From: an uncultured Candidatus Saccharibacteria bacterium
GTDB lineage: Bacteria > Patescibacteriota > Minisyncoccia > Phycocordibacterales > DATGWK01
Direction: 5' to 3'
NCBI GenBank assembly: GCA_964428845.1
Contig: CAYRZH010000002.1
Location: 6,924-70,923 of the forward strand
Length of the DNA stretch: 64,000 bases
In this document: piece after piece, positions 1 to 64,000 of the stretch
Layout of the letters: each line of letters starts with the position of its first letter
Position numbering within the stretch: position 1 is the stretch's first letter
Notes under the pieces: model-generated
What the model saw: the letters and a program-made list of their open reading frames with translations, nothing else
Told to the model about the DNA's origin: nothing
Database searches by the model: none
Program-made: the position numbers and the translations under genes

Positions 1-120
1 TTTTGCGAGCGTCGTATACCAGCTGGCAACAGATGGTGTGGTAAACACTGAGCCGATAATGCCGGCAAACTCGGAAATTGCGATGGCAACGATGAGTTTG
101 AGGGTGTGATTGGTTTTCAT
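1..120 (-). CDS. TspO/MBR (tryptophan-rich sensory protein) family protein, N-terminal 40 aa only; gene runs off the window start
   Basis: Reverse complement of 1-120 translates without stops as MKTNHTLKLIVAIAISEFAGIIGSVFTTPSVASWYTTLAK; the WY..L.KP N-terminus is typical of TspO. Its ATG (120-118) overlaps the mscL stop in an ATGA arrangement. Confidence 0.5.
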   Translation of the reverse strand, partial: MKTNHTLKLIVAIAISEFAGIIGSVFTTPSVASWYTTLAK

Positions 121-530
121 GAGTTATTTTTCAATATAACTTGAGTACAGTGAGAACAACGTCTGGCGTCAATTGGGATCTCGCTTAGACATTCCTTACA
201 TTTTTTCGTTGTCGGATCTGTCGGAGCCTCCTTTCGTGATCTTGAAATAAGGTAATTCATCGGTTTAATGACGAAGAAAAAGATTGCGGTCGCAACCAAG
301 ACGAATGAAATGAGGACATTAGCAAAGTGACCATACATAAACTGACTACCGTTTAGCGTAAATGAAAGTCCCCCGAAGTCTGGTACTTTTGCTATTGCGC
401 CGATAAACGGCGTGAGAATGTCTGTTACCAATGCGTTAACTACTGTTCCAAAAGAGGCGCCGATGATAACGCCCACCGCCAGATCGACAACATTGCCCCT
501 TAGTAGAAATTGCTTAAATTCTTTTAACAT
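117..530 (-). CDS. mscL: large-conductance mechanosensitive channel MscL with C-terminal CxxC..CxxC zinc-ribbon tail
   Basis: N-terminus MLKEFKQFLLRGNVVDLAVGVIIGASFG is near-identical to the canonical MscL N-terminus; two TM helices; C-terminus CKECLSEIPIDARRCSHC. Confidence 0.85.
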   Translation of the reverse strand: MLKEFKQFLLRGNVVDLAVGVIIGASFGTVVNALVTDILTPFIGAIAKVPDFGGLSFTLNGSQFMYGHFANVLISFVLVATAIFFFVIKPMNYLISRSRKEAPTDPTTKKCKECLSEIPIDARRCSHCTQVILKNNS

Positions 531-675
531 ATAAATAAATAATTAGATTAAAACTGTGATTAATTATAGCAAAAATTTAGGATTATATTGAGATATTTAA
601 AATCACTACTTTCAAATCGACTCGGTATCTAATACACTTGGAGTATATTAACGATAAGAAGAAGGCAAAATTTTT

Positions 676-1167
676 ATGAACAAAAACACACGGGTTATTA
701 TCACGATCGTCGCACTGGTAGTTATCATCGCCGGAACATATGCGTTAGTAAGTAATAGGGAAGGTGTGGTGAAGTCTCCCGATCAGAAGATGATAGAAGA
801 TGGTATTGTGAATGAAGGTCAAAATACAACAGATAAAGGCAATGCTCTTACGGAAATGGGTTCATATGAGGTCTATGCGCCAGAAAAGGTCATGCTTGCC
901 TCGGCCACTCATAATGTTGTTCTCTTTTTCCGGGCAAGCTGGTGCCCAACCTGTCGAGCTCTAGATGCAGATATCAGGGCTAGTCTCACAAAGATTCCAA
1001 GGAACCTCACTATCCTTGATGTGAACTATGACGACTCAACAACGCTCAAGAGAAAGTATGGGGTTACTTACCAGCATACGTTTGTGCAGGTAGACAAAGA
1101 TGGCAACCTTATCAAAAAATGGAGTGGTAGCCTGACACTCGCATCACTTGTGGCAGAGGTTAAATAA
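676..1167 (+). CDS. membrane-anchored thioredoxin-like protein (WCPTC active site)
   Basis: N-terminal TM helix followed by FFRASWCPTCRALD thioredoxin-fold CxxC motif. Confidence 0.65.
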   Translation: MNKNTRVIITIVALVVIIAGTYALVSNREGVVKSPDQKMIEDGIVNEGQNTTDKGNALTEMGSYEVYAPEKVMLASATHNVVLFFRASWCPTCRALDADIRASLTKIPRNLTILDVNYDDSTTLKRKYGVTYQHTFVQVDKDGNLIKKWSGSLTLASLVAEVK

Positions 1168-1170
1168 AAT

Positions 1171-2967
1171 ATGTTGCTTCTTCTGATTTCGTTTATTGCT
1201 GGGGTGTTGACTGTGCTAGCACCCTGCATTCTGCCACTCCTGCCAGTGATCATTGGCGGCTCACTTTCTGATGGAAGAGCAGGGGGGTTCAATAAAAAAA
1301 AGGTCTTTACAATCATCCTCTCACTTGGAGTGTCGGTTATTGTCTTCACTCTGCTCCTCAAAGCGAGTACGCTATTTATAAACATTCCTGAATATGTGTG
1401 GAAATGGATTTCTGGAGGGATAATAATATTTCTAGGTCTTGTCACCCTTTTCCCGTCACTTTGGGAGGGGAGATTGCTTGCAAAGCTGAGTGCACAGTCG
1501 AATAAGCTTATTGGTAAAGGTTTCCAAAAGAAAAGTCTTTGGGGCGACGTCATTATTGGTGCGGCACTTGGCCCTGTCTTTTCAACGTGCAGTCCGACAT
1601 ATTTTATTGTTCTTGCCACTGTGTTGCCGGTGAATTTTTTTCTGGGACTTGTAGACCTTTTGGCCTATACCATAGGTCTCTGTCTCTCACTTCTCATCAT
1701 AGCTCTTGTTGGTCAAAGGATCATGGACAGACTTGATGTTGCGGCTGATCCGAATGGGTGGTTCAAGAAAGCGCTTGGCGTTCTGTTTCTTGTCGTCGGC
1801 ATAGCTATTATTAGTGGTTTTGATAAGAGAACCCAACTTTTCCTTCTTGATTCGGGTTTTTTCGATGTGACGAAAATAGAGCAGAAATTATTAGAGAAAA
1901 ATAATGAGCCGGTAGATACTGTGCTCACCCCACCAGATACCCGCACGGTAGATACTTCAACAAGCACCCCAATAAATACTTCAACAGATACTTCGACAAA
2001 AAAAGATTTGACCATGGACCCAATCAAGGAACAGAAACAATCAAAATACAAAAAGGTTCCCGAGCTGAGTTCCATTGCTGGTTATCTGAATACTGATGGG
2101 AAGCCAATAACGCTAGCTGATCTTCGGGGGAAGGTAGTTCTCCTTGATATCTGGACGTACAGTTGCATAAATTGTCAGAGAACATTGCCGTATATAAATG
2201 AATGGTACGCTAAGTATAAAGATCAGGGATTTGTTGTGGTGGGGGTCCACACTCCAGAATTTGCCTTTGAAAAAATACAACTAAATGTCGAAAAAGCAAT
2301 CAATAGATTTGGCATAAAATATCCGGTGGTTCTCGATAACAACTACTCGACATGGAATGCTCTCGGTAACTTATATTGGCCACGTAAATATCTTGTCGAT
2401 ATTGATGGGTACATTGTCTACGACCATATTGGTGAAGGGGCATATGAGGAAACAGAGAGAGCTATCCAAAACGCTCTCAAAGAACGTGCTACCCGTATGG
2501 GCATAGAAAATGAGATAACTACGACTACAAGCAGGCCGGCAGGTGTTGTGTCGGTAGATTCAAGTAGGGTAAAAAGTCCCGAAACATATTTTGGGTCAGA
2601 CCGAAATGAATATCTGGCAAACGGTACCGCGGGCCGCCCAGGTGAACAGATTTTTTTGATTCCTACAACAACGTATTTTAACAAGTTGTATCTGGGTGGT
2701 ACCTGGAATATAACTTCTGAATATGCTGAAAATAAAAGTGTGGGAAGTATCGTTTTCGGTTATGAGGCAAAAAATGTTTACATCACTGCGGGATCGGCAG
2801 AAGGTACTGAAGTAGAAATTTATAAGGATAATGTGTTTGTAAAAAAAATAACCATCAAAGACGAAACCCTCTATCCGCTCATAGAAGATGTAGACTATGG
2901 GAAACATGTACTCAAGATTGTGATCCCAAAGTCTGGATTACAGGCATTTACCTTTACATTCGGGTAA
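1171..2967 (+). CDS. CcdA/DsbD-family thiol:disulfide transporter TM domain fused to a TlpA/ResA-like thioredoxin domain plus a C-terminal beta-rich domain
   Basis: N-terminal polytopic region with APCILPLLP (CcdA signature Cys). A Thr/Ser/Pro-rich linker follows, then DIWTYSCINCQRTLPYINEW (redoxin CxxC), then an extra ~130-aa C-terminal domain. Confidence 0.7.
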   Translation: MLLLLISFIAGVLTVLAPCILPLLPVIIGGSLSDGRAGGFNKKKVFTIILSLGVSVIVFTLLLKASTLFINIPEYVWKWISGGIIIFLGLVTLFPSLWEGRLLAKLSAQSNKLIGKGFQKKSLWGDVIIGAALGPVFSTCSPTYFIVLATVLPVNFFLGLVDLLAYTIGLCLSLLIIALVGQRIMDRLDVAADPNGWFKKALGVLFLVVGIAIISGFDKRTQLFLLDSGFFDVTKIEQKLLEKNNEPVDTVLTPPDTRTVDTSTSTPINTSTDTSTKKDLTMDPIKEQKQSKYKKVPELSSIAGYLNTDGKPITLADLRGKVVLLDIWTYSCINCQRTLPYINEWYAKYKDQGFVVVGVHTPEFAFEKIQLNVEKAINRFGIKYPVVLDNNYSTWNALGNLYWPRKYLVDIDGYIVYDHIGEGAYEETERAIQNALKERATRMGIENEITTTTSRPAGVVSVDSSRVKSPETYFGSDRNEYLANGTAGRPGEQIFLIPTTTYFNKLYLGGTWNITSEYAENKSVGSIVFGYEAKNVYITAGSAEGTEVEIYKDNVFVKKITIKDETLYPLIEDVDYGKHVLKIVIPKSGLQAFTFTFG

Positions 2968-2983
2968 AAAATAAATAATTGAT

Positions 2984-3021
2984 AAAAAAACGGCCAGAAT
3001 CCTCCTTAGAGAATCCTGGCC
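2984..3021 (-). terminator. intrinsic terminator (serves the minus-strand gene 3041-4051)
   Basis: GGCCAG..CTGGCC hairpin followed by a T-run on the minus strand. Confidence 0.5.
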
Positions 3022-3040
3022 GCACTGCTTCGATGATGAA

Positions 3041-4051
3041 CTACATGACTGATACGTTCTCGTCCGGATGGAATGCCTTCCGCAGTTCAGGCCTCTGATT
3101 CCACATCCGCACCGCCGTTCTCACAAGGTCGCGAATCTGGGGAAGCGTTCCCTGCAGACCGAGGACGTACATATGATGTGAGTCTGGCCGAAGCTGGAAC
3201 GTCACGTAGCTGACGGCGTCTTGGAGCATAACGCGGTCGTAGCCGCACATTTCAGCCGCCAGCACCTTCACCGACCCGAACTGGCCGGACGCTCCGCGAA
3301 ACTTTGCGCCGTCCAGGACTGCCTTCATTCCATTGAAGTAGACTTCATCCTGGAAGGTGATGCACAGCTCGTAGAGCATTCCGCCGATAGTGACGATGTC
3401 GTGATCCTTGTCAATCGCGCCGCGCGTCATGATCGAGGTGTCGAGCCAGAGGTTCTCATAGACATTGGCGCCTGTCTGGAGCTCCTCGAATCCCTGATCT
3501 GGTTCGCCGTAGATCGTAACGTGGACTGCACGATCACGGAATTCGCCGAATCTGGAATCAGGCGCGTCGTCGTTCTTCGTATCTGTGTACCACGCTTCGA
3601 CGGTGACCCAGACGATGTACTTCGTTTCCTTCCACACCGGATCGGAGTGCAGATAACCCGTGCCGTGCGCATTGAGGCGTTTGGACCTCCAGAGCACCCA
3701 CCAGGCATAAATCTCATCGAGACTTCGTTTGCGTTCCGCAGAGTTGCGCGGAAAGTTGAGCTGGTTGAGGATCTCGCCATCGGCGTCGATAGCGAATGCG
3801 TACTCGCCTCGGCGCATGACCTGATCCTTACGGTTGCCTTTGAGATGGAAGATACACGAGGAATCGCCGAGACCAACGTTGTCCGCTCTGCGATACATGA
3901 GATCTCCGTCCGCTTTTTCCACTCTGATGGTCAGATCATCAACCTTGACCCCGCGCTCGCCGTCGAAAGGTTCCATGCGGGACGCGATTATTCTTTCCAC
4001 GAAGGGATATTGCTTAAGCAACTCGCGGTTCTTCGAGGCCGTCGGCTTCAT
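3041..4051 (-). CDS. hypothetical protein (336 aa), GC-rich accessory gene
   Basis: ATG at 4051 preceded by an AGGAGGG RBS; about 58% GC against a ~40% background; no family recognised. Confidence 0.6.
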   Translation of the reverse strand: MKPTASKNRELLKQYPFVERIIASRMEPFDGERGVKVDDLTIRVEKADGDLMYRRADNVGLGDSSCIFHLKGNRKDQVMRRGEYAFAIDADGEILNQLNFPRNSAERKRSLDEIYAWWVLWRSKRLNAHGTGYLHSDPVWKETKYIVWVTVEAWYTDTKNDDAPDSRFGEFRDRAVHVTIYGEPDQGFEELQTGANVYENLWLDTSIMTRGAIDKDHDIVTIGGMLYELCITFQDEVYFNGMKAVLDGAKFRGASGQFGSVKVLAAEMCGYDRVMLQDAVSYVTFQLRPDSHHMYVLGLQGTLPQIRDLVRTAVRMWNQRPELRKAFHPDENVSVM

Positions 4052-4124
4052 TTCGTGCCCTCCTACGTTCCGTAGTTTTCAAATTGTTGGCGTTCCGCCA
4101 ACAGTCGGCCTACATCGGACGACA

Positions 4125-4157
4125 ATATAAAATATAATGATTTCTTCAATCCGTCAA
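4125..4157 (-). promoter_or_regulatory. sigma70-like promoter for gene 3041-4051
   Basis: Minus-sense TTGACG - ~17 nt - TATTTT, about 70 nt upstream of the ATG. Confidence 0.4.
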
Positions 4158-4196
4158 TTCTTTTTGAAGGTTCTTAACCGTACGAAAAAATGGAGA

Positions 4197-4245
4197 GGGA
4201 ATTGGGTTATTTGAAGTTTATTTAGTATAAAAGAAAACCGCCCCC
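4197..4245 (-). repeat. conserved ~50-bp inter-cassette repeat unit, copy A
   Basis: GGGAATTGGGTTATTTGAAGTTTATTTAGTATAAAAGAAAACCGCCCC is about 85% identical to copy B at 4827-4876; its 3' end forms one arm of a terminator hairpin. Confidence 0.6.
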
Positions 4246-4268
4246 AACGGCTTTCCGTTGGGGGCGGG
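4231..4268 (-). terminator. intrinsic terminator for gene 4276-4665
   Basis: CCGCCCCCAACGG ctttc CCGTTGGGGGCGG hairpin followed by TTTTCTTTT on the minus strand. Confidence 0.7.
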
Positions 4269-4275
4269 ACTGATT

Positions 4276-4665
4276 TCAGCTTGCGAGCTGGACCTCGGAC
4301 GCACTGATGATCGGCGCCCAGGCTTCTTCAAGGGTTGGGAAGGCCTTGAGCGCCACTTCCACAAACCCATGAAGATTTCGATACGCGAACTCGACATCGT
4401 TGCTGTAGAGAGGAACCTGCCTCTCGCTCGAATAGACGAGGGTTGCGAACCCTGTCAGCTTCCAGCATTCGACGGCTCTCGAATGCTTCATTACCCTGAA
4501 GGTCCATCTGCACGACTCAGATTCGACCGTGGCTTCGATTCCATCCTTAGAAGAAAAGGGGACCATGCCGAAGGTCATTCTGATGACCTGATCGATCTCC
4601 GACCGCATCCTGTCGATGTTCCGTGAGCCCCGAATCAGACGAGCCGCGGTCTCCGTGCTGTTCAT
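4276..4665 (-). CDS. hypothetical protein (129 aa), GC-rich
   Basis: ATG at 4665 preceded by AAAAGGAG; no family recognised. Confidence 0.55.
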   Translation of the reverse strand: MNSTETAARLIRGSRNIDRMRSEIDQVIRMTFGMVPFSSKDGIEATVESESCRWTFRVMKHSRAVECWKLTGFATLVYSSERQVPLYSNDVEFAYRNLHGFVEVALKAFPTLEEAWAPIISASEVQLAS

Positions 4666-4736
4666 TGCAAACTCCTTTTCTCAAAGGGCCCTCTCGGGCG
4701 GGTGATGAGCATCTCTGCTCGGGAACTAACTTTCCA

Positions 4737-4765
4737 TATATTACACTAAATAACAAAAAAAGTCA
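4737..4765 (-). promoter_or_regulatory. sigma70-like promoter for gene 4276-4665
   Basis: Minus-sense TTGACT - 17 nt - TAATAT. Confidence 0.5.
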
Positions 4766-4826
4766 AGTAATCGTAATGGTTCAATACCTTGGAAAATTTT
4801 AGAACTCTAGATGGGGGAAACGGCTA

Positions 4827-4876
4827 GGGGATTAAGTTATTTGAAATTTAGTTTTGTATAAAAGAAAGACCGCCCC
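4827..4876 (-). repeat. conserved ~50-bp inter-cassette repeat unit, copy B
   Basis: GGGGATTAAGTTATTTGAAATTTAGTTTTGTATAAAAGAAAGACCGCCCC. Confidence 0.6.
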
Positions 4877-4894
4877 GTGCACCAGGGCGGTCTT
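4868..4894 (-). terminator. intrinsic terminator for gene 4908-5315
   Basis: GACCGCCC cgtgcacca GGGCGGTC hairpin followed by a T-run on the minus strand. Confidence 0.7.
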
Positions 4895-4907
4895 GGTTCT
4901 TGTGGAG

Positions 4908-5315
4908 TTAGCTTTTGAGAGAAAGCCACTCCTTCTCCCCGAGTTGTCGTACACGCCCTTCGATGAGCGTCGCAATCATGCTGATCTCTTCCGCGGTTAC
5001 CCACGGTAGACCATCACTTTTGCGTCGACAAACCTGGGATATGTAGAAGCATCGTCGCACGAGCTCCTCCACAAGATCCAGGCGGTCTGATTGTTCGCAA
5101 GAGCCACGCGCCGTGACACTTGCCGCACTTGCGAGGAATCTCTCGACGTAGCCGAGATATTCATCGGGTGCCACGAGGCAGTGGAGAGGGTCAACCTCAT
5201 TCCATGCCTCGTAAACGATCGGACCGATTGGCCCCCATTTCTCCAGAAGTGCAGCCGAGATTCGACTCTCGTACGCACAGCTGAAAGAGGGAAGACCGGG
5301 GTTGTGGCTCGTCAT
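4908..5315 (-). CDS. hypothetical protein (135 aa), GC-rich
   Basis: The internal ATG at 5315 (MTSHNPGL...) is preceded by an AAAGGA RBS; the longer ORF-track start lacks an RBS. Confidence 0.5.
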   Translation of the reverse strand: MTSHNPGLPSFSCAYESRISAALLEKWGPIGPIVYEAWNEVDPLHCLVAPDEYLGYVERFLASAASVTARGSCEQSDRLDLVEELVRRCFYISQVCRRKSDGLPWVTAEEISMIATLIEGRVRQLGEKEWLSLKS

Positions 5316-5510
5316 GGTTTTTCCTTTGTGGTTCGGGGTTTCCGACACAATTAAGAAAAAACCTAACCTAACACTGCATGGCCCCACTTGGGTTCGCCAT
5401 GATGTGCCACAACCTTTCTGGTGTTTACCCTAACATATCGATAGTTTTTTGTCAAATAGTGCTCTGACTCGTGGGCAAGTTCAGAATTCTTAATTGGGTA
5501 AATATAGAAA

Positions 5511-5555
5511 GGGAATTGAGCCGATTAGGTTTTACATAAAACACAAAACCCGCCC
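5511..5555 (-). repeat. diverged third copy of the inter-cassette repeat unit, copy C
   Basis: GGGAATTGAGCCGATTAGGTTTTACATAAAACACAAAACCCGCCC shares both ends and the TTT..ATAAAA core with copies A and B. Confidence 0.4.
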
Positions 5556-5590
5556 TTCCAACGAGTCTTGTGACTAATTGAGAGTGCGGG

Positions 5591-5836
5591 TCATTCTTGC
5601 GCCATTTTCAGAAGCACCCCTTTCGCCCCGTTGAGCACCCGTATCTGGGTTTCGACACACGGTTCTAACGATTGAGGGACTCCCCCTGACAAAAGTCGCT
5701 GCAGGGTATTGACGTTCTGGCAGAAAATACAAAGGCCTTGAAGGAACATGGCAACAGTCTCAGCCGTTGGCATTTCACCCCTCAGGATCTTCCTTTGTAA
5801 CCCAGCGGCGATAACCAGCATGTCTTCGTCATTCAA
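5591..5836 (-). CDS. hypothetical small protein (~77-81 aa); start uncertain (TTG at 5836 or ATG at 5821)
   Basis: GC-rich ORF co-oriented with the three cassettes; an AGGAGG lies about 30 nt upstream. Confidence 0.35.
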   Translation of the reverse strand: MNDEDMLVIAAGLQRKILRGEMPTAETVAMFLQGLCIFCQNVNTLQRLLSGGVPQSLEPCVETQIRVLNGAKGVLLKMAQE

Positions 5837-6062
5837 ATGTGCAGTTAAAGGTGTGATTTGAACACCTCCTTTCTGTGTGAAATACTATCACAATAAAGAA
5901 TATGTGTCAACTACGCTAATGGCTCCGCACATTTCATCTTTACCGAACTGTATAAAATCTATCCACTAGTTAAATCGAGTATGGAAAGAATGAGAAGGTT
6001 GAGTTTCTTTGATATATCAATGAAATTTTCACAAAGTGCACATGTTCGTTTTTAGCAAAGGA

Positions 6063-6093
6063 AAAGGGTTCGCATATTGCGAACCCTTTAAAA
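6063..6093. terminator. bidirectional intrinsic terminator
   Basis: AAAGGGTTCGCA tat TGCGAACCCTTT perfect hairpin flanked by A/T runs. Confidence 0.6.
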
Positions 6094-6675
6094 CTAACGA
6101 ACCCTACCGGTTGCTCTCCATTTTTTCCAGATTGGTAACCATTTTCCCCGAAACAATCCAAGGTGAATTACATCGTGGTACCTTCCATTCTTGAAGAAAT
6201 GCTTTTTCTTCCTGCCCTCGATCTCGTAGCCGCAGTGTAAGCTATAGGCAAGACTGCGCATATTATAGGCGAGTGCCTCTGAGCATATCCTGCGAAGATT
6301 AAGAACATTGAAGGCATAGTCGAGGAGAGTCATCTTGGCGTCTGTGCCAAATCCCTTGCCCCAATATTTCTTCTCTCCGATAAGTGTTCCAGTCGTGGCT
6401 ACTCTGTGTACCCACTCAATCTGATGGATGCCGATGACCCCAATGGGAATACCTTGTTTGGTCTCAATACAAAGAACGATATTCTTGTCATCAGAATCGA
6501 GCTTGTTTAGCCATTCTTCCTCCTGCTTCTCTGTATGAGGAAATGCGATAGAAACAAATTCTCTTATTTCCGGATCATTAATCCAACGTGTGATAATTGG
6601 TACATCAGCCCTAGTGAGTGGACGAAGATTTACTTTTCTACCAGAAAGGAAAACAACTCTCTGCTTGTTTGTCAT
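6094..6675 (-). CDS. GNAT-family N-acetyltransferase (RimJ/RimL-like)
   Basis: Acetyltransferase fold motifs (IGVIGIH..VATTGTLIGEKKYWGKGFGTDA); ATG at 6675 with a GGAGAAAAAA RBS. Confidence 0.7.
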   Translation of the reverse strand: MTNKQRVVFLSGRKVNLRPLTRADVPIITRWINDPEIREFVSIAFPHTEKQEEEWLNKLDSDDKNIVLCIETKQGIPIGVIGIHQIEWVHRVATTGTLIGEKKYWGKGFGTDAKMTLLDYAFNVLNLRRICSEALAYNMRSLAYSLHCGYEIEGRKKKHFFKNGRYHDVIHLGLFRGKWLPIWKKWRATGRVR

Positions 6676-6919
6676 TTTTTCTCCGATCGTTAAAGAACAA
6701 AAATGCCTCAGCGACATGCCGAGACAATTTATACAACCCAACTTTTAGTTCCTTTTAATTAGATAGAGATGCATAGATTGTCCCAGCAAAAATGCCCTTG
6801 CCGTCGGCAAAGGTATTAAGCACAATATTCATTTGGGAACATCTATGATTATTCATAGCCAAATAAAGATAGCAGGAAAATATTGTGGTGTCAAACTGGG
6901 CCCCGCGTTGTTGAGGATG

Positions 6920-7264
6920 TTAGAACCCATTTAGCCAGTATCTTTTGATTATCGGCAAAGATAGAGTAGAGAGAATGTAACCTAAAACTGGGACAAAGGC
7001 TTTTAGCCAAAAGTTGTTTTCATGAATCATTACGAGCCAAATAGCGGCGACAATGTATGTGATTATCGAAATCGTGAATCTTCGAACCCAACTTACTTCC
7101 CAAGCCTTGTCATTTTCTACACGATTGTTACGCTCTCTAATTGTCTTAAGCTCAGTTTCTATTTCTTGTGTATTCATGAAAGTAATAATAGCAAACATAA
7201 AAAGAAAACCACCGGATGAGTACCCGGCGGTCTTTTGAGTGGCGTTTTTAGGTAACCACTTCAC
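6920..7264 (-). CDS. hypothetical small membrane protein
   Basis: Three predicted TM segments; no family recognised. Confidence 0.4.
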   Translation of the reverse strand: MKWLPKNATQKTAGYSSGGFLFMFAIITFMNTQEIETELKTIRERNNRVENDKAWEVSWVRRFTISIITYIVAAIWLVMIHENNFWLKAFVPVLGYILSTLSLPIIKRYWLNGF

Positions 7265-7832
7265 TACCTCTTATTTCTTCAGCTCCTTTTCTGTGAAGTG
7301 CGGCGGCGGCGATGAGGCCACAGAGGATCACACAGACACCTGGGTAGAATCGCTCTTCGATCAACCAACCCTTGCCTCCCATTAGTGAGAGGAAGTTGGC
7401 GACGACGTACCCAATGTATATGTACCCGGTCTGCTTGTCGGGCTTCCGCCATGATTCCACGATCTGCGGTACCCCTGCGATGAAAACCGCAAGAGTGCTC
7501 GCAACGATCGCTGTTCTCGATCCGCTCATTTTCCAAACCACCAAACAAATGATGACCAGTGCGAGTATGAGCCACTCGAACCAGGTCCATTTGAATAGTT
7601 TTTTGTAAAGAAGCGAAGCAATCACGAACGACCCGCCAATCACATAGAAGACGAGCAAGAGAAAGTTTCCTCTCTCAATGATCGTGCTCACCATTGCTAT
7701 GGCGTCCAAGAAGACCCAAAGCATCCAAGCTGCGACGCTTTGCTTTACTTCACCTCTCATGATGCCTCGGATAAGCGGGACGTATAGCAGGAAGGCAAGC
7801 AGACCGCCCGCCCAGGCCAAAGTGCTCTCCAT
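7248..7832 (-). CDS. hypothetical polytopic membrane protein (194 aa), GC-enriched
   Basis: About 6 hydrophobic helices; roughly 52% GC. Confidence 0.5.
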   Translation of the reverse strand: MESTLAWAGGLLAFLLYVPLIRGIMRGEVKQSVAAWMLWVFLDAIAMVSTIIERGNFLLLVFYVIGGSFVIASLLYKKLFKWTWFEWLILALVIICLVVWKMSGSRTAIVASTLAVFIAGVPQIVESWRKPDKQTGYIYIGYVVANFLSLMGGKGWLIEERFYPGVCVILCGLIAAAALHRKGAEEIRGSEVVT

Positions 7833-7924
7833 TGGGCGATCTCCTTTATTTGAACTGTTTTGGGAAGGTGCTAAAAAACTCTAGCTATATAGTAGCATTA
7901 TTTTTTAAACGAGTCAAGTTTCAG

Positions 7925-8242
7925 CTCCGCGGGTAGGATTCGAACCTACGACCAATCGCTTACATTTGCTCCAAGCTTTCGCTCGGTATGGACTATATCA
8001 TCATCCTTCACCTGGTGGGTGGTTTGGATGTGGGGCGCTTCGTTCTGCTCTTGCAGAACTACTCTCTTGCGAGATAGTCTCTGAACCTTTCCTTTGATAA
8101 TTAATCTGGGGACTTGGCTGCTGATTGCCCACGGCTTTACGTTTGGGTTTCCAGCAATTCACCTCATTTTTCAGCCCGTATTCCTACGGGAAGCTGCGTA
8201 ATTTCGACACAGGCGATCGCTCTACCACTGAGCTACCGCGGA
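7925..8242 (-). tRNA. tRNA-Asn(GUU) interrupted by a group I intron (exons 8242-8209 and 7962-7925)
   Basis: The 5' exon reads TCCGCGG TA GCTC AGTGGTA GAGC G ATCGC CUGU. The 3' exon reads UAA GCGAT TGGTC GTAGG TTCGAAT CCTAC CCGCGGA G. This gives a perfect 7-bp acceptor stem, a CUGUUAA anticodon loop and G73 discriminator (fits Asn); CCA is not encoded. Confidence 0.75.
7963..8208 (-). ncRNA. group I self-splicing intron (246 nt) in the tRNA-Asn anticodon loop
   Basis: The conserved core elements occur in the right order: P AATTGCTGGAAA (8159-8148), Q AATCAGCAGCC (8126-8116), R GTTCAGAGACTATC (8086-8073) and S GATGATATAGTCC (8002-7990). The 5' splice site follows a U, the intron ends in G, and a GCAG guide sequence can pair with exon CUGU (U.G). 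Confidence 0.75.
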
Positions 8243-8310
8243 ATATTATATTTTCTACAAACTTCAAAGAACGCTGAACATCATAGCAAAAACTCCTCTA
8301 TAATAAAAGC

Positions 8311-8544
8311 ATGTACATCAAAATCCGCGCCGTACCATCGGCTAAAAAAGAGCTGTTCGAGCAAGTCTCCAAAGACCACTTTAAGATTACTGTGCGCGAG
8401 AAGCCGAAGAACAACCAGGCCAATCAGCGCATCGTCGCTCTCGTGGCTTCCCACTTCAAGATCGCTTCAGGGAAGGTGAGAATTATTTCAGGCCATCATT
8501 CGCCAAGCAAAATTCTTTCAGTCGATATTGAAACAGTCGGTTAA
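8311..8544 (+). CDS. DUF167 / YggU-family protein
   Basis: MYIKIRAVPSAKKE....ITVREKPKNNQANQRIVALVASHF...GKVRIISG matches the YggU pattern. Confidence 0.65.
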   Translation: MYIKIRAVPSAKKELFEQVSKDHFKITVREKPKNNQANQRIVALVASHFKIASGKVRIISGHHSPSKILSVDIETVG

Positions 8545-8614
8545 ATGTGTCCTATAAATTCCCAAGCACTATCTTTTGCTGATTTTGTAATTTTCTTTAG
8601 ACCAATTTGTTATA

Positions 8615-9037
8615 ATGAAAAAGATTATCAGTAACCATACGAGCATGAAAATAAACATCAAAGCCACAAATATGCATTTGACTCCCGAAATATCAGATTA
8701 TCTAGAAAAGAAGATAAATATGCTCGACAGACTGATCGACCCAGCTGATACAAGCGTTTCCTGCAATATAGAAGTCGGCAAGACAACCAACCACCACAAA
8801 ACAGGAGATGTTTTTAGGACAGAAATAAATTTAACAAAAGATGGCAAATACTTTCGGGCAGTGGCGGAAGAGGAGACACTCAACGCCTCGATTGATGAAG
8901 CGAAAGATGAAATCATGCGAGAGCTTAAGAGCCACAAATCAAAACGCCAGACTCTCATTCGACGTGGTGGTGCGAGAATAAAGGATCTTATAAGGGGTGT
9001 TGGAAATCTGAAGAATTTGAGGCGGTGGAGGAGGTAG
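8615..9037 (+). CDS. hpf: ribosome hibernation promoting factor / RaiA-family protein
   Basis: MKINIKATNMHLTPEISDYLEKKI is a sigma-54 modulation / YfiA family signature; the start may be at 8645. Confidence 0.8.
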   Translation: MKKIISNHTSMKINIKATNMHLTPEISDYLEKKINMLDRLIDPADTSVSCNIEVGKTTNHHKTGDVFRTEINLTKDGKYFRAVAEEETLNASIDEAKDEIMRELKSHKSKRQTLIRRGGARIKDLIRGVGNLKNLRRWRR

Positions 9038-9244
9038 GGGTCTTGAATAGATATCGAAGCAGGACAGTGTCTGTTGTCTGGTTTGGAGATCGATCGAGGA
9101 GAGTCCGCAGGAAGATTTACTCATCCACATCACAGGGTTTTGAATAGACGCCGAGGCGAGACTAGCGAGCGCGACGGCGCGAGCTCGAGGAAAATTTTAG
9201 CAAAAATTTATCCGTGCTCGACGAGGTGTGCTATTCAAAACCCC
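9037..9244. repeat. MITE-like structured repeat, copy 1 (208 bp, terminal inverted repeats GGGGTCTTGAATAG / CTATTCAAAACCCC)
   Basis: It shares three modules with 31199-31496: GAGAGTCCGCAGGAAGATT, GGGGTTTTGAATAGAYGCCGAGGCGRG and TTTATCCGTGCTCGAC..CTATTCAARACCCC. It exactly fills the gap between the convergent hpf and fmt stop codons. Confidence 0.55.
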
Positions 9245-9246
9245 AA

Positions 9247-10101
9247 TCACCTCACTCCCCGCAAGAAATCTTCATAAGACATTTCTTTCTTACCCTCCGG
9301 TATCACTTTAGTTATCTCCAACTTCCCATCCGACATCTCGGCTTCTCGCACCACTACGCGTAGCTTTTTGCCTTTATGATCCGCGAAAAAATATGCGGTC
9401 GGCCAGTCTCTGTACGCGCGGATTTTCTTTAAGTTTTCTTCGGCGTTGCCCAAAAGATCAAGCAACCCATCCTCTTTTTTGATCTTCTTTGTAAATGTGG
9501 CACGAGCGTGGTCCTGCTCCGTTGCTTTTATTTTCCCTTCTACCCAACCTGGAAGTATTTTTACTAGAAGTTTGCCACCTGCTTCTGCAAGAGTGTTTCG
9601 AAGTCGATCTGCGTACGGTGGCCAGTCCGAAATCGCTACTTCCTCCTGCACTACGATGGGCCCGTGATCCACTTTTTCGTCAACGAGCATTATTGTTACC
9701 CCTGTTTTTTCTTCATTTAAAATTGCTGACTGAATAGGTGTGGCGCCGCGAAGCTTGGGGAGAAGGGAAGGGTGAACATTTAAGGTGCCATGCTTGGGAA
9801 TATTTAAAATATTTTTAGGAATAATTTTACCGTACGATGCTACGATAAAAAGGTCGGCCGAGAGCGCTGTAAGTTTTTCAGAAAAATTCTTATCGTTAAG
9901 CTTTTCCGGCTGGAGGCACGCGATAGAGTGCTTTTCTGCCAACATCTTTACCGGAGAGGGAGTGATTACCAATTTTCTTCCTTGTGGTTTGTCTGGAGTT
10001 GTTACAATAAGCGTGGGTAAAAAGCCACCGGCCAGGAGTTTGTCCAAGACGCGACACGAAAACTCCGAACTGCCGAAAAAGACGAAGCCAATTTTACTCA
10101 T
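9247..10101 (-). CDS. fmt: methionyl-tRNA formyltransferase
   Basis: Formyltransferase N-domain motifs (HPSLLPKLRGATPIQSAI) and Fmt C-domain. Confidence 0.85.
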   Translation of the reverse strand: MSKIGFVFFGSSEFSCRVLDKLLAGGFLPTLIVTTPDKPQGRKLVITPSPVKMLAEKHSIACLQPEKLNDKNFSEKLTALSADLFIVASYGKIIPKNILNIPKHGTLNVHPSLLPKLRGATPIQSAILNEEKTGVTIMLVDEKVDHGPIVVQEEVAISDWPPYADRLRNTLAEAGGKLLVKILPGWVEGKIKATEQDHARATFTKKIKKEDGLLDLLGNAEENLKKIRAYRDWPTAYFFADHKGKKLRVVVREAEMSDGKLEITKVIPEGKKEMSYEDFLRGVR

Positions 10102-10606
10102 TTTTTATTGGCGGTATATCTTTTAAGTCCAGTGCTTTGTCGGTAAACAAAACTCCATCAAGATGATCTGTCTCGTGCTGAAATATTTGTGAAAGCAGGC
10201 CTGATGCCCCCATCTTAAATGGTTCGCCAGTCTCACTGTAAGCTTCTATCGTTGCCTGGGTTGAGCGTTTTACCTTGCCGTAGAGATATCTTACGCTCAA
10301 GCATCCCTCTTCCATCCATTCAGTTTTTTTGGAAAGTTTTGTGATCCGAGGGTTTATAAAGACAAGGTCCTCGGATCTTTTTTCTATATTTTTTATAAGG
10401 GAAAGAGTTCGGCCGGATACCACAAAGATACGTAATGCTTCACCTATCTGGGGTGCGGCAATAGCCACACCATCATCCTGCGATTCGAGCGCCTCTTTCA
10501 TCTTGCGGATTATGTTTTGCACTGGGACACTTTTTATCGAGGAAACCGGGACTTCTTGGGCTATTTTCCGCAACGTCGGGTTATCTCTGTCAACAATTTC
10601 TATCAT
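10094..10606 (-). CDS. def: peptide deformylase
   Basis: EGCLSV and HETDHLDG metal-binding motifs. Confidence 0.85.
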   Translation of the reverse strand: MIEIVDRDNPTLRKIAQEVPVSSIKSVPVQNIIRKMKEALESQDDGVAIAAPQIGEALRIFVVSGRTLSLIKNIEKRSEDLVFINPRITKLSKKTEWMEEGCLSVRYLYGKVKRSTQATIEAYSETGEPFKMGASGLLSQIFQHETDHLDGVLFTDKALDLKDIPPIKNE

Positions 10607-10628
10607 TTATTGATTATATCAAATGGTC

Positions 10629-12509
10629 TTAAAGGATGCTCTCGGGATCTATCGAAACATCAAACTGTGGTGGAAGTGAGCGCAACTTCTCTAGAAGCAG
10701 AGGTTCCACCCATCGATCTCTTCCTATTTTTATAAGAGCATGCATCGTATATTTCCCCTTCAGGTGCGGGGTGAATGCGGGGTAAACCTGAACCGAATAA
10801 TCTCCAAAGACGTGTGTAAGGTTTTCCATTTCTTCTTTTACTGCTTCTTCCCGGCCGGAGAGTGAAATTTTTATTAAAACTGTGAACGGTGGGTAGTCGA
10901 AAGCGCGCCTCTCTTCTATTTCTTCTTTGTAAAAATCAATGAGGTTTCCTCCCATAGCAAATCCCCAAATGCGACTCTCTGCGTTTCGTGTCTGTATAAG
11001 GACTTGTTTTTGGGCCAGTGACCTTATTTTCAATAAAATGTATAGCACTTTCTCATTTACTTTGAGATCCGGCATACCGAACATAGAGTCTATCGAAACT
11101 ACTGCTGTATTTGGGACCATCTCATCTATATAGGGCAAAGCCATTTCTGTTCCGAGAAGAACACTGCCGGTTGTTTCCAAGAATTTTTTAGCTTCTGCTG
11201 TGGCCTTGTTGTGAGTTTTTGTATTGTCAGCATCAATTCTGAAAAAATTAATATTCGGGAAGTCTTTCTTGAAATCTTCAGCTACTAACTCGGCACCTAT
11301 ACCAAGTGTTTTGAGTCTCCACCCGCCACAACCGAGACACTTCTGGTCAACGGCTCTTTTCTCACCGCATCTGTGGCAAAAAAGAAATCTCTCTGTCGGG
11401 GAAGAGTGGAGAGTAATAGGAGCCTTACAGCGTCGACATTCGACAACCCTACTACAATCGGCACAGAGGGTGAGAGGGGAGAGACCACGACGACTTGCAA
11501 AAAGAAACAGTCTTTCATTATTCTTTTTGGTGTTTTGGATTAATTCTTCTAATTCGGGAGAAAAAATTTTGAACAAACCGTCTTTCTTTTCTGCTTGGCG
11601 CATGTCTACGAGAGACTGCTTCGCACTTGTTATAGATCTAAATTTGAGCGGCGAGAGTTCTGCAAACTCATCGTGCTTGTATCTCCAAACCGTTTCGACT
11701 CGCAGTAGTGTGTCACCGCAAACCAGTCGCGCCCCGACCGCCCTGGCGAAGTACTCGGCGAAGATGCGCAGGTCGACATGTGGTCTGGTGGGGAGTTTGT
11801 AGAGTCGGGAACCTTCTCTCTCCACGATAATAGTGCCGAGGTCTTTGCGCGGCACAGACAAAAATCCTCCCGTTCCTATTATAAGCACGGGGTGATTTTC
11901 CTTTAGAAGCTTATTCCAAAGCATTACTACATCTTTCTTTTTTAGTTGATTGTGAAAAACAAAAGAGTAAGGACCGATGCCTTTCTCTAGATGAGTTTTT
12001 GCTCGTAGAACATCAGCAGATGTAGGCAAACACAAAAAAACCGAAGAATTCTTGGCAAACTCTTCCCGCACGATGCTCTTGTAGTGGGCAAATCTTTCTT
12101 CGTCGTCTGATTGGATGACAAGTCTGTGGTGTTTGTGCGGAATTTGTTCATTGTCTGGCTCGTCCAGATCCTCGGCGGCCTCAAGGATCTGCTTTGGAAT
12201 AATACTTTTGAGAACACTGCCAGTAGTGCTAGCGAAATATTCTGCGGTTATGCTGGCCGCCTCGATAAATTTGCTGGAAATAAACTTAGAAGAAACAAGT
12301 TTTTCAGCCTTCTTTATTGAAAACGAAAGTGCTTTCAAGTCAGCTTTTTTGTCTGCCAAATCTTCTATGCCGACGACAAGTGCATGCACACTTTTTCCTC
12401 GCAATGGTACTTTCATAATCGACCCGACGCTCGCGTCTGTGGAAGTAAAATATGTAAGAGTCTCTTTGGAAATCCCGCGACTAAAAGGTATGACGCTGAT
12501 TATCTTCAT
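10629..12509 (-). CDS. priA: primosomal protein N' (PriA helicase)
   Basis: DEAD-like helicase motifs plus the PriA Cys-rich zinc module (CADCSRVVECRRC...CHRCGEKRAVDQKCLGCGG). Confidence 0.85.
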   Translation of the reverse strand: MKIISVIPFSRGISKETLTYFTSTDASVGSIMKVPLRGKSVHALVVGIEDLADKKADLKALSFSIKKAEKLVSSKFISSKFIEAASITAEYFASTTGSVLKSIIPKQILEAAEDLDEPDNEQIPHKHHRLVIQSDDEERFAHYKSIVREEFAKNSSVFLCLPTSADVLRAKTHLEKGIGPYSFVFHNQLKKKDVVMLWNKLLKENHPVLIIGTGGFLSVPRKDLGTIIVEREGSRLYKLPTRPHVDLRIFAEYFARAVGARLVCGDTLLRVETVWRYKHDEFAELSPLKFRSITSAKQSLVDMRQAEKKDGLFKIFSPELEELIQNTKKNNERLFLFASRRGLSPLTLCADCSRVVECRRCKAPITLHSSPTERFLFCHRCGEKRAVDQKCLGCGGWRLKTLGIGAELVAEDFKKDFPNINFFRIDADNTKTHNKATAEAKKFLETTGSVLLGTEMALPYIDEMVPNTAVVSIDSMFGMPDLKVNEKVLYILLKIRSLAQKQVLIQTRNAESRIWGFAMGGNLIDFYKEEIEERRAFDYPPFTVLIKISLSGREEAVKEEMENLTHVFGDYSVQVYPAFTPHLKGKYTMHALIKIGRDRWVEPLLLEKLRSLPPQFDVSIDPESIL

Positions 12510-12512
12510 TAG

Positions 12513-12548
12513 CTTGAATAGTAATCTTAGAGAATATATTTTACAAAC
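12513..12548 (-). promoter_or_regulatory. sigma70-like promoter for priA
   Basis: Minus-sense TTGTAA - 17 nt - TACTAT immediately upstream of the priA ATG. Confidence 0.4.
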
Positions 12549-12550
12549 CT

Positions 12551-12670
12551 AAGACAAAATCCGCACAAGCTACCTCGCCTCGCACGGATATTTTTCTGCT
12601 GAAAAATTCCTCGTGCTCGCGCCGTCGCGCTCGCAAGGCTTCGTCTCGGTACTTGTGCGGATTTTGTCTT
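12551..12670. repeat. 120-bp element with 19-bp perfect terminal inverted repeats (AAGACAAAATCCGCACAAG / CTTGTGCGGATTTTGTCTT) around a GC-rich core
   Basis: Seen directly; the right arm overlaps the murA stop codon. It sits between murA and priA on the minus strand and may be a terminator structure or a MITE. Confidence 0.5.
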
Positions 12671-14180
12671 ATAAATCTCTCAATATCTGAATCTTTGCAC
12701 CAAGGCTATTGAGTCGCTTGATGATATCTTCGTAGCCACGATTGATACTGTAAATATTTCGTAGCACCGAGGTGCCCGAAGCCGCGAGCATACCGATAAG
12801 GATAATTGCGGCGGGGCGAAGGGCTGGCGGGCAAATGACCTCTGCCGCCTTGAGCTTTGTCGGACCGGTGATATAGATGCGATGTGGGTCGGCAAGTAGT
12901 GTGTCGGCGCCGAGTTTGTCGAGCTCTTTGTAGTGTATGGCGCGTTTCTCATAGACCCAGTCGTGTATAAAGGTGGTACCTTTGGCTTGGGTGGCGATCA
13001 CCGCGAAAAATGGAAGATTGTCTATGTTTAGTCCTGGATATGGTCGTGCCTCGATCTTTTCCTCGAGAGCCACGAGTTCGCTTGGTGATGTCTTGATATC
13101 TACTAGATTGGTACGTTCATTTAAGGCTTTATAACTTTTTATAATTTTATATTTAAAACCCATCTTCTCGAGTTTGAGCAGTTCGAGTTCTAGAAAATCA
13201 ATAGGACAGCGGCGAATGGTTATGCTCGACTTGGTCACTGCTGCCACGGCGATAAAAAACATGGACTCGATCGGATCCTCGCTCACATAATACGTGATCG
13301 GCTGGTCTATCACTTCTTTACCATGGATAGTTATTGTCGTTGTGCCTATACCTTCTATCTTCACGCCCAATTTTTCTAAAAAAAAGCAGACTTCTTGGCC
13401 CATGTAGTTGGCAGAAGCAAACTTGATGACAGTTTTTCCCGGGATCTTGGCGGCGGCGATGATGGTATTTTCGGTAACTGTGTCACCAGACTCGTAGAGC
13501 ACGATATAGTTGGGTTTGAGTGCATCTCTCTTCACCTCATAATGTTTGGAGGTGGTTTTTATATCCACCCCAAACTTTTCTAGGGCAAAAACATGAGGCT
13601 GTATAGTCCTAGAACCAAGTCTACACCCGCCAGCCTGGGGGAGTTTAAAACTTTTCGAGTTATGTATTAGGGAGCCGATAAGCATGATAATGCTTCTAGT
13701 TTTCTCTGCGGCTTCTGTGTTTATCTTTTTTATATCAATATTTTTAGGTGGTTTTATCTCGAGATCAGCACCACTCCATTTTGCCGATACGCCCATGCTC
13801 TCGAAGACCTCTATCATCCTGCGAACTTCTTCTATGCGAGGAACATTTTTTAAGATTGTTTTGTTTTTGTTTAAAAGGGAAGCGGCAAGAAGACCCATGG
13901 TGCCGTTTTTTGAAGTTTTTGTGACGATCTCGCCGGAAAGTTTTCTCCCGCCATCTATTTTTACATTTATTGCGCCACGAGAAATATTTAGAATATCCTT
14001 GTTCAACACAGAGCTGATCTTTGAGAGTGTCTCCGTGCTTAGGTTCTGCTCACCCTTCTCGATACGAGCAATGACACTTTGGGTTGTTCCGAGTGCTTTA
14101 CCAAACTCTTTCTGGGTGATACCACGCTCTTCTCGGAGGGTATGTATAAGTTTGCCGATATGTGCGAGCTGACTTTTCAT
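12669..14180 (-). CDS. murA: UDP-N-acetylglucosamine 1-carboxyvinyltransferase with an N-terminal XRE-type helix-turn-helix domain (HTH-MurA fusion)
   Basis: The N-terminal ~75 aa (LIHTLREERGITQKEFGKALGTTQSVIARIEKGEQNLSTETLSKISSVL) is an XRE HTH. It continues in one frame into a MurA N-terminus (KNGTMGLLAASLL..NVP) and a full MurA body. Confidence 0.8.
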   Translation of the reverse strand: MKSQLAHIGKLIHTLREERGITQKEFGKALGTTQSVIARIEKGEQNLSTETLSKISSVLNKDILNISRGAINVKIDGGRKLSGEIVTKTSKNGTMGLLAASLLNKNKTILKNVPRIEEVRRMIEVFESMGVSAKWSGADLEIKPPKNIDIKKINTEAAEKTRSIIMLIGSLIHNSKSFKLPQAGGCRLGSRTIQPHVFALEKFGVDIKTTSKHYEVKRDALKPNYIVLYESGDTVTENTIIAAAKIPGKTVIKFASANYMGQEVCFFLEKLGVKIEGIGTTTITIHGKEVIDQPITYYVSEDPIESMFFIAVAAVTKSSITIRRCPIDFLELELLKLEKMGFKYKIIKSYKALNERTNLVDIKTSPSELVALEEKIEARPYPGLNIDNLPFFAVIATQAKGTTFIHDWVYEKRAIHYKELDKLGADTLLADPHRIYITGPTKLKAAEVICPPALRPAAIILIGMLAASGTSVLRNIYSINRGYEDIIKRLNSLGAKIQILRDL

Positions 14181-14285
14181 ATTTAAAATCAGCATAGCAT
14201 ATATGATATGTTTTGTCTTGTCATTGATGATCTGAATTGTGGATAATGATAAGTAATCTTTTCTAGGCCAAACTTTTTTCATAAA

Positions 14286-14320
14286 AAATAGTTGTCAATT
14301 GAGTGGAATCAGAATATTAT
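14286..14320 (+). promoter_or_regulatory. sigma70-like promoter for mreB
   Basis: TTGTCA - 17 nt - TATTAT. Confidence 0.4.
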
Positions 14321-14340
14321 TGAGTTCGATCACTAAAAAT

Positions 14341-15354
14341 ATGGCTTTTTTACGCAAAAAATTGGGAATCGATCTCGGTACCACAAGCACACTGGTTTTT
14401 GTCCCGGGCAAAGGGGTTGTCTTAAATGAACCCTCCGTGGTAGCTGTTTCTGAAGAGGACAACAAGATCATGGCTATTGGTATCGAAGCCAAAAGCATGA
14501 TCGGTAAGACTCCAGAAAGTATTATTGCCTACAGACCCATGAAGGATGGAGTTATTGCTGACTATCGTGTCACCGAGGCCATGCTTCGGTATTATATAAA
14601 TAAAGCTTTGCCGAAATGGAACCTTACAAAACCCGAAGTCCTCATCTCTGTCCCTGCTGGTGTAACTTCCACAGAACGTCGCGCGGTCATCGAGGCGGCG
14701 ATCAAGGCGGGGGCCAAGAATGCTTATGTGGTAAAAGAACCCATCCTTGCGGCAATCGGAGCGGGAATTCCGATCCAGGAAGCAGTAGGGCATATGATAG
14801 TCGATATCGGTGGAGGTACCACTGACGTTGCAGTGATCTCGCTCGGGGGTATAGTAGCGGCCAAATCCGTAAAATGTGCTGGCAACAAGATCGACTACGC
14901 TATTGCCGACTATATCAAGAAGACATTCAATCTAGCGATCGGAGACAAAACTGCTGAAGATGTGAAGATTAAGATAGGTTCGGCTATTCCACTCGACGAA
15001 GAACTCTCGATCACCATCAAAGGTCGAGACTTTATTTCTGGTCTACCACGCTCGGTTGAGATAAAGACAAACGAGATCGTCAAAGCTATAGGTAGGGAAT
15101 TGCGGGAAATGGTCAAAGCTATAAAAGATGTCTTTCAGGATACTCCGCCAGAGCTTGCCTCGGACATTATTGATAGGGGAATAATAATGACCGGAGGATC
15201 CTCTCAACTTCGAAATCTCCCAGAACTTGTTTATCGAAGAACCGGTGTGAAGGCTATTCTTGCAGAAGATCCAATTTTTTGTGTTGTGAAAGGTACAGGA
15301 ATAGCCCTCGAGCACTTAGCTGTGTATAAGAAAAGCATTATCGCCAAAAGGTAG
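14341..15354 (+). CDS. mreB: rod shape-determining protein MreB (paralog 1)
   Basis: Actin-like ATPase motifs (LGIDLGTTST, DIGGGTTD). Confidence 0.85.
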   Translation: MAFLRKKLGIDLGTTSTLVFVPGKGVVLNEPSVVAVSEEDNKIMAIGIEAKSMIGKTPESIIAYRPMKDGVIADYRVTEAMLRYYINKALPKWNLTKPEVLISVPAGVTSTERRAVIEAAIKAGAKNAYVVKEPILAAIGAGIPIQEAVGHMIVDIGGGTTDVAVISLGGIVAAKSVKCAGNKIDYAIADYIKKTFNLAIGDKTAEDVKIKIGSAIPLDEELSITIKGRDFISGLPRSVEIKTNEIVKAIGRELREMVKAIKDVFQDTPPELASDIIDRGIIMTGGSSQLRNLPELVYRRTGVKAILAEDPIFCVVKGTGIALEHLAVYKKSIIAKR

Positions 15355-15410
15355 TTATTTTTTGGCTTTTTTGACGATTGTTAAAAAAAGATTTTTAATA
15401 TTGGATGTTG

Positions 15411-15438
15411 TTGACCTCTACTGAAATTGGAGTAATAT
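15411..15438 (+). promoter_or_regulatory. sigma70-like promoter of the unassigned RNA
   Basis: TTGACC - 16 nt - TAATAT. Confidence 0.45.
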
Positions 15439-15444
15439 TTCAAA

Positions 15445-15745
15445 CCAGGAGCGTGCATCAGACGAAAGAGCTTCCCGCAACGCGGCTCAATTGCCGCAAC
15501 AAACCCTGACCTCTTGCCAAAGGCTCGGCTACAAACCCACCGTCCCAACAGTGGGCGACAAGGGAGCGTAGTTTCCGCAAGGAAGGAACCCGTCGGGTTC
15601 TCGATCCGTTGTCGGGAGGAGATTCCGGCAATAGTCCGGAACGAACCCCCCCAAGGGTAAAGGGAAGAGTACTGGGGTCCGCTCAAAAAGACTCTGCCAC
15701 GCACGCAAACCTATCCCCCCGGCCATCACGGTTGGGGGGATTTTC
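15445..15745 (+). ncRNA. unassigned structured RNA candidate (~300 nt, GC-rich)
   Basis: About 58% GC in a ~40% GC genome, with no credible ORF on either strand. It is bracketed by a strong promoter and a CCCCCC..GGGGGG-Urich intrinsic terminator and contains a GNRA-capped helix (UUUCC GCAA GGAAG). Confidence 0.4.
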
Positions 15746-15749
15746 ATTT
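15715..15749 (+). terminator. intrinsic terminator of the unassigned RNA
   Basis: CCCCCC ggccatcacggtt GGGGGG followed by ATTTTCATTT. Confidence 0.6.
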
Positions 15750-15807
15750 ATTTGTTAGCCTTTTAGATTTATTCGATGGCGGGTGTTTTTAGTATAATGT
15801 TTGTATC

Positions 15808-16518
15808 GTGGAAACTTTAAAGAGAATCTATAGGGAAACATCCACTTTGCACCACGCCTGCCTTCTTTTGGGAGAAAGCGACTCACTTCTTAAAAAATTA
15901 GTTGATTTTCTAGAAGATGAAACCTCTTTTCGTTCTCGCGGCAATCCAGACTTCTTCCAAATTTCTCTCGATGTCTGCGGCATCGACGAAGCTCGCATGC
16001 TCAAAGATAGAGCTTTGATGAGGCCTATTGGGGATATCAAGATAGTGATTGTTTCCTTTAACTCTATAACCACTGAAGCCCAAAATTCTCTCTTGAAGAT
16101 TTTTGAAGAACCTTTGGGTCAGACCCATTTTTTTGTTATCGCTCCCAACAAAGAAATATTTCTCGATACGTTATTATCAAGATTTTTTGTTGTTGATGGT
16201 GAACTAGACGGCAGTACTGACAGAAGTAAAATGGATAGTGTAGCCGAATCATTCTTGAAGTCATCTCCAAAAGACAGGATCTCTCAAGTCGCTAGCATGA
16301 TAGAAAAAAAGGATAAAACTGAAGTCGTTCGGTTTCTAAACTCCCTCGAAGGTTTGATATCCAAAAGTCTAAAAAAAGATGGGCCATCAGAGAGTTTGGT
16401 AAACATTTCAGAAGAGATACTTCGTTCAAAGAGTTTCCTCTACGATCGTTCTCCATCACTCAAGATGATTCTCGAACATTTATCTTGTATTATACCTATA
16501 TCCAATAAATCCAAATGA
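15808..16518 (+). CDS. holB: DNA polymerase III delta-prime subunit-like (clamp-loader) protein
   Basis: AAA+ clamp-loader-like N-domain (HHACLLLGE, DEARML..IVSFNSITTEAQNSLLKIFEEP). Confidence 0.65.
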   Translation: METLKRIYRETSTLHHACLLLGESDSLLKKLVDFLEDETSFRSRGNPDFFQISLDVCGIDEARMLKDRALMRPIGDIKIVIVSFNSITTEAQNSLLKIFEEPLGQTHFFVIAPNKEIFLDTLLSRFFVVDGELDGSTDRSKMDSVAESFLKSSPKDRISQVASMIEKKDKTEVVRFLNSLEGLISKSLKKDGPSESLVNISEEILRSKSFLYDRSPSLKMILEHLSCIIPISNKSK

Positions 16519-17009
16519 CCCTAGCTACTCATATCGTTGTTGGTGCTGCAGGTGCAAAAATCTTTGCCACAAATCCAATCCAAGGTTTTATTATTGGTTG
16601 GTTGAGTCACTATATTCTTGATTTTATTATTCACTGGGACTATCCGTTGTCTGTCACAAAGACGAAGAAAGTTCAATTTCCAGAAGGTAATCCCTTTTTA
16701 AATAAAGAAATACTCATAGATGTCTCCAAGGTAATTGTCGATGCTCTTTTGGGTTTTATTATCGTCTATCTTTTTTTGCGAGATGGAGTCCAGTTCTTTA
16801 ACCCTATTCTTTTTGCCGGTGCCCTTGGTGGTACAATCCCAGACTTTCTCCAGTTTCTTTATGCGATACGCAATATAAAGTTAGTTGGGGTTTTCCAGAA
16901 ATTCCACAATTTTATGCATGCCCAGAGAGATTTTTCTACCAGACCAATACTCGGGATTTCTATCCAGCTCATTTTAATTTTCGTTATTCTAGTTCTGTTT
17001 AATGGTTAA
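16515..17009 (+). CDS. hypothetical membrane protein (possibly DUF457/YdjM-like membrane hydrolase)
   Basis: MTLATHIVVGAAGAK N-terminus and 4-5 TM helices; overlaps the holB stop. Confidence 0.4.
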   Translation: MTLATHIVVGAAGAKIFATNPIQGFIIGWLSHYILDFIIHWDYPLSVTKTKKVQFPEGNPFLNKEILIDVSKVIVDALLGFIIVYLFLRDGVQFFNPILFAGALGGTIPDFLQFLYAIRNIKLVGVFQKFHNFMHAQRDFSTRPILGISIQLILIFVILVLFNG

Positions 17010-17018
17010 AATTTTGTT

Positions 17019-17606
17019 TTGTTCGACGTTCTGATACAATGTCTCTCAAACTCCATGGTTTACAATTTTTCTTCCTTTAAAGATAAAACAAAACAGACAG
17101 CCGCCTGGCTTTCAAGCGAGTTCAATTCAATCCGTACTGGTAGGGCTACTCCAGCTATCCTCGACAGCATTTCCGTAGAATCTTATGGAGCCAAGATGCC
17201 TATAAACCAGGTAGCGAGTGTGACCACCGAGGGTCCGCGCAGTCTTCGAGTTGCCCCATGGGACCAAAACCTCACGAAAACAATCGAGAAAGCAGTTATC
17301 GAGTCGCGGTTGGGGCTTTCCGTTGCTATAGATGAGAAGGGTCTTCGGATTACTTTTCCGGAGCTTACGGCAGAACGCAGGCAGTCACTCCTTAAGGTTG
17401 TCAAGCAGAAACTCGAGGAAGCCAGAGTTACTTTGCGCAAAGAACGAGATAGAGTCTGGGAAGATATTCAGGCAAAAGAAAAAGAGGGTGGTATGGGTGA
17501 AGACGAAAAATTCCGGCTGAAAGCAGAAATGCAAAAGATTATAGACGAAGCCAATAAAGAACTCGACACTCTAGCGCTCCGAAAGGAAGAAGAGGTGGCA
17601 AAATAA
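17019..17606 (+). CDS. frr: ribosome recycling factor
   Basis: EFNSIRTGRATPAILDSISVESYGAKMPINQVASV matches the RRF signature; the start may lie at a downstream Met. Confidence 0.85.
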   Translation: MFDVLIQCLSNSMVYNFSSFKDKTKQTAAWLSSEFNSIRTGRATPAILDSISVESYGAKMPINQVASVTTEGPRSLRVAPWDQNLTKTIEKAVIESRLGLSVAIDEKGLRITFPELTAERRQSLLKVVKQKLEEARVTLRKERDRVWEDIQAKEKEGGMGEDEKFRLKAEMQKIIDEANKELDTLALRKEEEVAK

Positions 17607-17612
17607 TTCTCG

Positions 17613-18770
17613 ATGCTCTCAATAATAATTTTTATAATAATTCTTGCAGCTCTGATTATCGTTCACGAGCTCGGGCATTTTCTGGTGGCGCGTGCGGTTC
17701 GGGTTCGCGTGGACGAGTTCGGCCTCGGCTATCCACCCCGAGCGACTAGATTGTTTAAGTGGAAAGAGACGGTTTTCACCTTAAACTGGCTTCCTTTCGG
17801 TGGCTTCGTCAAGATTTTTGGAGAAAATCCAGACGAAGAATCCATCTCGGGCCCAGAAAGCAGTAGTAGTCTGGTTCATAAACCAAAACTACACCAAGCT
17901 GCTGTCGTTGTGGCGGGCGTCGTTTTCAATGTTTTATTCGCTTGGGTCCTTATATCCTTGGGATTTATGATCGGTCTTCCAACACCCATATCAAGCGGTA
18001 TCGGTGTTCACGAAGTAAAAGATCCAAAACTTGTCATAACAAGTGTTTTGTCTGGCTCACCGGCATTTGAGGAAGGTTTAAAAGCAGGGGACGTGATAGT
18101 CTCGATCTCTACCGTGGATGAGGCGGCTCTGGTAAAAACTCCAAGTGCTACGGGTGGTGCATTGGGTACATCACAAGAAACCCCAGCCGCACTCAATCCA
18201 GAAGACGTCTCTAGTTTTATAAGTCAGAACGGAGATTCCGTAATTTCCATTACATATAGCCGTGGCGGAGAAATCGGCGAATTGAAAGCAACTCCTCGTG
18301 AAGGAATCATTCCCGAGAAAAAGGCCATTGGAATATCCATGGATACGATCGGTATTTTAGAGTTGCCGATTCACAAAGCATTTTGGGAAGGAGCGAAGAC
18401 GACAGTTCTTCTTACAAAGGCGACTATTGTTGGCATTGCTACGTTTATTTATGATTCGGTTCGCGGTCACTCCGACTTGTCCCAGGTGACTGGCCCTGTG
18501 GGGATTGTGGGTCTAGTGGGAGATGCTTCTAAGCTAGGGTTCATATACATACTTTCATTTACGGCTTTCATATCCATAAATCTTGCAGTGATAAATCTTA
18601 TTCCATTTCCAGCACTCGATGGCGGTCGTCTTTTGATGATCGTGATCGAGAGCATAAAGAAGTCGCCTATAAATCCAAAGATAGCAAATAGTGTCAATGC
18701 TCTCGGTTTCATTTTGCTCATCATTCTGATGCTTGTGGTGACGGCCAATGACATCGTTCGCTTATTCTAG
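17613..18770 (+). CDS. rseP: RIP zinc metalloprotease RseP/S2P (M50 family) with PDZ domain
   Basis: HELGHFLVAR HExxH motif in TM1, a PDZ segment, and the C-terminal NLIPFPALDGG motif. Confidence 0.8.
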   Translation: MLSIIIFIIILAALIIVHELGHFLVARAVRVRVDEFGLGYPPRATRLFKWKETVFTLNWLPFGGFVKIFGENPDEESISGPESSSSLVHKPKLHQAAVVVAGVVFNVLFAWVLISLGFMIGLPTPISSGIGVHEVKDPKLVITSVLSGSPAFEEGLKAGDVIVSISTVDEAALVKTPSATGGALGTSQETPAALNPEDVSSFISQNGDSVISITYSRGGEIGELKATPREGIIPEKKAIGISMDTIGILELPIHKAFWEGAKTTVLLTKATIVGIATFIYDSVRGHSDLSQVTGPVGIVGLVGDASKLGFIYILSFTAFISINLAVINLIPFPALDGGRLLMIVIESIKKSPINPKIANSVNALGFILLIILMLVVTANDIVRLF

Positions 18771-18808
18771 CTGTTGTACTGCTAAGTATTAAAATTTTCT
18801 TGATAAAA

Positions 18809-18836
18809 AAACACCCGCTTCCATTTTGGAAGCGGG
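18809..18836 (-). terminator. intrinsic terminator for gene 18877-19476
   Basis: ACCCGCTTCC atttt GGAAGCGGGT hairpin followed by TTTTTTT on the minus strand. Confidence 0.65.
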
Positions 18837-18876
18837 TAACGTACTGGGTCGTGTGAACGTGGACATGGGCATAGTG

Positions 18877-19476
18877 CTACTTTCTACTGCGCCTCTTCTT
18901 CTTCGACTTCGTCGAGGTGTCCTTCCAGCCGAGCCGGCCGGTGACTTTGTAGAGATTGAGCGGGGCGCCCTTCTTGCCGTCGCGGGGTTGCTTGCCGACA
19001 ACGACGATGCCATCGAGCAGACGCGACAAGATGAGAGAAACATGGTTCGGCATAAACGCCACGGACATTCTCGACAGCTTATCGGTCACATCGTGGCGAG
19101 TGAAACGCTCCAGACCACGCATACTCTCGACTGCCTGGAGGACATGGGGCTTCAGGTCGGTCATGGACAGCTCGTTGCCGTTGCGTGGGGTGGCTCTGCG
19201 CCGGCGCCTCTTGGTCTTTGCCGGGAGCGAAGTCCTCGTTTTGGTCAGGACTGCCGGCGAAGAGTTTACCGAGTTCGCGTGCCCGGAAGACTTGCTGGAT
19301 GGGTTTGTTCCATCGAGCCGCGCGCTCACAAGCTCCAGGCCGAACGACGCACAGAGGCTATCGAAGATCCTCTGTAGCTCGGCCATGTGCCTCTGATACT
19401 TGTCCTCGTATTCCCGACATCGCCTCTCGAATTCAGCCACCAACGCCGCCTGCAGAGCCCGTCTCTTCATAGGCAT
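18877..19476 (-). CDS. hypothetical basic protein with C-terminal winged-helix-like region (199 aa), GC-rich
   Basis: ATG at 19476 preceded by AAGGAG; Arg/Lys-rich; the C-terminal segment LSRMSVAFMPNHVSLILSRLLDGIVVVG..KGAPLNLYKVTG resembles a wHTH; about 60% GC. Confidence 0.55.
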   Translation of the reverse strand: MPMKRRALQAALVAEFERRCREYEDKYQRHMAELQRIFDSLCASFGLELVSARLDGTNPSSKSSGHANSVNSSPAVLTKTRTSLPAKTKRRRRRATPRNGNELSMTDLKPHVLQAVESMRGLERFTRHDVTDKLSRMSVAFMPNHVSLILSRLLDGIVVVGKQPRDGKKGAPLNLYKVTGRLGWKDTSTKSKKKRRSRK

Positions 19477-19642
19477 ATACTTACTCCTTGCCGTTTTACG
19501 GCTTTATGCGGGCTTGGAACCCTGTTTACCTGTTACTAGATCTCCAAGGTCTAGCGACATCTGTCTACCAAAACCACCATTCTGGGGTGGATATTACACA
19601 CCCTGTACATTTTGTCAATACATGGTAATATCTGTCCCAGTG

Positions 19643-19675
19643 GGCCTGTAATGGTTACAGGCCATTTAATGGTTC
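19643..19675. promoter_or_regulatory. perfect palindrome GGCCTGTAA-TGG-TTACAGGCC plus a TAATGGTT direct repeat in the divergent control region
   Basis: Seen directly, between divergent genes 18877-19476(-) and 19713-20018(+). Confidence 0.45.
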
Positions 19676-19712
19676 TTTTACAAAGGAATTTAGAATCCAA
19701 GAAAGGGAAATA

Positions 19713-20018
19713 GTGCTCAAGCCACAAGTCAGAAGGGATTCTGACAACGGTTTCATAAAGGCCGTTGTTGGGAAAGTTCGTGATAATGGCAAAGGTGTAT
19801 TTGCAGTCGCCTACCTACAGAATGGTGAAACCCACCCAAATATTTCTGCTGGAGAAAGCATCACGTTTTCTCTAGACGATTGGGGGGGGAGGCTCCAACC
19901 GCGCGTTGGACAAGTTGTTCTGTTGGGGGATGTTCAGTGTTTTGCCAAGGGATGGCGTGCATTGTCTGCACGCCCCGTCACACTCGAGCCACAAGCCACA
20001 GCCACAAGAAAGGGGTAG
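19713..20018 (+). CDS. hypothetical protein (101 aa), first gene of the GHKL operon
   Basis: GTG at 19713 with an AAGGGA RBS; the C-terminus EPQATATRKG is encoded by the 30-bp direct repeat. Confidence 0.5.
   Translation: MLKPQVRRDSDNGFIKAVVGKVRDNGKGVFAVAYLQNGETHPNISAGESITFSLDDWGGRLQPRVGQVVLLGDVQCFAKGWRALSARPVTLEPQATATRKG
19984..20013 (+). repeat. 30-bp direct repeat DR1 (TCGAGCCACAAGCCACAGCCACAAGAAAGG)
   Basis: Identical copy at 20808-20837; each copy encodes a C-terminal EPQATATRK and supplies the RBS of the next gene. Confidence 0.8.
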
Positions 20019-20020
20019 TT

Positions 20021-20848
20021 ATGCAGAGGAAAGTCAACAGGGGTTCAACGGCAGAATGTCTCAAGGTTTTTTCGGACGAGAATCGCTTCAATGTTACCAA
20101 CATAGCGCGGTGTCGCGTTCGCAATCAAGTCTGTACGCTTCTTAGGATATCAGCCTCGACTGGTCATGCTTGGTTTGCCAGGCAGATTCTGCCGACTGGT
20201 GTAAACATGTTCAAGTTGCAACTTCTTCTCGAAGTTTGTGGCTTTGAAATCAAAGAGCGGCAGAATCTAACTCCTCTGTCTCGCGCTCTTGCTGATCAGG
20301 TGGCCCTGAATGTTCTTTCGGTTGGAAGAGCAGCCTCATTCATTGGGTCAGATGAAGACAAGATTGTCGCGCTCGCGTCTGGTCGTGAAGGAGCCAGTCC
20401 AGATCGGATCTCGAGAACGACCGAATTAGTAGAGATGGAAAAGCCGGCGGCGGAATCAAGAATGGAATTTTTCCGTCAGTCCCTGAAAAAGTTTGGCGTA
20501 GTTTTTGCACAGGAAGCACCTTCGCAGGAGACAGTTCGTGTCGACGCAGATATGCAAGTGCCTACGTCGACTTTGTCACCATCGGCACCACCCTTGGCGA
20601 GCGACACTGATCGGACGCATGCTGTTCATGCGCTCGCGCATCTAGTTTTGGGGATCAAGCACCTTGCCGCAAGAGTGGCCTCCGACGAGTTTACTCCAGC
20701 GGAAAGAGATATGCTTCGTCGTATGACAGGTAATGGCCTTTCCAATGCGATCTTCGATCTTTCGAACATCTTTCACCGCTTGTGCGGTGAGAGAGCTCGG
20801 AGTCGAATCGAGCCACAAGCCACAGCCACAAGAAAGGAGCCGTTGTGA
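20021..20848 (+). CDS. hypothetical protein (275 aa), second gene of the GHKL operon
   Basis: The ATG at 20021 is 2 nt after the gene-1 stop, with an AAAGGGG RBS; the C-terminus EPQATATRKEPL comes from DR2. Confidence 0.55.
   Translation: MQRKVNRGSTAECLKVFSDENRFNVTNIARCRVRNQVCTLLRISASTGHAWFARQILPTGVNMFKLQLLLEVCGFEIKERQNLTPLSRALADQVALNVLSVGRAASFIGSDEDKIVALASGREGASPDRISRTTELVEMEKPAAESRMEFFRQSLKKFGVVFAQEAPSQETVRVDADMQVPTSTLSPSAPPLASDTDRTHAVHALAHLVLGIKHLAARVASDEFTPAERDMLRRMTGNGLSNAIFDLSNIFHRLCGERARSRIEPQATATRKEPL
20808..20837 (+). repeat. 30-bp direct repeat DR2
   Basis: Identical to DR1. Confidence 0.8.
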
Positions 20849-22566
20849 GGAATTTCACACCGCCGTCTACTGCTGGCAGACACACCGCCATTAAGTTCAA
20901 TCAGGGCCAGGCCCTCTTGCATCTTGCTGGCATGTACCCGACTTTGCATGAGGTTATCCTCGAGCTTGTCCAAAACGCCCTAGACAAGGACGTGCGGGCA
21001 ACTCGGATCTGGATCGTTGTCAATCAAAAGACTCGGCACATCGCGGTGCGCGACAATGGTGCCGGAACAACGCTTGATAGATTCAACGAGGCACTTGCGT
21101 CAGTCGCGGAACCAGGCCGCAAGGGCGAGGGGAGTCTGGGACAGTTTGGTATCGGTCTCATTTCTCCTCTTGGTAAGTGTAAAGAGTTTGTTTTTCTCTC
21201 CTGCCCAGCACCTCATATGTACGGGTTCCAGGAGTGGACGTTTAGAACCGATCACATCACTGCGCAAAGACAGGATCTGATGATCCCTCTACGAGCTCGA
21301 GATGATCTCACGCTTCAGGATAGACCTCCTCCAGGAAAAACCCGGCTCCAGTGGCGATCGGAAATGAGCCTTACTGGTATCACGACTGATGGTGTCGTTG
21401 GTCAGATTTCCATGGACGCTCTTATCGGGGGTATTCAAGACCGCTATGCCACCGTTATGCGGCGTAACAAGACTATCATTTCGGTGGAGATCACCGACAA
21501 GGATGGTAGTGTCGAACGGCGGCCCAATGTGACGGCTTCAGACTTTCGAGGTCGTGCTCTCGAAGAGTGGACGTATGTAGAGCCCTCTGCTGGCAGGACC
21601 ACATTTCGTTTGTTTGTTGCTCCCAAGTCCAAAACGGGACGAAGCGGGCGGGTGGTTGTGGGAATCATGGGGAATGATTTCAGAATTCCACTCCACTATG
21701 TCGTCCGATCTGCGACCGCTCTTCTTGGCGAAGAAGTGGTTACGGCACTGTCGTCTGGTCTTTTCGAGGGAGAAATCATCTCTGAGTGTGCCAAACTGCA
21801 CCCAAGTCGCAGAAGTCTTGTCAAAGACGATGCTTTCATTGGCTTCTGTTTGGCTATCGAGGAGTGGTATAACCAAGTTGGGTCAAAGTGTGTTGATGAG
21901 ATTCGTCAGTCCCGACAGGAACAACGGTTCCAGGATCTGGGACTGCGATCGATGAAGGTGATCGAGGGTCTGCTCAATAATCCCGCGCTTTCATCGCTCC
22001 GGGCGGTTATCGGTTCTTTTGGCCGAGGCACGGTCAGTAGTGCTCACCATGACCCCACGAAGAAGGTCGTAGGTGAGCAGGAAAAGCCAGCCTTGTCGGT
22101 TCAGGGAGTCTTTGCCACGCCGAGTGGAGAAGACCCGGAAGATCCTGACGACGGCGGAGGATCTTCTGCCGAGAAGCCGCCTCGGCCGCCTCTCACTGTC
22201 ACAGGTCCTAGAGGTCCAAGACGGAAGATCGTGAGAAGCTCGAGCTTCGGCTTGCAGTTTGCTCATGAGCCAGTTGAGGGTTCTCCCGACTTGTGGAATC
22301 TTGACACAAGAGAGGGTGTACTGACCTTCAACATCCGGCATCCACTCTGGGTTGCCTGTGATGTGAGGGACGTTCCACTCATGAAACTGCAGGAGTGGGT
22401 GGCGATACAGGCGTTGACGCTTGAGATGATGCCTCCGGCCCTGCGCGTTCCACAACGGCTTATTTTGGATGAGATCACCGTTTCGATGGTTTCCTGGATT
22501 CTTGGTGCTGACAAAGCGAGGGGTTCTATCCCGAACCCGAAGGGTAAGAGGAGACCCTCGCAGTAA
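20845..22566 (+). CDS. GHKL/Bergerat-fold ATPase (HATPase_c_3; MORC/Hsp90/MutL-like N-domain) with a ~440-aa uncharacterised C-terminal region
   Basis: N-box ELVQNALDKD, G1 box VRDNGAGT and G2 box GSLGQFGIGLIS are present in canonical spacing. A GTG start overlaps the gene-2 stop (GTGA) and is preceded by AAAGGAG. Confidence 0.65.
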   Translation: MRNFTPPSTAGRHTAIKFNQGQALLHLAGMYPTLHEVILELVQNALDKDVRATRIWIVVNQKTRHIAVRDNGAGTTLDRFNEALASVAEPGRKGEGSLGQFGIGLISPLGKCKEFVFLSCPAPHMYGFQEWTFRTDHITAQRQDLMIPLRARDDLTLQDRPPPGKTRLQWRSEMSLTGITTDGVVGQISMDALIGGIQDRYATVMRRNKTIISVEITDKDGSVERRPNVTASDFRGRALEEWTYVEPSAGRTTFRLFVAPKSKTGRSGRVVVGIMGNDFRIPLHYVVRSATALLGEEVVTALSSGLFEGEIISECAKLHPSRRSLVKDDAFIGFCLAIEEWYNQVGSKCVDEIRQSRQEQRFQDLGLRSMKVIEGLLNNPALSSLRAVIGSFGRGTVSSAHHDPTKKVVGEQEKPALSVQGVFATPSGEDPEDPDDGGGSSAEKPPRPPLTVTGPRGPRRKIVRSSSFGLQFAHEPVEGSPDLWNLDTREGVLTFNIRHPLWVACDVRDVPLMKLQEWVAIQALTLEMMPPALRVPQRLILDEITVSMVSWILGADKARGSIPNPKGKRRPSQ

Positions 22567-22597
22567 GGCAGGTGGCTCACCAGAGACATCTGACCAC

Positions 22598-22628
22598 CCC
22601 GGTACTTGTGTGCCGGGGTTTTTTTATA
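22598..22628 (+). terminator. intrinsic terminator of the GHKL operon
   Basis: CCCCGGTAC ttgtgtg CCGGGG followed by TTTTTTTA. Confidence 0.7.
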
Positions 22629-22695
22629 CCAAATAAAACTTGGAATTTACTTTTTTGAAGTAGACCCGTGGCGTTTTTTTGTGTACTATTTCGAC

Positions 22696-23949
22696 ATGCT
22701 GCAGTCGAAACTTTTTACGAAAACTAGAAAAAATGCTCCCAAGGATGAAGTTTCTCGAAACGCCGAGCTTCTCATCCGAGCCGGTTACATTCACAAAGAT
22801 ATGGCCGGTGTCTATTCTTTTCTACCTTTGGGTCTTCAGGTTTTAAATAATATAGTTTCCATAATCAGAGCCGAGATGAAATCGATCGGAGGTGAGGAAG
22901 TTTTCCTAGCGGCGCTTCAAGATAAAAATCTCTGGCTGAAGACTGGTAGATGGCAGGACGAAGCAATGGACAACTGGTTCAAGACGAAGCTAAAAAATGA
23001 CACCGAGCTTGGCCTTGCTGCCACTCACGAGGAACCGCTGACGAATCTTATGAAAGATCATATTCATTCATATCGGGATTTGCCTCGATACGTCTTTCAA
23101 TTCCAAACGAAGTTCAGGAATGAAACTAGAGCAAAAAGTGGAATCATGAGATGCAGAGAGTTTTTGATGAAGGATCTCTACTCATTTTCTCCAAGCGAGG
23201 AGAGTCATAAAGAGTTTTACGAAAAAGCAAAAGAATCCTACCGGAGAATTTTTGAAACCCTTGGAATAGGGGATCGGACATATTTGACCTTTTCTTCGGG
23301 CGGATCATTTTCTAGGTATTCTCACGAGTTTCAGACCCTTACGGAGGCTGGAGAAGACACAATCTTTGTACATGAGGGTAAGAAGATGGCTATAAACAAG
23401 GAGGTAATGAATGAGGAGGTTCTCGCTGATTTGGGTCTCAAGGAGTCAGATTTGGTAGAGAAAAAGGCTGTTGAAGTGGGGAATATCTTCAGTCTGGGTA
23501 CAAGATTTTCCGATGCCATAGAGCTTTCATTTGTAGACAGTGGTGGCAAAAAGATGCCAGTAGTCATGGGCAGTTATGGTATCAGTCCAGTCCGACTCAT
23601 GGGCACGATAGTAGAAGTGCTCGCGGACGAGAAGGGAATTGTCTGGCCCGAAAACATTGCTCCGTTTAAAGTTCATCTCATAGGGCTTGGCCAAGATGAT
23701 GAAACTGTTCGAAAGCAGGCCGATAAGATTTATACAGATCTGGAGGCACAGGGAATCTCCGTTTTATATGATGACCGCGATTTGCGTGCCGGTGAGAAAT
23801 TTGCCGACGCTGATTTGATCGGCATTCCATTTCGAGTGGTGGTCAGTGGAAAAACCCTAGAAGGCGGCGGGGTAGAGATAAAGAAAAGAACAGAAGAAGA
23901 AACAAAAATTATTCCAGAGAAGAAACTTAGAGAAATCCTGTCCTCCTAA
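22696..23949 (+). CDS. proS: prolyl-tRNA synthetase (compact form without an editing domain)
   Basis: Class II aaRS motifs, a ProRS N-terminus (RAGYI..AGVYSFLPLG), and a C-terminal anticodon-binding domain. Confidence 0.85.
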   Translation: MLQSKLFTKTRKNAPKDEVSRNAELLIRAGYIHKDMAGVYSFLPLGLQVLNNIVSIIRAEMKSIGGEEVFLAALQDKNLWLKTGRWQDEAMDNWFKTKLKNDTELGLAATHEEPLTNLMKDHIHSYRDLPRYVFQFQTKFRNETRAKSGIMRCREFLMKDLYSFSPSEESHKEFYEKAKESYRRIFETLGIGDRTYLTFSSGGSFSRYSHEFQTLTEAGEDTIFVHEGKKMAINKEVMNEEVLADLGLKESDLVEKKAVEVGNIFSLGTRFSDAIELSFVDSGGKKMPVVMGSYGISPVRLMGTIVEVLADEKGIVWPENIAPFKVHLIGLGQDDETVRKQADKIYTDLEAQGISVLYDDRDLRAGEKFADADLIGIPFRVVVSGKTLEGGGVEIKKRTEEETKIIPEKKLREILSS

Positions 23950-23952
23950 CCC

Positions 23953-25014
23953 ATGAAAAACTCGATTCTGAAACTCTATAACCTGTTATCGAACGATATC
24001 GGTATCGATCTCGGTACTGCAAATACTTTAGTGTACATGCGCGGCAGAGGGATCGTCATAAACGAGCCATCTGTAGTCGCGGTGAACCAAAAGACTGGCA
24101 GGATTGTTGCTATCGGTAGCCAGGCGAAGCAGATGCTCGGACGGACCCCTACTCACATAGTGGCTGTAAAACCATTGGTTGAGGGTGTTATTTCGGACTT
24201 TGAGGTCACAGAAGAAATGATTACCTACCTCATCAACTCTGGACAAAAGGATTCCAAGAAATTTCTAGGGCCGCGAGTGGTGGTTGGAGTTCCTTCAGGT
24301 ATCACCAATGTTGAGATCAGGGCGGTGCGTGATGCCACCAAGAACGCCGGAGCCAGAGAAGTTCATATTGTAGAAGAGCCCGTCGCTGCTGCTATTGGTA
24401 TAAGACTTCCTGTCATGGATCCGGTGGGTAGTATGGTTGTCGATATTGGAGGTGGTACCACAGATATTGCAGTCATCTCCCTTGGCGGAGTTGTCCGCTC
24501 CAAAAATGTTAGGATTGCCGGCGACAAGTTCGACAACGACATCATTTCCTATATCCGCGGGGAATTTAAAATTCTTATTGGCGACAAAACAGCAGAAAGC
24601 GTAAAACTTGCTATCGGGGCAGTTCTTCCTTCTATCCAAGGAATGGAAGCGGTTATTCGGGGTCGTGATCTTGTGACCGGTCTTCCGAAGGAGGTCGTGA
24701 TTACCGACACAGACGTTCGAGAGGCTATGTCACAGTCTATTGGCACGTTGGTGGAATCTGTAAAAGAAGTCATAGAGACGACACCACCAGAGATCCTTTC
24801 TGACGTCATGCACCGGGGGGTTTACCTTGCCGGCGGTGGGGCTCTCATCAAAGGTTTCAGCCAGCTTCTAGAAGACCATATCAAGATTCCAGTTCATATT
24901 GCCGAAGACCCCCTCACCGCTGTGGCTCGCGGAGCCGGTATCATCCTAGAAGACCTTCCTTACTTCAAAGAAGTGCTCATTGCAAACAAAGATGATTTAC
25001 CTCCGAAAAAGTAA
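23953..25014 (+). CDS. mreB: rod shape-determining protein MreB (paralog 2, in the mreBCD-mrdA cluster)
   Basis: IGIDLGTANT and DIGGGTTD motifs. Confidence 0.85.
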   Translation: MKNSILKLYNLLSNDIGIDLGTANTLVYMRGRGIVINEPSVVAVNQKTGRIVAIGSQAKQMLGRTPTHIVAVKPLVEGVISDFEVTEEMITYLINSGQKDSKKFLGPRVVVGVPSGITNVEIRAVRDATKNAGAREVHIVEEPVAAAIGIRLPVMDPVGSMVVDIGGGTTDIAVISLGGVVRSKNVRIAGDKFDNDIISYIRGEFKILIGDKTAESVKLAIGAVLPSIQGMEAVIRGRDLVTGLPKEVVITDTDVREAMSQSIGTLVESVKEVIETTPPEILSDVMHRGVYLAGGGALIKGFSQLLEDHIKIPVHIAEDPLTAVARGAGIILEDLPYFKEVLIANKDDLPPKK

Positions 25015-25783
25015 GAAGGGTGGTAAAAAAATAATTTTCATCAGCTCTTTGGTGATTTTGTTTCTTGTCTTAGCTTTCTTTCTGATGTCGAGAACTCCCG
25101 ACTCTCTTGCTACTGTCACAAGATCAGTAGGCTTTCCGATCTGGAAAGCCAGGAACTTTTTCGTGGATGAAACCAAAGACACTTTCAACTTTTTTCGCTC
25201 TCACAATGCCTTGATTACGGAGAATAAAAGATTGAAAGAAGAGAACGATACTCTAAGGTCAACACTTCTTGGTCTAGATACTCTCAAGTCAGAACATGAA
25301 AAACTTCTAGCCGACTTTGGGCGCAGCACTATAGAAAAAAAGGTTTTAGCTTCGGTACTGGTGAGGCCGCCACAGACGCCGTACGACACTCTCATTCTAG
25401 ACGTGGGAAGTGACAACGGAATCATTCCCGGCAATATCTTTTATAGTATGAGCGGCTTTGCTCTCGGTACCATAAACGATGTTACCAAACGGACTTCGAA
25501 AGCCATTCTTTTTTCTAGCACCGATGTTGAAGTTGAGGGGCTGGTCGAACGTAGTGGTTTTCCCATCAATCTCCGGGGTAAGGGAGGAGGAATTTTTGAA
25601 GTTCAGGCCCCGCAGGACGCAGATATCCTGAAGGACGATGTCGTTATTATGCCAACCTTGAGGGGTTCAATAATCGGTTTTGTAGCCGACATAGAATCAA
25701 GCGTTACGAGTGCCTTCAGGCGCGTTCTTGTTCAGATACCTATAAATGTTTCGCACCTGCGTTTCGTCCAGGTCGAGATCTGA
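24980..25783 (+). CDS. mreC: rod shape-determining protein MreC
   Basis: N-terminal TM helix, a coiled-coil (ENKRLKEENDTLRS) and a beta-rich C-domain; position after mreB. The start may be at 25085. Confidence 0.7.
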   Translation: MQTKMIYLRKSKKGGKKIIFISSLVILFLVLAFFLMSRTPDSLATVTRSVGFPIWKARNFFVDETKDTFNFFRSHNALITENKRLKEENDTLRSTLLGLDTLKSEHEKLLADFGRSTIEKKVLASVLVRPPQTPYDTLILDVGSDNGIIPGNIFYSMSGFALGTINDVTKRTSKAILFSSTDVEVEGLVERSGFPINLRGKGGGIFEVQAPQDADILKDDVVIMPTLRGSIIGFVADIESSVTSAFRRVLVQIPINVSHLRFVQVEI

Positions 25784-25803
25784 CGTTCGATAGCATTGTA
25801 GTA

Positions 25804-26079
25804 ATGAAAAAATTAATTATAAGAATAATAGTCAATGTCGCCGCAGCATTAAGTATTTTTATTATGCCTTGGTGGTTCTCCCTCCTTCTTATCATCAGTT
25901 TTCTCTTTTTATTTAATAATTATTATGAAATATTATTTTGGGGGTTTCTCATAGATGTCCTCTACGGAGTTCCTAACCATTCCTTTTTTCAGACCAATAT
26001 GTTATTTACCTCGATCTCATTTTTGGCTTTGGTCGTTTCTTTCTTTGCTAAGCGCAATCTAAGTATATATTCATCATGA
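25804..26079 (+). CDS. mreD: rod shape-determining protein MreD-like small membrane protein
   Basis: Small multi-TM protein between mreC and the PBP2 gene. Confidence 0.55.
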   Translation: MKKLIIRIIVNVAAALSIFIMPWWFSLLLIISFLFLFNNYYEILFWGFLIDVLYGVPNHSFFQTNMLFTSISFLALVVSFFAKRNLSIYSS

Positions 26080-27758
26080 TCTGGCCATTTAGAAAAACTT
26101 CCTACAGTGAAATCAATCCAGAGGAAATTTTTATTGATTCAAGCAACTTGCCTAAGTTTGATACACATCATTTTGAAGGCAGGCTTGAGAAGCCGATTAC
26201 GGCGAGAACCGTTATTATTCTATCCACAGTTTTCATAATCTGTGGCGCTGTTTTTCTTGGAAGGCTTTGGCTTCTACAAATAAACCGCGGTGAAGCGTAC
26301 AGTGTTCAAAGTGAGAACAACCGTTTGCGTTTCAGCGACATTTTTGCCAATCGTGGAGTCATTTTCGACCGCAATGGAGTGATCCTCGCTTCAAATAAAG
26401 AAGACCCCGGGGGTGCCGAATTCGCATTGCGCACATACCCAGAAATTCCAGGCTTGTCTCATGTTGTAGGGTATTTGAAATATCCAACCAAGGACGCTCA
26501 CGGCTTCTATTATAGGAAAAATTTTATCGGCGAAGACGGTATTGAGGCGGCCATGAACGACACACTCTCTGGTACCAACGGCATAAAGATCGTCGAAACA
26601 GATGCTTTGGGTAAAGTTCAATCGGAAAGTGTCACCCGTTTGCCAGAAGATGGCGAAAATATTGTTCTTTCTATAGATTCTAAAGTTCAAAGCGAACTAT
26701 ATAAAATAATCAAAGATGTCGCCGAAGCCAAGGGATTTAGTGGCGGATCTGGCCTTATCATGGATGTGAGAAACGGAGAACTTCTTTCGCTCGTGAGTTA
26801 TCCAGAATATAGTTCGGCACTCATGACTCAAGGAAATTCTGAAGATTTCAAAAAATATCTAAACGATAGCGCTAAACCATTTCTCAACAGAGCTGTTTCT
26901 GGTCTGTATACTCCAGGTTCTATCATAAAGCCGATTCTCGCTATGGCTGCTCTAAAAGAGGGAATCATTGATCCCAATAAGCAAATATTGAGTACCGGCT
27001 CAATCTCTGTTCCGAATCCATATTTCCCAGACAAAGATACTGTTTTTCTGGATTGGAAAGCTCACGGCTATGTAGATATGCGTAGAGCGATAGCTGTCTC
27101 CTCAAACGTGTATTTCTACTCGATAGGTGGTGGTTTTTCTGATCAGAAGGGTCTTGGTATAGAAAAGATTGAAAAATATGTAAGACTTTTTGGTTTGGGA
27201 GAAAAAACAGGCATAAATCTCTCGAGCGAACAAGTTGGTGTTATACCAAACCCTCGGTGGAAAAAGGAAGTATTTGATGGAGATCTTTGGCGAATAGGGG
27301 ACACTTACAACAGTTCGATCGGCCAGTACGGTTTTCAGGTTACACCTGTGCAGGTGGTGCGCTACATTGGGGCATTGGCAAATGGGGGGTCACTTTTTAC
27401 TCCGACTCTTCTCAAAGATAGCAGTTCTACCAAGGTAGGGAAGCTCGACTTCATGCCCGAGCATTTTGACATCATTCGCGAAGGAATGCGCGGATCGGTC
27501 CTTGATGGCACAGCTTCTGGTCTCAATGTGCCCTTTGTAGAAGTTGCGGCTAAAACGGGAACAGCCGAGATTGGTACAGTAAGACAGCTCGTCAATTCTT
27601 GGTCGGTCGGCTTTTTCCCATACAAAAATCCAAGGTATGCGTTCGTTATTCTTATGGAACGCGGCCCACGTAGCAATCAAGTCGGAGCTACTGCTGTGAT
27701 GAGACAGATGATTGATTGGTTGAATATATATGGCCAGGAATATGTTATCCCAAGCTAG
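26076..27758 (+). CDS. mrdA: penicillin-binding protein 2 (elongasome transpeptidase)
   Basis: SxxK (GSIIKP), SxN and KTGTA transpeptidase motifs, plus an N-terminal TM anchor. Confidence 0.85.
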   Translation: MIWPFRKTSYSEINPEEIFIDSSNLPKFDTHHFEGRLEKPITARTVIILSTVFIICGAVFLGRLWLLQINRGEAYSVQSENNRLRFSDIFANRGVIFDRNGVILASNKEDPGGAEFALRTYPEIPGLSHVVGYLKYPTKDAHGFYYRKNFIGEDGIEAAMNDTLSGTNGIKIVETDALGKVQSESVTRLPEDGENIVLSIDSKVQSELYKIIKDVAEAKGFSGGSGLIMDVRNGELLSLVSYPEYSSALMTQGNSEDFKKYLNDSAKPFLNRAVSGLYTPGSIIKPILAMAALKEGIIDPNKQILSTGSISVPNPYFPDKDTVFLDWKAHGYVDMRRAIAVSSNVYFYSIGGGFSDQKGLGIEKIEKYVRLFGLGEKTGINLSSEQVGVIPNPRWKKEVFDGDLWRIGDTYNSSIGQYGFQVTPVQVVRYIGALANGGSLFTPTLLKDSSSTKVGKLDFMPEHFDIIREGMRGSVLDGTASGLNVPFVEVAAKTGTAEIGTVRQLVNSWSVGFFPYKNPRYAFVILMERGPRSNQVGATAVMRQMIDWLNIYGQEYVIPS

Positions 27759-27821
27759 TGTTTGACTTAATGGATAGAGGCAAGATACAATTGTCCCAAT
27801 GTTTTTTAAAACGAATCATCT

Positions 27822-28292
27822 ATGGAAGGAAGTCAAGAATATTTAACACAGGAAAAATACGACGAGTTTAGTAAAGAGCTCGAAAATCTCAAATCCGTTA
27901 GACGTAAAGAGGTCGCCGAGAATCTTGAGTATGCTAAGTCTCTCGGTGATCTTTCCGAAAACGCCGAGTATCACGAAGCTCGCGACATGCAGGCCAACAT
28001 CGAGGACCGTATCTCAAAACTCGAGGGTATATTGAAGCTGGCTATCATAGTTCCACCGTCACATGATACTGCCACTGTGACCATAGGTTCTGTGGTTACG
28101 GTAGAGAAAGAGGGAGAAACCGACAAAAGAACTTATACTATTGTAGGCTCGGAAGAGGCTGATATGAGCACGGGCAAAATTTCTATAAAATCTCCACTTG
28201 GGCTTAGCATTATGGGGAAAAAGAAAAAAGAATCTTTCACTTTTAAAACTCCTGGCGGCTCTGTCACATACAAGGTAGTTGATATAAAATAG
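27822..28292 (+). CDS. greA: transcription elongation factor GreA
   Basis: GreA coiled-coil N-domain with the LGDLSENAEYHEARD motif and an FKBP-like C-domain. Confidence 0.85.
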   Translation: MEGSQEYLTQEKYDEFSKELENLKSVRRKEVAENLEYAKSLGDLSENAEYHEARDMQANIEDRISKLEGILKLAIIVPPSHDTATVTIGSVVTVEKEGETDKRTYTIVGSEEADMSTGKISIKSPLGLSIMGKKKKESFTFKTPGGSVTYKVVDIK

Positions 28293-28297
28293 ATGGC

Positions 28298-29830
28298 ATG
28301 TCAACTATTGATGAAATAAGAGAAAATAGATTAAAGAAACTCTCTGAGCTCAAAGAGAAGGGGATAGACCCGTACCCGATTGAGTCAAAGCAGGATTACA
28401 CACTTGCTGAAGTCAGGGCGAACTTCGCCAAACTCTCGGGCGGGTCAACATCGAGCTCCCCAACCTCTGGCTCTGGGTCAGGTCCTTCTAAATCATCTAA
28501 GTCAAAAAAAACCCTGACTCTTGTCGGACGTGTCCTTTCTCTCCGTCCGCAGGGTGCCATCATCTTTTTTGATTTCAATGATGGTACGGGGAAGCTCCAA
28601 GGTCTTCTCAAAAAAGAAGAGAAGATAAGTGACGAAGACTTCGATCTTTTTGCCAATTATGTAGATATCGGTGACTTTGTCGAAGTCACCGGGTCTTTGT
28701 TTACTACGACTCGCGGGGAGGAGAGTATCCAGGTGGCTAAGTGGCGTATGCTTGCCAAGAGTTTGCGCCCACTACCAGAGAAATGGCACGGCCTCCAGGA
28801 CGTAGAGGAGCGCTTTAGGCGCCGCTACCTAGACCTGATCGCCAACGAGGAGGTGAAGAAGAGGTTTATTACACGTTCGAACATTATCCGAGAACTGCGG
28901 ACCAATCTAGAAAAAGAAGGCTTTATCGAAGTCGAAACCCCAGTGCTTCAGGAGCTCGCCGGTGGCGCATCTGCAGAGCCTTTCAAAACTCACCACAACG
29001 CACTCGATTGTGACTTTTTCCTACGCATTGCTCCAGAGCTTTTTCTCAAAAAGCTTCTTATTGGAGGTTTCCCGAAAGTCTACGAAATCAGTCGAAACTT
29101 TAGAAATGAAGGGATAGATGTTACTCACAACCCAGAATTTACTAGTCTCGAATACTACGAAAGTTGGAGTGACTCGGAGAAACAGAGAGCTTTTGCAGAA
29201 AAGATTTTTAAAAACATCGTAAAAAAGGTTTTTGGAGACACTGCGATAACTTTTGATGGAAATTCTATTGATTTTGGAAAGAAATTTAACGTCATTTCCT
29301 TTTTTGATCTTCTCAAAAGATATGCACTACTTACTCATCCGGAAAACGCTACTCTTGAGGATTTGAGACTCAAGGCCAACCAACTAGGTGTAAAATTTGC
29401 TCCCGGCGACTCTCTTGAGAAGATTATGGATGGTATTTATAAAAAGACGTGTCGCCCAAAACTTATCCAGCCGACTTTTGTAGTCGATTATCCAGCAAAC
29501 TATCTGCCACTGGCCAAGAAATCTCCCGAAAATCCGAAGCTCGTCGATGCATTTCAACTTATTGTTGGAGGTCTCGAGCTCGTAAAAGCTTTTACGGAGC
29601 TGAACGATCCTCTCGATCAACATGAGCGCTTCATGAACCAGGAGAAAAACAAGGAGCGCGGTGACAAAGAAGCCCAGCCCAATGATAAAGATTTTGTCGA
29701 AGCCCTTGAGTACGGCATGCCTCCAGCCGGTGGGGTAGGTATCGGTATCGATCGCCTAGTGATGCTTCTCACTGACACCAAAAATATCCGTGAAGTGATT
29801 CTATTTCCGACATTGAGGCCGAGGCAGTAA
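28298..29830 (+). CDS. lysS: lysyl-tRNA synthetase (class II) with a Ser/Gly-rich low-complexity insertion
   Basis: OB anticodon-binding domain and class II motifs (FRNEG, GGVGIGIDR); an insertion SGGSTSSSPTSGSGSGPSKSSKSKK lies near the N-terminus. Confidence 0.9.
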   Translation: MSTIDEIRENRLKKLSELKEKGIDPYPIESKQDYTLAEVRANFAKLSGGSTSSSPTSGSGSGPSKSSKSKKTLTLVGRVLSLRPQGAIIFFDFNDGTGKLQGLLKKEEKISDEDFDLFANYVDIGDFVEVTGSLFTTTRGEESIQVAKWRMLAKSLRPLPEKWHGLQDVEERFRRRYLDLIANEEVKKRFITRSNIIRELRTNLEKEGFIEVETPVLQELAGGASAEPFKTHHNALDCDFFLRIAPELFLKKLLIGGFPKVYEISRNFRNEGIDVTHNPEFTSLEYYESWSDSEKQRAFAEKIFKNIVKKVFGDTAITFDGNSIDFGKKFNVISFFDLLKRYALLTHPENATLEDLRLKANQLGVKFAPGDSLEKIMDGIYKKTCRPKLIQPTFVVDYPANYLPLAKKSPENPKLVDAFQLIVGGLELVKAFTELNDPLDQHERFMNQEKNKERGDKEAQPNDKDFVEALEYGMPPAGGVGIGIDRLVMLLTDTKNIREVILFPTLRPRQ

Positions 29831-29845
29831 TTTTTTAGTAAGAAA

Positions 29846-29870
29846 AAAGCGTTGCTGTTGTGCAACGCTC
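29846..29870 (-). terminator. intrinsic terminator
   Basis: AGCGTTGC tgttg TGCAACGCT hairpin followed by a T-run on the minus strand. Confidence 0.5.
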
Positions 29871-29887
29871 CGCTGTCTGACTCGATC

Positions 29888-30301
29888 TCATGGGATATTG
29901 CCGCTATAGATGATCCTGGAGAAATCGATGTCCTTCTCCGAGAGTGTTTTTAGCGACATATTCATCTCCGCGTCTCTTGAGTAGATAAAGTAGGTGCCGG
30001 GTTCGAGTGCTACGACACCATGGTCCTTGGTAAAGAACGTGTTACCGTCAGCTTCCTCGACGTCGGCAACTCCCAGCTCTCTGTTCACCTTAAGTACCCT
30101 GTACGGGACGTTCGGCCGAAATTGTTGTTCAGGTGTCTGCGAGCGTGGTAGAGGAATTGGGAAAGCTCTCGGACTCTGCATTTCGGCCAAGGTCAGCTCC
30201 TTCAGGAAGAAGAAAGGTCCAAGAAACAAAACGATTATTGCTCCAATGACGATGATAAAAGCTGTTAGATCAGCAGATCCCCTGCGACTGAATTTCCTCA
30301 T
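29888..30301 (-). CDS. hypothetical membrane-anchored protein (138 aa)
   Basis: ATG at 30301 with an AAGGGAG RBS; N-terminal TM helix; a C-terminal beta-rich domain with the motif LEPGTYFIY. Confidence 0.5.
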   Translation of the reverse strand: MRKFSRRGSADLTAFIIVIGAIIVLFLGPFFFLKELTLAEMQSPRAFPIPLPRSQTPEQQFRPNVPYRVLKVNRELGVADVEEADGNTFFTKDHGVVALEPGTYFIYSRDAEMNMSLKTLSEKDIDFSRIIYSGNIP

Positions 30302-30453
30302 TTCTTCACTCCCTTTCGTTATGGTGGTGTGATGATTGTTTGCAACAAACACAATTCTGCCAACATACTACATATGGCTAAATCATCAGTCAAGATAGCC
30401 CAATAGTTCAATTGCTTAGGCTATTTGAGTAATACACTGTTTCCCAAAATGAA

Positions 30454-30480
30454 ACCCCCACAGTCTCCCGTGGGGGTTTT
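30454..30480. terminator. intrinsic terminator
   Basis: ACCCCCAC agtctccc GTGGGGGT hairpin followed by TTTGAAT; it shares GGGGTTTTGAAT with the MITE-like repeat end. Confidence 0.5.
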
Positions 30481-30505
30481 GAATGTGAACGTAGAACTCG
30501 TGAAC

Positions 30506-31066
30506 TCAGCAGGCCGCGAGCGATCCGCTGCGGGGGGGCTGGGGACCAACCCCGACCGCTTCCGTACCGACGGGTGGTCTGTTGTTGGCAACGATGGATC
30601 CCGGTAGACCCTCAACATACGCCAGTGATTCGGTAGTAGTCCGAGTGACACCGGCGAAACCTCCCTGGAGCACCACTTTCGTGGTGACGATGTATCGGTA
30701 CTTCCCAGGTGTCAGATTCAGGAAAACCTCGTCCTCCCGACCATGAATGGAGATATCCCGTAGCGGCCGCACGACGCGCAACCGGCCGTTTTGTACGACG
30801 AGCATGTACTCAACATCGTCGTGACGAAAGCCCCCCCTCACCTCGAGGATGTCGCCTGGCTCGAACACCTTACTGATGAACATGGGGCAGCCGATCCTGG
30901 CCTTGTAGGAATCTCGATCTCGCACAGTGGCGGCGATAAAGGAACACACAATGATGAGCACGATGAGCACCAGGACAATTGCGGCTGCCTCCCCAAAGGT
31001 GAACCAGGATCCTCCCGAGCTCATCTGGTCCGACGTCTGCGCCAACACGAGACTGAAATTGAACAC
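30506..31066 (-). CDS. hypothetical membrane-anchored protein (186 aa), GC-rich paralog of 29888-30301
   Basis: GTG at 31066 with an AAAGGAG RBS; TM helix; the motif LTPGKYRYIV parallels LEPGTYFIY of the neighbouring gene; about 58% GC. Confidence 0.5.
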   Translation of the reverse strand: MFNFSLVLAQTSDQMSSGGSWFTFGEAAAIVLVLIVLIIVCSFIAATVRDRDSYKARIGCPMFISKVFEPGDILEVRGGFRHDDVEYMLVVQNGRLRVVRPLRDISIHGREDEVFLNLTPGKYRYIVTTKVVLQGGFAGVTRTTTESLAYVEGLPGSIVANNRPPVGTEAVGVGPQPPRSGSLAAC

Positions 31067-31198
31067 GTTCTTCTCCTTTTTCCAAAGTGCTTGGTTGCGG
31101 TGCCCGACATAGGCAACCGATTATTTCCAAGGTTGATTATAGCACGCTTGATAGCATCTTGTCAATGAGTAAAACAAAATCCCCAGCAAACTTGCCAC

Positions 31199-31496
31199 GA
31201 GAGAGTCCGCAGGAAGATTCGGTATCTACATCATGGGGTTTTGAATAGATGCCGAGGCGGGATGATGTCTGGCCACAGAGATCGTTCGAGGAGAGTCCGC
31301 AGGAAGATTTGCATGGTCTGTCAAGTTGGCCAGATATCTAGAGTAGGTTCTCTTATATAGATTACCTGGCCAACTTTACAGAAATCTTCCGAGGATTAGG
31401 AAATTTGTCCGCTGGGACAAATTTCCGCTCTCCGAGAGCGATACTCTGTGGCGGACATGTTTATCCGTGCTCGACAGGCTGTCTATTCAAGACCCC
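31199..31496. repeat. MITE-like structured repeat, copy 2 (~298 bp)
   Basis: Contains the same three modules as copy 1. Nested perfect inverted repeats (CAAGTTGGCCAG/CTGGCCAACTT; GGCCACAGAG/CTCTGTGGC) point to a long imperfect hairpin. Confidence 0.55.
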
Positions 31497-31622
31497 TTTG
31501 GGAGGGGCAATGCTTGCTGGGGGTTTGTTGTGGCCGGTCTTTCTGTGGATAACAGTGTATTCTTGTGGGATAAAGTGGTATATACTTTGTATCAAGTGGG
31601 TGAAGGTGGTAAACTTTGATTC

Positions 31623-32057
31623 ATGCTCATCGGTGAATACACTCATACCATCGACAACAAGAACCGCATTTCTCTTCCTGCAAAATTTAGGAAAGAAATC
31701 GGCAAAAAAATTGTTGTCACTCACGGTCTAGATAACTGTCTCTTTCTCTATTCGACTCCCGAGTGGAAGAAAATTTCCGAGAAACTTGGGAACCTCGGAA
31801 TGGGGCAGGCAGATACTAGAGGGTTCAATCGTTTTATGCTCGCAGGCGCAGTTGAGATCGATGTGGATTCCATAGGAAGGATCCTCATCCCAGATTTTTT
31901 GAAGAAGTTCGCCGGGTTTGTGGAAAAAGTTGTTTTCACTGGCGTACACAATCGCATAGAGATCTGGGACGAAGTTCGCTGGGGTGAGTATAAAGCGAAG
32001 ATTGAGAAGCAGGCCGATAAGCTTGCCGAAAAACTTGGTGAGATTGGTGTGTTTTAG
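31623..32057 (+). CDS. mraZ: division/cell-wall cluster transcriptional regulator MraZ
   Basis: MLIGEYTHTIDNKNRISLPAKFR with duplicated MraZ repeats. Confidence 0.9.
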   Translation: MLIGEYTHTIDNKNRISLPAKFRKEIGKKIVVTHGLDNCLFLYSTPEWKKISEKLGNLGMGQADTRGFNRFMLAGAVEIDVDSIGRILIPDFLKKFAGFVEKVVFTGVHNRIEIWDEVRWGEYKAKIEKQADKLAEKLGEIGVF

Positions 32058-32073
32058 AAGATAAAGCACTCCA

Positions 32074-32967
32074 ATGGCCCATACAAGCGTTCTTTTACAA
32101 GCTTCAATAGACGGACTCGACCTTAAGGCAGGTGAAATTTTTGTTGATGGCACTTTGGGTGGCGGTGGCCACAGCGAAGAGGTCATTCGACGCTTTGGCG
32201 AGAGCGTAACCATCATAGGTTTGGATATGGATGTGGATGCGCTCAAACGTTCTCGCGAAAGACTCGAAAACCTCGGAGGCAAAATTATCTTTAGACAAGC
32301 TAATTTCAAAGACATAGACAAAATTCTCCTTGATCTCAATATTCCTTCTGTACAGAAGATTCTTCTAGATATTGGAACAAGTTCGTTCCAGATCGAAGAT
32401 TCAGGCAGGGGATTCAGCTTTAAGTCTGACGAGCCTCTTCAAATGACCTTTGTTAAAGATATTTCACCAGAGACTGTTACCGCGCGGGATGTGGTAAATG
32501 ACTGGGAGGAAGAAAGTTTAGGAAACGTCATCTATGGTTTCGGAGGTGAAAGATATGGCAGGCGTATCGCCCGAGCCATAGTCGAAGAGAGAGGAAATAA
32601 ACCAATCGAGACTACCGGTGAATTGGTGAACATTATCATCAAGGCGACTCCCTTTTCTTATCACCGAGGCAAAATCCACCCCGCTACCAGAACATTTCAA
32701 GCCATCCGCATTGCAGTGAACGACGAGCTTGGTGCACTGAAGCAGGGAATCACCAAAGGCTTCGAGAAACTTTCTGTCGGTGGACGTTTGGCGGTAATTT
32801 CTTTCCATAGTCTGGAAGATAGAATCGTAAAAGATTTTTTCAAGCAGATGAAGAACGAGGGCAGAGCAGACCTTATTACCAAAAAGCCGATTATAGCGAC
32901 CGAGGAGGAAGTTGAAGCAAACCCACGTGCTAGGAGCGCCAAACTCCGAATTATTTCAAAACTTTAG
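32074..32967 (+). CDS. rsmH: 16S rRNA (cytosine1402-N4)-methyltransferase
   Basis: HTSVLL..DGTLGGGGHS SAM-binding motifs. Confidence 0.9.
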   Translation: MAHTSVLLQASIDGLDLKAGEIFVDGTLGGGGHSEEVIRRFGESVTIIGLDMDVDALKRSRERLENLGGKIIFRQANFKDIDKILLDLNIPSVQKILLDIGTSSFQIEDSGRGFSFKSDEPLQMTFVKDISPETVTARDVVNDWEEESLGNVIYGFGGERYGRRIARAIVEERGNKPIETTGELVNIIIKATPFSYHRGKIHPATRTFQAIRIAVNDELGALKQGITKGFEKLSVGGRLAVISFHSLEDRIVKDFFKQMKNEGRADLITKKPIIATEEEVEANPRARSAKLRIISKL

Positions 32968-32983
32968 GAAAAGTTATTTAAAA

Positions 32984-33301
32984 ATGATAAGCAATTCAAT
33001 ACCATTTATAAACAAAAAAAGCACTTTTTGGATGCTAATTTTGGTTCTCGCGTTTGTTTTGGGTGTTTACCTCTATTCTCTGAACAGTGTAATGTTCAAT
33101 ATTGTCAAAAGAGGTGAAGCCGAAAAGAGTCTATCAAACCTGAAAACTTCAGTTACCGAGATAGAATCAAGTTATCTTGCACTTAAAAACAACATAACTC
33201 TAGATCTAGCATACTCACGCGGCTTTCAAGAGGTGGAAATTAGCGCATTCATTCCGAAGAAGTCTGTGAGCGCGGCACAAACCCTTTCGTTCATAGAGTA
33301 G
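32984..33301 (+). CDS. FtsL/DivIC-like cell-division membrane protein
   Basis: A single TM helix followed by a coiled-coil; position between rsmH and ftsI. Confidence 0.5.
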   Translation: MISNSIPFINKKSTFWMLILVLAFVLGVYLYSLNSVMFNIVKRGEAEKSLSNLKTSVTEIESSYLALKNNITLDLAYSRGFQEVEISAFIPKKSVSAAQTLSFIE

Positions 33302-33318
33302 TGCTATAATTCTTCTCT

Positions 33319-35031
33319 ATGAGATCGGAGCTCGTTTTGATTAGAGTTCGTCTACTCTTTTTTTTGCTTTTGATTTTTGCCATCATCCTCGTCTCTCGTC
33401 TATATTTTGTGCAAATTGTTTCCGGTGAAATTTACAGTACCAAGGCGGACCGACAGTATTTAAAGCCAAATTCATCGATTCTCAATCGAGGGACAATCTA
33501 TTTTAAAACTAAAGATGGTGAAATTGTTACTGCCGCTCATCAGAAGACGGGTGACACTATTGCTATAAATCCAAGTATTCTCAAAGATCCGGAAATGGCT
33601 TTCGAGCAAATTTCGAAAGTCGTCTCAATAGACAAAGAGAATTTTCTTTTGAGAGCCGCAAAGAAAAATGATCCCTATGAGGAAGTTCTAAAAAAGGTTG
33701 ATCTTGGTGATGGGGAAAAAATTCGTGACCTCAATATTCCTGGTGTGAACGCCTACAAAGAAAAATGGAGATTTTATCCAAACCATTCTGCCGGTGCCCA
33801 TGTTTTGGGCATTATGGCCCATAAAGGGGATGAATATGCAGGACGTTATGGGTTAGAACAATATTACGAAGATATTCTGGTGAGGAAAAATGAATTGTCT
33901 TATTCAAATTTCTTTGTCGAGATGTTTTTAAACGTCAAGAAAACCTTTTCTGGTGAAGACTCGGCTGAAGGGGACATCGTTACTTCTATCGAGCCGACAG
34001 TAGAATCATTCTTGGAACGAGAGGTGGAAACAATAAACAAAACCTGGAACGGAGAATTTAGTGGAGGAATAATAATAAATCCGAAAAATGGAGAAATAAT
34101 TGCCATGGCTATTTCTCCAACTTTCAATCCAAATGATTTAAAGAACGTCGACGATATCAATGTTTTCTCAAATAAGTTGGTAGAAGGTGTTTATGAGATG
34201 GGATCCGTGGTTAAGCCCATAACCCTTGTAAGTGGTTTGGACTCGGGTGCGATAACAGCTCGGACGACGTACTTTGACTCTGGCTCTATCACTTTAAACA
34301 ACAAAACAATTTCAAATTTTGATAAAAAAGGGCGAGGTTTGGTGGACATGCAAAAAGTTCTCAATGACTCCCTAAACACCGGTGCCGCATTTGTCATGAG
34401 TAAAATGGGGAAGGAAAAGTTTTCGGAATATATGCTAAACTTCGGCTTCGGCGAAAAAACGGGTGTCGATCTGCCAAATGAAGCAGCGCCTCTGGCAGAC
34501 AACCTCAAGAGCCCTCGAGAAATCGAGCACGCCACTGCCTCCTTCGGCCAAGGGGTAGCCATAAGTCCGATTTCAGCTGCTAGGGCCTTCTCTGTTATCG
34601 CAAATGGCGGCACACTCATTACCCCTCACATAGTCACCAATATCAAATATAAAAGTGGGATGACAAAGGACATTTCTTTTCCGGAGGGGAAAAGGGTTTT
34701 GAAAAAAGAGAGTGCCGAGGAAATTTCGAGAATGCTCGTCGAGGTTGTCGATGACGCGCTTCTTGGGGGGGTTTTGAAACTTCCTCATTATAGTGTGGCT
34801 GCCAAAACTGGCACGGCCCAGATTGCCAAGGAAAATAGTGGCGGATACTACGACGACCGATATCTACACTCATTTTTCGGATTTTTCCCAGCCTATGATG
34901 CTAAGTTTCTAGTTTTCCTTATTACATATAAACCTGGTCAAGTAAAATATGCTTCGGAAACTTTAGCACGCCCCTTTTTCAATATTGTTAAATATCTGAT
35001 AAATTATTACAAAATCCCACCAGACCGATAA
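33319..35031 (+). CDS. ftsI: penicillin-binding protein (FtsI-type divisome transpeptidase)
   Basis: SVVKP (SxxK), SxN and KTGTA motifs, plus an N-terminal TM anchor. Confidence 0.85.
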   Translation: MRSELVLIRVRLLFFLLLIFAIILVSRLYFVQIVSGEIYSTKADRQYLKPNSSILNRGTIYFKTKDGEIVTAAHQKTGDTIAINPSILKDPEMAFEQISKVVSIDKENFLLRAAKKNDPYEEVLKKVDLGDGEKIRDLNIPGVNAYKEKWRFYPNHSAGAHVLGIMAHKGDEYAGRYGLEQYYEDILVRKNELSYSNFFVEMFLNVKKTFSGEDSAEGDIVTSIEPTVESFLEREVETINKTWNGEFSGGIIINPKNGEIIAMAISPTFNPNDLKNVDDINVFSNKLVEGVYEMGSVVKPITLVSGLDSGAITARTTYFDSGSITLNNKTISNFDKKGRGLVDMQKVLNDSLNTGAAFVMSKMGKEKFSEYMLNFGFGEKTGVDLPNEAAPLADNLKSPREIEHATASFGQGVAISPISAARAFSVIANGGTLITPHIVTNIKYKSGMTKDISFPEGKRVLKKESAEEISRMLVEVVDDALLGGVLKLPHYSVAAKTGTAQIAKENSGGYYDDRYLHSFFGFFPAYDAKFLVFLITYKPGQVKYASETLARPFFNIVKYLINYYKIPPDR

Positions 35032-35037
35032 ATCCTA

Positions 35038-36357
35038 ATGAAAAAAATATTCAAAAAAATAGTTGTTTGGATTCTTACAGCCGAAGCTCATTTGGTACTC
35101 AAAAAATACAAGCCGAAAATAATTGCAGTTACTGGTAGCGTCGGGAAGACGTCGACCAAAGATGCTATCTACACCATTCTTGCTAGTAAGGCCCATGTAC
35201 GGAAGAGCCAGAAAAGTTTCAATAGTGAGATAGGGGTGCCCCTGACAATTTTGGGTTTAGAGAACGCCTGGAGCAGTCCTCTTGGGTGGCTACACAACTT
35301 TATAGAGGGTTTGATTCTAATAATCTTGCCAAGTATTTATCCAAAAATTGTTATTCTGGAAATAGGTGCAGATAGACCTGGTGATATAGAAAAGATTGGC
35401 AGGTGGATTCACCCGAATATTGTAGTAATAACAAGGTTGAGCAAAGTACCTGTCCACGTCGAGTTTTTTTCTTCCCCTGAAGATGTTAAAAGGGAAAAAG
35501 AATTTCTGGCAAAAGCTCTAAAAAAGGAAGGAATATTAATTTTGAACGCCGATGATGAAGATGTGATGTCCTTTGCGAAGAATGGAAATAGTAATGGAAA
35601 GAATGCTCGTCTCGTCACATATGGTTTTAAAAATAATGCCAAAGTGAAGGCCTCTGAATATAAAATTATTTATGAAAACCGAGACAGTATCAAATTTCCG
35701 ATAGGGATTAGTTACAAGGTGAACTTTGAAACAACGATCTCGGAGGTAACCGTTGGGGGTACGGTGGGTATGCAAAATGCTTATACAAGCCTCGCAGCGA
35801 TCGCTGCAGGTGTTTCGAGTGGATATGACCTTCCAAAGCTTGTAGGTATTTTGAGTGAACATAAAACACCTCCGGGCAGAATGAAAATAATTGATGGATT
35901 GAATAACTCCATTATTATCGATGATTCCTACAATTCTTCTCCTGTGGCGCAGAGTGAAGCCTTGGAAGCGTTACGTGACTTAGATGCACATGGACGCAAA
36001 ATAGTAATACTGGGTGATATGCTCGAGCTGGGGCCATTCTCTGTAGGTGAGCACAAATTGGTCGGAGAGAAGGTGGCAGAAGTAGCATCAAACCTGATCA
36101 CCGTAGGGGTAAGGGCTAGGGCTATCCGAGATGCGGCAATCAATGCTGGCATGAGCGCGAGTTCCACTATTTCCTTTGAGGATTCACGACAAGCTGGAGA
36201 ATATGCCAAATCTCTGATTGGTCCAGGAGATGTAGTTCTCGTGAAGGGCTCTCAAGGAGGTATTCGTATGGAAAGGGCCGTAGAGGCACTTATGGCTAGG
36301 CCGGAGGAAAAAGAAGAGCTACTTGTTCGTCAGGAGCCCGAGTGGCAGAAAAGATAA
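35038..36357 (+). CDS. murF: UDP-N-acetylmuramoyl-tripeptide--D-alanyl-D-alanine ligase
   Basis: Mur ligase P-loop IAVTGSVGKTSTK and Mur ligase middle and C-terminal domains. Confidence 0.8.
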   Translation: MKKIFKKIVVWILTAEAHLVLKKYKPKIIAVTGSVGKTSTKDAIYTILASKAHVRKSQKSFNSEIGVPLTILGLENAWSSPLGWLHNFIEGLILIILPSIYPKIVILEIGADRPGDIEKIGRWIHPNIVVITRLSKVPVHVEFFSSPEDVKREKEFLAKALKKEGILILNADDEDVMSFAKNGNSNGKNARLVTYGFKNNAKVKASEYKIIYENRDSIKFPIGISYKVNFETTISEVTVGGTVGMQNAYTSLAAIAAGVSSGYDLPKLVGILSEHKTPPGRMKIIDGLNNSIIIDDSYNSSPVAQSEALEALRDLDAHGRKIVILGDMLELGPFSVGEHKLVGEKVAEVASNLITVGVRARAIRDAAINAGMSASSTISFEDSRQAGEYAKSLIGPGDVVLVKGSQGGIRMERAVEALMARPEEKEELLVRQEPEWQKR

Positions 36358-36438
36358 AATTTGTGTAGTGTATTGCGTATCGCGCGCATATTTGTCTTCG
36401 TGGCTAATTTATTTTTATATGCACTGCGCGCCTTTAGC

Positions 36439-36510
36439 GGCCCTATCGTCTAACGGTTAGGACGGGAGCTTCTCAAGCTCCAAATCCGGGTTCGATTCCC
36501 GGTAGGGTCA
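36439..36510 (+). tRNA. tRNA-Glu(CUC)
   Basis: GGCCCTA TC GTCT AACGGTTA GGAC G GGAGC TTCTCAA GCTCC AAAT CCGGG TTCGATT CCCGG TAGGGTC A; a Glu-like D-arm. Confidence 0.75.
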
Positions 36511-36650
36511 GAGATTTGAGCGGGCCGAGAAGCTCTGGCCCTAAGCGGGCCGACTTCTCGGCCCGCGTCCGGGAATCGAACGCCGGAGCGATGTTTCGCC
36601 AGTAGGCGAAACCGCGAGGCGGTGCCCAGCCCGAGGCTAGGGCGGCGAGC
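36511..36650. other. GC-rich hairpin-dense segment following the tRNA (includes an inverted T-arm-like fragment)
   Basis: Perfect hairpins GCGGGCCGA cttc TCGGCCCGC (36546-36567) and GTTTCGCC agta GGCGAAAC (36592-36615); GTCCGGGAATCGAACGCC is an inverted partial copy of the tRNA T-arm. Confidence 0.4.
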
Positions 36651-36681
36651 CGAGAGGCGCGGGAGATTCCCGGTAGGGTAA
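36651..36681 (+). repeat. direct repeat DR-a containing a copy of the tRNA-Glu 3' end (att-like)
   Basis: CGAGAGGCGCGGGAGATTCCCGGTAGGGTAA; 14 of its bases (ATTCCCGGTAGGGT) match the tRNA 3' end. Confidence 0.6.
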
Positions 36682-36760
36682 TAGATGCTAAATATTAATT
36701 TGATCATTTGTGTTATATTCTCATAAGAAACACCTTAGCCATTACAGGAGGGAGTAATAA

Positions 36761-37060
36761 ATGAATATTATCAGAGCATGCTGTTTACTTTACCTTTGTA
36801 TTTGTATACCTTCAGACCTAAACCCCATGCTATGGATTGCAGGTAAATTCCTGGAGAGAAATCCCTTGCTACTCTCTATACATCTCTTGCTGTACCTGGC
36901 TTCAGGGATTTTCTTTTGTATAACAATTGGCTATGAAAAAAGAACTGCCAGAAAAAGAATAAGGCTAGGACTCTGTCCTGCGTGTGGTTATGATTGGCGA
37001 GTCACACCTCGAAGATGTCCTGAATGCGGAAGAATTCCGAGGCGCTACAGAATTGTCTGA
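36761..37060 (+). CDS. hypothetical small membrane protein with a C-terminal CxxC..CxxC zinc ribbon (99 aa)
   Basis: ATG preceded by a GGAGGGAG RBS; two TM helices; C-terminal CPACGYDWRVTPRRCPECG; located between DR-a and DR-b. Confidence 0.5.
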   Translation: MNIIRACCLLYLCICIPSDLNPMLWIAGKFLERNPLLLSIHLLLYLASGIFFCITIGYEKRTARKRIRLGLCPACGYDWRVTPRRCPECGRIPRRYRIV

Positions 37061-37073
37061 GCGTCTTTTTAGT

Positions 37074-37104
37074 CGAGAGGCGCGGGAGATTCCCGGTAGG
37101 GTCA
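37074..37104 (+). repeat. direct repeat DR-b (second copy, 30/31 identical to DR-a)
   Basis: CGAGAGGCGCGGGAGATTCCCGGTAGGGTCA; 17 nt are identical to the tRNA-Glu 3' end including the discriminator. Confidence 0.6.
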
Positions 37105-37149
37105 TGCGAGCAAAAAATCACGGCCTTTTGCTCATATTAGATAAAACAA

Positions 37150-37190
37150 AACCCCGTCCAAACAAGCGCGGGGCTTGTCTGAAACGGGGT
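37150..37190 (-). terminator. intrinsic terminator for gene 37201-37779
   Basis: Minus-sense CCCCGTTTCAGACAAG ccccgcg CTTGTTTGGACGGGG followed by TTTTGTTTT. Confidence 0.6.
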
Positions 37191-37200
37191 GAATGAATGA

Positions 37201-37779
37201 TCAGATGCGGCGGAAGAAGCTCAAGAAGTTGGTGATTCTCCTCACCACACTACGCTGGCTCAATCTCCCACGGAGTTCCCTGATCGTTGCCAACGCTCCA
37301 CCCAACTGCTGTTGGGTTTGCATGAGCTCGTTTTCGAGTTGCTTACGAGATTTGCCGTTCTGGCGTCCCTCGTAGCTCTCCTCGGGACGGATCGCGCCGG
37401 TCTTCACCATGTGCAGAATCGCCCTGAGGTCTTCCATGTTGTCGGCGATGATCCTGAGCGAGTACACCGGCAATTCGCGCCTGGAGTTTCCGCGTTCTCC
37501 CGGCGTGAGCTCGCATACTGCACTCCCATGCCGATAGACGCCGGATTCTCTGGGGCCCATTCGTGGGATTTCCTCGTGGCACGAGATTCTTACCACCAGA
37601 TTCTTCAGCGCGTCGGGGATGTCGTTGTCTTCTCTCCATGAGATATAAGGGGTAGAATCTCTATCGTACACATACTCACCAAAGATAGTTGTCTGATCTG
37701 CTGTGCCGTTCCTGCCGGGCTGACTCTTGTACTCGGGGAGCTCACGAACCTCGCCGCTTAGGTACACGTTGATGGACAT
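37201..37779 (-). CDS. hypothetical protein (192 aa), GC-rich, C-terminal coiled-coil
   Basis: The internal ATG at 37779 has an AAAAGGAG RBS; about 58% GC; no family recognised. Confidence 0.5.
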   Translation of the reverse strand: MSINVYLSGEVRELPEYKSQPGRNGTADQTTIFGEYVYDRDSTPYISWREDNDIPDALKNLVVRISCHEEIPRMGPRESGVYRHGSAVCELTPGERGNSRRELPVYSLRIIADNMEDLRAILHMVKTGAIRPEESYEGRQNGKSRKQLENELMQTQQQLGGALATIRELRGRLSQRSVVRRITNFLSFFRRI

Positions 37780-38089
37780 GACTTTCTCCTTTTGTCGCTC
37801 TGGAATCGGTAGGGTTACTGGCCCAGTCCGTTCCACAAGTCGATCTGGTATCATGGTAGCATATACTATTACTTATGTCAATAGTTTTATATTTTCCAAA
37901 TAACCCCTGAAATTAGGCTTTCTAGCTTCTGTAAAATAAAATCTTTCCGAGGCTAGGGTGGCGAGTAGACAAATATCTATAGTAGGTAGAGAATTTGGGT
38001 AAAGGTCGGTCGTCACTACTCCTCTTTAAGATACCCGCAGTTGCGGGCCAAAAAACGACGGTAAAGATTAGGATTAACAACAAAAGATT

Positions 38090-38230
38090 ATGGCAACACA
38101 AAACCACGCCAACCCGATTGACAGAAAAAGATTCCTACGAAAAGAAGGCCATCTGACTCGTCCACCACGCCTCGAAGGTGTAGTTAAAGAAAAAATGATG
38201 AAAGCAGTTAAGAAGAAGCCAAATGTTTAA
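38090..38230 (+). CDS. possible small basic protein (46 aa) overlapping the start of the PRTase gene
   Basis: ORF MATQNHANPIDRKRFLRKEGHLTRPPRLEGVVKEKMMKAVKKKPNV found by eye (below the ORF-track cutoff); weak RBS. Confidence 0.25.
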   Translation: MATQNHANPIDRKRFLRKEGHLTRPPRLEGVVKEKMMKAVKKKPNV

Positions 38231-38846
38231 AGACCGAAGAGAGGCAGGACGCAAACTGGCAGAAAAACTTGAAGCCTACCGTGGTGAAAACGGACTGATA
38301 CTTGCATTACCGCGAGGCGGGGTAGTTCTTGGGCATGAGATTGCCCATGCTCTTTCGATGCCGCTTGATATCATAACAACTCGAAAGATAGGACACCCAT
38401 CGAACCCAGAATATGCTATCGGAGCAGTAGATCAGGATGGTGTGACTATCCTAAATGAATCGGAAATCGCTTCAGTTGATAAGGAGTGGCTAAGAGACGA
38501 GGTCGAAAAACAAAAGGCGGAAGCGGTCCGCCGCAACGATTTGTATCGCAAACAAAGTAGAGCCCTTGAGGTTGGCGATAAAATCATAATCATCGTAGAT
38601 GACGGCATCGCCACTGGTTTTACCATGCGGCTCGCTGTGAAAGTGATCAAAAACAGAAACCCCAAAAGGGTAATTGTGGCGGTACCTGTTGCATCTCAAG
38701 AAACTATACAAAGGCTCAAAAAAGAGGGAGCGGATGAAATAATTGTACTTGAACCACCAGAGGAATTTATGGGAGCTGTCGGTGCGCATTACCAGCAATT
38801 TGACCAAGTTGATGATGAAGAAGTTATTAATCTGTTAAATTTATAA
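38223..38846 (+). CDS. phosphoribosyltransferase-family protein (COG1926-like)
   Basis: PRTase fold motif IIIVDDGIATGFT. Confidence 0.7.
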   Translation: MFKDRREAGRKLAEKLEAYRGENGLILALPRGGVVLGHEIAHALSMPLDIITTRKIGHPSNPEYAIGAVDQDGVTILNESEIASVDKEWLRDEVEKQKAEAVRRNDLYRKQSRALEVGDKIIIIVDDGIATGFTMRLAVKVIKNRNPKRVIVAVPVASQETIQRLKKEGADEIIVLEPPEEFMGAVGAHYQQFDQVDDEEVINLLNL

Positions 38847-38851
38847 TTTTT

Positions 38852-39082
38852 ATGAATCAAAAAAATATTTTGAAAATAGTTTTCATTCTCTCGCTTTTGG
38901 GGACCATTTTTTCTGGGACACTGTCATATATGGAGATTTTTAGTTCAACAGCAACGTGTCCTGCTCTCGGTGCTCCAGGTACGATTCTCGGATATCCCGC
39001 TTGTGTCTATGGTTTCGGCATGTTTATTCTACTCACGATAATCTCGGCGATCGGCCTCTGGGGCAATAAAAAACAAGAATAA
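38852..39082 (+). CDS. hypothetical small membrane protein with paired Cys (CPALG..PAC)
   Basis: Two TM helices; immediately follows the PRTase gene. Confidence 0.4.
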   Translation: MNQKNILKIVFILSLLGTIFSGTLSYMEIFSSTATCPALGAPGTILGYPACVYGFGMFILLTIISAIGLWGNKKQE

Positions 39083-39179
39083 AATTTCCTAAGGAATAAA
39101 TCTTGGCACGCCCTTGCAAAAAGCCGCTATATTGGCGTAGACTTCCTAGTGGATCGAATCAAACCAAGGGAGACTTACC

Positions 39180-39470
39180 ATGGAGCAAATGTCCCGAGAC
39201 GAATGGGAGTGGTTGCAGAAGCATGCCCGGATTGAGAATGGTGTTTACGTCTGCAAGCAGACGGGCGCTACGATAGCGACAGCCTTGGTTCCCAGATCAC
39301 TTTGGTTTAGGGGGTTTATGGGTGGTCCTGGCGAAGTGGAGTCGATACTGCATGTTTGTTGTCCATCCTGTCAGCCAGGCAAAGTCCCGCCTGAAAGAGG
39401 GACGAGCATCTACGAAGATGATATCGTCACAGTCGATGTGAATCCTGTTTTTCCAGCCGCTACTAGCTAG
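39180..39470 (+). CDS. hypothetical protein (96 aa), GC-rich
   Basis: AAGGGAGA RBS; Cys cluster VCK..HVCCPSCQ; about 57% GC. Confidence 0.45.
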   Translation: MEQMSRDEWEWLQKHARIENGVYVCKQTGATIATALVPRSLWFRGFMGGPGEVESILHVCCPSCQPGKVPPERGTSIYEDDIVTVDVNPVFPAATS

Positions 39471-39474
39471 CGGT

Positions 39475-39514
39475 CTTTTTTTGTACAAAAAAAGAGCAGG
39501 ATTGATTCCTGCCC
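39475..39514. terminator. bidirectional terminator between the convergent GC-rich genes
   Basis: CTTTTTTTGTACAAAAAAAG palindrome plus a GCAGGA ttgat TCCTGC hairpin. Confidence 0.5.
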
Positions 39515-39521
39515 TCGATGG

Positions 39522-39893
39522 TCAAACAACCCCCCGCATTCTCTCCTCGCGAGTAAGTCCAGGCCAGGGGAGGGACTTAGGTACTCGCCGCCTCTTGGGC
39601 GTGGCACTACTTGTCACCCTTGACGCACGAACTACGCCCATCTTCTCTCGCTCGCGCAAAAGCTCACGCTTCTGTGCTGCCCGTTTGCCGAAGAACTTGC
39701 CCATCTCGGCCATACAGGCGGCGATCGTTTCCGGCGACCGAATGTTATGGTCTCGGATGGTTCGGAAAAGAAGGGCCCTGAAATCTGGACGTTCCTTCTT
39801 TCCGCTCCGATGAAGGCTCATCTCGGCGGCATATCGCGTTGAAGCCTTGTCGATAAGCATCCGCACCACGGGGTCAACTGGTCTTTCTTCCAC
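39522..39893 (-). CDS. hypothetical basic protein (123 aa), GC-rich
   Basis: GTG start with an AAAGGAG RBS; Arg/Lys-rich C-terminus. Confidence 0.4.
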   Translation of the reverse strand: MEERPVDPVVRMLIDKASTRYAAEMSLHRSGKKERPDFRALLFRTIRDHNIRSPETIAACMAEMGKFFGKRAAQKRELLREREKMGVVRASRVTSSATPKRRRVPKSLPWPGLTREERMRGVV

Positions 39894-39974
39894 TCCGATA
39901 CTCCTTTATCCAGAGGTGAATGATTTTGTTCTTTCTATTGCAATTATACCACTTACCATGGCATTGTCAAACGA

Positions 39975-40427
39975 TTATCCCCACAACCCCTCCACAACCG
40001 CCTTCACATCGTCTCCTGCCGCTTTTCCTTTGAGCTCTTTCATTACTGCACCCATAAGCATTCCGGCCTTAGACTTATCCGCCACACCCATTTCGTCTTT
40101 CTTTTTTTTAGCAACAACCGCAATTTCCTCGCGGCTCATCATTTTCGGACTGTATTCTTCAATTATCTTTAATTCAGCAGTCTCCGCTGCTACAAGATCC
40201 TCCCTCGCACCTTTCTTAAACTGCTCGATTGAGTCCTTTCTTTGTTTTATTGCTCTTTGGATTACTACGAGGGCGTCAGCATCAGATATTGTCTCGTCCG
40301 GCTTTCTCATTTTTGCCACGAGTTCATTTGTGAATGCGGCGATGAGGCCACGCAGTACCGTCACGCGGACGCTATCCTTTGCAAGCATCGCTTTCTTCAT
40401 ATCCTCACGAATTTTTTCTTGGATCAT
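39975..40427 (-). CDS. GatB/YqeY domain-containing protein
   Basis: IQEKIREDMKKAMLAKDSVRVTVLRGLIAAF matches the YqeY N-terminus. Confidence 0.75.
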   Translation of the reverse strand: MIQEKIREDMKKAMLAKDSVRVTVLRGLIAAFTNELVAKMRKPDETISDADALVVIQRAIKQRKDSIEQFKKGAREDLVAAETAELKIIEEYSPKMMSREEIAVVAKKKKDEMGVADKSKAGMLMGAVMKELKGKAAGDDVKAVVEGLWG

Positions 40428-40500
40428 ATTTGTTTCGCGCTTTGTGTTTTTAATTTTTCTTACTCTATCACATTTCGAAGCTCGTTGATATAATGGGCGC

Positions 40501-41571
40501 ATGATTTATGGTCTCATTATCGGCGGCATAGTGGTCGTGATCCTCATAAATGCACTTTTTTTCTGGTTTATCACCCAGAGGCTCGGTAAAAGGGGAGAGG
40601 AACCAGCGAAAAATGATGCAGGCCTCAACTTACTCCTCCAGCAAATGAATGAGCTCTCGAGAAACATGGACCTCAAAATGGGAGAGACGAGCCGCCAAGT
40701 CCACGACTCTATGCGTTCCCAATTTAGCGAGTCTGCCAAGCTCATCCGCGAAGTGACCCAAGGACTTACCAAGCTCGACGAGACCAACAAGCAGGTGGTC
40801 TCTTTTGCAGACCAACTTCAGTCACTCCAAGACATTTTGAAAAACCCAAAGCAGCGTGGAATCCTCGGCGAGTATTATCTCGAGGCCCTCCTTAAAAATG
40901 TTCTTCCTCCAGGAAGCTACCAGATGCAGTATCCGTTTAAAGACGGAACCATTGTGGACGCTGTGGTTTTTGTAAAAGACAAGATCATACCTATTGACTC
41001 TAAGTTTTCTCTTGAAAACTACAACCGTCTTGTCGAAGAGAGGGACCCAGTCGAAAAAGAAAAACTAGAAAAAGCTTTTCGCGCCGATCTCAAGCTCCGT
41101 ATTGACGAAACATCTAAGTATGTAAAGCCGGCGGAAAATACCATGGACTTTGCCTTCATGTTTATTCCTCACGAAGCCATATACTATGATCTTCTCGTGG
41201 CTCAAGTCGGAGCAGTAAAAGTAAATACCCGCGACCTCATCGACTATGCATTCAAAGATCGTCGAGTCATCATCGTCTCGCCGACATCCTTCCTGGCGTA
41301 CCTCCAGACAGTTCTTCAGGGCCTGAAGGCTCTGCAGATAGAGGAGTCAGCCAAAGAGATACTTGGGCGTGTGGAAGTCCTAGGGAAGCACCTGGGGGCC
41401 TATGAGCAGTTTATGGGGTCCCTGGGTAGCTCGCTCGGTACTACCGTCAATCATTACAACAGAGCTCATAAAGAACTCCAGAAGATAGACAAGGATGTGC
41501 TGAAAATAACGGGAATTTCGGCGGGGGTAGAAGCCGCTCTCATAGAAAAACCCGAGGCGGGGGAGAGCTAA
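40501..41571 (+). CDS. rmuC: DNA recombination protein RmuC
   Basis: N-terminal TM helix and coiled-coil plus the RmuC core (GILGEYYLEALL, FMFIPHEAIY). Confidence 0.8.
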   Translation: MIYGLIIGGIVVVILINALFFWFITQRLGKRGEEPAKNDAGLNLLLQQMNELSRNMDLKMGETSRQVHDSMRSQFSESAKLIREVTQGLTKLDETNKQVVSFADQLQSLQDILKNPKQRGILGEYYLEALLKNVLPPGSYQMQYPFKDGTIVDAVVFVKDKIIPIDSKFSLENYNRLVEERDPVEKEKLEKAFRADLKLRIDETSKYVKPAENTMDFAFMFIPHEAIYYDLLVAQVGAVKVNTRDLIDYAFKDRRVIIVSPTSFLAYLQTVLQGLKALQIEESAKEILGRVEVLGKHLGAYEQFMGSLGSSLGTTVNHYNRAHKELQKIDKDVLKITGISAGVEAALIEKPEAGES

Positions 41572-41678
41572 GGTCATTTGCAGGTATTGGGCCTGTGTTG
41601 AGTGGGCAGATCTCGAAATTTCTTGAATTATGGCCTAGAGATTGCATTTTCCAAAGCTGTGTGTAGAATAGGGGAATT

Positions 41679-41996
41679 ATGGAATATGCCGTTATAGAGA
41701 CGGGTGGCAAACAATACCAGGTAAAAGCTGGCGATGTTTTAAAGATCGAAAAAATGCCAGGAGATTTTAGGGCGGGTGATTCTATCACCTTCGACAAAGT
41801 ATTATTGGTTGATAACGGTAAAGATACAACCATTGGCACTCCCTACATTTCTGGGGCTAAGGTCCTCGCAAAATTTGAGAAGGCTGGGCGCAATAAAACT
41901 GTTGATGTGGTTAAGTATAAACAAAAGAGTAGGTACTATAAGAAATATGGGCATCGTCAGCCATATTTTGAGGTTAAGATTGAGTCTATAAAATAA
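41679..41996 (+). CDS. rplU: 50S ribosomal protein L21
   Basis: MEYAVIETGGKQYQVKAGDVLKIEK is the L21 signature. Confidence 0.9.
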   Translation: MEYAVIETGGKQYQVKAGDVLKIEKMPGDFRAGDSITFDKVLLVDNGKDTTIGTPYISGAKVLAKFEKAGRNKTVDVVKYKQKSRYYKKYGHRQPYFEVKIESIK

Positions 41997-42012
41997 GCCG
42001 AACGATAGTATA

Positions 42013-42630
42013 TCACTGCCTGTTTCTAAGGGCATTTTTTATTGTCTCGTTGTCCGAATATTCTAATTCTGTCCCTAGCGAAAGACCCTTGCCCAATGTA
42101 GTAATTTTTAGTGGATATTTGTCTAAAAAGGGAGAGAGCGCCCTCTTTACAAAATCCGCCGTGTTTTCTCCAAGGGAATTGAAGTTCATGGCCAGGATGA
42201 TTTCTGTGAGACCACCTCTAGCTCGTTCCTCCACTGTTTTTAAAAGTTCTTTCAGGCGGATTCGTTTTTCTGGGGCGTCTTCAAGTATTGGTACCGAACC
42301 ACCGAGTACGAAGTAGTTTCCCTTAAAGGAACCAGTTTTTTCAATATTTTCCATATCCACGTCGTAGCTCACTATAGCCAAGAGCGAATTATCCCTATTT
42401 TTATCTCTGCATATTTTGCATTTATCTGTCGCTACCGATTCTCTTGGGAAAAATCGAAAGCAGGACTTGCAGGTAGAAACTTCTTTCTTTATGTCAGCAA
42501 TAAGGAGTGTAAGCTCGTCTATGTAACCTGAATTCTTTGTTAAAAGGAAATATACGAACCTTCTTGCCTGGCGCCCGCCGATCCCAGGAAATTCTGAAAA
42601 TAGTTCAGTAAGTTTGTTAAGAACGTTCAT
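42013..42630 (-). CDS. recR: recombination protein RecR
   Basis: HhH N-terminus (LPGIGGRQARR), a C4 zinc finger and a Toprim domain. Confidence 0.9.
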   Translation of the reverse strand: MNVLNKLTELFSEFPGIGGRQARRFVYFLLTKNSGYIDELTLLIADIKKEVSTCKSCFRFFPRESVATDKCKICRDKNRDNSLLAIVSYDVDMENIEKTGSFKGNYFVLGGSVPILEDAPEKRIRLKELLKTVEERARGGLTEIILAMNFNSLGENTADFVKRALSPFLDKYPLKITTLGKGLSLGTELEYSDNETIKNALRNRQ

Positions 42631-42659
42631 TTTGGATTATCTGTTTGGTTATCTAACAG

Positions 42660-44039
42660 TTAAAACTGGGCAAACTCTTTCTCGGCTCCACCAAAATTGC
42701 TCTTGTTGATACTTTGAAATGTCACCTTCTTATCATTGAAAAATAGTTCTACTTTCCCGGTTTCGCCATTTCTATGCTTCTCAATCAATATTTCGGCGAT
42801 ATTAGTTTTTTCTGATTCCTCTTTATATTTATCCTCGCGGTGAATGAACATAACAACGTCAGCATCCTGCTCTATGGAGCCGGAATCACGCAGGTCGGAA
42901 AGGCGAGGCCTGCCTCCGCGTTGTTCAACTGCGCGAGAAAGCTGTGATAGAGCAAGTATTGGTATGTCGAGCTCACGGGCGAGGTTTTTAAGGGACCTGG
43001 ATATTTCAGTGACTTGTTGCACCAAGTTATCACTGACACGGGCACCTACGGGAACCATGAGTTGGAGATAGTCAACCACCAAGAGCTTCAACCCCTTTTC
43101 ACTCTTTAGCCGACGGGCGATAGAGCGCATTTTGAGAATACTGTTGCCCGGCTGGTCATCGATGTAGATAGGGGCCTTGGAAAGGCGGTCTAGAGACTGC
43201 CTAATCGAGGCGAATTCATCCTCCTGGGTGAGGCGACCGGTACGAAGCTTCCAAGCGTCAACGTTTGACTGGGAAGCCAGCATTCTGTCGACAAGTTGCT
43301 GTGAGCTCATCTCCAGAGAAAAAATACCAACAGGAGTGTTGTGATTTATCGCCGTCTGTCGGGCAATGTCTAGAGCCAAAGAAGTTTTGCCCATAGAAGG
43401 TCGTGCAGCAAGGATTATAAGATCAGAATTTTGGAATCCAGATAGTTTGCTGTCAAGTTCCTGAAAACCGGTTGGCACACCGCGCAAACCCTCCTTGGTA
43501 TTGTGTAATCTGTCGAGGCGCTCCCAAGCTTCGGAAAGTTCGTCTTTAAGCTCTACAAATTTGTGTACTCCGGAGTAACTTGTAACATCAAAGATTTTCT
43601 TCTCTGCTCGATCAAGCATTTCCTCAAGATCTGTCGCTTCGTCGAAACCTAGATTTGAAATATGCTCGGCCACCTCAATGAGCCGGCGCATCATATATTT
43701 CTTCTGGACTATCTCTGCATAATACTTAGCGTTGGAAGAAGAGGGGACACTGCCAACAAGACTAGAAAGAAAAGTCGCGCCACCTATTTGGTCCAGCTGA
43801 TTTTTCTCCTTGAGCCGAGATGAGACAGAGAGAAGATCGATCGGGTTGCTTTTCCGAAAAAGCTCGAACATGGCATCAAATATAATTCGATTTTTTTCAG
43901 AATAGAAAGCATCTCGAGAGATAATATCGATGACTTCATACATCGCCTCCGGACGAAGCATGATCGAGCCAAGGAGGGCGGTTTCGGCCTCAAGGCTCTG
44001 TGGTGGTATGCGCAGATGGCTTTTAAGTTCCGGCGTCAT
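42660..44039 (-). CDS. dnaB: replicative DNA helicase DnaB
   Basis: DnaB N-domain, Walker A ARPSMGKTS, and the RecA-like C-domain. Confidence 0.9.
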   Translation of the reverse strand: MTPELKSHLRIPPQSLEAETALLGSIMLRPEAMYEVIDIISRDAFYSEKNRIIFDAMFELFRKSNPIDLLSVSSRLKEKNQLDQIGGATFLSSLVGSVPSSSNAKYYAEIVQKKYMMRRLIEVAEHISNLGFDEATDLEEMLDRAEKKIFDVTSYSGVHKFVELKDELSEAWERLDRLHNTKEGLRGVPTGFQELDSKLSGFQNSDLIILAARPSMGKTSLALDIARQTAINHNTPVGIFSLEMSSQQLVDRMLASQSNVDAWKLRTGRLTQEDEFASIRQSLDRLSKAPIYIDDQPGNSILKMRSIARRLKSEKGLKLLVVDYLQLMVPVGARVSDNLVQQVTEISRSLKNLARELDIPILALSQLSRAVEQRGGRPRLSDLRDSGSIEQDADVVMFIHREDKYKEESEKTNIAEILIEKHRNGETGKVELFFNDKKVTFQSINKSNFGGAEKEFAQF

Positions 44040-44117
44040 CCCAACATATTACCAGAGGTTGCCCTTTATCAAGTAGTGACAAGTTTGCCTAAACTGTTTC
44101 TAAGATGTTTATAAATA

Positions 44118-45512
44118 TTACAACTTCTTAACTTTCGCAGTTTCCCCGTCTGCAGTGTCTTCCACGCTGTACCCCTTATTTGTTATTTCGTCACGAAGAG
44201 CATCAGCTGTTTCCCAATCCTTTTGGCTTCTTGCTATCTCACGCTTCTCCAGGAGTTCTTTTACTTCTTTGGGTACATTTATAGCTGTTTTCTTTGATTC
44301 TTCCCCTAATTTTAGAATCTCCAGTCCGAGTACTTTGTCCATGTCTGCTATTGTGGCTCTTTTGTCTGCATCAGTAGTTTCAGTATCTTTTAGCAACTGC
44401 CAGGCAAGGGAGACGGCTCCTGGGGTGTCAAGATCATTATTTATTATTTCTTTAAACTTTCTTGAATATGAGTCTGATACGGATCCACCGGCTGGCATTT
44501 GGCCTACATGACCTGCAAGCTTGAACAGAGCGGTCTCTGCAGCACTGATAGCTTCGAAAGAAAATGTGATGGGGGAGTGATAATGTGCCGTCAGAAGCCA
44601 ATATCTGTAAGCGAGCGGGCGAATGCCTTTGTCCTCGAGATCTTTCAATCTAATAAAATTATTTTCAGACTTGGACATTTTGCCGCTAGGAACATTTACA
44701 AACGCATTGTGAAGCCAGTATCTGACAAACTGCTTTCCCGTTGCTGCTTCTGATTGGGCAATTTCGTTGTTGTGGTGGATCGGAATATGATCGATACCAC
44801 CAGTATGAATATCAAATGTTTCTCCTAGGTATTTCATGGACATCGCCGAACACTCTATATGCCAGCCAGGGAAGCCGACCCCCCAAGGAGATGGCCATTC
44901 CTGTTGTCGCGCTTCTCCTTTCTTTGAAAATTTCCAGAGAGCGAAGTCTGTCGGGTTCCTCTTTTCTTTATTTACACCTATCCTTGCTCCTTCCTCCAAT
45001 CCTTCCAGATTTATATTTCCAAGTTTGCCGTAGTCTCGGAACTTGGACGTGTCAAAGTAAACCCCATCTGTAGTTTTGTATGTAAAATCCTTTTGTTCCA
45101 GTCTCTCTATCAAGGCTATCTGTTCCTTTATATGCTCGGTGGCATGTGGAAAGATCGTGTCTGTGATATTTATGTTGAGTTTTTTTAAATCATCAAAAAA
45201 GGCCTTTTCGTAAAATTGGCTTATTTCTTTCGCCGTTTTTCCTTCCTTCTTGGCACTTTCTTCTATCTTGTCTCTGCCTGTATCTGGATCACCCGCCGGT
45301 TCGCCAACGTCGGTAATATTCAAAACCTGTTTGACTTTGTAACCATTCAGCTCCAAGGTGCGTCTCAACACATCTGCAAATACATAGGAGCGCATATTGC
45401 CGATATGGGCATAGTTGTAAACTGTCGGGCCACAATTGTACATTGTGACAATCGTCTTATCTAAGGGTTTAAAAACCTCTTTTTTGTTTGTGAGAGTATT
45501 CCCAAGTTTCAT
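44118..45512 (-). CDS. cysS: cysteinyl-tRNA synthetase
   Basis: HIGN (HIGH-class) and KMSKS motifs; the ATG at 45512 overlaps the upstream corA-like stop by 1 nt. Confidence 0.9.
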   Translation of the reverse strand: MKLGNTLTNKKEVFKPLDKTIVTMYNCGPTVYNYAHIGNMRSYVFADVLRRTLELNGYKVKQVLNITDVGEPAGDPDTGRDKIEESAKKEGKTAKEISQFYEKAFFDDLKKLNINITDTIFPHATEHIKEQIALIERLEQKDFTYKTTDGVYFDTSKFRDYGKLGNINLEGLEEGARIGVNKEKRNPTDFALWKFSKKGEARQQEWPSPWGVGFPGWHIECSAMSMKYLGETFDIHTGGIDHIPIHHNNEIAQSEAATGKQFVRYWLHNAFVNVPSGKMSKSENNFIRLKDLEDKGIRPLAYRYWLLTAHYHSPITFSFEAISAAETALFKLAGHVGQMPAGGSVSDSYSRKFKEIINNDLDTPGAVSLAWQLLKDTETTDADKRATIADMDKVLGLEILKLGEESKKTAINVPKEVKELLEKREIARSQKDWETADALRDEITNKGYSVEDTADGETAKVKKL

Positions 45513-46429
45513 TAGAGCCACTTTTGGTGTCTGAAAAATGCAAAAAGAAAAATGCCGATAAACAGGACTGATACTGTAAGAATCCAAAAATCATTTTCCA
45601 TTCCAATGATTGGTCGAGAAACTGAATCGATCTGGAATATTCCAATGACAAGAGATATTGGTACGGCGATAAAGGCGAGGACGGTGACCACTTTGGCAAC
45701 CTCACTTTGCTCGGTATTCAATAGAGAGTTGTTTGTTTCTCGAAGTTCGGAAATTATTTCCCTTTGACTTTCGATCGTGTGTTTGAGCTTGTCATAGTCT
45801 CCGAGAATACTTCGCATATGAAATGAGAAATATTCACCGTGAGCTCTTCCACCGTGCTCGCGGAGTGAGGCCAGGATCTCTTCGTGTTGAAAGAGAGTTC
45901 GTTTAAAATCGATAAGGACACGCCCGACGAGAGACAGAGATCTAACCATTTCTTTTTCTTTGCCCTTGAAAACATTGTTTTCAATCTCACTTGTCCAACT
46001 ATCTATATACGCGAGCTCATTGAATGCTGCGTCGTAGAGTTCTCGAAGCATTCGAAGAAAAATGAAATCGGCTGGATTCGGGATCTCTTTTTTATCCAAA
46101 ACAGATTCCGTTTCAAGAATTTTACTAAAAGTATGAAGGGCGTCTATGTTGTCGAATCGTGCCGTAATAACAACATTTTTACCGATGATAAAGTCGATTT
46201 CCTGGTCACTTCGTTCGCTCGTGTGGGAATGTTTGAAGGCGGGGAAGCGTAAAACCAGATATGTAAAATGCTCGTGAAATTCTATATACGGCTTGTTGGT
46301 CGGTATCAGAAGCTCTCTTGCGACAGGTCGGTCGATTTTGTAAATATCAATCACATGATTGATATCTTCTTCTGTGGGATGATTTAGATCAAGCCAGACT
46401 GCGTCTTTGTATCGATATGTGGAGATCAT
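45512..46429 (-). CDS. CorA-family divalent cation transporter-like protein (GMEN variant of the GMN motif)
   Basis: Cytoplasmic alpha/beta domain plus two C-terminal TM helices with IGMEND between them. Confidence 0.7.
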   Translation of the reverse strand: MISTYRYKDAVWLDLNHPTEEDINHVIDIYKIDRPVARELLIPTNKPYIEFHEHFTYLVLRFPAFKHSHTSERSDQEIDFIIGKNVVITARFDNIDALHTFSKILETESVLDKKEIPNPADFIFLRMLRELYDAAFNELAYIDSWTSEIENNVFKGKEKEMVRSLSLVGRVLIDFKRTLFQHEEILASLREHGGRAHGEYFSFHMRSILGDYDKLKHTIESQREIISELRETNNSLLNTEQSEVAKVVTVLAFIAVPISLVIGIFQIDSVSRPIIGMENDFWILTVSVLFIGIFLFAFFRHQKWL

Positions 46430-46508
46430 ATTGTTTCCAAAATTATATCAAACACGGAAGTTGACTACAACAATTCGCTTTGCGATAATTGCATTAAGTA
46501 ACTAAGTC

Positions 46509-47759
46509 ATGGAAATCAAAACCAAGCGGTACACCCCCGTCATTTTTGCCCTCCTGATCGTCGGGGCGTCTTTTTTTACAGGTTTTTTTATTGGCAAGGA
46601 TAGTGCCAATGTCGTAAGCGAGATTGAAGTTCTCGAGAACAAAACGCCAACAGTAAAGCAAACAGTCGATTTCTCTCCTTTCTGGAAAGTTTGGAATATT
46701 CTTGATGATAAATTTGTTCCTGCCGTGCTTACAACTTCAACCCCCACCACTTCTCTTGGTATTAGTAATGTAGAAGAAAGAGTTTGGGGGGCAATAGAAG
46801 GAATGGTTCGGTCTTTCGGTGATCCATACACCACATTTTTTCCACCGGTTGAATCTGAAATTTTCGAAAGTGATATTAGCGGAAATTTTGAGGGTGTAGG
46901 TATGGAAATAGGTGTTCGAGATGAAGTCTTGACCGTAGTCGCACCGCTTAAAGGAACGCCAGCTTATAGAGCCGGAATAAAAACTGGAGATAAAATAATC
47001 AGGATTAACGATACTACTACAGAAGGACTAAGTGTCGACGAAGCAGTAAAGACGATTCGTGGCAAAGGTGGAACCAAGGTTACCTTCACGATTATCCGAA
47101 ATGGCGAAAAGGAACCTTTGGTCATCGCGGTTACCCGTGGAGTAATAGACATTCCAACTATCGAATCGACCTTGAGACCAGATGGGATATTCCTAATCCG
47201 GCTTTTCAACTTTTCGGCCACATCACCAAATCTGTTTAGAAACTCTATCCGCAAATTTGTTTCATCTGGATCGAACAAATTAATCCTCGATCTCCGCGGT
47301 AACCCTGGGGGTTATCTTGAAGCAGCGATAGATATGGCGAGCTGGTTTTTGCCGACTGGGGCGGTAGTTGTGAAGGAAGATTTCAAGGAGAGTTCAGAGC
47401 TCGTTGTGCATAGAAGTAAAGGTTACGATATTTTCAACAAGAACCTTAAGGTGGTAGTTCTTATCGATGGCGGATCCGCTTCTGCTTCAGAAATCCTCGC
47501 GGGAGCTCTTCAAGAAAATGGAGTTGCCAAGCTTGTAGGAACCAGGTCGTTTGGCAAAGGATCGGTGCAGGAGTTAGTAAAAATAACCCCGGATACTTCT
47601 CTTAAGGTTACTATCGCTAGATGGCTTACTCCACAGAATCATTCTATCTCCGCAGGAGGACTCACTCCAGATTTCGAAGTTAAACTAAATGAAAAAGATT
47701 TTGCTAAAGGGATCGATGCCCAGATAAACAAGGCAGTTGAATTACTTCTACAAAAATGA
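46509..47759 (+). CDS. carboxyl-terminal processing protease (S41 family) with PDZ domain
   Basis: PDZ segment, and RGNPGG and GSASASEILAGAL S41 motifs. Confidence 0.85.
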   Translation: MEIKTKRYTPVIFALLIVGASFFTGFFIGKDSANVVSEIEVLENKTPTVKQTVDFSPFWKVWNILDDKFVPAVLTTSTPTTSLGISNVEERVWGAIEGMVRSFGDPYTTFFPPVESEIFESDISGNFEGVGMEIGVRDEVLTVVAPLKGTPAYRAGIKTGDKIIRINDTTTEGLSVDEAVKTIRGKGGTKVTFTIIRNGEKEPLVIAVTRGVIDIPTIESTLRPDGIFLIRLFNFSATSPNLFRNSIRKFVSSGSNKLILDLRGNPGGYLEAAIDMASWFLPTGAVVVKEDFKESSELVVHRSKGYDIFNKNLKVVVLIDGGSASASEILAGALQENGVAKLVGTRSFGKGSVQELVKITPDTSLKVTIARWLTPQNHSISAGGLTPDFEVKLNEKDFAKGIDAQINKAVELLLQK

Positions 47760-47774
47760 TAGAAATAAGCCTCT

Positions 47775-48218
47775 ATGAAAATAATTTTAAACAAAGATGT
47801 TTCGGGCGTTGGCAAAAAATATAGCGTTAAAAATGTGTCAGATGGTTACGCCTTAAACTTTCTTATCCCGAACGGCTTTGCTGTGGTTGCTACTGCGGCC
47901 CTAATAAAGCAGAGTGAAACACTTAAGGCGGCCGAGGAGGAAGGAAAGAAAGTAAAAGAGGATCTCTTGGCCAAAAATCTGAAAGCGGTAGAGGCTATTG
48001 AAGTTACGATCGCAGAGAAAGCAAACGACAAAGGTCATTTATTTTCGGGAATTCACAAGGAGAAAATCTCAGAGGAAATTAAGAAACAAACAGGTCTTGA
48101 TATCAGTCCAGAGTTTATGTCCCTCGACAAACCACTAAAAGAAATAGGGGATCACAAGATTCAAGTTTCAGTTTCTGGAAAAGTTGCTAGCTTTGTAGTT
48201 CACGTCGTAGCCCTCTAA
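47775..48218 (+). CDS. rplI: 50S ribosomal protein L9
   Basis: MKIILNKDVSGVGKKYSVKNVSDGYALNFLIP is the L9 N-domain. Confidence 0.85.
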   Translation: MKIILNKDVSGVGKKYSVKNVSDGYALNFLIPNGFAVVATAALIKQSETLKAAEEEGKKVKEDLLAKNLKAVEAIEVTIAEKANDKGHLFSGIHKEKISEEIKKQTGLDISPEFMSLDKPLKEIGDHKIQVSVSGKVASFVVHVVAL

Positions 48219-48229
48219 GAGAAAACCAA

Positions 48230-48502
48230 CTAGGAAACGCTCACTATCTTCTTACTCTTCTTTACTCCGTCGAGATGAGTCTTTCTTTTGTAATCGTAGG
48301 CCACAAAACCTTCCTTAAGAGCATATAGAGTGTGGTCCTTGCCCATAGCCACATTTCTTCCAGGTATTACATCAGTACCTCTTTGGCGTACCAAAATAGC
48401 ACCGGCTGACGCCTTTTCTCCGGAGTTTACTTTTATGCCGAGATACTTTGGATTCGAATCTCGACCATTTTTTGTTGAACCGCCTGCTTTTTTGGTTGCC
48501 AT
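48230..48502 (-). CDS. rpmA: 50S ribosomal protein L27
   Basis: [24 protein letters not shown] is the L27 signature. Confidence 0.9.
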
Positions 48503-48535
48503 ATTGGTCTATTTGGTAATATAATTGCGTTCAAA

Positions 48536-48916
48536 ATGAGTATATCCTACGACAGGAAAAAAATCAATAAAATCCTACTTTTGCTAGTTATTTTTGTTCT
48601 CGCCCCGCTTCTTTCATTTGGAATCATAGAGGTTGCCACTGCTGTGAGGGAAAAGAACCCAATTATTGTCTTCCTCCCAGAAAGGACCATCGAAAGCACA
48701 ACAAAAGATAAGAAAAGTGATAAAACAGAAGTTTCAGAAGGTTTGGCTGCGGTAGTTGCCTCAAAGAAGGGTGACAAGTATCATTTACTAGATTGTCCTG
48801 GGGCAAAGACGATTTTACCGGAGAATAAAATATTTTTTACAAGTACTGCTGAAGCCGAAAAAGCCGGATACAGCCGGGCGAAAAATTGTAAGGGTTTAAA
48901 TACAGAACCAAAATGA
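48536..48916 (+). CDS. hypothetical membrane-anchored protein with an Ada-like metal-binding C-terminal domain
   Basis: TM helix, then YHLLDCPGAKTILPENKIFFTSTAEAEKAGYSRAKNC, which resembles the Ada Zn-binding pattern. Confidence 0.4.
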   Translation: MSISYDRKKINKILLLLVIFVLAPLLSFGIIEVATAVREKNPIIVFLPERTIESTTKDKKSDKTEVSEGLAAVVASKKGDKYHLLDCPGAKTILPENKIFFTSTAEAEKAGYSRAKNCKGLNTEPK

Positions 48917-49500
48917 TCATTCTCGACGTTGAGACAACAGGGGCGAACCCCCATACCCATTCTCTAGTGAGTATTGGGGCGATCGACTTTGAAAATCCGG
49001 AAGAAAAATTTTATGAAGAATGTCGAATTTGGGATGGAGCTCACATTGAACCAGAGGCTCTCGCTGTAAATGGATATACTGAAGCAGAAATAAGAGACCC
49101 ATCCAAGAAGCGGGATGGGGAAATTCTCACCCTGTTTCTCGATTGGATTCTTGGCCGAGCGGATAATCTGATAGGTGGGCAAAATCCCTTTTTTGATACT
49201 GGTTTCCTCGAGGCTACGGCGGCAAGAGAACATATCAATTTTCCGATTGCTCGTCGCATAATTGATCTTCACTCGATCTGCTACTTCCATATGACAAAAA
49301 GAAACATCAAACCTCCATCAAAAAACAAGAAATCAGATCTTAATTCAGACGCCATTATGACTTATGTTGGTATAGGTCCTGAACCTAAACCTCATGTCGC
49401 CATCAATGGCGCCATCTGGGAAGCAGAAGCTTTTTCTAGACTTTTCTATGATAGGGCACTCTTTAAGCAATTCGAACACCACAAAATCCCCTGGAATTAG
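48913..49500 (+). CDS. DEDD-family 3'-5' exonuclease (DnaQ-like), stand-alone
   Basis: Exo I motif ILDVETTG, and Exo II/III regions. Confidence 0.7.
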   Translation: MIILDVETTGANPHTHSLVSIGAIDFENPEEKFYEECRIWDGAHIEPEALAVNGYTEAEIRDPSKKRDGEILTLFLDWILGRADNLIGGQNPFFDTGFLEATAAREHINFPIARRIIDLHSICYFHMTKRNIKPPSKNKKSDLNSDAIMTYVGIGPEPKPHVAINGAIWEAEAFSRLFYDRALFKQFEHHKIPWN

Positions 49501-49584
49501 CCTAAAAGACTTAAAATTGACTTGATTTGGCTAAACATATAGCATACGACTGCAACTTCCTGGAGACAGGTTTTTGTCTCTCGA

Positions 49585-50865
49585 ATGAACCAAGCTACCC
49601 GAGAAAGGATATCTAACCTCAAAATCTCCCTAAAATTGGGCTTTTTCCTGGCGCTTAGACAGATACGTCGAAGTAGCGCCTGGACGACAATCCTGATTAT
49701 TTTTGTGATGACCCTGACCTTCCTAAATCTTGTCGTGGTAAGTGGGATTCTTGTGGGCCTTATAGAAGGGTCAGTTGAGACTGTCCGTGCGCACTATACA
49801 AGTGACATTATCATTTCGGTTTTGAAGGAAAAGACGTATATCGAAAATAGCCCAAGGATCATTGAAATTGCCAAGAATTTGCCATGGACTGAAGCGGTCA
49901 CCGGAAGATATATGGAGGGTGGTGTGATTGAGGCAAAATACAAGGAACGCATAAAAGAAAATGATCTTATCGACAGTGTCGGTACTCTGATCACGGGAAT
50001 AAATCCTGAAGATGAAGATGCAGTGACGAAGCTCTCTGAACTTGTTGGTGAGGGGTCATATCTACTTTCTACCGATTATGATCAGGTTCTCCTGGGTTAT
50101 CAACTTCTGAAAAAATACTTGCCGATTGAGTCACCTGGCTTCACTACTCTTAGCGATGTTGAGGTGGGGGACAAGGTGAGAATAATTGTAAATGACAACA
50201 TCCGTGAAGTAACAGTGAAAGGGATTATCAAAGGAAAAGTTGATGAAGTTGGGCGCAGAGTATTTTTCGTTGATAGCCAATTACGTAACCTACTTGGGCG
50301 CAATGATTATGCTGTTGATGAAATTTCCATAAAGCTTAAGCCTGGAGCTGATGTAGAGGTCGCCAAGGAGGCTCTTATTGCGAGTGGAGTGGATAAGTTT
50401 GCGAAAGTTCAAACATATGAAGATGCCCAACCTAAGTTTCTCAAAGATATAAAAGATACTTTTGCCCTACTTGGCAATCTCATAAGTTCGATCGGCCTTG
50501 TGGTGGCTTCGATTACGATTTTTATTGTTATCTTCATAAATGCCATTACCCGCAGAAAGTCTATCGGCATCCTGAAGGGGGTTGGTATTCATTCTGTCGC
50601 TATCGAGTTTGCATATATAATTCAGTCATTGTTCTATGCCGTAGCCGGCACTGCTATCGGTATTATAGTCATCTTTCTTTTCCTCAAACCATTTATCGCT
50701 GCTCACCCGATAAATTTCCCATTTAGCGATGGGATACTCGTAGCAACCGTTCCTGGAGTGCTTATCCGTGCCCTGATTCTTTTTATCGCGACACTCATTG
50801 CTGGTTATATCCCAGCGAAAATAGTCGTAAAGCAGAATACTCTTGATGCCATCTTGGGCAGATAA
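49585..50865 (+). CDS. ABC transporter permease, FtsX/MacB/DevC-like
   Basis: Four TM helices with a large extracytoplasmic domain between TM1 and TM2. Confidence 0.8.
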   Translation: MNQATRERISNLKISLKLGFFLALRQIRRSSAWTTILIIFVMTLTFLNLVVVSGILVGLIEGSVETVRAHYTSDIIISVLKEKTYIENSPRIIEIAKNLPWTEAVTGRYMEGGVIEAKYKERIKENDLIDSVGTLITGINPEDEDAVTKLSELVGEGSYLLSTDYDQVLLGYQLLKKYLPIESPGFTTLSDVEVGDKVRIIVNDNIREVTVKGIIKGKVDEVGRRVFFVDSQLRNLLGRNDYAVDEISIKLKPGADVEVAKEALIASGVDKFAKVQTYEDAQPKFLKDIKDTFALLGNLISSIGLVVASITIFIVIFINAITRRKSIGILKGVGIHSVAIEFAYIIQSLFYAVAGTAIGIIVIFLFLKPFIAAHPINFPFSDGILVATVPGVLIRALILFIATLIAGYIPAKIVVKQNTLDAILGR

Positions 50866-50868
50866 AAT

Positions 50869-51561
50869 ATGATAGAAGTAAAAAAACTTAGAAAATCATT
50901 TGGTAGTGGAGACGGCGAGCTTGTCGTCCTAAAGGACTTGTCCTTTTCTGTGAAAAAAGGCGAGTTTATTTCGGTCACCGGAAGGTCTGGTTCTGGAAAA
51001 AGTACCCTTTTGTATCAACTCGGTCTTCTTGATATACCAAATTCGGGAGACATTTCGATCGACGGGGTCGATGTCAGAGCTCTCAAAAGTGCGTCACGTA
51101 CCCAATTTCGACTAGAAAAGCTCGGATATGTTTTTCAAGATTATGCGCTTATCACCGAACTCACCGCTATAGAGAATGTGATGGTTACGCTACTTATGCA
51201 GGGAATGACCAGAAAAGAAGCTAGGGAAAAGGCAAAGAAAGTACTATCTAAAGTGGGGTTAGCCGACAAGCTCGACAATCTACCAAGTCAACTTTCGGGA
51301 GGTCAGCAACAAAGAGTTAGCATCGCCCGTGCCATAGGGCATGATCCCAAAATTATTTTCGCCGATGAGCCTACAGCAAATCTAGACAGTGAAACCGCGG
51401 CCATGGTGCTCAAAACTCTCTTGGAGTTGAATAAAGAAGGACAAACCATTATTATGGTCACGCACGAGGAAGAGTATGCCAATCTAACCGACCGAATTGT
51501 TACTCTTTCAGACGGAATAATCGTTTCGGATATTGTAAACAAAAATAAAAATGTTAAATAA
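50869..51561 (+). CDS. ABC transporter ATP-binding protein (MacB/LolD/DevA-like)
   Basis: Walker A GRSGSGKST, signature LSGGQQQR, Walker B IIFADEPT. Confidence 0.9.
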   Translation: MIEVKKLRKSFGSGDGELVVLKDLSFSVKKGEFISVTGRSGSGKSTLLYQLGLLDIPNSGDISIDGVDVRALKSASRTQFRLEKLGYVFQDYALITELTAIENVMVTLLMQGMTRKEAREKAKKVLSKVGLADKLDNLPSQLSGGQQQRVSIARAIGHDPKIIFADEPTANLDSETAAMVLKTLLELNKEGQTIIMVTHEEEYANLTDRIVTLSDGIIVSDIVNKNKNVK

Positions 51562-53065
51562 AATCAATACAAAACTGAAAAGTGGAGTAGCGAAAAGTTT
51601 CGGCTTTATTAAGGCCCATTATATCCTCTCAAGCATTGTGGCCCTCGCGATAATCATACCCGTTGCGGTGTCACTCGGTAGGGGAGATGGAAGGGAATTT
51701 GTTGTGGTGAAACAAGGGACGATCGTCGAAACGGTTCGAGCTTCCGGTAAAATAAAGCCAGCAGAGGACGCTAATCTTGGCTTCAATAGGGGAGGTAGAG
51801 TGCTTGCGGTCAACGTCAAAGCAGGGGACACCGTCAAGGCGGGGCAAATCTTGGTTGCACTAGACAACAGCGAACTACTTGCCAACCTAAAAAAGGCACG
51901 TGCTGAACTTTCTCTCCAGGATATTACTGGCTCAAACGCTGAAGTGACTCTTGCAGATGCCGAAAACAATCTTATAGCAAAAATAAATGACGCATACACA
52001 AAATCCGATGACGCTGTAAGAAATTACTCTGACCAGTTCTTTGGGGGAACTCCACCGTCACTTTCGTTCAAGAGGTCGTTTGTTGAGGGCGGTGCCACCA
52101 TCTTTCTAAACATTGATCCCAAAGCGGAACTTTCAGTCGTAGGAAAGCGAACAGCAATAAGCAAAATGCTCCCGGAGTGGTTTTCTATGTTGACAAACTT
52201 AAAGAGAGGCAGTGACTATGAAGTATATATCACAGGGGCAAAGCGCAATCTGGAAACGATAAGGGTGTTTCTGGACGAATTATCTGTTGCTATAAACAAT
52301 CTTACCGTTCCGAGCTTCGAGTACAATTCAATTTTTGCCGGATTTAGGAATGATATCTCGAGCGCCAGGACAAACGTCAATACAGCCATAACAAACCTCA
52401 TCGCTGCAGAAGAAAAATATAATTCGGCGAAGCTCGATGCCAGTGCCAGCGCAGGCAATATGTCTACGCAACAAGCTCGAGTTCTTGCAAATGAGGCAAA
52501 CGTTCAGAGTATCGAAGCAGAACTTACTCAAATGATAATCAGAGCGCCTTTCGAAGGTACTATCACGAAAGTAGATTTGAGTGTCGGAGAGATAGCGAAG
52601 GCTGGCGAGAGCGCCATTTCTCTCATTTCGAGCAATAAGATAGAGATCGAATCAAACGTCTCTGAAGTAAATATTGGAAAAATCAAAGCCTCAAATCCGG
52701 TTAGAATAACCCTGGATGCTTTCGAGGGTAGGGAATTTTCTGGATTTGTCCGTCACGTCGAACCCGCCGAGACTATTGTGGATAATGTTGTGACATACAA
52801 AGTAGTGGTTGATTTTAAGGAAGGTCATAGTGATTTAAAAAGTGGTCTCACTGCCAATCTAGATATTGAGACATTTCGCAAGGACGATACTTTGATCGTG
52901 CCCCAGTTTGCTATTTTAAGTGAAGGCGGCAAGACTTATGTCAGTAAGCTTGATGGTGGTAAGATAGTTAAAACCGAGGTAGAAACCGGTGCTAGAGGTA
53001 GTGATGGTATGATTGAAATTGTTTCTGGATTAAGGGCGGGGGATGAAATAGAAATAAATAAGTAA
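51551..53065 (+). CDS. HlyD/membrane-fusion (periplasmic adaptor) family protein
   Basis: N-terminal TM helix, biotinyl-lipoyl-like and beta-barrel MFP segments (IIRAPFEGTITKVDLSVGE). Confidence 0.75.
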   Translation: MLNKINTKLKSGVAKSFGFIKAHYILSSIVALAIIIPVAVSLGRGDGREFVVVKQGTIVETVRASGKIKPAEDANLGFNRGGRVLAVNVKAGDTVKAGQILVALDNSELLANLKKARAELSLQDITGSNAEVTLADAENNLIAKINDAYTKSDDAVRNYSDQFFGGTPPSLSFKRSFVEGGATIFLNIDPKAELSVVGKRTAISKMLPEWFSMLTNLKRGSDYEVYITGAKRNLETIRVFLDELSVAINNLTVPSFEYNSIFAGFRNDISSARTNVNTAITNLIAAEEKYNSAKLDASASAGNMSTQQARVLANEANVQSIEAELTQMIIRAPFEGTITKVDLSVGEIAKAGESAISLISSNKIEIESNVSEVNIGKIKASNPVRITLDAFEGREFSGFVRHVEPAETIVDNVVTYKVVVDFKEGHSDLKSGLTANLDIETFRKDDTLIVPQFAILSEGGKTYVSKLDGGKIVKTEVETGARGSDGMIEIVSGLRAGDEIEINK

Positions 53066-53081
53066 AAAACAAGAAAACAAA

Positions 53082-53990
53082 GTGAGCGGCTATTCGGTTA
53101 TTCTTTTTTACAAATACGTAAATCTTCCTGATCCTCTCAAAGTAAAAGAGGAACAGCTTTTGCTCTGCACCAAGTTAAATCTTAAAGGGCGCATTATCCT
53201 TGCAGAGGAGGGGATCAACGCCACACTTGAGGGAACCAATGAAAATATTAAGGAATATTGCGATTGCCTCCTCGCCAATGACCTCTTCCGAGATATTCAT
53301 ATAAAAAGAAGTTCGAGTTCGGGCACCTCCTTACCTAGACTTATTGTCAAAGTGAGACCAGAGATTGTAGCATCGAAGCTTTCCAAAGAGATTGACCCAA
53401 CCAAAGCTACAGGGAAATATCTACCACCTGAAACACTTAAGGCTTGGATAGATGACGGCAAGGATTTTCAGATCGTTGATATGCGCAACGACTACGAATT
53501 CAAATCCGGCCATTTTGCAGGATCCATTCCATCAGGTATGAAAAACTTTAGAGATATCAAAGATGTGCCCCAAAAACTCTCCGATCTCAAGGAGAAAACT
53601 ATAGTTGCGGTTTGTACCGGGGGTATCCGATGTGAAAAGGCCAGTGCCAACCTTCTAGCGGCTGGGTGGAAACATGTCTACCAGTTAGAAGGTGGAATCG
53701 TTACTTATATGGAGAAATATCCTAGCCATGCATTTAAGGGAACTTTGTATGTTTTTGATAACCGTATAACAATGGATTTTGATGATCCAGATAAGCATAT
53801 CGTAGTAGGAAAGTGTGAAAAGTGTCTAAAATCATCAGAAAATTACATAAATTGTGCTAATGATAACTGCCATATTCACTTTATATGCTGTAAAGGGTGT
53901 CTCGATGCCTCGGGTAGGGGATTTTGTTCCAGTTTGTGTGAGAAAGCCTATGAATCCCAAAGCCTCGAAATTGCAGGAAAAGCCATATAA
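53082..53990 (+). CDS. trhO: rhodanese-domain tRNA U34 hydroxylase TrhO (UPF0176/YceA family)
   Basis: YceA N-domain (ILFYKYVNLPDP..GRIILAEEGINATLEG) and a rhodanese active-site CTGGIRCEKAS. Confidence 0.8.
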   Translation: MSGYSVILFYKYVNLPDPLKVKEEQLLLCTKLNLKGRIILAEEGINATLEGTNENIKEYCDCLLANDLFRDIHIKRSSSSGTSLPRLIVKVRPEIVASKLSKEIDPTKATGKYLPPETLKAWIDDGKDFQIVDMRNDYEFKSGHFAGSIPSGMKNFRDIKDVPQKLSDLKEKTIVAVCTGGIRCEKASANLLAAGWKHVYQLEGGIVTYMEKYPSHAFKGTLYVFDNRITMDFDDPDKHIVVGKCEKCLKSSENYINCANDNCHIHFICCKGCLDASGRGFCSSLCEKAYESQSLEIAGKAI

Positions 53991-54018
53991 TTAGCCATTT
54001 TTATACCATAGAAACGAG

Positions 54019-54056
54019 CGTTTGTCATTGACAAACGTTTCTCAATATGCTACTAT
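54019..54056 (+). promoter_or_regulatory. promoter with an embedded palindromic operator CGTTTGTCA-T-TGACAAACG overlapping the -35 box
   Basis: The 19-bp near-perfect palindrome lies at 54019-54037; TTGACA (54028-33), a 17-nt spacer, then TACTAT (54051-56). Confidence 0.45.
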
Positions 54057-54063
54057 ATTGTGG

Positions 54064-54087
54064 ACTCAGTTGCGACTGAGTTTTTTG
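54064..54087 (+). terminator. hairpin plus U-run (trhO terminator or attenuator in the leader of the following gene)
   Basis: ACTCAG ttgcga CTGAGT followed by TTTTTT. Confidence 0.5.
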
Positions 54088-54138
54088 TTTTCTTGATCAT
54101 TATTTGATCGATTCCAATCTAAAATCTAATCCAAAACT

Positions 54139-54621
54139 ATGTTTAATTTAGCCGTTATTGGTCTATATGTTGTTTCTGGCCTTGCCGGTGATGCTATGCC
54201 TGCCATGCCGATTCCAACTGAAACATCTGTAAACCAGATTCAATTGGAAGCAAGGAAACAGGACGAGTCTAAAGAAATCACAACCGAAGCCTACGTTAAA
54301 AATTATTTCTCTGACACCCCGATTCTTGCCGAGGTTGCAAGATGTGAATCCCAGTTTAGACAGACTGACAAAAGTGGTCGTGTCATCCGTGGGAAAGCCA
54401 ATCGTTACGACGTTGGTGTCATGCAGATTAATGAGCTATACCACTTAGATAAGTCTAAGAATCTTGGCTACGACATCTATACTACAGAAGGTAACCTTGC
54501 GTATGCTCGCTACCTTTATGAAAAGGAAGGAGCACGCCCATGGATGGCCTCTTCAGGATGTTGGGCAAAGTTTAGAGAAATAGCTTTAAGCAACGGAAGT
54601 AATTTCGATCACACTCTCTAA
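54139..54621 (+). CDS. secreted lytic-transglycosylase/lysozyme-like domain protein
   Basis: Signal peptide/TM, then ARCESQF...GVMQINE, which resembles the catalytic ES..GLMQ motif of SLT-domain enzymes. Confidence 0.5.
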   Translation: MFNLAVIGLYVVSGLAGDAMPAMPIPTETSVNQIQLEARKQDESKEITTEAYVKNYFSDTPILAEVARCESQFRQTDKSGRVIRGKANRYDVGVMQINELYHLDKSKNLGYDIYTTEGNLAYARYLYEKEGARPWMASSGCWAKFREIALSNGSNFDHTL

Positions 54622-54648
54622 AAAACTAGAAGCAACTAATTAAACTTA

Positions 54649-54675
54649 AAACCCCGCATGTGCGGGGTTTTAAGT
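54649..54675. terminator. bidirectional intrinsic terminator
   Basis: AAAACCCCGCA tgt GCGGGGTTTT. Confidence 0.7.
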
Positions 54676-54844
54676 TTGTAAAGAGAGTGATTTTTATAAG
54701 TATTTTTTTATACAATCAAGCAAAATAAACAGATTGACACTGGTGGGGAAGGGGAGTAAATTCAAATGCGGAATCGAACATTGAATTTATAAAAAGTAAT
54801 CAAAAATACACACCGGGCTCTTGCCCAGAAAGGTTGAGTGAGAA

Positions 54845-55918
54845 ATGACGATTGTGGCGAGATCCCAGGCCGTTCTCCCGGTAAATGCCGAAAGTTCAAA
54901 CGACCTCCTCATCTCTGAATTTGCCCGCTATTTGGGTAAGACCCAGAAAAGAAGTCCTCATACAGTGATCAATTATTGCCGTGATGTGAAATCATTGGCA
55001 GGTGTTCTTTCGGACGAATTTGGAGAGGATGCCAGGCTCGCAACCATGTCAGCCGATGAGCTGAATGTATGCCTCGGTATTTTCAGGAACAATCTGGGTT
55101 ACAAAACAAATACCGTAGCAAGGAAGGTCTGCGCCCTAAAGGCTTTCTTCAAGTGGTTTGCGGAACATAGAGATGATGGGGTAGAAACGGGCCCTGTCGG
55201 ATTCCTCTCTGCACTTCGCGCGAAGAGACACAGAGAAACAATTTCCAGATTTCTGACTCTTTCCCATGTAACCAAACTGATGCGGTTTGGTGTAAATACT
55301 GGAATTGTATGCAGGGCGCGAGATACCTTGGCGATAAGACTCTTCCTGTTTACAGGAATTAGCTGTCGTGAACTTGTTGCTATCAATCTGGGTGATTTCA
55401 CGTTGGAGCGGGACGCAATTACTCGTAGGGTGGTGAAGATCGTCAGTGTCAGAGTCGGCCAAGCTCACACAATCTCACTCGACAGGCCCGAAATTCAAGA
55501 AGCATTGGTCGGCTACCTTAATCTCGTTTACCCCAAGTTTTTAGGGCAACCGAGTGTTGGCAGTAGTCATAGCTCTCTTCGCTCTCTTCCTCTTATGGTC
55601 AGTGGTAAGAATAGCAAAGTGAGGATAAAGGGCAGGTCTATAAGGAGGAATCTCCAAAAAATCGGGCGCAAACTCGGCATTAGCCAATCAGGCGTAGAGC
55701 TTGGTCCGACATCTCTTAGGCATCGGTTCGTCATCGATCGTCTGAAAGACCGCACTCCTCGAGCCGCAATATCTCAACTACTGGGCAAGCGACACGCTCA
55801 CTGTATATGGTGGCTAAATCGACTGGCTGCCGACATCGTCAATGCCGGTGCCCTGCAGGACAGTTATGGGGAAGGGGAAGTGGCCAAGCCACAAAATCAC
55901 CCTAAGCAAGTAAAGTGA
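54845..55918 (+). CDS. tyrosine recombinase/phage-integrase-family protein (catalytic Tyr not at the canonical position), GC-rich
   Basis: SAM-like core-binding N-domain (FARYLGKTQKRSPHTVINYCRDVKSL), box I TGISCRE, and box II SLRHRF..LLGKRHA. The HxxxxxxxxxY spacing is absent; about 53% GC. Confidence 0.55.
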   Translation: MTIVARSQAVLPVNAESSNDLLISEFARYLGKTQKRSPHTVINYCRDVKSLAGVLSDEFGEDARLATMSADELNVCLGIFRNNLGYKTNTVARKVCALKAFFKWFAEHRDDGVETGPVGFLSALRAKRHRETISRFLTLSHVTKLMRFGVNTGIVCRARDTLAIRLFLFTGISCRELVAINLGDFTLERDAITRRVVKIVSVRVGQAHTISLDRPEIQEALVGYLNLVYPKFLGQPSVGSSHSSLRSLPLMVSGKNSKVRIKGRSIRRNLQKIGRKLGISQSGVELGPTSLRHRFVIDRLKDRTPRAAISQLLGKRHAHCIWWLNRLAADIVNAGALQDSYGEGEVAKPQNHPKQVK

Positions 55919-55934
55919 AAACCAATTTACCATC

Positions 55935-55960
55935 GGACCCTCCCAGTTGGGCGGGTTTTT
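55935..55960 (+). terminator. intrinsic terminator
   Basis: CCCTCCC agtt GGGCGGG followed by TTTTTT. Confidence 0.55.
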
Positions 55961-56172
55961 TCATAAATAAATTATTTTTTATTCGCTAAGAAGATCAGAT
56001 AACTCAAATCTCAACGTCTATCTTTTATGGTAAGGGAAGGGGTTTAGAGAGAGTATACAAACGTCGCACAATATATCTTTTGCGACACTACCTATATAAT
56101 AAACAAGGATTTTAAAAATACCACTTCCCCACTCGAAAAAAAGATTTTTTGAGCTTCTTCAGATTGATAAAT

Positions 56173-57174
56173 CTATTTAAATATTTTCTTTGCTCTCTCC
56201 CAGAATTCTGGATGACCATTTTCTTTCATCCAGTACCACCATTCTGCGCCCCACAGAAGTTGTTCGTCAAAACCGGCTCTTTTGGCAAACTCAATTGATT
56301 TATTAAACTTATCAATGTTCATGCGTTTGAGCTGGACATCGATTTCTGTATCGATAATAGGCTTAAGGAGCCACGGTTCAGCCGACAATTCACTCAATAT
56401 AATATTTTTTTGCCCATAAAACGATTTTACGAGGTTCTTTTTTAAGAGAAAGAAGGCTGGTGTAATTGGATACCTAAGTGGTCCCAATTTATGATTCCAA
56501 ATGTATAGGTATAGACTTGTCGCAAAAACGTCAGAATTTCTGTAAGCCTTGTACCAGAGACCAAGCTCGCCACTGTCGGTGAGCAGGATTTTTGTATCCG
56601 GGTCGATTTCTTTTACTAGACTGATTTCTTTCTTCAAAAATTCCTCGTTAGAAAAACTCCCGCAATGATTTTCTGCAAAAGAGGTCAAAAAAACTTCGTT
56701 TTCAACTTGCCAATATTTAATGCTTGGTCGATCTTTATAACGTTGCACTACCGCCGTTATATATTCGAGCACTTTGACCCTTTTCTCTTCGTCGTTGAGC
56801 CCAGAAACCCATTTGGGCTCGTGACACTCTGGCCAACCTGGCAGACGTCGCCCAATGGCAAGAATAATTGAGGAACCTCGCTTTTCGGCCTCATTTACCT
56901 GGAAATCTAAGTCTTTAAAGTTAAAAAGAGCTTCTTCTGGCTGAATATTGGGCCAATGGGCAGAAAGGCGTAGATATTTCACCTTCAGGTCATCCAATAT
57001 CGCTAAAAATGCCTCTTTCCAGTTGATTTTGAGTTCATCTGCGTGATATTTACTGAAAGATGCACCATAAGTGATTTTGTCGGGCGTTTCCTGCCAAAAA
57101 AACACAAATCCAAGGAAAATTAGGACAATTATCAAAATTACCGTTAGCCTGATTTTTGTAATTTTTTTTCTCAT
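56173..57174 (-). CDS. membrane-anchored TIM-barrel glycoside hydrolase-like protein (GH5/GH113-like)
   Basis: N-terminal TM helix; WQVENE-type catalytic acid motif. Confidence 0.5.
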   Translation of the reverse strand: MRKKITKIRLTVILIIVLIFLGFVFFWQETPDKITYGASFSKYHADELKINWKEAFLAILDDLKVKYLRLSAHWPNIQPEEALFNFKDLDFQVNEAEKRGSSIILAIGRRLPGWPECHEPKWVSGLNDEEKRVKVLEYITAVVQRYKDRPSIKYWQVENEVFLTSFAENHCGSFSNEEFLKKEISLVKEIDPDTKILLTDSGELGLWYKAYRNSDVFATSLYLYIWNHKLGPLRYPITPAFFLLKKNLVKSFYGQKNIILSELSAEPWLLKPIIDTEIDVQLKRMNIDKFNKSIEFAKRAGFDEQLLWGAEWWYWMKENGHPEFWERAKKIFK

Positions 57175-57178
57175 TGAT

Positions 57179-58066
57179 TCAGATAAACAAAACAAAGAAG
57201 CCTATAACAATAAGTAGAGTTGCTGCGGTTTTATGCAGGAATTCATGTTGGTGTTGTCTTCCTGAAAAATATTCTGGAAATTTTCTGCTCCATAACACAG
57301 CAAATAGAAATAGGAAAAGATATTGTAAAGCGGCCAAAGCATTGACGATCGATACGTCACCATATTTCAGAGCCAAAAGAATAAATATAAAAGCAATGCC
57401 GGCAAGTATCTTGTTACCTACCACCAGTTTCCTTTTGTACTTCGGGGATTGCCCGAAGTCATCTCTTATCAGTTTATAGACTCCTGGCCAAAGAAGGAGT
57501 AATAGAACAACAAATACGTTTGCCATTCGTGACCAGAAAAAACCATTTAAAAAGTCCTCATATCGAAAGAGCATCTTCATGGTTATGAGGGAAAAACCAA
57601 AAAAGAAACCCGAGCTCACAATGTAAAAAAATGATTTGTGGGTGAATTTGAAATGTGAAAACAAAGTCATTCCTAAGATTAAAATAAAAAAGCCGGCTAT
57701 AAAATGATTTGGTAGCTTCTCTCCAAGAGCGACACTGCTTAGGATAAATGTCGTTAGCGCAGCGGATCCCCCGACTACCGGCATCAATTCGGAAGGATCT
57801 GACCACAGAAATGATTCATAAAGAAAAAGTATTGAGACTACGAAAGCTACTGCTCCAAGCAATGAAAGAATAATGGTTTCTGGGGTGGGAATCTCAACTC
57901 CTCCAAGTGGCAAAAGTACGATGACAAAACCCGAAAGTAACCCTACATAAAAAGTGTAGACAATTGGTTTTGAGACAGTGCGAGTGGCGACGATTTGTCG
58001 ATCTATAAAAACCACTACGGCATTCAGAAATTGACCGATGATTACGAACAGTAGCCAGTTATACAT
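57179..58066 (-). CDS. polytopic membrane protein (~10 TM; DMT/EamA-like transporter candidate)
   Basis: Hydrophobic helices throughout; position between two glycoside hydrolase genes. Confidence 0.45.
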   Translation of the reverse strand: MYNWLLFVIIGQFLNAVVVFIDRQIVATRTVSKPIVYTFYVGLLSGFVIVLLPLGGVEIPTPETIILSLLGAVAFVVSILFLYESFLWSDPSELMPVVGGSAALTTFILSSVALGEKLPNHFIAGFFILILGMTLFSHFKFTHKSFFYIVSSGFFFGFSLITMKMLFRYEDFLNGFFWSRMANVFVVLLLLLWPGVYKLIRDDFGQSPKYKRKLVVGNKILAGIAFIFILLALKYGDVSIVNALAALQYLFLFLFAVLWSRKFPEYFSGRQHQHEFLHKTAATLLIVIGFFVLFI

Positions 58067-58074
58067 AACTTCTA

Positions 58075-59256
58075 TTATATCGGAAGAGTTCCGGTCTCGC
58101 AGATTTTCTTGTATACAAAGGCGGATTCCCTAACCTTTCTTCTCTGCGTAGTATAGTCCATCTCAAGCAAACCGAAACGTTTATTGAAACCCTCTGCCCA
58201 CTCATAGTTGTCCAGTAGAGACCAATAAAAATACCCGTGTACATTTACCCCCTCCCCCATCGCCTTGTGTATGAAAAATAAATGGTCGATGATGAAGCGC
58301 TCACGCTTTGTGTCACTACTATCTGCTATGCCATTTTCCGTTACATAAATCGGTTTGTTGTATCGTTTAAGTTCTTTGAGTACGTGATATATGCCTTCTG
58401 GATATATGTCCCAACCCATATCCGTTTTTTCGTACTCTATTTTTCTGCCGAAGGATCTGTGCATATAGTAGTTCAGGCCGATGAAGTCAGTCTTCCCAGA
58501 GAGTCGGTTGAGAAAATGTCTATTCCAGAACCAACTCATGAAAATAACAACTAGTTTGTAGATAGGATTTTGAGACGTGGAATGAAAGTACATATTATTC
58601 TTAACGATACCTACGGGGAAGTCATTTTTTATTATTTTTATTGCCTTATAAGCAGATAGATGACTTTTAGCTAAGTTGTTTAAAATCTTCAAATAAGTTA
58701 GGAAGGATTTCTTTTTAAACGGGGGCCACTTTCCTTGGATCCACCCGTTTCCGGCGAAAACCAGAGGCTCATTCATCGTCATAAAAAAAACTCCATCACA
58801 TTCTTCTCCTAGTTTCTTTACTACGTATTCGCAATATTTCGAAAAATACTTTGATATTTCAAAATTTTCAAAGCCGCCCTTAGCTGCTATCCACTCTGGT
58901 AAAGTGAAATGCCAAAGTGTCACGAAAGGAACTACCCCCCTACGTTTCAGGGCTCGTATTACATCTCTATAATGCTTTATCTCGTTCTCATCGAACTCAT
59001 TCTCTTTTGGTTCGATCCGTGACCATTCTATAGATAAACGGTGTGCTTTCTGGTTTAGCTTTTGAATGTTATCGAAATCCTCTTCATAGTGACCATAATG
59101 TTCGCACGCTCTCCCGCAAGCAGGCACTCTCCCCTCTTTTGCGGCTCTTGCCCAATCGTTGTTTTGAATCCCTCCTTCGACTTGGTAGGAAGCCGTGGCG
59201 CTACCCCACAGAAAACCTTTCGGAAATTCTATTTTGTCACTACTTTCCGTGCTCAT
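58075..59256 (-). CDS. GH1-family beta-glucosidase
   Basis: FLWGSATASYQVEGG N-terminus, MNEP acid/base and YVTENG nucleophile motifs. Confidence 0.9.
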   Translation of the reverse strand: MSTESSDKIEFPKGFLWGSATASYQVEGGIQNNDWARAAKEGRVPACGRACEHYGHYEEDFDNIQKLNQKAHRLSIEWSRIEPKENEFDENEIKHYRDVIRALKRRGVVPFVTLWHFTLPEWIAAKGGFENFEISKYFSKYCEYVVKKLGEECDGVFFMTMNEPLVFAGNGWIQGKWPPFKKKSFLTYLKILNNLAKSHLSAYKAIKIIKNDFPVGIVKNNMYFHSTSQNPIYKLVVIFMSWFWNRHFLNRLSGKTDFIGLNYYMHRSFGRKIEYEKTDMGWDIYPEGIYHVLKELKRYNKPIYVTENGIADSSDTKRERFIIDHLFFIHKAMGEGVNVHGYFYWSLLDNYEWAEGFNKRFGLLEMDYTTQRRKVRESAFVYKKICETGTLPI

Positions 59257-59407
59257 TCTATATTTTTAGTCAAGCAAACTCTCCCACCAGTTGAATGTTA
59301 AGTGTAGAAATAAATACAGTGGACCGTAAATCGGAAGCAGAAGGAAAAATAATAGGATTTTTAGACCTCTCATGTTTTAAATATTGGCGGCAGTATATCA
59401 TATCTAC

Positions 59408-59629
59408 CTATTTTTTAAACAGACCCGTTAGGAAATTCCAAATGAAATGAGCTGGCACGGAAAGATAATGTGTCCACAAAAAAATAGCTAGTCCTTTTAT
59501 GTAATCTACCCACTCTGAAATTTTCAAGGATTTCAAAAACTCTAAAATATTGAAATCAAATAGATATTTAAGAAGAACCAGAGCTATGATTATAAGTAAG
59601 ATTTTTTTGATAAATCCTTGGTTTCTCAT
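59408..59629 (-). CDS. hypothetical small membrane protein
   Basis: Two TM helices. Confidence 0.3.
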   Translation of the reverse strand: MRNQGFIKKILLIIIALVLLKYLFDFNILEFLKSLKISEWVDYIKGLAIFLWTHYLSVPAHFIWNFLTGLFKK

Positions 59630-59648
59630 GCCATCTATTATAGCAAAT

Positions 59649-60917
59649 TTAGAGGTATAAAAGAGGGTTCAAGTAAGCGCGAGTGTCAGCAACCGGCACC
59701 AGTGCTCCAGTACAATTTTTGCTCTGTCCTGTGGTAAACCTAACAATCCTGGTTCCCTGTGAAGCGTAGACACCGAAATGCAGGTGAGGTCCAGTAGAAT
59801 ACCCGGTGTTCCCACTGTATCCAATAATGTCGCCGACAGTCACCCTTTCACCATTATTTACTTTTATAAGGTCGAGGTGGGCGTAAAGTGTGGAGAGGCC
59901 GTTGTTGTGCTTGAGCAAAATCCATTTGCCGTACGAGTAACATCGAGGGACCAAGCTGGTATTGCCTGTTCCCTCAACAACCCCACTAGCCGCCGCTTTA
60001 ACTGGTGTGCCGCGGGGTGCTCTGAAGTCAACACCGTTATGCCCTTTTCCGCTGTAAGCGGCTGTTTTCGAAAACTCTGTATCGCCAAATTGTTGAGTGA
60101 CAAGAATATTGTCGAGAGGCCAGAAGAGGATACCTTTGCCGGAGCTCGGATAGCTCTTTGGGTCTATGATAAGTCGGAGTTGGTTTTCATATTCACTAAG
60201 TTCTCTTTCAAAAGCCTCACTTAGGCGCTTCTTCTCATCAAGAATCTTTCGATAGTTTGATTCTTTGCTTTTTGTCTCGGATAGTAAGACACTTTTTTCT
60301 TGCTTATTTATTTCAATGATTTTTTTCTTATCGCCGAGTTCATCATCAAGGGCGAGCAATATTTTCTTTTGTTTTTCGGTTTCTGCTTGTCGGTTTTCTA
60401 GTTCTCTTTTTTGATTCTGTAAATCCTTAACATAATCCCTTATGGCGGTTTGGATTTTTTCTATATTTTGGAAATCATCCCAAAGGACGTTGATACTGTC
60501 ATAAACCAATACGGTCTCTACCATCGAAGTATCGTCCTTCTGTTGTATATCTCTCAGAGTGTTTGCAACAACACCCATTTTTTGTTCTATACTTTGTTCG
60601 CTTTTCCCTATTTCAAAATCGAGCTCCCTTAGAGTAAGGGTAGCGTTGGATATTTTGTTTTGAGTAACTTGTAATTCTTTGTTTAGCTTGTCACGAGAGA
60701 TATCTAGAGATTTGACTGTAGCCTCAAGGCTCTTACTCTCTTTATTTACAATCTCGATCTGTTCCCCCAACTGTTTGATTTCCTTGTTTAGTATCTCGAT
60801 TTGGGCATTTTTTGTTTCAATATTTTTCTTTATTTCTGCTTCCGTTTGGGCAGAAGTGATGTGCGCGGAAAGTCCGAAACAAAAAAATATCCAAAAGAAG
60901 ACTTTTAATGCATTCAT
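59649..60917 (-). CDS. M23-family peptidase with N-terminal coiled-coil (EnvC/NlpD-like)
   Basis: Signal peptide, a long coiled-coil, and the M23 motifs HNGVDF and GYSTGPHLHF. Confidence 0.8.
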   Translation of the reverse strand: MNALKVFFWIFFCFGLSAHITSAQTEAEIKKNIETKNAQIEILNKEIKQLGEQIEIVNKESKSLEATVKSLDISRDKLNKELQVTQNKISNATLTLRELDFEIGKSEQSIEQKMGVVANTLRDIQQKDDTSMVETVLVYDSINVLWDDFQNIEKIQTAIRDYVKDLQNQKRELENRQAETEKQKKILLALDDELGDKKKIIEINKQEKSVLLSETKSKESNYRKILDEKKRLSEAFERELSEYENQLRLIIDPKSYPSSGKGILFWPLDNILVTQQFGDTEFSKTAAYSGKGHNGVDFRAPRGTPVKAAASGVVEGTGNTSLVPRCYSYGKWILLKHNNGLSTLYAHLDLIKVNNGERVTVGDIIGYSGNTGYSTGPHLHFGVYASQGTRIVRFTTGQSKNCTGALVPVADTRAYLNPLLYL

Positions 60918-62293
60918 AGGAAAAATCTCGCTGCTTTTTCTAATCTGGATATTGAATCCTTTTTTCCGAGAATTGAGATGACGGTAAAAGGGTCTGGAGA
61001 TTTCATTTTGCCGGTTAGAGCAAATCTCACTGGCCAGAGTACATTTCCCCTACCCTTTTCTGATGCATAGTTCCAAAGAAGTTCCTTTATGGATTCACTT
61101 TTAGAAAAAGTCTCTTCGCGAGCGCCCGAGAGCAATCGGATAGCCTCTCTTAGATGTGCCGCGGTCGTCGCCTCCGTTTTCTCTTCTTTCCATATCAAGT
61201 CTTCTTTTTTGTATGTTGGTTCTTCGAAAAAATAGTCCAATTCTCCAGCTTCAATCATCGAATCTATGTCGCTTAAAACATGTATTCGATCAAGAATAAC
61301 CGGAGTAATTTTTTCGACTAAAATTTTCGATATTTTCCAATGATTTTTCTTTACTAGTTCAGAATTTTTAATTCGGGCCTCTATTTCCTGTCCCAAAGTA
61401 TGTAAGGATTTCTTTTTTAAATATTCCCTATTGAGCCATCGGAGTTTCTCTTCATTGTATATCGCTCCGCTTTTTTGCACTTTGGATATGTCAAAAATTT
61501 TAACAAGTTCATCCAAGCTGAATATTTCCTGCTCGCCGCCAGGATTCCATCCCAAAAGAGCCATATAATTTAATAAGGTTTCGGGCATGTAACCCTGATC
61601 TCGATAATCCGTAAGTGCTCTAGCTCCTCTGCGTTTTGAGAGTTTCGATTTGTCGGGAGCTAGTATAAGAGGTAAATGGGCGTATATGGGTCTACGAGCG
61701 CCGATAGCTTCCCCTATAAGAATTTGTCTGGGCGTATTTGAAATATGCTCCTCGCCTCGGATGACATGAGTAACAGCCATCTCATGGTCATCTACTACAA
61801 CTGCAAAATGGTATAGTGGCTCGTTCAGACTCTTCGCTATCACAAAATCTCCAAGTTCGGTTGTGTCAAACTTTGTCTCCCCGCGGATTAGGTCGAAAAA
61901 GTTTATGGTGGTATTGGGATTTTTGAAACGTATGACCTCGCTCCTCTCCCCCTCTTTTAGGTTGGTCTCTTCTTCCTTAGAAACGTAAGCCTTCCCGCCG
62001 GCTATCAGTTTTTGGAGATATTTTATGTATATTTCCGTTCGCTCTGATTGTTTGTATGTCTCGTCGAATTTTAGGCCAAGCCACTCTAATCCATCCAAAA
62101 TATTTTTTTCATATTCGGGTTTTGATCGCTCTTTGTCTGTATCCTCGATTCTCAAAATTACCTTACCGCCTGCATGCCTCGCATAAAGGAAATTAAAGAG
62201 AGCAGTTCGAAAACCTCCGACGTGAAGTGTTCCCGTTGGGCTTGGGGCGAAACGCGTAACCACACTGTTATGATTTTCGTGTTTTTGTGTCAT
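60914..62293 (-). CDS. gltX: glutamyl-tRNA synthetase
   Basis: HVGG (HIGH) and KLSKR (KMSKS) motifs. Confidence 0.9.
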   Translation of the reverse strand: MTQKHENHNSVVTRFAPSPTGTLHVGGFRTALFNFLYARHAGGKVILRIEDTDKERSKPEYEKNILDGLEWLGLKFDETYKQSERTEIYIKYLQKLIAGGKAYVSKEEETNLKEGERSEVIRFKNPNTTINFFDLIRGETKFDTTELGDFVIAKSLNEPLYHFAVVVDDHEMAVTHVIRGEEHISNTPRQILIGEAIGARRPIYAHLPLILAPDKSKLSKRRGARALTDYRDQGYMPETLLNYMALLGWNPGGEQEIFSLDELVKIFDISKVQKSGAIYNEEKLRWLNREYLKKKSLHTLGQEIEARIKNSELVKKNHWKISKILVEKITPVILDRIHVLSDIDSMIEAGELDYFFEEPTYKKEDLIWKEEKTEATTAAHLREAIRLLSGAREETFSKSESIKELLWNYASEKGRGNVLWPVRFALTGKMKSPDPFTVISILGKKDSISRLEKAARFFL

Positions 62294-62296
62294 GTT

Positions 62297-63424
62297 CTAG
62301 AGTTCGTGTTTAAGGGCGATTGCTAGGATTTCCTTGGCGATAATGCGAGCCGAGTCTTTTTTTACAAAAGCGGCAGCTCCTTGTTTCATTGCCTCCCTTG
62401 TTTTGCCGTCTGTGGCTAAGCGTCTGATTTCAGAGGCGAGAATGTGTGAAGTAAGATTCGATTCCTCAATGACCACAGCTGCCCCGCTTCGAGCATAAGC
62501 ATAAGCGTTCTTCCTTTGGTGATCCCCATTTGTTTCCGTGATTGGGATAATTATGGCTGGTACACCCCAGGCCGCAATTTCAAAAATGGCAGAGCCGGCT
62601 CGGGAGATTATTATATCCGCAACGCCTGCGGCCATGCGAAGAGCAAGGACATTTAGATAATCAAAAGGTTTGTAACGACCTTTGTTCGGATCACCAGTAA
62701 GTACCGCTTCTACTCTGTTTTTTACATCCGAATAGTTTGCCTTGCCCGTCTGGTGAATAACCTGAAATTCTTTTAGAAGATCTGGCAGGATATCAACAAT
62801 AGTGTCGTTAATTATCTGGGCGCCAAGTGAACCTCCCAGGACGAGTATTGTCGGTACATCATTAGATAACTTTAGAAATTCATGAGCGCCGCTTTTTAGG
62901 GGTTCCAGAAGCTCTTTTCTTATTGGGTTTCCTGTGTATGCCACTTTCTCTGCAGGAAAGAATTCGGCCGCCTCCTCGTAGGAAACGGCGATCCTCTTGG
63001 CAAACCTTGCCGCCCAACGATTCACTCTTCCCGGCACGCTGTCTGACTCGTGGATGACAACAGGAATACCCAGTAGGCGGGCGGCAAAAAGAACCGGGAA
63101 GCTAGCATAGCCCCCTTTTCCAAAGACTACATCAGGAAAAATTGAAAAGACGTCCCAGGTTGACGTAATTATTCCCCAACCGGTTTTAAATAAATCAAAA
63201 AAATTTAAGATAGAAAAATAAAGTCTCAATTTTCCAGCCGAATTTTTCTTATAGATTATACCGTTATCAAAAAGAACCGCCGGATCATATGGAGTCGGAG
63301 CCATAAAATAGAGCTCTGGAGCGATGAGTCGATATTCTCTGGCGAGCGCATTGATTTCTTCAGCTACTGATACGATCGGGTAGAAATGACCCCCAGTTCC
63401 TCCTCCTGTAAACAGAATTTTCAT
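62297..63424 (-). CDS. murG: undecaprenyldiphospho-muramoylpentapeptide beta-N-acetylglucosaminyltransferase MurG
   Basis: MKILFTGGGTGGHFYP N-terminus; GT28 fold. Confidence 0.9.
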   Translation of the reverse strand: MKILFTGGGTGGHFYPIVSVAEEINALAREYRLIAPELYFMAPTPYDPAVLFDNGIIYKKNSAGKLRLYFSILNFFDLFKTGWGIITSTWDVFSIFPDVVFGKGGYASFPVLFAARLLGIPVVIHESDSVPGRVNRWAARFAKRIAVSYEEAAEFFPAEKVAYTGNPIRKELLEPLKSGAHEFLKLSNDVPTILVLGGSLGAQIINDTIVDILPDLLKEFQVIHQTGKANYSDVKNRVEAVLTGDPNKGRYKPFDYLNVLALRMAAGVADIIISRAGSAIFEIAAWGVPAIIIPITETNGDHQRKNAYAYARSGAAVVIEESNLTSHILASEIRRLATDGKTREAMKQGAAAFVKKDSARIIAKEILAIALKHEL

Positions 63425-63429
63425 ATTTG

Positions 63430-64000
63430 TTAAGTTTTTTGCCTAGTGTAGCGCGAAATATTCAAGACAATTCCAACCTCGGCCAAGGTGATAAGCATGG
63501 CTGATCCGCCGTGACTCACAAAAAGCAAAGGTATACCTGATAGTGGAAGAACTCCAAGCATTGCTCCCATATTGACAAATGATTGAGTCAAAATCAGTAT
63601 AACAATTCCCAAAGCCAAAAGTCCACCAAAACTATCTGGGGCTCGAGTAACTATTTTGAAGCCACGGAAGGCGAAAAATATGTACATACATATGAGACCA
63701 ATTCCACCCACAAATCCAAACTCTTCTGCCATAACCGCAAAGATTGAATCCCCGATCGGTTCTGGTAGAAAATTAAACTTCTGTATACTTTGCCCAAAAC
63801 CTCTACCCAAAACTCCGCCAGACCCTATGGCGATAAGAGATTGCTGGATCTGATAACTCGAACCAAACGAATCCTGCGCCGGGTTTATAAATGTTCTTAG
63901 TCTGTCCTTTATGTAAGGTCGTTCATGAATCACCACGGCGAAGCCGATGAGTGCGATCAGTGCGACAAGTAAAATATGCTTCCATGAAATTCCACCGGCT
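63430..64000 (-). CDS. ftsW: SEDS-family peptidoglycan glycosyltransferase FtsW/RodA, C-terminal part (gene continues beyond the window end)
   Basis: The C-terminal region LPEPIGDSIFAVMAEEFGFVGG is typical of FtsW/RodA; the reading frame is open through position 64000. Confidence 0.75.
   Translation of the reverse strand, partial: AGGISWKHILLVALIALIGFAVVIHERPYIKDRLRTFINPAQDSFGSSYQIQQSLIAIGSGGVLGRGFGQSIQKFNFLPEPIGDSIFAVMAEEFGFVGGIGLICMYIFFAFRGFKIVTRAPDSFGGLLALGIVILILTQSFVNMGAMLGVLPLSGIPLLFVSHGGSAMLITLAEVGIVLNISRYTRQKT

Follow-up and report, generated by a model that had tools for sequence, protein, structure and literature searches.

Patescibacteria have tiny genomes and few recognizable mobile elements. 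The locus described here, which lies next to a tRNA-Glu gene in one such genome, can be compared with genomic islands of the Islander type and with tycheposons, with which it shares an intact tRNA gene at one edge (doi 10.1101/2020.12.28.424599). Further likenesses to these islands are partial direct copies of the tRNA 3′ end further in, tandem cargo of foreign composition that varies among relatives, and the occurrence of remnants that lack an integrase. With integrons, their attC sites, and CALINs, the locus shares one-gene cassettes separated by imperfect hairpin sites whose structure is conserved above their sequence, arrays that can be without an integrase, and some sites with no cargo between them; the consensus of the attC R″ and R′ boxes is RYYYAAC ... 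GTTRRRY. Its structured module resembles the tRNA-like domain of tmRNA, mascRNA, and the bacterial Y-RNA-like YrlA, in which the 5′ and 3′ ends form an acceptor-like stem on a T stem, followed by a discriminator base, and a large foreign domain sits in a tRNA frame. Finally, as in the folded attP of CTX-type phages (IMEX), inverted half-sites ~100 nt apart could rebuild the target duplex, and tandem arrays occur at the target.

The window, that is, the whole 64,000-nt stretch that we analyzed, contains a single tRNA gene according to ARAGORN: tRNA-Glu(CUC) at 36439–36510 on the plus strand (63 bits with the Rfam tRNA model). To its left lies murF (35038–36357, plus strand; a 439-aa ORF supported by its homologs), a conserved backbone gene whose relatives, recovered by homology search from 51 loci, mostly of Patescibacteria, are at most 56% identical, the closest one found being at that value. 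The murF/tRNA-Glu(CUC) neighborhood is kept in 21 of the 32 relatives scanned. The conserved gene on the right is yqeY-like (39975–40502, minus strand; identified by tblastn), with matches near the tRNA-Glu locus in 10 loci. The order of this hotspot (murF, tRNA-Glu(CUC), variable DNA, yqeY) is conserved.

The variable DNA spans about 36684–39950 and holds seven ORFs; unlike yqeY, these are without homologs at the corresponding position in relatives. A preliminary description made from the sequence alone had placed the borders of an islet at 36439 and 37900, which proves too narrow; its proposal of gene gain and loss downstream of tRNA-Glu is borne out by these ORFs and by three relatives (L004, L006, and L031) whose shared flanks enclose a different cargo in each. 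All three cargos are defensive: PDC-S06 with an AbiV-like protein, an OLD/Gabija-like system, and an EcoRI-type restriction-modification pair with RhuM; an integrase was not seen at the site. In another relative (L001), only ~1.5 kb separates the tRNA from yqeY. The searches turned up no genome of the same species in which the site is empty or the cassettes are ordered differently. Homologous recombination via the flanks would explain much of this variability without a site-specific step, an alternative raised by the right cargo borders of L004, L006, and L031, where a repeat is absent. The variable region is also a GC mosaic in a metagenome-assembled genome, as would be expected if the repeats described below had led to foreign GC-rich DNA being wrongly joined to the contig during assembly or binning. 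We consider such an artifact very improbable: the murF/tRNA-Glu/yqeY order is the same in independent assemblies, similar mosaics exist in many unrelated ones, and the repeats (19–35 nt) are shorter than those that assembly k-mers usually collapse.

Between the tRNA and the variable DNA, at 36511–36683 on the plus strand (as are all parts of it), lies a conserved structured module, which we call the unit. It begins with HP0 (36520–36566), a GC-rich hairpin with a perfect 13-bp stem (36520–36532 paired with 36554–36566), no U-tract after it, and no call in terminator prediction; its position is that of HP0 in L070, L074, and L003. X′ (36569–36581, CCGGGAATCGAAC) forms the 5′ strand of a T stem: it is the exact complement of the T loop and the 3′ strand of the T stem of the tRNA, a 13-nt inverted copy of the T arm at 36490–36502, and its first 9 nt pair with the module's 3′ closing strand (36665–36681, GATTCCCGGTAGGGTAA), a second copy of the tRNA 3′ end. 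Enclosed by these strands are two conserved hairpins, HP-A (36581–36621; helices 1–3, flanked by the motifs CGGAGC and GCGAG), with covariation at all pairs of its helices, and HP-B (36623–36664; helix 4), whose apex is related to GAGYGACGRCGA of relatives. The hairpin stretch has a GC content of 0.64–0.71, against ~0.43 around it, and a fold energy of −102.9 kcal/mol (z = −6.0 versus shuffles). The perfect hairpins and inverted T-arm fragment of the preliminary description are both present. Over 119 nt, the module is 82% identical to units on metagenome contigs (L071 and L073). In Rfam 15, only the tRNA itself matches, and units give nothing meaningful at E values up to 5–10 or by gathering scores, permissive thresholds adding only microRNA-type noise on the hairpins; our literature search found no description of the module. 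Other identities were tried and rejected: a tRNA pseudogene on the minus strand (neither T stem nor anticodon arm); tmRNA, RNase P RNA, and SRP RNA (motifs that do not fit, Rfam match absent); a retroelement primer-binding site (the complement ends before the discriminator and CCA); and a hammerhead ribozyme (core absent).

A covariance model of the unit, R1, built from seven relatives with the window left out, matches the window at 36577–36646 (E = 7.6e−4 in 638 kb; 1.8e−5 in 15 kb with filters off) and finds 16 other units. Within the 64-kb window it gives one match with speed filters, and no second unit appears at 30–45 kb with filters off. The module follows tRNA-Glu in at least 11 loci of Patescibacteria and is found on six metagenome contigs; some units are solitary, the available stretch containing no tRNA, or stand in tandem, in some cases directly next to each other without intervening cargo. 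Rather than being dispersed in the manner of MITEs or REPINs, the other copies all lie at tRNA-Glu-type loci. R1 gave no match in 112 viral stretches, four unit motifs gave chance matches or none in viral contigs, and a phage database held no match to the unit. In an alignment fitted to the model structure, which inflates pairing, 91% of pairing cells are paired, versus 36–47% with partners slid; in the same structure-fitted alignment, double changes occur at 28 of 31 pairs, and the covariation score is 0.645, versus ~0.10. The architecture, with its compensatory changes, is the same in genomes whose MurF proteins are 44–56% identical.

The unit also copies a specific tRNA. Its arrangement in the window, with a tRNA-end copy as the 3′ closing strand, recurs in L020, L026, L007, L003, and L070–L075, and unit sequences track each genome's own tRNA in the window, L003, L007, L020, and L026; the inverted arms match that tRNA perfectly, even where the unit's direct copy has decayed. 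Since the 3′ strand repeats the T stem and acceptor of the tRNA and the 5′ strand is complementary, complete copies would fold as a mimic of tRNA-Glu. An acceptor and T stem formed from the 5′ and 3′ ends, with a discriminator base, is what we find in L070, L072, and L074, where nine of nine T-stem pairs and eight to nine of nine acceptor pairs can form. In the modeled fold of such copies, a hairpin replaces the D and anticodon arms, and HP-A and HP-B together replace the T loop. The window unit has only the T-stem part of this mimic because the 5′ strand of the acceptor is missing. Unlike known tRNA-like structures, the unit lacks a T loop (its T stem runs on as a helix), lacks a D arm and any Rfam match, carries its insertion at the T stem and not at the anticodon position, and mimics one specific neighboring tRNA.

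The module most likely exists as an RNA with the same sense as the tRNA. In units, 27 G-U pairs stand against 8 A-C pairs, which suggests that the tRNA-sense strand is the one that folds. Upstream of the unit in L072 there is a promoter-like site, and downstream of the unit in L074 a terminator-like one. Against this, several relatives have a terminator-like hairpin and T-tract separating the unit from the tRNA and leaving no space for a promoter.

Defining X as the last 17 nt of tRNA-Glu(CUC) (GATTCCCGGTAGGGTCA), we find GATTCCCGGTAGGGT in three exact copies in the window, at 36494, 36665, and 37088, all on the plus strand; three matches were reached in none of 100 shuffles. The repeats of the tRNA 3′ end reported in the preliminary description are therefore genuine, as are its two longer direct repeats, although these measure 35 nt, not ~30 bp: B (36648–36682, plus strand) consists of the 3′ arm of HP-B and copy 2, and B′ (37071–37105, plus strand) includes copy 3 (37088–37104), which is identical to the tRNA end at 17 of 17 positions. 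B and B′ agree at 33 of 35 positions, with 29 nt exact, and reach well past the 17 tRNA-derived nucleotides, having 18 nt of non-tRNA sequence in common; they are not purely tRNA copies. Copy 3 is at a cassette border; copy 2 closes the conserved module and does not border variable DNA. A second repeat pair, absent from the preliminary description, comprises A (36631–36649, within HP-B) and A′ (37947–37965), both 19 nt on the plus strand and identical at 18 positions.

These copies could be read, as they were initially, as attR scars of integrase-bearing elements that integrated serially at the 3′ end of tRNA-Glu and decayed, the hairpins being a stump. Exact tRNA-end copies of 15–19 nt in the window, L020, and L026 are consistent with this, as are a decayed tRNA-end copy with trailer after the first cassette of L043, and the precedent of tycheposons, in which partial tRNAs left by serial integrations are documented (doi 10.1101/2020.12.28.424599). 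A further point in line with the preliminary description comes from a viral contig, on which a large serine recombinase gene (L180) runs into a 28-nt identical tRNA-Glu 3′ end; a search of viral contigs for relatives of this recombinase returned only itself. Against serial integration stand the uniform, compensating architecture of the supposed stump across genomes with such divergent MurF proteins; the units that occur without a tRNA gene in the stretch, in tandem, or with the promoter-like (L072) or terminator-like (L074) site; the non-tRNA nucleotides common to B and B′; and the size of the supposed elements, only 154 and 406 bp. Neither the ORFs of the window nor a tblastn search with L180 revealed an integrase fragment: the ORFs at 36.5–40 kb include no integrase or recombinase, as the preliminary description had stated for the vicinity of the site, and the sole integrase-like ORF of the window lies 18 kb off and matches only the N-terminal SAM-like domain. 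We consider serial integration unlikely. As a site of gene gain and loss the locus fits the original reading, but neither the hairpins nor copy 2 is left over from an integration: what had been divided into attL, decayed element, and attR is one conserved, covarying module present in many genomes, and the possibility that the preliminary description had set against its own reading, repeats lying inside a conserved structured sequence, holds for this part. The locus further departs from tRNA-associated islands in lacking an integrase or its remnant, in having single-gene cassettes of 0.4–0.9 kb, in that its first “partial tRNA” belongs to the module, in repeats that include module sequence not derived from the tRNA, and in an inverted tRNA-end copy that is always present.

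Cargo begins with two small cassettes. Cassette 1 (36684–37070, plus strand; GC content ~0.40), bracketed by B and B′ as first described, contains a 99-aa ORF (36761–37060, with AGGAGG 8 nt before its ATG) for a membrane protein with a C-terminal zinc-ribbon motif, CPACG..CPECG; Pfam zinc-ribbon matches fall below threshold, and relatives have only this motif in common with it. Cassette 2 (37143–37913, minus strand) is self-contained: a predicted promoter (37881–37853; TTGACA-17-TACCAT, 10/12 with TG), a leader of ~75 nt (37852–37780), a 192-aa gene (37779–37201), and a terminator (37190–37143) that is 88% identical to that of L053. The GC-rich gene (~0.56) and its terminator had both been recognized in the preliminary description. 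Leader and promoter are conserved in six loci, and the stretch 37913–37286 is 74% identical in nucleotide sequence to L078/L079. The 192-aa protein has ten homologs; it belongs to no Pfam or PHROGs family, finds no match in the phage database, and has one weak PADLOC match (LmuB; E = 0.034), while its AlphaFold model (pLDDT, 83) gives no PDB fold match below an E value of 0.1. Elsewhere this cassette lies between direct repeats of ~85 nt (L052–L056; in L057 the stretch is not long enough to tell) or adjoins an IS30-like transposase (L076). Judged by these sequence relationships, it moves horizontally, which agrees with the mobility originally proposed. The remaining variable DNA (37966–39950; GC content, 0.33–0.59) contains ORFs of 46, 207 (phosphoribosyltransferase), 76, 96, and 123 aa (minus strand).

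The repeats around cassette 2 appear to be related to each other through the module. Joining A′ to B′, with the junction read from the sequence, would rebuild the 3′ half of the module; by this reading, B′ and A′ represent one copy of that 3′ half, cut in two and circularly permuted, on either side of the 192-aa cassette, with both breaks at one point (GGCGAG^CCGAG). Unit pieces also accompany cassettes in other genomes: a 53-nt HP-B module lies on either side of a 164-aa gene in L006, and the 5′ part of the unit is present three times in L043.

We therefore lean, somewhat beyond even chances, toward a hotspot in which a tRNA-mimicking module is followed by horizontally acquired cassettes that recombine as circles at the module's 3′ end through a recombinase acting in trans. 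The DNA from 36684 to ~39950 would be acquired cargo made up of small, self-contained cassettes, arriving as small circles that bear a copy of the module's 3′ end and recombining at a fixed point within it, driven by a recombinase presumably encoded elsewhere; that the 3′ end is the recombination site is, on the present evidence, most likely. The predicted circle junction, A′ joined to B′, is GGTGGCGAG-TCGAGAGGCG, and the predicted junction of the empty site is GCGTCTTTTTAG-TAGACAAATATC. Candidates for the recombinase are the L180 serine recombinase and a host Xer-like ORF at 54845–55918. A difficulty is the order A-B-M1-B′-M2-A′, which no single integration into the resident module can produce: either an unrelated target 390 bp downstream was used, or more than one event took place.

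A competing account gives the unit no role in recombination: it would act only as RNA, for example as a small RNA from the trailer of tRNA-Glu or an element governing processing or stability, and cargo would be exchanged after DNA uptake by homologous recombination via the murF/tRNA/unit and yqeY flanks, with B′ and A′ arising by slippage or illegitimate recombination. The right cargo borders without repeats, the lack of a recombinase linked to the site, and the RNA-like covariation and strand bias all suit this account, which we nevertheless judge improbable, given that the A′ and B′ breakpoints fall at the same unit position, that unit pieces lie at cassette borders in three other genomes, and that direct repeats enclose the 192-aa cassette at a site unrelated to this one.

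Under another alternative, the locus would be an integron-like platform in which the unit is a folded single-stranded DNA site, X′ pairing with X and so copying the tRNA duplex, as in attC or the CTX attP; a recombinase reading the folded site would capture cassettes beside the tRNA. Conserved structure with varying stem sequences would be expected of such a site, as would inverted arms that track the genome's own tRNA where X has decayed, single-gene cassettes bounded by unit pieces (in the window, L006, and L043), and tandem units without cargo. Yet no IntI-like gene is nearby, the sole integrase-like ORF being 18 kb away; RYYYAAC and GTTRRRY boxes were not seen in B, B′, A′, or the HP-B modules, read by eye against the consensus; and cassettes carry individual promoters and run in both directions, in contrast to the promoterless, co-oriented cassettes of integrons, the 192-aa cassette having its own conserved promoter on the opposite strand. 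In addition, the site copies a tRNA end, and an RNA would better account for its conserved unpaired motifs and the frequency of its G-U pairs. Relative to the CTX attP, the target is a tRNA end and not dif, phage genes are absent, and DNA folding is hypothetical. An integron-like platform of this kind is, in our estimation, quite unlikely. A combined version, in which cassettes would attach and land at the tRNA-Glu-mimicking element, as part of an integron-like platform that works without its own integrase and gathers defense genes and other small genes, with folded RNA or single-stranded DNA as substrate or guide, is a tentative and rather doubtful proposal.

The locus is a conserved tRNA-Glu hotspot that exchanges single-gene cassettes and defense systems without a linked integrase. 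The conserved structured module that marks it reproduces the end of the neighboring tRNA. If this module is RNA, it would represent a new class of tRNA-like RNA absent from Rfam; if it is a recombination site, it would be a new kind of att site. Either way, the covariance model makes it simple to look for hotspots of this kind across thousands of uncultured genomes.

Two small features of the repeat region complete the picture. Between B′ and the 192-aa cassette, a hairpin read from the sequence (GAGCAAAA/TTTTGCTC, 37108–37133) is not conserved in the homologous 192-aa cassettes compared. At the A′/B′ split point, two nucleotides (AG) are present in both halves, an overlap with a chance expectation of 1 in 16.

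Directly downstream of the sole tRNA gene of the window, tRNA-Glu(CUC) (36439–36510; 63 bits in Rfam), the hairpins and the first repeat of the tRNA 3′ end together form a conserved folded module (36511–36683) that copies the end of tRNA-Glu. The window has exactly three copies of the 15-mer GATTCCCGGTAGGGT, all on the plus strand: at 36494 (copy 1, the tRNA 3′ end), 36665 (copy 2), and 37088 (copy 3); three matches were reached in 0 of 100 shuffles. Copies 2 and 3 lie in direct repeats B (36648–36682; 35 nt) and B′ (37071–37105; 33/35 identical to B), which enclose a 387-bp AT-rich segment with a 99-aa ORF (strong Shine-Dalgarno sequence; CPACG..CPECG at the C terminus). A GC-rich gene of 192 aa follows on the minus strand. 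The preliminary description had recorded the tRNA-end copies, long repeats, GC-rich hairpins, AT-rich 99-aa segment, and GC-rich 192-aa gene, and these observations were borne out. It overlooked a second repeat pair: A (36631–36649), immediately preceding B, and A′ (37947–37965; 18/19 match to A), beyond the 192-aa gene. Its reading of the repeats as scars of site-specific integrations holds insofar as DNA has accreted at this locus and left repeat scars, but the first “scar” and the hairpins belong to the conserved tRNA-Glu-mimicking module.

The stretch between the tRNA and B is GC rich (0.64 to 0.71), folds with a z score of −6.0 relative to shuffles, and contains a perfect 13-bp hairpin (HP0, 36520–36566) and an exact 13-nt inverted copy of the T-arm (X′, 36569–36581). 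MurF, whose closest relative is only 56% identical, places the organism in the Patescibacteria; of 32 relatives scanned, 21 have tRNA-Glu(CUC) close to murF. The element that recurs 3′ of relatives' tRNAs comprises a GAA..CGGAGC motif, HP-A (a variable stem), GCGAG..GGGGTC, and HP-B (apex GAGYGACGRCGA). A covariance model built from seven relatives, with the window excluded, matches window positions 36577–36646 (E = 7.6e-4 in 638 kb; 1.8e-5 with filters off, 30–45 kb) and recovers 17 units at 16 of the 20 loci searched; no second unit was found in the window, either in all 64 kb with speed filters on or in 30–45 kb with filters off. In the alignment of the 17 matches, which is fitted to the model itself, 91% of cells are paired (36 to 47% with slid partners), both sides change in 28 of 31 pairs, and the covariation score is 0.645 versus about 0.10. 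G-U pairs outnumber A-C pairs in the units (27 versus 8), which points to the tRNA-sense strand as the folding strand. As RNA, the module would resemble tRNA-like domains, but it has no T loop, and none of the curated families, those of Rfam included, matches it.

When 36439–36690 (tRNA and unit together) is folded to minimum energy, the result is not a cloverleaf with a separate unit behind it: the tRNA T-arm pairs with X′ and the tRNA 5′ acceptor strand with copy 2. If tRNA and unit are cotranscribed, the three segments could compete.

Mimicry of the tRNA is most complete in metagenomic units. Scanning metagenomes with GCGGGAGATTCCCGGTAGGGT yielded six unit-carrying contigs (L070 to L075), of which L070 to L073 have units 72 to 82% identical to that of the window across BLAST-aligned parts. 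ARAGORN detected no tRNA in the stretches of these six contigs examined, several of which are short, so that a tRNA could lie farther upstream in some. The complete unit (L070, L072, and L074) reads 5′-G(U)GACCCUA-[HP0]-GU-CCGGGAAUC-GAAC..-[HP-A]-[HP-B]-..GCGGGA-GAUUCCCGG-UAGGGUCAC-3′. Its two ends pair into a 7- to 9-bp stem like that of an acceptor (8–9/9 positions paired) and into the 5-bp tRNA-Glu T stem, lengthened by 4 bp (9/9 paired), with HP0 in place of the D and anticodon arms and HP-A and HP-B in place of the T loop. Units occur in tandem in L070 and L072; a promoter-like site lies upstream of the unit in L072, and an intrinsic-terminator-like site lies about 25 nt past that in L074. 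In five genomes where the unit follows the tRNA (the window, L003, L007, L020, and L026), both of its strands match the tRNA version of the same genome, and in L003 and L007 the 5′ strand is still a perfect tRNA complement despite decay of the unit's 3′ copy. The window unit is missing the 5′ strand of the acceptor stem, and the end of the tRNA itself lies in that position. Other units (L004, L006, L012, L027, L030, and L031) form a second group, which has HP-A and HP-B but no clear tRNA-derived ends.

Directly 3′ of the module lies a conserved cargo hotspot. The backbone order is murF, tRNA-Glu, and, beyond the variable DNA, yqeY (39975–40502; near the tRNA in 10 loci). The variable DNA extends toward yqeY over about 3.4 kb rather than the 1.4 kb originally assigned to the islet; its GC content ranges from 0.33 to 0.59, and none of the seven ORFs at 36.7–39.9 kb has a homolog at the same locus in relatives. 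L004, L006, and L031 are mutually related and have both flanks in common around three distinct inserts: a PDC-S06/AAA_13 ATPase with an AbiV-like HEPN protein, small genes of no known kind, and an OLD/Gabija-like ATPase-TOPRIM protein, respectively. L030 has genes for an EcoRI-type methylase and a restriction enzyme, along with RhuM-family genes. The locus is therefore a hotspot for defence and accessory genes. In L004, a weak, inverted unit-like match (16019–16108, minus strand; E about 5e-4) sits where the defence cargo ends, immediately ahead of yqeY. The window's 207-aa phosphoribosyltransferase (38223–38846) weakly matches PRTase_III-A (E = 3.9e-5) and ShosT (E = 1.9e-4) in PADLOC and, judged by these, might be a defence or toxin-type rather than metabolic enzyme. 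Elsewhere in the window, a gene pair (19880–22566) ends in a 573-aa HATPase_c_3 protein whose N-terminal sequence resembles, by eye, a 577-aa protein of L074 (9885–12298, reverse-complement coordinates), so that an accessory-looking gene pair is common to the window and a unit-bearing contig.

The single-gene cassettes are mobile. The 192-aa gene has its own promoter (TTGACA-17-TACCAT with TG), together with a conserved leader about 75 nt long and a conserved terminator, and so forms a self-contained module. This module recurs in L078/L079 (74% nucleotide identity over window 37913–37286), adjoins an IS30-like transposase in L076, and in Magasanikbacteria (L052 to L056) lies after pnp, flanked by direct repeats about 85 nt long. 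These repeats (9790–9873 and 10767–10850 in L052; also in L053 to L056) contain the hairpin CATTCCCGTGAAAGCGGGAATC, with no tRNA nearby. The protein has ten homologs and no known family or fold match. Promoter and leader are kept in the window (37780–37881, minus strand), L053 (2701–2808), and upstream of the homologous genes in L076 to L079; the leader (consensus ATCGAC..TGG..GGACTGG.CCAG.AA.CC.ACC.GA.TC...GCGA.A.A.AAGGAGAAA), which has no Rfam match, is a possible cis-regulatory RNA candidate.

Cassette breakpoints lie inside the module. The window's 192-aa cassette is flanked by B′ and A′, which, if joined as A′B′, would rebuild the 3′ half of a unit; on our reading of the sequence, both break at GGCGAG^CCGAG within HP-B, and an AG dinucleotide (36648–49) is in both halves. 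This layout would be expected if a circular molecule of about 0.9 kb (A′B′ plus cassette) underwent reciprocal exchange with the chromosome at ...TTTTT-AG-TAGAC..., although other, multistep histories are possible and the 2-nt overlap could be chance. Pieces of the module also border cassettes in other genomes: a 53-nt HP-B-type hairpin flanks a 164-aa gene on both sides in L006, and in L043 the 5′ part of the unit (acceptor complement, palindrome, then T-stem complement) is found three times at cassette borders. L043 also has a decayed copy of the tRNA end with its trailer.

Exchange of cargo by homologous recombination in the conserved flanks is a serious alternative, since the right cargo borders lack repeats. 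For cassette gain and loss, we propose a site-specific step at the module: transcribed with or after the tRNA, the module would fold as a tRNA-like RNA, and its 3′ end, perhaps together with the tRNA end, would be the attachment site for cassette circles, with a recombinase encoded elsewhere. The window's only integrase-like ORF (54845–55918; 357 aa) matches phage integrases in the N-terminal SAM-like domain alone, with no catalytic-domain match at E values up to 0.001, and no integrase was seen among the listed or scanned ORFs of the relatives' cargos, which were partially annotated. One IMG/VR contig (L180; IMGVR_UViG_3300028241_004056, 1–1542) starts within a tRNA-Glu that has its final 28 nt in common with the window tRNA. 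A gene for a large serine recombinase (513 aa) overlaps this fragment with its 3′ end, and a phage replication-protein-O-like gene follows. The window encodes no relative of this recombinase.

Among known kinds of locus, the closest are tRNA-anchored islands that arise through serial integration, such as tycheposon islands, which have partial tRNA repeats and integrase-free remnants (doi 10.1101/2020.12.28.424599). Unlike such islands, the present locus is without any integrase, its cassettes are very small, its first “partial tRNA” sits in a conserved covarying module, and an inverted tRNA-end copy is always found. As in integron arrays, hairpin sites separate single-gene cassettes, but no IntI gene lies nearby, no attC boxes were seen by eye in the repeats, and the cassettes are not promoterless and co-oriented. 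Upstream of the intact tRNA-Glu, 5′-end partial copies occur in L026 (12213–12231 and 12313–12330, separated by an 81-nt insertion) and L015 (3556–3579), and in L030 a 48-nt direct repeat (98% identical; 13073–13120 and 13412–13459) brackets 339 nt.

Follow-up and report, generated by a model that had tools for sequence, protein, structure and literature searches.

The locus lies in a 64-kb stretch of DNA, hereafter the window. It is defined by a gene of the XerC/XerD type that is the last gene before a short dif-like site, at the point where the gene orientation and the KOPS-like motifs converge. The features are given below.

54139..54621, + strand: SLT/EtgA-like gene (lytic-transglycosylase-like), 160 aa, hydrophobic N-terminus; Pfam SLT, EtgA and motif
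54734..54762, + strand: predicted sigma-70-like promoter of the Xer-like gene, TTGACA-17-TAAATT, 10/12 consensus matches
54745..54754, + strand: KOPS-like GGGGAAGGGG (contains GGGNAGGG), directed at the dif-like site
54845..55918, + strand: Xer-like ORF, 357 aa, pI 10.3; ORF call, translation and Pfam/NCBIfam matches
Residues ~23-107 of the Xer-like protein: core-binding (SAM-like) domain
Residues ~137-316 of the Xer-like protein: degenerate catalytic domain
55868..55883, + strand: two overlapping KOPS-like motifs (GGGGAAGGGGAAGTGG) in the 3' end of the Xer-like ORF; second copy of the repeat D3
55937..55961, + strand: terminator-like hairpin and T-run, CCCTCCC-AGTT-GGGCGGG, right after the Xer-like stop codon; read directly
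56034..56042, + strand: KOPS-like GGGAAGGGG, 20 nt left of the core
56063..56086, no strand assigned: candidate dif site of 24 bp, GTCGCACAA-TATATC-TTTTGCGAC, 144 bp downstream of the Xer-like gene
56121..56130, - strand: KOPS-like GGGGAAGTGG, inverted, 34 nt right of the core

The ORF at 54845-55918 is a real gene of the XerC/D family. The initial annotation had called it recombinase-like with a SAM-like N-domain, and Pfam supports this: PF02899 matches with 43 bits (E 4.8e-11), above the cut-off of 22.3. The catalytic profile PF00589 reaches 18 bits, below its cut-off of 27.1, and its alignment stops at profile position 156/172, short of the Tyr. The best profile family is NCBIfam XerC (74.7 bits, E 7.9e-21, cut-off 335), whose alignment stops at 265/295, again short of the Tyr; the XerD and XerA profiles score 56.7 (cut-off 330) and 57.8 (cut-off 220). 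With scores so far under the cut-offs and five of the six catalytic residues lost (see below), the protein cannot be an XerC/XerD equivalog. An AF2 model built with an Xer alignment had a pLDDT of 80.8, and the top Foldseek matches of this model were XerA, IntI, Cre, XerH and XerD, all with probability 1.00. From the single sequence the pLDDT was 32, and the Xer alignment was needed. Part of the support for the fold is circular, because the model was built on that alignment. At the fold level, as modelled, the protein is a member of the tyrosine recombinase superfamily. The gene had been described as GC-rich, and its GC content (49.0%, GC3 48.6%) is indeed higher than that of the window (44.4%) and of the neighbouring genes (39-43%), but the excess is modest, as other parts of the window reach 52-56%. 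The spacer of the predicted promoter holds a GGGGAAGGGG motif. An analogous hairpin and T-run pair follows the gene at the orthologous locus described below. The hairpin at 55937..55961 is not listed in the automatic terminator scan. No tyrosine recombinase other than this ORF, an active Xer included, was found in the window; PADLOC defence models gave no match there, and it contains no Tn7 genes.

The translation contains TGISCRE, SLRHRF, LLGKRHAHCIWW and one late Tyr (Y341). Using an alignment of 131 sequences, we determined which residues occupy the catalytic columns. The family's R, K, H, R, H and Y correspond in the protein to S173, Q206, T289, R292, K315 and L324. Arg-II (R292) is therefore the sole survivor of the set, and five of the six residues are replaced. 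A pairwise HMMER alignment with XerD (1a0p) gave the same result for box I and the HxxR motif. When the alignment was anchored at the C-terminus, A329 rather than L324 took the position of the Tyr. None of the profiles places a Tyr there, and the catalytic Tyr is missing, as the initial annotation had claimed. Other parts of that description need correction. The box I motif TGISCRE is present, but its Arg lies two residues after the catalytic position, which is held by S173, and the residue taken for the second His of box II is a Lys (K315). Judged by these replacements, the protein is predicted to be incapable of tyrosine-recombinase chemistry.

The 24-bp site downstream of the gene consists of inverted 9-bp arms (8/9 complementary) and a 6-bp spacer, which fits the dif pattern of about 28 bp with imperfect inverted arms around a 6-bp centre. 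The window holds no second copy at up to three mismatches. The first 17-18 nt are near-invariant in 19 distinct related loci, across which the identity of the SLT-like proteins is 47-75%; the core is thus better conserved among the relatives than the flanking genes. In these 19 loci the site always lies at a convergent gene junction. In the window the genes change from the + to the - strand at the site, and the cumulative GC skew is maximal at 55-56 kb; this peak was read within the window rather than over a whole genome, and the skew tracks gene strand over all 64 kb. The exact 18-mer of the core occurs in 27 IMG/VR contigs. Two loci (L065 and L069) carry the core twice, as a full and a hybrid copy at a distance of 5.4 kb, and in L065 the pair encloses Zot-like and rolling-circle Rep genes (inovirus-like). 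The core adjoins a canonical Xer gene in L040 and active recombinase genes in L048 and L068. In the latter two islands the recombinase gene is followed by the core on the same strand, 419-462 nt downstream.

The KOPS-like motifs point at the core: of the GGGNAGGG motifs 32 of 33 do so, as do 46 of 47 GGGRAGNGG motifs. Since 82% of the control G-rich 8-mers are already directed at the core, this polarity is partly background, and the excess corresponds to p ~0.01. Of the window's six copies of GGGAAGNGG, five are no more than 1.4 kb from the core. Because of the near-invariant core, the convergent gene orientation, the KOPS-like polarity, the prophage duplication and the adjoining active recombinases, the sequence at 56063-56086 appears to be the dimer-resolution (dif) site of the chromosome. 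The same core also serves as an attachment site for Xer-exploiting mobile elements. We also considered whether the core and the inverted sequences beside it form a hairpin RNA or act as a terminator, and rejected this, since the stems are not kept in about half of the lineages; what is conserved at the core is sequence and not pairing, and Rfam gave nothing credible. Lineage-specific palindromes surround the core.

Among 1.84 billion representatives, the best non-self match to the Xer-like protein has 30% identity, which makes it a near-orphan. This best match (P0005/P0154, lineage L008) lies in the same gene order: TrhO, the SLT-like gene and the Xer-like gene, then on the opposite strand GH, EamA, GH1, a small ORF and M23. 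The neighbouring genes of the two loci are 56-75% identical, and the Xer-like pair is 26.6-27.9% identical. At about 27% identity the orthology is based on synteny and not on sequence, and it is possible that two dead genes were instead captured independently at the same spot. The positional ortholog (340 residues, pI 10.1) is also dead: its catalytic columns read LAKRII, and it has no Tyr after residue 257, that is, none in the last 83 residues. Its GC3 is 36% and is not raised. At the given base composition the chance of 340-357 stop-free codons is ~1e-8, and the other five frames contain 9-22 stops. In one metagenome contig the ortholog is broken into two ORFs (P0156 and P0155), either because this allele is a pseudogene or because the assembly is at fault there. 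Over the length of the ortholog gene, L008-L011 have identical DNA. The Xer-like gene is missing from relatives more distant than the L008 lineage, in which the SLT-like and M23 genes enclose other cargo. Further degenerate homologs (P0006, P0008 and P0016) lie away from the dif-like core in unrelated contexts and therefore give no evidence of a wider dif-linked family of dead Xer proteins. Both Xer-like ORFs are intact and very basic, which suggests that selection has kept the non-catalytic protein; this conservation counts as a single comparison, because only two lineages have the gene at this position.

Taken as a choice between an inactive or domesticated recombinase and a variant family, the question raised by the initial annotation is answered in favour of the former by the five replaced residues and by an ORF intact here and in the ortholog. 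We think it rather probable that the gene encodes a dead member of the XerC/D family which is kept, in one CPR/Patescibacteria lineage, as the last gene before dif and binds there without cutting. The protein has retained both domains of the fold, with a surface that is strongly basic, and has lost catalysis. It would bind DNA at or next to dif, and the active Xer would be encoded elsewhere in the genome. As a non-catalytic partner or competitor of this active Xer, it could tune dimer resolution or the way in which dif-targeting elements integrate and excise. Alternatively, it could act as a terminus-organising factor.

A more specific form of this proposal, which we put forward tentatively, is that the protein is a dedicated dif-binding factor derived from a recombinase and controls access to the site, either by occupying dif or by forming non-productive complexes with the active Xer. 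In one version it would be a "dif guardian": inovirus-like IMEXs and the islands with recombinase genes, which target the 24-bp site, would be held back from integrating there. In the other it would be a terminus organiser of the SMC/FtsK type. If the protein is a dif-binding factor of this kind, its very fast evolution would reflect an arms race with dif-exploiting elements.

The same fast divergence of the Xer-like pair would also be in keeping with the gene being a functionless, slowly decaying integrase relic of an island or IMEX-type element that was once integrated at dif. We regard this as unlikely, though the locus has several traits of such a history. The layout, with a recombinase gene and the core 144 nt downstream on the same strand, matches that of the L048 and L068 islands. 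In the relatives, the regions on either side of dif are a hotspot for cargo, and sequence inspection revealed UmuDC-like, LexA-like, VKOR/DsbA-like and PIN-like genes there. The GC3 of the window copy is raised, and the ortholog allele is split in one contig. However, neutral decay leads to stops and frameshifts, and here two ORFs of similar length have stayed intact despite near-saturating divergence. The pI of both proteins exceeds 10, their core-binding domains are predicted with confidence, and the predicted promoter and terminator remain. In the stretch from the SLT-like gene to the ORF, moreover, no second dif-like site (attL) has survived; the best candidate for a decayed copy matches 13/24, which is the chance level.

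It is very improbable that the gene is the lineage's own active Xer, working through an unusual active site or with its nucleophile shifted to another residue, for example Y341. Its position beside a dif-like site is shared with xerS and archaeal xerA, and xerH likewise lies beside its dif site. R292 is kept, and an Arg stands close to the box I position. But the other five catalytic positions are S, Q, T, K and L, and the scores lie far below the equivalog cut-offs noted above. Y341, the single late Tyr, which had been mentioned as the next Tyr after the missing nucleophile, does exist. It belongs to the column of a separate C-terminal "Y...HPRA" motif, which has a Tyr in 79 of the 131 sequences, and the ortholog has no Tyr at all in this part of the protein.

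Even less probable is a prophage remnant composed of an integrase and a lysin-type gene, an origin that the initial annotation had suggested. A non-cutting DNA binder is more likely than a prophage leftover because five of the six catalytic residues are lost and a dif-like site lies 144 bp away. The Xer-like gene does match integrase families in PHROGs, an SLT-like gene is its neighbour and an M23 peptidase is encoded nearby. PHROGs matches were limited to the Xer-like gene and to M23 (generic peptidase domains), and the SLT-like, GH and small ORF genes had none. The neighbour's lysozyme-like character has weak profile scores (Pfam SLT E 0.01, sub-threshold; EtgA E 0.15 with an ES...MQIN motif), but 11 relatives share its CES...GVMQINE motif without change, and homologs occur in 36 metagenome loci. 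The SLT-like gene is chromosomal and conserved in no fewer than 19 related lineages, and in the clade it is the left-hand marker of the dif region. Both it and M23 are conserved chromosomal genes, and they frame this region in many relatives. The genes around the Xer-like gene are housekeeping genes: TrhO, a MacAB-like ABC system, GH/EamA/GH1, the M23 peptidase, GltX and MurG. No phage structural or replication genes were found around the Xer-like gene, and the whole block is syntenic in a lineage diverged to 56-75% identity in the neighbouring genes. Att-type direct repeats flanking the gene were absent, as had been reported; what was found besides is the conserved recombinase core-type site downstream. 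A 20-nt repeat, D3 (17/20), brackets the gene and was rejected as an att site; it is the KOPS-like GGGGAAGGGG motif, which flanks the core in many lineages and is directed at it.

A sequencing or assembly frameshift masking a normal Tyr-bearing C-terminus is hardly credible: the +1 frame near 55795 reads SDTLTVYGG*, which loosely resembles HSDLSTTQIYTH, but this frame ends after 12 codons, frame 0 regains the C-terminal VNAxxLxDxY...HP motif of the family, the R to S, K to Q and H to T replacements are in-frame and far from ~55795, and the ortholog is dead too.

We compared the proposed non-cutting dif-binding protein with known systems. Like XerC and XerD (TIGR02224/TIGR02225; PDB 1a0p), it has two domains and keeps the C-terminal "Y...HP" motif, and its gene neighbours a dif-like core whose arms are inverted and whose spacer is 6 bp long. 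It differs from them in about five extra residues around the Tyr helix and in a longer linker before HxxR. In XerS/difSL of streptococci, XerH/difH and archaeal XerA/dif, the recombinase gene is linked to dif at the terminus, as here. The archaeal dif, with its 11-6-11 structure, is comparable to the 9-6-9 candidate described here. In these single-recombinase xer-dif modules the recombinases are active, and here the linked gene is dead; a canonical Xer gene beside the same core was seen only in another lineage (L040). The difSL site was found as a conserved short sequence at a switch of skew and gene orientation (PMC1914069), which is the approach used here.

Unloading of SMC by XerD is reportedly independent of catalysis. 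The B. subtilis XerD is a fully competent recombinase, unlike the dead Xer-like protein; what the two would share is an Xer protein near dif, as proposed here. In PMC11840125, B. subtilis XerD is described as unloading SMC at XDS sites near dif, outside dimer resolution. Closer in type are homologs that lost activity. Streptococcal YnbA ("XerD" with unusual active-site motifs) is a clade-wide recombinase homolog that is inactive on dif; its extreme C-terminus is missing, as are two residues of the R-H-R-Y tetrad (PMC1914069). YnbA also fails to bind difSL, and it is described as nearer to phage integrases. By this description it resembles our protein as a dead recombinase homolog, but it is not reported beside dif. 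TnsF of Tn6022-like Tn7 transposons is an inactivated tyrosine recombinase that now binds and bends DNA at specific sequences (PMC10293859). Its zinc fingers at the N-terminus, its tandem core-binding domains, its partners TnsABC/TniQ and its target comM have no counterpart here. With the fold kept, catalysis lost and the gene intact in two lineages, the Xer-like protein would fit the domesticated-recombinase type represented by TnsF and YnbA.

Few inactivated tyrosine recombinases are known to survive as DNA binders (TnsF, YnbA), and their roles are mostly unclear. The Xer-like gene is tied by its position to a highly conserved DNA site, which is therefore an obvious candidate ligand. On a limited literature check, the 24-bp site seems to be the first explicit candidate dif for a Patescibacteria/CPR clade. 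It could be used as a terminus marker for orienting CPR genome assemblies, with GTCGCACAATATATCTTT as the sequence to map there. The inovirus-like prophages and recombinase-bearing islands that target this site would offer a handle on the entry of mobile elements into reduced CPR genomes.

The locus contains the following features:
54139–54621, plus strand: lytic-transglycosylase-like (SLT-like) gene
54734–54762: sigma-70-like promoter TTGACA-17-TAAATT, upstream of the Xer-like gene
54845–55918, plus strand: Xer-like gene, ORF of 357 aa
56063–56086: dif-like site (the core) GTCGCACAA TATATC TTTTGCGAC, 144 bp downstream of the Xer-like gene

The translation of the Xer-like gene agrees with the initial annotation and contains TGISCRE, SLRHRF, LLGKRHAHCIWW and a single late Tyr (Y341). 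A hairpin and T-run, read from the sequence, lie just 3' of the stop codon. Pfam recognized the SAM-like core-binding domain (PF02899) above threshold, with an E-value of 4.8e-11. The catalytic domain, at 18 bits, falls short of its 27.1-bit cut-off; the alignment stops at profile position 156 of 172. The top NCBIfam model was XerC (74.7 bits vs. a cut-off of 335), with an alignment that stops at 265 of 295; both alignments end ahead of the nucleophile. An exhaustive HMMER search was then run, and 130 of its 150 best representatives were aligned together with the protein (alignment A3). The six catalytic columns are dominated by R (116 of 131), K (89), H (99), R (128), H (115) and Y (114), and the Xer-like protein has S173, Q206, T289, R292, K315 and L324 there. 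The pairwise HMMER alignment to E. coli XerD (1a0p) concurs for box I and HxxR. The Arg of TGISCRE, the motif earlier named as box I, sits two residues beyond the catalytic column. If the alignment is anchored on the C-terminal motif (DIVNAGALQDSY vs. THVNAAQLLDVY), the Tyr position is occupied by A329 and 5 residues are inserted. Under either alignment the catalytic Tyr is missing, as had been claimed, and Y341 belongs to a separate family column, 'Y...HPRA', with Tyr in 79 of 131 sequences. The AF2 model, which was built on an Xer alignment and depends on it, has a pLDDT of 80.8 (>90 over the core-binding domain) and matches XerA, IntI, Cre, XerH and XerD. The fold is retained and the chemistry is gone. 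Judged by its residues, S-Q-T-R-K-L where the family has R-K-H-R-H-Y, the protein is incapable of tyrosine-recombinase catalysis, which supports its earlier reading as an inactive or domesticated recombinase.

The Xer-like protein is a near-orphan. Among 5.8 billion proteins, only the protein itself and three weak matches were found, and when 1.84 billion representatives were searched exhaustively, the best non-self match had an E-value of 8.9e-16 and 30% identity. Of the 131 Xer-like representatives closest to it (A3), 25 keep three or fewer of the six catalytic residues, some of which may be explained by alignment error. Since about a quarter of the top matches keep so few, degenerate Xer-like proteins are not rare in metagenomes. 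Three homologs from unrelated contexts (P0006, P0008 and P0016) pass PF00589 without the HxxR His and the beta-hairpin Lys. Both the Xer core-binding domain and the HxxR box (PHVLRHSF) can be aligned with chain 14 of PDB 9i5v (401 aa), whose deposited name is 'ribosome-associated translation inhibitor RaiA'. This chain is perhaps an Xer-like/RaiA fusion, or else mislabelled.

The best matching cluster, P0005/P0154 (340 aa), comes from metagenome contigs with a gene order identical to that of the window: TrhO, the 161-aa SLT-like protein and the Xer-like protein, and on the opposite strand a glycoside hydrolase (GH), EamA, GH1, a small ORF, M23 and GltX. The gene was found at this position in two lineages, and its orthology is based on synteny rather than on sequence: the neighbouring proteins are 56–75% identical between the lineages, and the Xer-like pair 26.6–27.9%. 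The ortholog has the catalytic signature L-A-K-R-I-I and lacks any Tyr beyond residue 257; here too, the alignment to PF00589 ends early. It is as dead as the protein of the window. Both proteins are very basic (pI 10.1 for the ortholog and 10.3 for the Xer-like protein of the window). A run of 340–357 codons without a stop has a probability of ~1e-8 at this base composition, and the gene's remaining five frames contain 9–22 stops. Because two intact ORFs persist through near-saturating divergence, selection has apparently acted for a protein, not for a recombinase. On one 4.5-kb ENA metagenome contig the ortholog is split into P0156 (202 aa) and P0155 (97 aa), with ~40 residues missing between them; disruption of the allele or faulty assembly may account for this.

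The core was found as a conserved non-coding block by aligning the convergent gap between the Xer-like and GH genes of the two lineages. It consists of two 9-bp arms, inverted at 8 of 9 positions, and a 6-bp spacer. Xer core sites are built in this way. The core is similar to dif of E. coli (GGTGCGCATAA TGTATA TTATGTTAAAT), as well as to the central region in B. subtilis (TATATA). Archaeal dif has an 11-6-11 arrangement (PMC11840125). The element GTCGCACAATATATCTT(T) is near-invariant across 19 distinct loci, in which the SLT-like proteins share just 47–75% identity, and the right arm varies more. Each locus has one core, always at the meeting point of plus- and minus-strand genes, and in the window it is unique with up to 3 mismatches allowed. 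The cumulative GC skew of the window peaks at 55–56 kb, which is weak evidence for dif on its own because the skew tracks gene strand throughout the window. The KOPS consensus of E. coli, GGGNAGGG, is directed at the core in 32 of 33 occurrences over the loci; in the window, 7 copies lie on the plus strand left of the core, 2 on the minus strand right of it and none in the opposite orientation. GGGRAGNGG is directed at the core in 46 of 47 occurrences. Since control G-rich 8-mers already reach 82%, the excess of KOPS-like polarity is real but moderate (p ~0.01). Five of the six copies of GGGAAGNGG in the window fall in 54746–56129, and many lineages have one copy on either side of the core, inverted. 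It is very probable that the core is dif. A limited literature search found no link of Xer or dif to CPR bacteria. In four loci (L015 6770–6860, L032 950–1050, L033 4225–4300 and L036 5730–5830) the core is enclosed by a long palindrome with arms of 25–30 nt. These palindromes differ by lineage (e.g., TCTATATATAGAT/ATCTATATATA and GATAAGCATG/CATGCTTTATC) and reach past the KOPS-like motifs; possible explanations are a cruciform, a bidirectional terminator and an element-integration scar.

Mobile elements and active recombinases also occur at the core. Its exact 18-mer is present in 27 IMG/VR contigs (within L047–L073), mostly of 4–6 kb and usually with the full site GTCGCACAATATATCTTTTRCGAC. 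Two contigs, L065 (2201–7631) and L069 (2068–7517), carry the core twice, at a distance of 5.4 kb; one copy is complete and the other has a hybrid right arm. Between the copies of L065, the contig that was scanned, lie genes for a Zot-like protein and a rolling-circle Rep. As with CTX-phi, such a duplication marks an IMEX of filamentous-phage type that has integrated at dif, and the ~5.4-kb elements resemble IMEXs of this type from CPR bacteria. A canonical CPR Xer gene in L040 has the core ~70 nt upstream of it; L020 carries the same Xer, with all six catalytic residues. L048 (3344–4755) and L068 (10665–12033) encode a 310-aa recombinase with intact R-K-H-R-H-Y, on the same strand and 419–462 nt upstream of the core. 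The L068 recombinase (PF00589, 81.5 bits) adjoins genes which by sequence inspection resemble those of DNA methyltransferases and a helicase. These two loci appear to be islands with their own integrase, targeting dif.

The main rival explanation is that the Xer-like gene is the decaying integrase of an island once integrated at dif. The gene-then-core layout is as in L048 and L068, the Xer-like pair diverges fast, and a split allele exists on one contig. Base composition points the same way, with GC3 raised in the window copy and not in the ortholog. However, two intact ORFs have been retained. The gene had been called GC-rich; its GC is indeed raised (49.0%, GC3 48.6%, against 44.4% for the window and 39–43% for neighbouring genes) but not extreme, because other parts of the window reach 52–56%. 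The most GC-rich kilobase (3001–4100, 56%) contains two long overlapping ORFs on opposite strands, 3041–4051 (minus), which has no Pfam match, and 3221–4075 (plus).

It is unlikely that the gene is part of a prophage remnant, as had been proposed from its lysozyme-like neighbour. The surrounding genes encode TrhO, a MacAB-like ABC system, glycoside hydrolases, an EamA transporter, an M23 peptidase, GltX, MurG, an S41 protease and an RNase T-like exonuclease, and PHROGs matched the Xer-like recombinase and a generic M23 domain alone. The lysozyme-like label holds in part: the ES...GVMQINE motif is invariant, but the SLT (E 0.01) and EtgA (E 0.15) matches are weak. The SLT-like gene is a conserved chromosomal gene, found in 36 related metagenome loci. 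In the nearest named genome, an uncultured Saccharibacteria MAG, TrhO is 57% identical and synteny extends upstream only, which places the source of the window among the CPR/Patescibacteria. A 20-nt direct repeat bracketing the Xer-like gene (54736–54755 and 55859–55878) was rejected as att, since it is a pair of KOPS-like motifs; the absence of flanking att sites was thus confirmed. No second dif-like site is left upstream of the gene. Many CPR lineages (L012–L043) share a conserved frame that consists of the SLT-like gene, the core, the small membrane ORF and M23. The cargo between SLT-like and M23 genes, labelled from ORF translations, differs by relative: UmuC/UmuD (UmuDC)-like, LexA-like, VKOR/DsbA-like or PIN-like, and none in L039 and L033. 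Because of this variation, the dif flanks are an accessory-gene hotspot. The cargo common to the window and the L008 lineage, that of the ortholog, is the Xer-like gene and the GH-EamA-GH1 block. Elsewhere in the window, Rfam placed a group I intron at 7970–8315 on the minus strand (82 bits; flanks ~7925–8360), with a tRNA T-arm and acceptor end (GGTTCGAATCC...) immediately 3' of it. ARAGORN with the intron option gave an intron-containing tRNA-Asn(gtt) there; its intron bounds differ from those of Rfam, so the identity of this tRNA is uncertain. The window contains no rRNA. A frameshift artefact as the cause of the missing Tyr and an active enzyme with a rebuilt site are also unlikely.

The Xer-like protein is strongly positive, its ORF has been retained in two lineages, and no gene lies nearer to the candidate dif. 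We suggest that it is a non-cleaving binder of DNA at dif or next to it. It could be a partner or competitor of a presumed active Xer and would then modulate dimer resolution or the movement of elements that target dif; alternatively, it may be a terminus-organising factor. In the XerS/difSL module the recombinase gene is linked to dif (PMC1914069), much as the Xer-like gene lies beside the candidate dif. Streptococcal YnbA is likewise a conserved Xer-like protein with a crippled active site, and it is inactive on dif (PMC1914069). In TnsF, inactivated recombinase domains are reused as site-specific DNA binders (PMC10293859), a precedent for the binding proposed here. XerD unloads SMC near dif (PMC11840125), and the Xer-like protein may similarly have a role there beyond recombination. 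The window thus contains a dead Xer paralog tied by position to a newly recognised, probable dif site of CPR bacteria.
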